From Thermoplasmatota archaeon (lineage in GTDB: Archaea; Thermoplasmatota; Penumbrarchaeia; Penumbrarchaeales; Penumbrarchaeaceae): a stretch of DNA of 19,054 nt. Every line of letters begins with the position of its first letter. The stretch's first letter is position 1. Position numbers and translations under genes: made by a program. Shown one piece after another: positions 1 to 19,054 of the stretch. The stretch lies in NCBI GenBank assembly GCA_965234725.1, contig CBDDUX010000061.1:1-19054 (forward strand). Reading direction: 5' to 3'. The notes under the pieces were generated by a model, which worked only from the letters and a program-made list of their open reading frames with translations, was not told the origin of the DNA and did no database searches.

Positions 1-942
1 GACCAACCGATTTTCATCCTTATGTGTGGCCCGTAGGGTCATGAGTGCTTCTTTTTTATCCGTATCGTCGGACTTCACAGGATATATGCTGGAAGGGGTC
101 GATCTGGTCACAGCAGAGATCTGGTTCTCCTCATCTTCCAGGTGATAACCGTATTCGTATCCCTTGGTGAATCCGGAATCCATACCGAGTACGTATGCTC
201 GATAGTAGATGTAGATCACATCCTTGGGAGGGACCTCAACACCATTTTCGGTATCATTGAATTGTTTCTTATACATCTCCCAGGGGATGGCGAACAGGAT
301 CTCTATCAATGTCTTATCGAGATGCTCCTCAAGAGAGGGTCTGGGTTCCTTCCTGTTCGTATGATCATTTACTCCCTTTTTAAAACCCAGATCGAAGCCG
401 GTATCGAATCCAAAATCATATCCATCGGCGAACTGGAACTCCTCGAATTGGTCTAAGATCTCCGAAACATTCTGATCGGGTTCAAGGTCCTTGTAATCCC
501 CTACCTTGGAGTAAAGGTCCGAATTCAAATATGATCCTGAAAGTGGATAATTGGAAATTATCTTGTCATTATATATGTCGTAATTGCTATTATTGTTCTT
601 ATCTTCGTATTCGACAAGACCCAAGAATCTGAGTAGTAGCTCCTGAGACTCCCTTTCGTTTACATCGGCTCCTCCGTATCTCATTGAGATCTCAAGGTCA
701 TTTCTGGTGGAAAGAGAGAAATCGAACCATAATGATCCTTTGTCGCTTTCCTGCACCGAGTGAAGGTTGACGAAATCCTCTCCGCTTTTGACAAAGATCT
801 GCCTCTCTTCCAGTTTCCTGAGCTTGTCGGGAAGGGATGGCTGCTTCAGATCTCTACTTTCCTGAGCATCTGCGGCGAATGGGAGGGTTGCGGCGATGAT
901 CATAATCAGGACCGCTCCCATGGCTTTGATCTTCCAGTTCAT
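1..942 (-). CDS. Secreted protein with GxxxG repeats, 3' end beyond the window edge; paralog of 1143..2849
   Basis: Not in the ORF track. Hand translation from ATG at 942 stays open to position 1 (314 codons). It starts MNWKIKAMGAVLIMIIAATLPFAADAQES (signal peptide) and contains RFLGLVEYEDKNNNSNYDIYNDKIISNYPLS, DGYDFGFDTGFDLGFKKG and LGMDSGFTKGYEYGY. AAGGAG lies 8 nt upstream. Confidence 0.9.
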   Translation of the reverse strand, partial: MNWKIKAMGAVLIMIIAATLPFAADAQESRDLKQPSLPDKLRKLEERQIFVKSGEDFVNLHSVQESDKGSLWFDFSLSTRNDLEISMRYGGADVNERESQELLLRFLGLVEYEDKNNNSNYDIYNDKIISNYPLSGSYLNSDLYSKVGDYKDLEPDQNVSEILDQFEEFQFADGYDFGFDTGFDLGFKKGVNDHTNRKEPRPSLEEHLDKTLIEILFAIPWEMYKKQFNDTENGVEVPPKDVIYIYYRAYVLGMDSGFTKGYEYGYHLEDEENQISAVTRSTPSSIYPVKSDDTDKKEALMTLRATHKDENRLV

Positions 943-977
943 TCTTAAGGCTCCTTGGTATGGTATCTTTCTGATCA

Positions 978-995
978 TTATAAATCGGTTATTGG
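978..995 (-). promoter_or_regulatory. Archaeal BRE/TATA promoter for the 1..942 gene
   Basis: Minus strand reads CCAATAACCGATTTATAA, about 36 nt upstream of the ATG. Confidence 0.6.
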
Positions 996-1069
996 ACGCA
1001 TATAGAATTTATTGACTATCATTATTACTAATTCATTGATCTTTTAATTTTTTAAAATGATTAACTGGT

Positions 1070-1126
1070 AAAATGAAAAAATAGATGATACGCCGAAGAT
1101 GGGTGGCATTTCATTTCCGGCGTATC
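1070..1126 (-). terminator. Hairpin plus T-tract terminator of the 1143..2849 gene
   Basis: Minus-strand arms GATACGCCGGAAATG (1126-1112) and CATCTTCGGCGTATC (1101-1087) form a 15-position stem with one G-U and one mismatch, followed by ATCTATTTTTTCATTTT. It starts 16 nt after the stop codon. Confidence 0.7.
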
Positions 1127-1142
1127 GAGGGTGTGGGTGTGT

Positions 1143-2849
1143 TCATCTCTTTCTGGTAAGGACCAGTATGCAAATCATTGCAACGGCTCCGAGTGCAACA
1201 AGGACCGATCCGATCCCTGCAGCCCAGACCCATGTGGAGGAGAGTATGGATCCTGCATCCTTGGTCGAGGTTTCCTCATTGGATGTGGGCATGATATTGA
1301 TCATATCATCATTGTCGTCTATCTCCTCAGATACCTCGCCATCCTCTTCTTCAGGGTCCTCTTCATCCTTTACCATTGGAGGTACCTGGTCCCTTGTGAA
1401 GGAGAATCCTCCAAGATGATATTCGGTGTAGGAATATCCCCAAAGGTTCTGATCCTCGACTATCCTCTTGTGGTAGTCCTGCCAAAGAGGCTGATATACC
1501 TCTCCTTCATTATCCACAAAGACAGGTATGATGTGCCTTATCAAAGTATGAGGATCGAACCTGGAATTGTCCTGGACCTCGGTTTCTGTTACATCTGAGG
1601 TGGTCTGGATGACATCGTCATTGTCATTTTCCTCAAGGATCCCTCTGTAGTTCCTCTTCTGGAAATGAGAGCTTCCTTCGGCAATTAGGGCGACCTGGGT
1701 ATCCCTTGCTCTGTAGGGGTATCCATCAATATTGATCTTGATACCTCCAGCCTGGGGTATGACCGAACCGTCCTCTCCATAGTATGCTCGGATCCCTATG
1801 CGGAAGTTGATGGTCCCATGGATGTCCTCTATACCAAAGGCAATGTGGAATCCATCCGATGTGAAGTTCTCCTGAATGACCTTCAATGGTTTCAGGTAGG
1901 CTTTTGGTCTCCTGACAGGTGTTTCTTCCGGGAGCATCTCGGGATCTTTGTCCGATCCCTTATCTTTCTCGTCTTCTTTTATCCTGTTTGGATCCTTCTC
2001 TGTGTTTGATGGTCTTTCCACTGTATCGTTATAGAAAGTCCTCTCAACATTCACATCATCATCCACATCATTTTCGACCCCATAAGCATCCCTGTATCCG
2101 TCATGGATGCCGGTTCTGAGCCCTTCAATGAATCCCTTGACAAAGGACCGAAGAACATTCTCATCGCCAGCATCTCTGTCTGTTATCTTATCCATCTGTT
2201 CCTGGATCAATGCTTTGACCCTTTCAAGGATCTCATCAGGCATATTCTCGAAAGGGTCATCCGAATATGGAAGGCCATTCTCTATACCATATATACCGAC
2301 CTTCATACCGATATCATATCCAAGATCGTATCCCTTCTGGTATCCTTTCCTGTATGCTTCCTTGTCCAGTTCAGGCTCCTTGGGTTCCACCTGTTTTATG
2401 TAACCAAGAGTATAGAGTCTGTCTGATAGGGGAACATGTGAAACGACCTTGTCAACAAGCGGGTCGAACTCGTTGTTGTTGTTCATGTCCTTGAACTCCA
2501 CCAAGCCATAGAAATTCACCTTTACACCAAGATCGACAGATCCCTTCGGACTGTATTTTCCCATATCTACCGTAAGCGAGGGTCCCTGCATGGACCTCAG
2601 ATCGAATTTGAAGTACGATCCGCTGTTCTCATCAGAGACCTTGTTGATAAGATAGGAATGGTACAAACCTCTGTCGTACTCGAAGTGGTATCCCTCGTTT
2701 GCAACCGGATTGGTGTTGGGATCCACCTTTTCTTTGTCCAATTCTCTCTTTTCATCCTCCCGGGCCGATGCCCAGGTTGCACCGATCGAAAGCGACATCA
2801 CGAGAAGCGCTGTCAAGGCGATAAGTGCGATCTTTCTTGATGGTCTCAT
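1143..2849 (-). CDS. Secreted, C-terminally membrane-anchored surface protein with GxxxG repeats
   Basis: Likely start is ATG 2849 (MRPSRKIALIALTALLV, signal peptide) after a GGTGA SD. It has FYGLVEFKDMNNNNEFD, two glycine-repeat blocks (KGYQKGYDLGYDIGMKVG; KGFIEGLRTGIHDG), an acidic linker, and a C-terminal hydrophobic helix with a TRKR tail. Confidence 0.85.
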   Translation of the reverse strand: MRPSRKIALIALTALLVMSLSIGATWASAREDEKRELDKEKVDPNTNPVANEGYHFEYDRGLYHSYLINKVSDENSGSYFKFDLRSMQGPSLTVDMGKYSPKGSVDLGVKVNFYGLVEFKDMNNNNEFDPLVDKVVSHVPLSDRLYTLGYIKQVEPKEPELDKEAYRKGYQKGYDLGYDIGMKVGIYGIENGLPYSDDPFENMPDEILERVKALIQEQMDKITDRDAGDENVLRSFVKGFIEGLRTGIHDGYRDAYGVENDVDDDVNVERTFYNDTVERPSNTEKDPNRIKEDEKDKGSDKDPEMLPEETPVRRPKAYLKPLKVIQENFTSDGFHIAFGIEDIHGTINFRIGIRAYYGEDGSVIPQAGGIKINIDGYPYRARDTQVALIAEGSSHFQKRNYRGILEENDNDDVIQTTSDVTETEVQDNSRFDPHTLIRHIIPVFVDNEGEVYQPLWQDYHKRIVEDQNLWGYSYTEYHLGGFSFTRDQVPPMVKDEEDPEEEDGEVSEEIDDNDDMINIMPTSNEETSTKDAGSILSSTWVWAAGIGSVLVALGAVAMICILVLTRKR

Positions 2850-2879
2850 TGTCTCACCATAGAAAACCACCAGCTGATG

Positions 2880-2898
2880 TATATAAACCGCTTATTAG
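2880..2898 (-). promoter_or_regulatory. Archaeal BRE/TATA promoter for 1143..2849
   Basis: Minus strand reads CTAATAAGCGGTTTATATA, about 30 nt upstream of ATG 2849. Confidence 0.65.
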
Positions 2899-2980
2899 AC
2901 AGGCGTTGAATTTTTGGACGATGTTCGAATAAAAATATGCCGATCATTTCTCTACTCGATCCTGATACGATCGATCGATT

Positions 2981-2998
2981 CAAAAATGTTTTATAATA
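2981..2998 (+). promoter_or_regulatory. BRE/TATA promoter for adk
   Basis: CAAAAATGTTTTATAATA lies about 40 nt upstream of ATG 3038. Confidence 0.55.
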
Positions 2999-3037
2999 TT
3001 CCTTGATAGACCCACATCCAACCCCAAGGTGTGGCAG

Positions 3038-3847
3038 ATGATAAAGAAAGAGAATATCGGAAATATGATAGTAACAGGAAAATCCGGAGCTGGAAAGCAA
3101 CCCAGAATAGATGTGCTCGTAAATGAATTTGGCCTTGAGCAGTTATCCACGGGGAATATCTTTAGGGAATATGTCGGTGCTTTTGACGGATCTGGATTCA
3201 AAGGGGATCTTGAAAGGTTCTATGATGCTGAAAATGATACGTTCGTTCCGGATGAGGAAATTGAAAATGCCATCAAGGAACAGCTCCCTGATGTCGAGGA
3301 GGTCCGACCTGTCCTCCTCGGTCTGAAGGCAAAGTACTTCATGAACTCAGGGAAGTTCGTCCCCAATAACTCCACAAACGAACTTTTCACCGAATACTTC
3401 TCCAAGAAGGATTACAGGGGATACGTTCTGGACGGATACCCCAGGACCCCGGACCAGGCAGAGTATCTGCTGGAACTTGTCAAGGAGAAAGGTGTCTCGA
3501 TTGACATGGTCATACTAGTCAACAACTCTGACAAGAATATCATCCAAAGGACAATAGGAAGAAGGATATGCCCTTCCTGCAAGAAAGTCTACCATGTTGA
3601 ACATAAACCATCCAAGGACAATGTCCACTGCGATGTATGCGGTGCAGAGCTGATCTTAAGGTCCGATGACACCGAGAACAAGATCAAGGTCCGCCTGGCA
3701 GAGTTCTACGCTAAAGTGATACCTTGTCTGACCATTCTTGAAAACGAGGGCATCCCCATACTTACCGTTGAAGGGAATCTTGAAGAGTTCACCGAAGAGA
3801 ACGTCAGAAGGTCTGTCATGGAAAAAGTAGAACCCCTACTTGAATAG
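3038..3847 (+). CDS. adk: Adenylate kinase (bacterial-type, Zn-binding LID), atypical P-loop
   Basis: Motifs GKSGAGK, LSTGNIFRE, YVLDGYPRTPDQA, RRICPSC..CDVC (LID) and RSDD. Start is probably ATG 3038 after AGGTG. Confidence 0.85.
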   Translation: MIKKENIGNMIVTGKSGAGKQPRIDVLVNEFGLEQLSTGNIFREYVGAFDGSGFKGDLERFYDAENDTFVPDEEIENAIKEQLPDVEEVRPVLLGLKAKYFMNSGKFVPNNSTNELFTEYFSKKDYRGYVLDGYPRTPDQAEYLLELVKEKGVSIDMVILVNNSDKNIIQRTIGRRICPSCKKVYHVEHKPSKDNVHCDVCGAELILRSDDTENKIKVRLAEFYAKVIPCLTILENEGIPILTVEGNLEEFTEENVRRSVMEKVEPLLE

Positions 3848-4660
3848 GTCCGACACCAGGGCTCTCAGGTCCTTGTATACCATCAATCCCTCTTCTTCCG
3901 GGTCCTCCATATCCCCGGAGAGGACCATTGCTACCTGGCATCCGGCCCTTCTTCCCGCAGTGATATCGGTATCCAGTCTGTCACCGATCATCAGGATGTC
4001 CTTCGGTTCGATACCGATCTCAATGGAAGCGAGTCTTGTTGTGTATGGATCCGGTTTTCCCACCACCGTCGCTTTTACTCCGGTACACGTTTCAAGGGCT
4101 GAGATCATGGTCCCGGCCCCGGGAAGTACCTTCCCTCCCTCCCATGGAAGGGTGGGATCAGAATTGGTAGCTATGAGGTCAGCTCCGTTCCTGATGGCCC
4201 AGAGTGCGTCTGCCAGTCTTGTATACGTTAGGGTCCTGTCCAGGCCTGCAACAACACAATCCACCTCAAGGTCGTTCAATGGCTCTCCAGCATCACCTGT
4301 CCAGGCAGCATTTTCCAGGGAGGCTATACCTCTCCCTTCGCCTGCAGGAACAGCCTCGTGACCTATCCTGTTCAACTCCTGAATAAGGCCCCTTTCACCG
4401 ACAACGAGGCATCTGGAAGGTCCCATCTTCTCCAGAATATATCTGGCAGCGCCATAGGAGGATGTGATCACAGGAGCTGTTGGATAACCAAAGCATTCGA
4501 GAGAGAACATCACCTCGCCTCTGGTCCTGGTGGAATTATTCGTCAGGTAGCAGATCGAGATACCTGCATCTAAAAGATCAGAAACGGCTTGTACGGATCC
4601 AGGGACAGCTTCACCTCCCCTCTTCAGAACACCATCCAGATCCAGGATCGCTCCCTTCAT
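3836..4660 (-). CDS. HAD-IIA hydrolase, NagD/pNPPase family
   Basis: Motifs DLDGVL, LTNNS, ATNSD, GKPD and GDRLDTDI. Confidence 0.92.
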   Translation of the reverse strand: MKGAILDLDGVLKRGGEAVPGSVQAVSDLLDAGISICYLTNNSTRTRGEVMFSLECFGYPTAPVITSSYGAARYILEKMGPSRCLVVGERGLIQELNRIGHEAVPAGEGRGIASLENAAWTGDAGEPLNDLEVDCVVAGLDRTLTYTRLADALWAIRNGADLIATNSDPTLPWEGGKVLPGAGTMISALETCTGVKATVVGKPDPYTTRLASIEIGIEPKDILMIGDRLDTDITAGRRAGCQVAMVLSGDMEDPEEEGLMVYKDLRALVSDLFK

Positions 4661-5343
4661 CGAAATCCTTCCTTCATAAGATAAAAGGCAGAACTGATAT
4701 CTTGAACTATCGCATCGGGGTACCTGGGATCACCATGTCCGATCCCTTCGTTAATCATGGTCTCTATCTGGGAATTCCCTCTTCCTGTAGTTACAAGGAT
4801 CCCCTTGCACCCTGCCGTATGGGCAGCGAGGATATCCTTGAGGTGATCACCTATCATTATGGATGATCCCAGGTCGAGGTCCAGATCATGAGCCGCTCTC
4901 AGGATCATCCCGGGTCCTGGTTTTCTGTCCAAATGGTCCACATCATATTCAGGTATGATCGAACCCGGAAAGAAGGGGGAATAATATGCCAGGTCCCAGG
5001 GTTCCAAAGGTGACATAGTATTTCGTATGTATTCCATCGTAGATATCAGGTGGGAATGTTCTATTAGACCCATTCCAATTGCTCCCTGGTTCGTGGCCAC
5101 TGCTATCCTGAAACCCAATGACCTGAATCCTTCGATGGCCTCTTTGGCCCCGTCAATGATCCGAGGTTCATGCTTGAAATGAATGGGGTCCCTATCCTCT
5201 ATGATAACTCCATCTCTATCAAGGATCACAGCTCTGAAATTGCCGGACCTTCCCGGTTCACCGTATATGGTCCTCTCATCGGATTCTGGAACCAGGGAGA
5301 GGGCTTCCATCCTTTTTCGGACATCCTGTCCGGGATGCTTCAT
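4657..5343 (-). CDS. HAD-IIIA phosphatase, GmhB/histidinol-phosphatase family
   Basis: Motifs LDRDGVI, ATNQ, RKPGPGM and IGDHLKD. ATGA overlaps with both neighbours. Confidence 0.9.
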   Translation of the reverse strand: MKHPGQDVRKRMEALSLVPESDERTIYGEPGRSGNFRAVILDRDGVIIEDRDPIHFKHEPRIIDGAKEAIEGFRSLGFRIAVATNQGAIGMGLIEHSHLISTMEYIRNTMSPLEPWDLAYYSPFFPGSIIPEYDVDHLDRKPGPGMILRAAHDLDLDLGSSIMIGDHLKDILAAHTAGCKGILVTTGRGNSQIETMINEGIGHGDPRYPDAIVQDISSAFYLMKEGFR

Positions 5344-6254
5344 GAGGGTATCACCGCAGTGTGAGGAGAGTATGAAGTTGTCTGCTTGGAATTGTCAAGG
5401 AGAACATCCCCTCCCAATGGGATCAATGATCTGATGTAATCTCTGATGAATCCCTCGTTCTCGGTTTCAGAGAACATGGAATCCGTGAACAACCCGGTTG
5501 AAGAAAAATACGTGATCTTCCCACCGGAATTACCAACATTGAACTCCACTGCCATGGGCCCATATGGGGCATAAATATCCTTGTTGTCATCCTGAAGGTC
5601 CATTTCATCATTTTCGTTCATATCTATGACCGTCAGGTTCTTGGTTGTGGTCAATATGGGTTTCCCTTCTCCTGAAATAATAAGACCATTTGGGCTGTCC
5701 ACAAGTACAATATGAGGATCATTCTGCCGTATTAGAGAATAACCTTTGATGAATCTGATATTGTAGATCCAGCCGGGATCCGCACCTGCTCCTTCAACCA
5801 GAAGGGAATCCACAAGGTATGCCTTTCCCGTGAATTCCACTTTACCCTGAGAGGTCCCCTGCATGAAATTGGAAAGGCGGTTCGCGGCTACTCCATCATC
5901 GGCAACTATTACCTTTCCGCCTCTTTCGGCGAAATCCTTGATGGATACGATATCCTCGGAGGTGAGGTTGTCCTGGAGGCCTATCAGCATGTATACGGTA
6001 TCATCCGAATTGAGCTCCAGGTCCAGGTCAGAAGGTCCTTCTGCTTCCAGGAAATTGAAGATGGTGACCTCGGATAGTGATGCCTTCATCTTGGTCAGGT
6101 CTCTCCATGGCCCCGTTTCCTCTGTTCCGTTGCCGTTCCCATCTCCCCCTCCTCCAGGAGGGAAGAGGATGATCACCACAACAATGATGAAGACCGAAAC
6201 AACGGCCAATAGTAAAATGATGAGACCTGGACTTCTTCCCTTTTCTTCTGTCAC
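5340..6254 (-). CDS. Membrane-anchored DUF4350-like (glutamine-amidotransferase-like fold) protein
   Basis: GTG start, N-terminal hydrophobic helix and Gly-rich linker. IKDFAERGGKVIVADD, GKITYFSSTGLFTDSM..N..F and VLLDNS resemble archaeal DUF4350 proteins (from recall). Confidence 0.6.
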   Translation of the reverse strand: MTEEKGRSPGLIILLLAVVSVFIIVVVIILFPPGGGGDGNGNGTEETGPWRDLTKMKASLSEVTIFNFLEAEGPSDLDLELNSDDTVYMLIGLQDNLTSEDIVSIKDFAERGGKVIVADDGVAANRLSNFMQGTSQGKVEFTGKAYLVDSLLVEGAGADPGWIYNIRFIKGYSLIRQNDPHIVLVDSPNGLIISGEGKPILTTTKNLTVIDMNENDEMDLQDDNKDIYAPYGPMAVEFNVGNSGGKITYFSSTGLFTDSMFSETENEGFIRDYIRSLIPLGGDVLLDNSKQTTSYSPHTAVIPS

Positions 6255-6307
6255 ACCGGATGAGAAGAACGAGTTTATTTCAACCTTTTGGGAACGTGTG
6301 ACGCTTT

Positions 6308-6844
6308 TTACCCGATGATATCCCCAATGGTAGCATATCTGTTCCTCCCTCCTCCAATATGGATCAGTGATGGTGGATGCACGTCATCAATACCCGCTTC
6401 CACCATTTTGTCTGCGACCCTGACGTTAACTACCCTTCCTACGACCACATCGTGATCTCCAGCCTCCTTGGTCCATTCCAGTTTGCATTCGATACTGGTC
6501 AGGCATTCCAATACCGAGGCAACATTGACCATCTTACTTCTCAAAGGGGTCAGACCCGCTTTCTCAAACTCAGAAACATCCCTTGGGAACGGTTTGGCGG
6601 TCTCCTTTATTGCTTCCACCAGGTCCTTTCCCGGAACGTTCACAACGAACTCACCTGTATCCAGGATATTTGAATATGTATCCCTCTCCTTCCTTATGGC
6701 AATGCCAAGAAGCGGGGGGTCCATCGAGATGGGCATGTGCCAAGCATAGGGAGCGACGTTCATGACCTCCCCGAACCTTGAAGATACTAGAATTACGGGC
6801 ATCGGGGTGGTAGCTTTCAGATATTTTGGAGGATCTAAGTACAT
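6308..6844 (-). CDS. Flavin reductase-like protein (DIM6/NTAB/flavoredoxin family)
   Basis: Motifs NVAPYAW, SMDPPLL, TYSNILDTGEFVVNV, IECKL and GDHDVVVGRV. Likely start is ATG 6844 (MYLDP). Confidence 0.9.
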   Translation of the reverse strand: MYLDPPKYLKATTPMPVILVSSRFGEVMNVAPYAWHMPISMDPPLLGIAIRKERDTYSNILDTGEFVVNVPGKDLVEAIKETAKPFPRDVSEFEKAGLTPLRSKMVNVASVLECLTSIECKLEWTKEAGDHDVVVGRVVNVRVADKMVEAGIDDVHPPSLIHIGGGRNRYATIGDIIG

Positions 6845-6903
6845 TTTTTGACACCGGAAGCGTAAAGGTTTTGACACAGACAAGCCTTTCGGAGGATTGT
6901 GGT

Positions 6904-7470
6904 ATGATGCTGAAGGAACTTGTATTGAAGAATAGAAGCTACAGAAGGTTCAAAGAGCAAAGAAATGTTACAGAGAGTGAATTGAAGGACCTTGTGGAGC
7001 TTGCAAGGACCTCCGCCTCTGCTGCGAACAGACAGCCTTTGAAGTTCATACTTTCATACACCAAGGAAAATAATGAGATCATCTTCCCAAAGTTGGCATG
7101 GGCTGGGTATCTTTCACATTGGAACGGCCCGATCCCTGGAGAAAGACCGGGTGGATACATAATCATCCTTGGAGATACTACCATACATAACAACTACTAT
7201 GTGGACCACGGAATCGCGGCACAATCGATCCTTCTGGGAGCTGTGGAAAAAGGACTCGGCGGCTGCATGATCGCGGCAATTGACAGAAAGGCCCTTGCAG
7301 ATGACCTCGGGATCCCGCAGAACTTTGAAATACTGCTTGTGATCGCACTGGGAGAGCCCATTGAAGAGGTCGTTATCGAACCGGTGAAAGATGGGGACAT
7401 CAGGTATTACAGGGACGAAAAGGGAGTCCATCATGTTCCAAAGAGGTCATTAGAGGACCTATTGGTATGA
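6904..7470 (+). CDS. Nitroreductase family protein
   Basis: Motifs NRSYRRF, SAANRQPLKF, DHGIAAQSILLGAVEKGLGGC and VPKR. GGAGG lies 8 nt before ATG 6904. Confidence 0.92.
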   Translation: MMLKELVLKNRSYRRFKEQRNVTESELKDLVELARTSASAANRQPLKFILSYTKENNEIIFPKLAWAGYLSHWNGPIPGERPGGYIIILGDTTIHNNYYVDHGIAAQSILLGAVEKGLGGCMIAAIDRKALADDLGIPQNFEILLVIALGEPIEEVVIEPVKDGDIRYYRDEKGVHHVPKRSLEDLLV

Positions 7471-7573
7471 TCTATTCATCCTGGGACAGGACCTCATCGT
7501 TCAGGGTCCTCTTGTGACCGATATCAGGAACGACCATGGATGGAACGAGATAGATCCGGCACTTATCATATCC

Positions 7574-7600
7574 GAGATCTGAAAGATCTTCTGCTTTTTT
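7574..7600 (+). terminator. Possible terminator of the nitroreductase gene
   Basis: GAGATCT-GAA-AGATCTT hairpin followed by CTGC and six Ts. Confidence 0.4.
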
Positions 7601-7602
7601 GA

Positions 7603-7616
7603 GTGGGCCAGGCCGG
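7603..7616. repeat. Left copy of a 14-bp near-direct repeat
   Basis: GTGGGCCAGGCCGG, 13/14 identical to 8431-8444. Confidence 0.5.
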
Positions 7617-7699
7617 GTCCGCCCTATAGAATCATTTTGATATCTCATACTGCTAACAAACGATTTTCAGATATCATTAAGAAGGATACTCTATCAATT

Positions 7700-7828
7700 T
7701 TATGATGAGATCATCCTTTGGAGGTATTTTCTTTCTTCTTCTAATGTCATACCTTCAATATCTTTACTTATCTTGTCTCTGATATCCCTCATCATTTTAA
7801 CTGAATCGAATTTTTTGGTTCTACTCAT
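7700..7828 (-). CDS. 42-aa putative antitoxin/partner of the PIN protein
   Basis: Not in the ORF track. Translates as MSRTKKFDSVKMMRDIRDKISKDIEGMTLEEERKYLQRMISS*. It overlaps the PIN stop by 8 nt (ATGAGTAG) and has GAGGT upstream. Confidence 0.75.
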   Translation of the reverse strand: MSRTKKFDSVKMMRDIRDKISKDIEGMTLEEERKYLQRMISS

Positions 7829-8285
7829 ATCCAACAACCTCCCATGGAGATCTGATCTCAACCGTGCCATATCCCTTCTTGATATTCACAGAATTATATC
7901 CTCTGATTCTTTCAATGTTGACTATATGTTTAAAGTTCCAGCTGATTATGATATCAGCTTTTACCACCGTAGCAATTGCGATATGCTGTGAGTCAGCAAG
8001 AAATCTTTTCGAAATCACCTTTTCTTTCAAATATATCCTGGATAGTTCATTTGATTCTTCGGTGAGCGTTACTTCTTCAATGAATTCTTCTGGGATCTTT
8101 TCCATAACCTGCCTGACCTTTATCGGAGCTTTGGAAAGTTCTGCTCTGGTAATATCAGAAATTACTGTGATCTTTCGCCCTTCAGAAAATTCCTTGATCA
8201 GTAAATTGGATGCGTTCTTGAATTCATCATCCAGGCAACCTCCTATCACGGAGGTATCGATGTAATATCTTTCTTTCTTGGTCAT
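7821..8285 (-). CDS. PIN-domain (VapC-like) ribonuclease toxin
   Basis: PIN motifs YIDTSVIGG, ITRAEL, DSQHIAIA and SWNFKHIVN. Confidence 0.9.
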   Translation of the reverse strand: MTKKERYYIDTSVIGGCLDDEFKNASNLLIKEFSEGRKITVISDITRAELSKAPIKVRQVMEKIPEEFIEEVTLTEESNELSRIYLKEKVISKRFLADSQHIAIATVVKADIIISWNFKHIVNIERIRGYNSVNIKKGYGTVEIRSPWEVVGYE

Positions 8286-8309
8286 TCCGGATATTATATC
8301 GAAGCATGA

Positions 8310-8327
8310 CTTAATAAAATGTTCGTA
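8310..8327 (-). promoter_or_regulatory. TATA promoter for a probably leaderless PIN transcript
   Basis: Minus strand reads ACGAACATTTTATTAAG about 25 nt before ATG 8285, with no clear SD. Confidence 0.5.
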
Positions 8328-8408
8328 ATGAGATGAATGAAATTGTGGTCACCAGTAAAATGAATGAGAAGAAAATCAACCCCCGAGGAATTTACATGTA
8401 AGGGTATT

Positions 8409-8439
8409 ATGGCCCATGCAAGAATACTTGGTGGGCCAT
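8409..8439. other. Stem-loop, possible terminator of the 8636..10330 gene
   Basis: ATGGCCCA-TG-CAAG-AATA-CTTG-G-TGGGCCAT forms 8 bp plus 4 bp inverted arms. Confidence 0.4.
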
Positions 8440-8444
8440 GCCGG
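8431..8444. repeat. Right copy of the 14-bp near-direct repeat
   Basis: GTGGGCCATGCCGG. With flanking bases the minus strand reads TCCGGCATGGCCCACCA. Confidence 0.5.
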
Positions 8445-8635
8445 ACATTTGTAAAAAGTGATTACACATAGATACTGTTCGCTTTTTTACGTTCAGGACA
8501 AGTGGCCACCACACAAATGTACCCTGAATACGATCTGGGAACGAGATTGGCCATGAGAGAAAAAGACAACGAGGATCTTGTTTACAAAGGACCTTTTTCA
8601 TCCGAATCAGAGGATCAACTGTCTGTGTTGTGTAA

Positions 8636-10330
8636 TTAAACCTCATTCTTCTTACCGGGCCTTATCTTCTTCATATAGTATAGGACCCCGGCACCTACCG
8701 CTATCAGACCAACGGGTATGATGATCATCAACAAGGTTGCCCCTTTTTCACCAGGACCTTTTACCTCGACATCCTCGGAGGTCGAGTCTCTCATATCGAT
8801 CCCGTTTACGACCTTCAATTCTATCTTATACTCTCCTGAGTCAGAATAGGTGTGTTCCGCTCTGATACCGGTGGAATTCGTTCCATCACCGAAATCCCAG
8901 ATATATTCGACAAGACCGGTTCCACTCTGGTCATAGGACCTCGAGCCATCTACACTTACGTCCAAACCGTCGATGTCCGATTCAAAGACCGCTACCGGGC
9001 CGACTCCTGTCTTAAGAAAAGGTCCCTCAAGCTGATGAGAATACATGACAACGGATTGCCTTGCACCCGGTCCGTCATCACCGTCCATTCCGAAAGTGAT
9101 GATCAACCTTCCATACTCGTCAACATCACAGGTGAAGAAATCACCAAGGTCCCTATCCGCATTTCCACCTGTTCCTGTGGTCCGGATCGATCCGGTATGG
9201 ACATAATCCAGGACCGGTGTAATGATGAAGGATGCGTTTTCCGCGAGAGCATTTGTGGTTATTGCAGCGAAGGTTCCCCAATTCGCCTCTTCCTTTTCAT
9301 CAGATTTCAAATCGAGCTCATCGGGCGTCTCATACCAGGTCATGGCCACCCTTCCGGGTTCCCCGACCGTTATCCATGGAAGGACCCTCGTCCCGTTGGT
9401 ATCCGTAACTTGTGTAACTGTCCAACCCTGGCCTTTATCAGTGGATACGGCCATGAACATATGTTCCTGGGTGGACCAGGAAAGGTAAAGATTTCCTTCC
9501 ATGTCCACATCGGATGCAATAAAGATATTCTGAACATCTTCTCCTGTGGTTACAACCTGATGCCTGGTGAAGGAGTCGGCCCCGTCCGTGGAGACATACA
9601 CTGCGATCCCTCCTCCATCCTTGTTGGGCAGGTAAACCGTTCCATCCACTTTGTCCACACAGAAATGATCTCTGGAACCAACAGATGATGTTACGGGGAG
9701 CCTGTTATTACCCATTGTCCACAATAGACCTCTATTGGTCCACTGTGATCTCTGTATCACCAGGCCCTGGGGTATGTCATTGTAGACCATGTAGAGGGTA
9801 TCGGATTGTGCTCCAGGGAAAGTACCTACTGTGGGCCCCATATCGAGCCATTGGCGATCCCCCACCCTTGTAACGGTAGCAAGGGGGTTCCTTATCCAGG
9901 TATTTCCACCGTCCTTGGATGTATCAATGGTAGAGCTCCAGAGATAAAGGTCAGTGTAATAGATCGTACCATCCTTTCCTATTGCAGTGTAGGAATCACC
10001 GGATCCCAGAGCATTCCTGCCATATGCGTGGGGTTCCCAGCTTTCACCGTGGTCCTTGGATATCCAGAGGTTTCCACTCTGACCCCCTCCTATTCCAGTA
10101 GGAGAGTCGATATAGATCCATTCCTCACCTGTGATACCAGGACCTGCTAGGATATGAGGTTCGAACCCTTCTCCTGTTGAATCCGGAACCTCATTAACAA
10201 GGAAATCCAGGGTGTCATAGATTCTTTCCTCCGGACCAATGTCGGTTGACTGGGCATTTGTTTGGACAGATGGCAGGGCAGCCGGAACAAGCAGGGCGAT
10301 CATTACAAAGGTTAGAATTGATCTGTTCAT
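8636..10330 (-). CDS. Secreted Asp-box/BNR beta-propeller (sialidase-like fold) with PKD domain and C-terminal membrane anchor
   Basis: Signal peptide; Asp-boxes SKDHGESW, SKDGGNTW, STDGADSF and STDKGQGW; PKD motif WDFGDG..HTY..G.Y; C-terminal hydrophobic helix with a Lys-rich tail. Confidence 0.85.
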   Translation of the reverse strand: MNRSILTFVMIALLVPAALPSVQTNAQSTDIGPEERIYDTLDFLVNEVPDSTGEGFEPHILAGPGITGEEWIYIDSPTGIGGGQSGNLWISKDHGESWEPHAYGRNALGSGDSYTAIGKDGTIYYTDLYLWSSTIDTSKDGGNTWIRNPLATVTRVGDRQWLDMGPTVGTFPGAQSDTLYMVYNDIPQGLVIQRSQWTNRGLLWTMGNNRLPVTSSVGSRDHFCVDKVDGTVYLPNKDGGGIAVYVSTDGADSFTRHQVVTTGEDVQNIFIASDVDMEGNLYLSWSTQEHMFMAVSTDKGQGWTVTQVTDTNGTRVLPWITVGEPGRVAMTWYETPDELDLKSDEKEEANWGTFAAITTNALAENASFIITPVLDYVHTGSIRTTGTGGNADRDLGDFFTCDVDEYGRLIITFGMDGDDGPGARQSVVMYSHQLEGPFLKTGVGPVAVFESDIDGLDVSVDGSRSYDQSGTGLVEYIWDFGDGTNSTGIRAEHTYSDSGEYKIELKVVNGIDMRDSTSEDVEVKGPGEKGATLLMIIIPVGLIAVGAGVLYYMKKIRPGKKNEV

Positions 10331-10516
10331 GAAAATGCCTCGGAGACATCACCTTGGAGGAGGGAGATCAATCGATATCATGACTTATACATTTTGGCCG
10401 ATCCATGTGATGATCCGTCATCCTTTTCTTATCCGACCAAGTGGATACTCCAACCTTGAACCGAATATTTATCACTTCAAAACCGTATCATGTTATGGAA
10501 AAGGGCTGGTGTGAAA

Positions 10517-11494
10517 ATGGTGTTGCTGCTGGATAGGGAGAACGTTAGATCCGTACTGAAGATGAGCGACTGCATAGATATGCTTGAAAAAGCGTTCACT
10601 GAACTTGCGAACGGGTCTGCAGTGCTTCCCCTGAGGATCGGAATCAGGCCTCCTGAGGGCCTGGCACTTTACATGCCGGCATACCTCAGGGAAATGAATG
10701 CTCTGGCATGCAAGGTTGTAACCGTTTACAAGGACAATCCGACAAAACACGGTCTTCCCACGACCATCGGAAAGGTCCTTTTGCAGGACCCTGGCACCGG
10801 AGAGGTCATCTGTATCATGGACGGAGGATATCTGACAGCGGTCAGGACAGGAGCTGTCAGCGGTCTTGCGACCAGATATCTTGCAAGGAAGGACAGAGGT
10901 CAGACCGCTTCGATATTTGGAGCCGGTGTACAGGCACGGATGCAGTTGTGGGGAATGGTCGAGGCAAGGGATGTTAAAAAAGCCTACGTAAATGATATGG
11001 TAATAGGGGCAGCGGAAAAGTTCGCTTCGGAAATGTCGAAGGAGCTGGGGCTTGATATCGAGGCGACCACTGACATGAAGAAGCTCCTGTCAGCCGACCT
11101 TATTTGCACAGCAACTTCCTCCCCGAACCCGATATTCGACGGATCCCTGGTGGGAGAAGGTACACATATCAACGGTATCGGAAGCCATTCTCCTAATGCT
11201 AGGGAGCTTGATTCGGCCATCATCAAACGATCCCTTTTCATTGCTGATTCAAGGGAAGGATGTTTGAACGAAGCAGGGGACATCATGATCCCCTTGAAGA
11301 ATGGCGAGATCACAGAAGACCATATCCATACGGAACTGGGAGAGATAATCACAGGGAAGAAGATCGGACGGACCTCAGGCGAAGAAATAACGATATTCAA
11401 GTCCAACGGTCTGGCAATCCAGGACTGTGCAACGGCGAAGCTTGTTTACGATAAGGCGGTCGAGAAGGGGATCGGGTCAACCGTGGATATCTAG
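10517..11494 (+). CDS. Ornithine cyclodeaminase/mu-crystallin family, probably archaeal-type alanine dehydrogenase
   Basis: Motifs MPAY, KVVTVYKDN, LTAVRTGA, GAGVQA, GTHINGIG and FKSNGLAIQD. Likely start is ATG 10517 after GGTG. Confidence 0.9.
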   Translation: MVLLLDRENVRSVLKMSDCIDMLEKAFTELANGSAVLPLRIGIRPPEGLALYMPAYLREMNALACKVVTVYKDNPTKHGLPTTIGKVLLQDPGTGEVICIMDGGYLTAVRTGAVSGLATRYLARKDRGQTASIFGAGVQARMQLWGMVEARDVKKAYVNDMVIGAAEKFASEMSKELGLDIEATTDMKKLLSADLICTATSSPNPIFDGSLVGEGTHINGIGSHSPNARELDSAIIKRSLFIADSREGCLNEAGDIMIPLKNGEITEDHIHTELGEIITGKKIGRTSGEEITIFKSNGLAIQDCATAKLVYDKAVEKGIGSTVDI

Positions 11495-12852
11495 GTCTCG
11501 GGAACGATCTCCTCTTCCGGAACAGGCATTTCCTGTTTTCCCCATTCTCCCCTCACAAAATAGAGGTCGCTTCTTCCATTATCAGGTCCGATATAGTATT
11601 GGTAGCCGATGTTCAGGGCCATGTCCGGTGAGATAACGATCTCGAAGAAATCATGAAGGGCGTGGAGGTCAGTTCCGATGTAGCATGGTGTGGGATCCGC
11701 TATGGTGAAATTGATATTTGGGTCCTGTATGGTTGAATAGAGGTCCATGCCTCCGTAGAGGTACCATTCACTATCATCTGAAATGGGAAGGTCCTTGGAA
11801 GCATAGAAAGCCACAGCGACTGATCCATCAGGACCTGTGTTGATCGTGGGGTAATCAATGAAACCTTTGAACGGGGTTATTTCCCATGAGTCCCAGGTCC
11901 TTCCGAAGTCCATACTTCTGGCAATGAATATCCTGGTCCCATTCTCAACGCCGTTCTCCGCATCGTTCCACAGGACCCATACAGGTCCTCCGTCCTGTGT
12001 GGATACGATGGGATACTCCCTTCCTGGTCCATTCCTGTGTCCGATCTTTATGGGATCGTTCCAATTCCAGGTAACTCCCCTGTCATCGCTCACATACATC
12101 AGGATATCCGCATCAGCTCCCGTGTTGCTCTCGGAGACGACATAGACATGGTCACCGTTCCTCTCGCTATCCAGATGGGCCCATCCGTTTCCAGGGACGG
12201 GTTCCGCCAGGCTGAACGACCTGGCTCCATTGGTGGATCTGTAATACCAGTATCTTCCCCCGTTGACCTCCACCGCATTATTTCCAAGGTAATGGACGAT
12301 ACCGTTACCCTGGCCGGCAATCCAGGGCCTGTCATCCAGACCGGTTGTCTTTTGGACCCTTACCGAATATTGATACTGTCCCTGGTCGGCCCAGACATGG
12401 ATATGATTGTCTATTAGATAGGTATCAACGAAATACACATTGTCCTGAGCGTCAACACCTATGTCACCTTCATCACCAAGGTAGGTCTGCCAGAGGGCTC
12501 CTCTCGGAAATGGGTCATTTGGAGAATTCCAGGACATCCCGTTGTCAGTGCTCACAAAGAACCAGGATGCAAGGTAGTCCCAGGAACCTCTATCGTCCAG
12601 GTTCTTGTGGGCAGTATAGAAGAGGGCCCCTGTGGAATCCACAGCAATGCTTGGTTCATATCCTTCCTTGTTGAACTCATACGGGTCCTGGAAATCAACA
12701 ACTGTTACAGGGAGTATTTCATCAACCTGATTTCCTCCATCGTAGCCAACTTCGGAACTGGAAGTTGCAACAATAATAATAAACACAATGAGGACAACCA
12801 AGGCCAGTGTGATAATAGAGTAGAATGTAATTTTCTTGGACAAAGGTCTCAT
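11491..12852 (-). CDS. N-terminally anchored Asp-box/BNR beta-propeller protein; paralog of 8636..10330
   Basis: Likely start is ATG 12852 (MRPLSKK plus a long hydrophobic helix). Asp-boxes STDNGMSW, STNGARSF, SDDRGVTW and SMDFGRTW. Confidence 0.85.
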   Translation of the reverse strand: MRPLSKKITFYSIITLALVVLIVFIIIVATSSSEVGYDGGNQVDEILPVTVVDFQDPYEFNKEGYEPSIAVDSTGALFYTAHKNLDDRGSWDYLASWFFVSTDNGMSWNSPNDPFPRGALWQTYLGDEGDIGVDAQDNVYFVDTYLIDNHIHVWADQGQYQYSVRVQKTTGLDDRPWIAGQGNGIVHYLGNNAVEVNGGRYWYYRSTNGARSFSLAEPVPGNGWAHLDSERNGDHVYVVSESNTGADADILMYVSDDRGVTWNWNDPIKIGHRNGPGREYPIVSTQDGGPVWVLWNDAENGVENGTRIFIARSMDFGRTWDSWEITPFKGFIDYPTINTGPDGSVAVAFYASKDLPISDDSEWYLYGGMDLYSTIQDPNINFTIADPTPCYIGTDLHALHDFFEIVISPDMALNIGYQYYIGPDNGRSDLYFVRGEWGKQEMPVPEEEIVPET

Positions 12853-12990
12853 TGGACTAAAATACCTATCAATGATAATATACTTTGTTGGAGTAAGCAT
12901 ATCATCATTTTCAGGAGTTGTTAAAATTCAAAACTAAGGACTCTGTCAATTACCTTTCATTCAATCTACTTGAACCTTCAATGGACTCTG

Positions 12991-13008
12991 GAGAAATACT
13001 TAATAAAA
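12991..13008 (+). promoter_or_regulatory. BRE/TATA promoter for the cytochrome module
   Basis: GAGAAATACTTAATAAAA lies upstream of the 441-aa ORF. Confidence 0.45.
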
Positions 13009-13023
13009 TGATGTTGTAGGCAT

Positions 13024-14349
13024 GTGATAGTGACATCCAAGATGATCTTCAAGAGGATGGGAGCAGGACGGTTTATTGCATTTTTGACATTGCTATCCTT
13101 GTTATTTGTTCTGATCTCAACATTGGTTCCAGAAGTCCTTTCAGAATTAAACAAGACATATTCGGACGGAGAATGTGAGACATGTCATACAGAATTCGAA
13201 CCCTTCATCACACAAGTTGATTCTCCAACAGAAGTACCGGAGACCATGGAGTTTGAATTTGGATTGCTTGTACAAAATCCATGGGCCCATGAATTGAACG
13301 ATCTTGTATTGACTGTTAATCTGGCTGAATCACCAGGTCTTGAATTCTTTGGGATGGAACCTCAGGAACCTATTGATATGACTGAAACTGGAATTGTCCC
13401 TGCAAGAGGTTCCTCAACTGGGGAGGTGATGATATCTTCCTCTGTTGAGGAGATAAGATTGAATCTTGACTGGAATAGACCCATATTGTTCACAGGTGAA
13501 TTGGAACTTTCATTCATTGGTGAAAATAAAGTATGGACCGAATCTTCGACAGATGAGATCATCATCGATGGAGACGAGATAAGTGAAACGGAGTATGGCC
13601 CTTATCGGTGGATGATAGAGAACACAGGGCCGGCCCGGTCAGTGGACTTCACCATCGAAATCGAGATAGATTTCTCAAGTGATTATAAGATATTCTCTAC
13701 CTATGTTTCAACCATTGAGCCAGGGAAATCAGGGACCATCAAATTACCCCTTATGTCCATTGGGAAAAGTGAAAATATTGTTTCATACGAACTGGAAGTA
13801 ATAGCACATCATGATCATTCGGAGGATGAGACAGATTCCGACACTTACACAACAACCGGGTCATATTCCATTGAAGTTGGAGATGAGTTAAAATACTCCA
13901 GACCGAAGGAGATAGTTACGGTCTCTACTTCATTATGGATTGTTGGCAGGGTCCTTGGTTTCGTAACCGTAGCCCTATTCATTGGATCATTCCTTTCAGG
14001 AGTGAACATCACCCCTTTACAAAGATGGATCGATAACAAGACAAAGGACAGAAAAAGATGGCACTGTGTGATATCCTTTGCAGTCATCATTTCCGTAATA
14101 ATCCATTTTTCAGTACTATACGCCGGATATTATTCCAACACATATAAGGGTCTGATAACAGGAGGATTACCTCTCATTCTGATGATCCTATTGGGAGTAA
14201 CAGGGTACTGGCAGAAACAGATAATAATAAGGATAGGACATCAAAAATGGAAAAGAATACACTTCTGGCTTTCCATTATTGTTATCTTGTTGTTCATTTT
14301 CCATGGTATAGAAGAGGGAACTGACCTCGCATTTCTTAGGTGGTGGTGA
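13024..14349 (+). CDS. Putative monoheme c-type cytochrome fused to acidic beta-rich domains and a C-terminal 4-TM cytochrome-b/ferric-reductase-like domain
   Basis: N-terminal hydrophobic helix, CETCH at 13174-13188 and HHDH. The C-terminal TMs carry His in KRWH, IIHF, KRIHFW and IFHG. The true start may be 13042 or 13057. Confidence 0.7.
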   Translation: MIVTSKMIFKRMGAGRFIAFLTLLSLLFVLISTLVPEVLSELNKTYSDGECETCHTEFEPFITQVDSPTEVPETMEFEFGLLVQNPWAHELNDLVLTVNLAESPGLEFFGMEPQEPIDMTETGIVPARGSSTGEVMISSSVEEIRLNLDWNRPILFTGELELSFIGENKVWTESSTDEIIIDGDEISETEYGPYRWMIENTGPARSVDFTIEIEIDFSSDYKIFSTYVSTIEPGKSGTIKLPLMSIGKSENIVSYELEVIAHHDHSEDETDSDTYTTTGSYSIEVGDELKYSRPKEIVTVSTSLWIVGRVLGFVTVALFIGSFLSGVNITPLQRWIDNKTKDRKRWHCVISFAVIISVIIHFSVLYAGYYSNTYKGLITGGLPLILMILLGVTGYWQKQIIIRIGHQKWKRIHFWLSIIVILLFIFHGIEEGTDLAFLRWW

Positions 14350-14756
14350 AAATATCCCATTCACTTGATTCGTGGTTGTTGTATATCCATCCTCCTCTGG
14401 CGATCATCGGGTATCTGTTGACATTCACTCTTCTATTCACTTTACTAAGGTATAGAAATGACAAAGGGTACAAGAAAATAGTGTCAAGGGTAGGGATAAC
14501 TGCTTGGATATTCAACTTTCTTGGGCTTGTCACAGGAATGATATGGGCCCAGATAGCATGGGGGAGGCCGTTTGCATTCGATCCCAAGGAAACCTTCACT
14601 TTGCTTGTTTTCCTCTCCGTGGGTCTGAATTTGTATCTGTTTTATAGAAAGATGGAGATGAAATGGATCCTTATTAATGGTCTAATAAGCTGTATATTGA
14701 TAATATTGACGATCATCGTTCCGCTTCTGTTGAGCTCTATTCACGGTTATGTATAG
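14340..14756 (+). CDS. Minimal cytochrome c assembly (CcsA/CcmF-like WWD-domain) protein
   Basis: Motifs IHPPLAIIGY, GMIWAQIAWGRPFAFDPKET and C-terminal SIHGY; four hydrophobic segments; overlaps the upstream stop. Confidence 0.85.
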   Translation: MVVKISHSLDSWLLYIHPPLAIIGYLLTFTLLFTLLRYRNDKGYKKIVSRVGITAWIFNFLGLVTGMIWAQIAWGRPFAFDPKETFTLLVFLSVGLNLYLFYRKMEMKWILINGLISCILIILTIIVPLLLSSIHGYV

Positions 14757-14800
14757 GTAAATGCCAAATATTAGCCCAAGATATCAAGAGATGATGTCAA

Positions 14801-16033
14801 ATGAGGATATGCATCATAACATCAGAATATCCGCCCAAATGGGGTGGAGTGGGCGTGGTGGCCTATTATCTTTCCACATGGATGGCAAAAAGAGGTCACG
14901 AGGTCCATGTTGTTACCAGAAGCCAGAACATCGGTTACAAGTCCTCTCACTCCAACATCAGTATCCATCCGGTCAAGTGGCTGAAAGCTCCCATGGTCTT
15001 CACCCTATCATTTGGTAAGAACGCCATGAAATGGATGGAAAAATCCGGATTGGATTTTGATATCGTCCATATCCACTCGAACATGGCACTCATCCCAAGA
15101 AATTACTACAAAAGGTCCAAGGTCCCCATCGTATCGACCATGCACGGGACCTGGAAAGGGGAAAGGTCGACCATTTCATTGAAGCATGTATCCCCTTCGA
15201 TCTCTGGTATAAATGACCTTTCGGTAATGATGCTGGGTCCTTTCATGGACAGGTATGAGGACAATGCATTGAGATATTCAAATGGTGTTATCACCATCTC
15301 CAATTCCGAATGCAGGGCCCTTGCCAGGAGAGGTGTGAAAAACAAGTACGATAGGAGGATACACCTTCAAAATGGCATAGATACCCAGGAGTTCTCCCCT
15401 GAGAACTTCGATCCCGGATTGAAGAGCAGATACTCCATTGCTGAAGGGAACAGGATAATTGTCAGCGTTGGGAGGTGGGCGGCAAGGAAGGGCATCAGGG
15501 AGATGCTGCAGGTCTTCAAGGAAATGAACGGAAGGAGGAAGGACCTGACCTTCTTTCTGGTAGGATGGGGGCCCATGGAAGGAGAGATCAGGAGAAAAAG
15601 ATCAGCGTTCGGTCTGGAGGATAACCTGATCCTGCTGAAGTCTCCTGACCATTCCGAGATGCAGAAACTGGTAGCGACTGCGGACCTTGCCATGTTCCAT
15701 TCTTACTGGGAAGGATACGGTCTGACATTCGGCGAGGCTCTCGCATCGGGGACACCCTGCGTTCTCACGGATGTTGGGGGTGCCTCGGAGATGTGTGTCG
15801 AGGGAACCGGAAGGCTGGTCAAGGTAGGAGATATCAAAGGTCAGGCCGATTCGGCTCTGGAACTCCTTTCAAGGGATGACCTTGATGAGTGGGGTAAACG
15901 TGGCAGGGAGCACATATTGAAATACTGCTCTTGGAACGATATTGCAGAAAGGACAGAAGGGTTCTACAGGTGGGTAGTAGAGGACCCGGAGAACAAGGAC
16001 GGTTGGAGAGATGGTTTCAATAGATGCCCATAG
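14801..16033 (+). CDS. Glycosyltransferase family 4 (GT-B)
   Basis: Motifs EYPP..GGVG, GHEVHVVT, NGID, VGRWAARKG and EGYGLTFGEALASG (E-x7-E). Confidence 0.93.
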   Translation: MRICIITSEYPPKWGGVGVVAYYLSTWMAKRGHEVHVVTRSQNIGYKSSHSNISIHPVKWLKAPMVFTLSFGKNAMKWMEKSGLDFDIVHIHSNMALIPRNYYKRSKVPIVSTMHGTWKGERSTISLKHVSPSISGINDLSVMMLGPFMDRYEDNALRYSNGVITISNSECRALARRGVKNKYDRRIHLQNGIDTQEFSPENFDPGLKSRYSIAEGNRIIVSVGRWAARKGIREMLQVFKEMNGRRKDLTFFLVGWGPMEGEIRRKRSAFGLEDNLILLKSPDHSEMQKLVATADLAMFHSYWEGYGLTFGEALASGTPCVLTDVGGASEMCVEGTGRLVKVGDIKGQADSALELLSRDDLDEWGKRGREHILKYCSWNDIAERTEGFYRWVVEDPENKDGWRDGFNRCP

Positions 16034-16096
16034 TAACCTGCAATATCCAATGGATACGGATATTAAGGAAGTTCCCGATAGTCACCGGAGAACATA

Positions 16097-18991
16097 TTGG
16101 GCAGGCGTGTTCAGGAATTGATCGGTCATCATGTCCTGAATAACCTGGTCAGGCAGGTGGGTCCATTGCCAGAGGAAGGTTCAGAGATCAGCAATATCCG
16201 ATCATCGGAAATTGAAGATGTTCTGAAAGATCTGGTATCATCGACCAATGGCCTTTCCCATGAAGAAGCCCGGAAACGGCTACTACGTGACGGCCCCAAT
16301 GAGATACCCACGATACGAAGGAGCTTCCTGGCAAGAGTGGCCCACCAGATATTCGATTTTGTGATCATTTTACTTCTTGGGATCGCACTTGTCCTCGCAC
16401 TGCTTGCATTTTTATTCCCTGACAATGGCTCCACATCCTTTCAGACCTCGATAGCTATTGTCGGTGTGATCGTCCTGAGCTGGGTCCTGATAATTTTCCA
16501 GATGTATTCTGCCGAGCGATCCCTGGATGCTCTCAGGAAGGTCGGAGCCCCAAGGGCGAAGGTCAAGAGGGATGGCAAATGGATCGAGGTCCCGACCAGG
16601 GAACTCGTCCAGGGTGATATTGTAATGCTGGGAGAGGGAGACAGGATCCCGGCCGATGGAAGGATCATTTCAAGCGTCCGTTTGTCAGTGGATGAATCTT
16701 CCCTTACGGGAGAATCCGTTAACGTCGAAAAAGTAGTGAGACCCCTAAAGATCAAGGATCCCTCCCTCCATGAAATGATCAATATGGTTTTCATGTCAAC
16801 TGTGGTGGCAAGGGGAAGCGGTGAAGCTGTCATCACCGGAGTGGGACAGAGAACAGAATTGGGAAAGATCGCCAAAGGGATCAAAGAGGCCCCTGAACCT
16901 GAGATCCCGCTTCAAAAGAAGATGAGCCAGCTTGCCAGGACCTTTTCTCTGATAATGCTGGTCCTTGTCCTTGTCCTAACATTGATACAGATGTTCAGGC
17001 TATATCTGAAGGACGATCTTGTAATGGATTCTATCATTGAACTTCTTGTCAATTCAGTGATCCTGAGCGTTGTTGCCGTTCCCTGGAGCTTCCCTATCAT
17101 CACGACCTCTGTCATGGCAAGAGGCATGATATATCTGGTCAAGGACAATGCGATAGTCAGAAGGGTCGCATCCATCGAGGGATTGGGAAGGGTCTCTGTG
17201 ATCTGTTCGGACAAGACAGGGACCATGACCCAGAACGCCATGACGGTAAGGACGGTCTATCATGACGGCAGATATCGGACTGTAACAGGAACTGGTTACG
17301 GACCGAAGGGAATGATCGAAGGTATTGATATTAAAGATAGGACTGAAAAGGGCGGTTTCCTTAAGCTGATGATCCGATCAGGATCTCTTAACAACGATGC
17401 CAGGTTAGTCAATGATGGGGAAGGATGGAAGGTCCTTGGAGATCCCACTGAAGGAGCTCTTAAGACACTTGCAATGAAAGCGGGTATCGAAGAGGATTTG
17501 AACAAAGGGAAAGTGGTCAGGGAGATACCTTTCGACTCAGACAGAAGGATGATGACAAAGGTTTTCGAAACCCCTGATGGTGTCTTCGTCCATTCCAAGG
17601 GCGGCTTCGAGGTCATGATCGAAAAGTGCGATAGAACGATCTTGAACGGCAGGTCGGTCCCGATGTCGGCGGTTCAAAGGGAAGCTATTGAAAAGGCAAA
17701 TCATGAAGTGAATATGAAGGCCGAGAGAACCCTGGCCTTTGCTTACAAGAATATCGATATCCCCTTGAAGGAATTGGTTGAGATGGATGACGGGGAGATC
17801 GAGAAAGGTCTTGTCTTCCTGGGATTCGTGGGTATGATGGACCCTCCAAAGGAAGGCGTCCGGGAGGCTGTCAGTAAATGTCGCGAAGCCGGGATCAAGG
17901 TTGTCATGATCACCGGGGACAGTATGGGGACGGCAACTGCAATAGCATCCGACCTGGGAGTAATGAAGAAAGGTGACCTTGTGCTCGAAGGGAGCGATCT
18001 GCCGGTATCCGATGATGTCCTGGACAAGGTCAGTGTTTTCTGCAGGGTCTCGCCGGATCAAAAGGTCGATATTGTCACAGCCTATCGTAAAAAGGGCAGC
18101 ATCATTGCCATGACCGGGGATGGTATGAACGATGCCGCGGCCCTGAAGAACGCTGATGTAGGTGTGGCAATGGGAATGAGCGGTGTGGATGTGGCAAAAG
18201 AGGCTTCTCAGATCATACTTTCTGACGATAATTTCGCCACACTGGTCACAGCAGTTCACAGGGGGAGGCAGATATTCGACAATATCAGAAAAAGCATAAC
18301 TTATCAGATATACACGAATCTCTCGGAACTGTCTATCATGTTCATAGGTTCCCTTCTGTTCGTAGATCAGATGATGAGCGAGAAGCATCTTCTTTTCCTG
18401 TATTTTTCCACACATCTATTCCCGGTGGCGGCCCTTGTACTTGACAGGACCACCGCAGGTGTGATGAAGGAGCCTCCAAGGGATGCCAAGGAAGGAATAG
18501 TGTCCTCCAAGGTGATCGGTAAACTGGGGTTGATGATAGCCACCATGGCAATTATCGCTCTTTCCATGTTCTATCTACTTGATGGGAATTTCATCGATAT
18601 AGGGATCAAGGGGGATGGAGAGGAGACCATACAGACCATGATACTCACCTTTGTCGTATGGGCCGAGTGTATCAACCTCTTCAACAGCCTTTCAATGAAA
18701 GACTCGCTGATAACTCAGATCAGAGAGAGGAGCATGCTTCTCTCGGTCCTAATGGCCTCGATACCCGTGGGGGCACTTACCTTCTGCATGTATTTCAGAG
18801 GGTTCGGTGATGCCATGGACCTCTCCGCCCTCACACCGCTCCAGTATTCGATCTCGGTCCTGTCCGGTCTTGCCATTATTCCTGTTGTGGAGTTGTTCAA
18901 GGTCTACGTGAGAGGGTCCTACGGAAGATCGAGAGGGATCGAAAGGGGGCCGAAAAGGAAAATGGAGATAAGAATTAGGCAAGGTAATTAA
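16097..18991 (+). CDS. P-type ATPase, P2A-like scaffold with non-canonical transport-site residues
   Basis: TTG start after GGAG. Motifs DESSLTGES, CSDKTGT, GDPTE, FDSDRRMM, KG, DPP, MITGD and TGDGMNDAAALK. TM4 reads AVPWSFP. Confidence 0.95.
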   Translation: MGRRVQELIGHHVLNNLVRQVGPLPEEGSEISNIRSSEIEDVLKDLVSSTNGLSHEEARKRLLRDGPNEIPTIRRSFLARVAHQIFDFVIILLLGIALVLALLAFLFPDNGSTSFQTSIAIVGVIVLSWVLIIFQMYSAERSLDALRKVGAPRAKVKRDGKWIEVPTRELVQGDIVMLGEGDRIPADGRIISSVRLSVDESSLTGESVNVEKVVRPLKIKDPSLHEMINMVFMSTVVARGSGEAVITGVGQRTELGKIAKGIKEAPEPEIPLQKKMSQLARTFSLIMLVLVLVLTLIQMFRLYLKDDLVMDSIIELLVNSVILSVVAVPWSFPIITTSVMARGMIYLVKDNAIVRRVASIEGLGRVSVICSDKTGTMTQNAMTVRTVYHDGRYRTVTGTGYGPKGMIEGIDIKDRTEKGGFLKLMIRSGSLNNDARLVNDGEGWKVLGDPTEGALKTLAMKAGIEEDLNKGKVVREIPFDSDRRMMTKVFETPDGVFVHSKGGFEVMIEKCDRTILNGRSVPMSAVQREAIEKANHEVNMKAERTLAFAYKNIDIPLKELVEMDDGEIEKGLVFLGFVGMMDPPKEGVREAVSKCREAGIKVVMITGDSMGTATAIASDLGVMKKGDLVLEGSDLPVSDDVLDKVSVFCRVSPDQKVDIVTAYRKKGSIIAMTGDGMNDAAALKNADVGVAMGMSGVDVAKEASQIILSDDNFATLVTAVHRGRQIFDNIRKSITYQIYTNLSELSIMFIGSLLFVDQMMSEKHLLFLYFSTHLFPVAALVLDRTTAGVMKEPPRDAKEGIVSSKVIGKLGLMIATMAIIALSMFYLLDGNFIDIGIKGDGEETIQTMILTFVVWAECINLFNSLSMKDSLITQIRERSMLLSVLMASIPVGALTFCMYFRGFGDAMDLSALTPLQYSISVLSGLAIIPVVELFKVYVRGSYGRSRGIERGPKRKMEIRIRQGN

Positions 18992-19054
18992 TGGTAATGT
19001 AATTTCAGTACTTCACTAAGTTCCTCCCAGATATGATGGATTTTCGTATACAAG

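Follow-up and report, generated by a model that had tools for sequence, protein, structure and literature searches.

A Thermoplasmatota P-type ATPase with an intact motor and a rebuilt transport site: a candidate single-site cation pump of an undescribed archaeal family

A P-type ATPase encoded by a Thermoplasmatota archaeon (contig CBDDUX010000061.1, of which the whole stretch of 19,054 nucleotides analysed here is referred to as the window) combines an intact catalytic motor with a transport site from which the side-chain ligands of calcium site II have all been replaced. With a probability of roughly one half, the protein would be an active pump of P2A architecture, with a single site for a small non-Ca2+ cation, and would belong to an undescribed archaeal family; which cation it might carry is a guess. 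Its sequence places it as one branch of a P2-like archaeal group, hereafter the TM6-His family, of which no description was found in the literature searched; an earlier TCDB family number is possible.

Translation of positions 16097-18991 of the forward strand runs without an internal stop, and the product belongs to the P-type ATPase superfamily (HAD-IC), carrying DKTGT, TGES, TGD and GDGxND and scoring 291.4 bits against TIGR01494 (cut-off 62.3). Residues are numbered throughout from the upstream TTG at 16097, as in the preliminary description of this gene, so that the TTG at 16166 encodes residue 24. The latter codon is the probable true start: AGGTGG stands 5 nt to its 5' side, and the database copy of the protein (P0002, 941 aa) and most homologues begin there with Met-Pro. 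The gene and its catalytic elements are as follows.

16097..18991, + strand: P-type ATPase open reading frame, 964 codons from the first TTG, stop included, with the Pfam domains E1-E2_ATPase, Cation_ATPase_N/C and Hydrolase
16166..16168, + strand: TTG, probable true start (residue 24), giving a 941-aa protein, with AGGTGG at 16155-16160
16706..16717, + strand: TGES, the A-domain dephosphorylation motif, intact (residues 204-207)
17210..17224, + strand: DKTGT with the phospho-acceptor D372, located by motif position and by alignment to the Listeria pump
17912..17920, + strand: TGD within MITGD (residue 606)
18116..18133, + strand: GDGMND hinge motif (residue 674)

All four motifs are intact, as had been stated in the preliminary description, not only in the window but in 13 of 13 full-length copies of the locus, and the reading frame is open in these 13 loci; a single locus (L008) departs, solely at the variable position of GDGxND. 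The GC content of the gene (~0.49, against a window mean of 0.47) gives no compositional sign of recent transfer.

The residues of the transport site fall in five transmembrane segments.

16478..16507, + strand: TM2 segment SWVLIIFQMY (residues 128-137), with S128, W129 and I132 for the usual N, A and G, and M136 for the usual E
17081..17092, + strand: TM4 PWSF in place of PEGL (residues 329-332), with W330 at the SERCA E309 position; helix unwound at 328-331 in the AF2 model
18317..18328, + strand: TM5 N741 to E744, retained, at the SERCA N768/E771 positions
18401..18415, + strand: TM6 YFSTH (residues 769-773), with Y769, T772 and H773 at the SERCA N796, T799 and D800 positions; helix break at 772-774 in the model
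18665..18667, + strand: TM8 E857, tentatively placed at the SERCA E908 position; invariant across the TM6-His family

The preliminary description had proposed this arrangement, including the altered TM2 and the replacement of all site II side-chain ligands, and alignments to solved pumps bear it out. W330 precedes D372 by 42 residues, and the alignment with the Listeria Ca2+-ATPase, gapless from TM4 to DKTGT, sets AIPEAL opposite AVPWSF and INLVND opposite LYFSTH. Residues 747-833 of SERCA1a (chain 1iwo_A) align over equal length with query residues 720-806, pairing N741 with 768, E744 with 771, Y769 with 796, T772 with 799 and H773 with 800; the Na,K-ATPase alignment gives the same TM5 and TM6 equivalences. 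The Glu in TM8, previously put forward as the likely counterpart of E908, is indeed kept, and it may well be that counterpart, as hinted at by a MAFFT column with Glu or Gln in PEGL pumps and by a non-significant HMMER stretch. The side chains equivalent to E309, N796 and D800 (site II) are all substituted, and site I keeps four of its five ligands (N741, E744, T772 and E857), its sole change being Asp800 to His773; this survival of site I was overlooked in the preliminary description. The four ligands are invariant in the Thermoplasmatota clade, and the pocket still looks like an ion site rather than a flippase groove. The second proline of the TM4 P-x-x-x-P motif is also retained, and in the AF2 model (pLDDT 89.9, pTM 0.88) TM4 and TM6 unwind right at the site residues.

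The altered site is conserved among close relatives. PWSF is found in all 24 database rows that cover TM4 (61-100% identical; Thermoplasmatota where named) and Y(F/Y)STH in all 24 that cover TM6, whereas PEGL and N..TD in close homologues had been named beforehand as the finding that would overturn the initial reading. TM5 N..(E/D) and the TM8 Glu occur in every covering row of the close-homologue alignment. At an overall identity of 61-70%, the altered residues are invariant in each clade member that covers them, which, judged on these alignments, is more than chance. The TM5 and TM6 motifs are kept in 14 genome loci despite many synonymous codon differences, and the site residues are unchanged under saturating synonymous change. 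Strain-specific drift or an assembly error is ruled out by the conservation in 24 of 24 rows, by the synonymous changes across the 14 loci and by the 13 intact full-length copies.

The preliminary description was right to treat the protein as a P2-derived pump, as profiles, alignments and fold agree, but it overlooked a wider family centred on Asgard archaea. We define the TM6-His family by a TM4 motif P-hydrophobic-(N/S)-hydrophobic-P, a His at the D800 position and retention of the TM5 and TM8 Glu, all of which are present in the window protein. Asgard members have P-hydrophobic-Asn-hydrophobic-Pro in TM4 together with the TM6 His, and each of the 17 organism-named members of the wider family comes from Asgard archaea; as far as named records show, the family would be confined to these archaea and one Thermoplasmatota lineage, a spread that covers several archaeal phyla. 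In an atlas look-up, the nearest cluster was P-type and rich in Promethearchaeota. All 58 family members examined have the TM6 His, whereas 94% of 162 PEGL pumps have Asp there; the TM4 Glu occurs in 162 of 163 comparison proteins. Among 12 family representatives E744, H773 and E857 are invariant; Thr772 and Asn741 vary among Asgard members, and the pocket may therefore not be the same throughout the family. The Asgard proteins have I, F, V or L at position 330 and small TM6 residues, and the Thermoplasmatota branch adds aromatics around the site (W129, W330, F332, Y739, F767, Y769 and F770). In TM2, the usual QEY has become QMY in the window protein and QQY or QQF in Asgard members, with loss of acidic residues from the cytoplasmic entry. 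Phylogenetic analysis separates the family from PEGL pumps with a branch support of 100 in two trees: the first was computed with FastTree, and the second, with 22 family and 24 PEGL rows, left out the site columns of TM2, TM4, TM5, TM6 and TM8 (872 columns kept, SH-aLRT 100).

By fold and by profile scores the protein resembles P2A pumps and shows no added affinity to lipid flippases. The best Foldseek matches are SPCA1, LMCA1 and SERCA (E down to 3e-61; TM-scores up to 0.77/0.83). The protein has the overall fold of a P2A Ca2+-ATPase but neither its TM4 gating Glu nor its TM6 Asn and Asp, and it stays under the equivalog cut-offs for PMR1 (494.4 bits against 798.3), SERCA (451.6 against 703.4) and PMCA (422.8 against 507); with the PMR1 model, ten family members scored 436-522, compared with 695-774 for eight PEGL controls. 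Against the P4 flippase model TIGR01652 it reached 116.2 bits (cut-off 431), the ten family members (89-147) scoring much as the eight controls (75-125). The P5 model TIGR01657 gave 189.5 bits (cut-off 618), with 198-285 for the family and 228-265 for the controls, and TM4 reads VPWSFP, whereas P5 ATPases have a double-proline motif there. Kinship to P4 or P5 pumps was rejected on the basis of this lack of enrichment in NCBIfam scores and of the best 50 structural matches, which include no P4 or P5 structure. The flippase-like hydrophobic gate envisaged in the preliminary description is left unsupported by these same comparisons.

In the single-site cation pump that we favour, the second calcium site would be abolished throughout the TM6-His family, the TM4 gating Glu being exchanged for a hydrophobic residue (Trp330 here) and the TM6 Asn for an aromatic or aliphatic one (Tyr769 here). 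One buried pocket would be left from calcium site I, formed by Glu744 and Asn741 of TM5, Thr772 of TM6 and Glu857 of TM8, with a new polar residue, Ser331 in the window protein and Asn in the Asgard ones, beside the TM4 proline. The bridging Asp is replaced by His773, invariant across the family, which could either serve as a ligand or supply a built-in counter-charge while the site is empty. A buried, invariant Glu/Glu/His set presumably answers the needs of an ion site rather than those of a lipid groove. One small cation, not Ca2+, would be exported from the cytoplasm per cycle. We would rank a divalent transition metal (Mn2+, Fe2+, Zn2+, Co2+ or Ni2+) first, since two carboxylates and an imidazole suit such metals, followed by H+ or a monovalent cation. 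Two precedents come from passages of Palmgren 2023 (PMC10654040): in a solved P1B-4 pump a transmembrane His plays the part of internal counter-ion, and the P6 (CtpE) family does without the TM6 Asp yet still pumps an ion. Against the cation reading count the conserved neighbours, which are sugar-metabolism rather than ion genes; the neighbourhood holds no metal-homeostasis genes. An Rfam scan of the whole window and of 15900-16300 (E up to 1) gave no match, and so no metal riboswitch, and no tRNAs were found. The tails of the protein are basic or amphipathic, with no His- or Cys-rich metal-binding stretch, which also counts against it, as do the tentative nature of the E857-E908 match and the variability of Thr772 and Asn741 in Asgard members.

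The database names of TM6-His proteins, 'Ca2+-transporting ATPase', assume that a Ca2+ (or Mg2+) ion is still bound by the retained site I ligands. The nearest solved and profiled relatives are indeed Ca2+ pumps, and the oxygen ligands N741, E744, T772 and E857 all descend from Ca2+ site I. To our knowledge, the single-site Ca2+ pumps characterised so far (PMCA, SPCA and the Listeria pump) all rely on site II, with its TM4 Glu and TM6 Asp. The present protein has neither residue, whereas all 162 PEGL comparison proteins keep the Glu and 94% of them the Asp. The imidazole of His773 would suit Ca2+ badly, being a poor ligand for this ion by general chemistry, and the scores lie far under every Ca2+-pump cut-off. 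A Ca2+ or Mg2+ pump is for these reasons an unlikely reading, and the label is probably wrong for the family, even if P6/CtpE, without the TM6 Asp, is reported in PMC10654040 to move Ca2+.

Slightly less likely again is an organic cation, of polyamine or ammonium type, held by cation-pi contacts and by Glu744 and Glu857, that is, a P5B-like function on a P2 scaffold. The seven aromatics gained in the Thermoplasmatota branch surround the two retained carboxylates and would also fit such a cargo, a point that counts against our preferred reading, and the loss of acidic residues at the cytoplasmic entry is in line with it. The aromatic enrichment is, however, limited to that branch, the P5 scores of the family are no higher than those of the controls, and polyamine genes are absent from the neighbourhood.

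A lipid or lipid-linked sugar, such as a glycolipid or a polyprenyl-phosphate sugar, might instead pass a flippase-like gate at Trp330, in concert with the products of adjacent sugar genes.

14801..16033, + strand: GT4 glycosyltransferase directly upstream of the pump gene, in a conserved context; functional link putative

The GT4 gene (best NCBIfam match BshA, with 141.8 bits; cut-off 273.7) adjoins the pump gene, in the same orientation, in 13 of the 15 sources; a gene for an NAD-dependent sugar epimerase is located downstream of the pump in 10 loci. In TM4, the proline is followed by a hydrophobic residue and then Ser at +2, resembling PISL of P4 pumps. Nevertheless, we regard this reading as improbable. 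The A domain has TGES at 204-207, not the DGET of P4 lipid flippases, the second P-x-x-x-P proline is retained as in P2 and P3 pumps, the Glu/Glu/His set is buried and invariant, and neither P4 scores nor the best 50 folds point to a flippase. The wider synteny around the pump is conserved as well, and the GT4-pump adjacency may therefore be inherited gene order. All nine organism-named GT4 relatives are from Thermoplasmatota and none from Asgard archaea, and so give no sign of GT4 having moved together with the Asgard-related pump. Finally, a loss of transport, through decay or conversion into a sensor or regulator, would account for the disappearance of both the classical gating and bridging ligands but is hardly credible given the intact catalytic motifs, the 13 open reading frames, site residues invariant under saturating synonymous change and a family spanning several archaeal phyla.

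P-type ATPases fall into a small number of families that each carry a cargo-setting TM4-TM6 signature, and an intact motor combined with the strictly conserved loss of the TM4 Glu and TM6 Asp points to one such further family. It is conceivable, if rather doubtful, that the TM6-His pumps form a new P-type family on a par with P1-P6 that moves a transition metal, organic cation or membrane glycoconjugate, none of them a cargo known for P2 pumps. The gene would in that case have passed from Asgard archaea to the Thermoplasmatota branch, where further remodelling would have brought in Trp330 and an aromatic lining. Since its centre lies in Asgard archaea, relatives of the eukaryotes, the family might then also show how pumps come to lose the TM4 Glu as they turn to non-ion cargo. 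Identification of the cargo would mend annotations and test how far the P2 scaffold can be retuned. According to Palmgren's 2023 review (PMC10654040), P6 is the sole P-type family added since 1998, and more are expected from prokaryotes. A survey of Asgard transporters (PMC7997004) treats the P2-type ATPases that it found in Asgard proteomes, which may include TM6-His proteins, as orthologues of a putative Ca2+-ATPase and argues from them for Ca2+ signalling.

Among known systems, the protein is closest to the P2A Ca2+-ATPases (LMCA1, SPCA1/PMR1 and SERCA), which are its best matches in sequence (E 1e-133 to 1e-105) and in fold and with which it shares the ten-helix P2 architecture, the N- and C-terminal cation-ATPase domains, all catalytic motifs, the TM5 N..E and the TM8 Glu. 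It differs from them in the exchange of the TM4 Glu for Trp, of the TM6 Asn for Tyr and of the TM6 Asp for His, in the altered TM2 and in scores under all equivalog cut-offs, and it lies across the branch of support 100 from the PEGL pumps. P4 flippases, with PISL in TM4 and a Lys in TM5, resemble it in the hydrophobic residue after the TM4 proline and in the Ser at +2, but the present protein has TGES rather than DGET, keeps the second TM4 proline, lacks the TM5 Lys, buries acidic residues in TM5 and TM8 and scores 116 bits against 431 with their profile. P3A H+-ATPases likewise have a hydrophobic residue where SERCA has E309 and, at the D800 position of TM6, one protonatable residue; here that residue is His instead of Asp, the TM5 Arg is missing, and TIGR01647 gives 327.2 bits (cut-off 615.5). 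With P1B-4 metal pumps it would share a transmembrane His as internal counter-ion or ligand (in the passages of PMC10654040 on these pumps), although P1B pumps are of a different topology class and, with profile scores of 128-216 bits, under their cut-offs, related only at the superfamily level. The P6 family of mycobacterial CtpE, as characterised in part of PMC10654040, is likewise a prokaryotic P2-like family marked by the loss of the TM6 Asp. By that description its signature differs from that of the TM6-His family: P6 pumps are reported from bacteria and keep PEGL with Ile at the Asp position, whereas the TM6-His proteins are archaeal and have His at that position and no PEGL, PWSF taking its place in the window protein.

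The window is 19,054 nt long with 47% GC, and its pump gene shows no compositional anomaly. The encoded protein contains the full P2-type set of Pfam domains (Cation_ATPase_N, E1-E2_ATPase, Cation_ATPase, Hydrolase and Cation_ATPase_C), and every motif named in the preliminary description was recovered at its coordinates in the translated frame (residues counted from the TTG at 16097):

16097-18991, + strand: open frame of the P-type ATPase
17081-17092, + strand, residues 329-332: PWSF in TM4
D372: phospho-acceptor motif DKTGT, 42 residues after W330
Residue 204: TGES
Residue 606: TGD
Residue 674: GDGMND
Residues 769-773: YFSTH in TM6
Residues 128-137: SWVLIIFQMY in TM2

The true start is likely the TTG at 16166 (residue 24): it is where most homologues, like the database copy, open with M-P, and 5 nt before it stands AGGTGG.

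In the PDB, the Listeria Ca2+-ATPase is closest in sequence (E 1e-133); its AIPEAL and INLVND pair with AVPWSF and LYFSTH of the window protein in the alignment. SERCA1a 747-833 and window residues 720-806 align at equal length, giving the equivalences N741=N768, E744=E771, Y769=N796, T772=T799 and H773=D800, with which the Na,K-ATPase alignment is consistent. E857 is the probable equivalent of SERCA E908, so graded because the assignment comes from a MAFFT column holding E or Q in ordinary pumps and a non-significant HMMER stretch. Mapping onto SERCA1a and the Listeria pump bears out the earlier claim that every site II side chain has been replaced; that account had not mentioned that site I keeps four of its five ligands.

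The altered site is conserved in homologues. Of 7,988 candidates scored in a search of 5.8 billion proteins, the best 120 include 24 (P0002-P0025) with 61-100% identity to the query, those with an organism name all being Thermoplasmatota; beyond these, identity falls to ≤42%. When all 120 proteins listed were aligned with the query in MAFFT, PWSF was present in 24/24 rows covering TM4 and Y(F/Y)STH in 24/24 covering TM6, and all covering rows of this PWSF clade kept TM5 YQ(I/L)YTN..(E/D), with Asp only in P0009, as well as the TM8 Glu. The other 96 listed proteins all have P-E at TM4. Scanning one genome per species with a pattern for the TM4 motif, in which the TM5 and TM6 motifs were not included, yielded 14 loci, every one with Thermoplasmatota or Thermoplasmatales in its title, and across them the TM5 and TM6 motifs are unchanged despite many synonymous differences (four codons for Thr772, two for His773). 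The 13 full-length copies have open frames and intact catalytic motifs; with the copy in locus L005 the window protein shares 90% identity, with the others 62-70%. The 24/24 occurrence of PWSF and the synonymous variation rule out strain-specific drift as the origin of the altered site.

As the chief new result, the pump gene belongs to an Asgard-centred P2-like family that apparently has no prior description. Among 1.84 billion cluster representatives the PWSF clade is a single one, and the next match, P0122 (41% identity, 662 bits), is well clear of the bulk of matches at ~570 bits. We inspected TM4 and TM6 in 150 rows (the query, clade member P0017 and 148 further representatives): TM4 reads P-E in 135, PSGL in 1 and P-(W/I/F/V/L)-(N/S)-(F/I/L) in 14, and 14/150 have His at the D800 position. 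The two alterations co-occur in 12 listed representatives of this 'TM6-His' family and in both PWSF rows. Profile A1, built from those 12, in which E744, H773, E857 and the TM4 Asn are invariant (12/12), retrieved from a large protein database 49 top rows with the family signature; 17 of them carry an organism name, in every case that of an Asgard archaeon (Promethearchaeota, Lokiarchaeota/Lokiarchaeia, Hermod-, Odin-, Heimdall- and Helarchaeota, Harpocratesius). The A1 list also contains an ordinary PEGL/NLVTD pump, P0319 of Promethearchaeum syntrophicum.

In both a FastTree phylogeny (63 rows) and an IQ-TREE phylogeny (46 rows, TM2/4/5/6/8 site columns dropped), a branch with support 100 sets the PWSF clade, a PWNF trio from Promethearchaeota and Helarchaeota and the remaining family apart from the PEGL pumps; the branching order of these three groups is not resolved by IQ-TREE, and the PWSF clade sits on a long stem of 0.58-0.66 changes per column. 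Relative to 162 PEGL proteins, the whole family has a hydrophobic residue instead of E330, N or S instead of G331, H instead of D773 (58/58 members), I instead of T270 and R instead of S365. Confined to the PWSF clade are switches at S128, W129, I132, V326, W330, F332, I334, Q737, Y739, F767, Y769 and F770 and short inserts in the TM1-2 and TM5-6 loops. The Ser331 codon is AGC or AGT in 14 of 15 sources, one transition away from the AAY Asn codon of the sister groups.

The TM1-TM2 insert F-P-x-N-x-S-T-S-F (16412-16444, residues 106-116), absent from ordinary pumps, carries an N-x-S sequon in 17/19 clade members, a possible site of external N-glycosylation. A C-terminal extension of ~50-130 residues, which is conserved and may be a regulatory tail, holds an amphipathic R-F-S-R-F-F ... 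F-Q-R-L-N-D-M-P stretch in 13 of the 18 other clade members listed (P0003-P0013, P0017, P0019; absent from P0014-P0016, P0018 and P0020); the window pump lacks it and ends in a short basic tail.

The remaining features of the window are as follows:

1-978 and 1143-2870, - strand: two acidic paralogues with signal peptides and repeated G-Y-x-x-G-Y-D-x-G-like stretches; sole match Yae1_N, sub-threshold; a relative is present in locus L010
3836-3847, 4657-4660 and 5340-5343: short overlaps joining adenylate kinase, two HAD-family phosphatase and membrane protein genes, a tight block kept in 7-10 related loci
7821-8285, - strand: 154-aa ORF without a Pfam match, its N-terminus PIN-like by eye only
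8636-12900: ornithine cyclodeaminase gene between those for two secreted BNR/sortilin-like proteins, of which one has a PKD domain and a C-terminal membrane anchor
13024-14349, + strand: 441-aa membrane protein; a single CxxCH haem-binding motif lies close to the N-terminus, and the C-terminal membrane domain is weakly DUF4405/ferric-reductase-like
14340-14756, + strand: 138-aa CcsA/CcmC-like haem-handling protein, overlapping the preceding gene by 10 nt
14801-16033, + strand: GT4 glycosyltransferase, directly upstream of the pump

The 8636-12900 block is complete only in the window and L005 and partial in L003, and is therefore an insertion relative to other related loci. The 441-aa and 138-aa proteins may form a minimal cytochrome c maturation pair; in 7 loci the former is found on the upstream side of the GT4-pump pair. 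GT4 immediately precedes the pump on the same strand in 13/15 sources (it is elsewhere in L007 and not in the 0.9 kb available upstream in L012), and gene order is conserved much further out on both sides, so this adjacency may be inherited order. The closest family match of GT4 is BshA-like, under cut-off, and its organism-named relatives among 120 listed are all Thermoplasmatota (9/9), giving no sign of co-transfer with the pump. The window stops 63 nt past the pump stop codon; in 10 loci an NAD-dependent sugar epimerase gene lies downstream, often after a PF06695 membrane protein gene. In L005, the 90% identical orthologue with the gene order of the window, both downstream genes are split into two ORFs, which may be frameshifts or assembly indels.

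An AlphaFold2 model of the pump from a 118-row alignment is confident (pLDDT 89.9, pTM 0.88), with TM4 unwound at 328-331 and TM6 at 772-774, the ion-site places of P2 pumps. The Foldseek top 50 comprised SPCA1, the Listeria pump, SERCA and Na,K- and H,K-ATPases, with no P4, P5, P3 or P1B pump among them. Only the generic P-type model of NCBIfam passes its cut-off, the Ca2+-pump equivalog cut-offs being missed by wide margins.

NCBIfam scores of 10 family members and 8 PEGL controls
PMR1 type: family 436-522 bits; controls 695-774 bits
P4 flippase: family 89-147 bits (one under the listing threshold); controls 75-125 bits
P5: family 198-285 bits; controls 228-265 bits

These scores point to no particular closeness to flippases or polyamine pumps. 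By its sequence the motor is intact, and the modelled fold is P2A; the conserved pocket offers two Glu, one His, Asn, Thr and Ser, and site II is filled by Trp330, Tyr769 and Phe332. We propose, with a probability of about 0.5, that one small cation per cycle would be bound at this site-I-derived pocket and exported, with His773 as ligand or built-in counter-charge; the His counter-ion of a solved P1B-4 pump, in the relevant passage of PMC10654040, is a precedent. A divalent transition metal would rank first as cargo, H+ or a monovalent cation second. Rfam found no riboswitch in the window or in 15900-16300, and no metal-binding tail was found on the pump. Transport of Ca2+ or Mg2+ is unlikely, Ca2+ being disfavoured by the loss of both site II ligands and the acidic TM2-entry residues, and an organic cation is slightly less probable still. 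The interpretation in the preliminary description is partly borne out: the pump is live and its site is conserved and unlike that of Ca2+ pumps, but a retuned ion site fits the evidence better than a flippase-like mechanism: the buried charged residues are invariant and therefore favour an ion, leaving a lipid or glycoconjugate improbable. That the pump transports nothing is very improbable.

No published description of the 'TM6-His' family was found in full text, and a prior TCDB 'uncharacterised family' number is possible. The pertinent sections of PMC7016017 do not treat it, and those of an Asgard transporter survey class the P2 pumps of Asgard archaea as orthologous to a putative Ca2+-ATPase (PMC7997004). 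'Asgard', 'Lokiarchae' and 'Thermoplasma' have 0 occurrences in a term search of Palmgren 2023 (PMC10654040), which, in its passages on classification, anticipates more prokaryotic P-type families and adds P6 (CtpE) as the sole new one. P6 keeps PEGL and changes the TM6 Asp to Ile, whereas the 'TM6-His' family replaces E330 by a hydrophobic residue and D773 by His.
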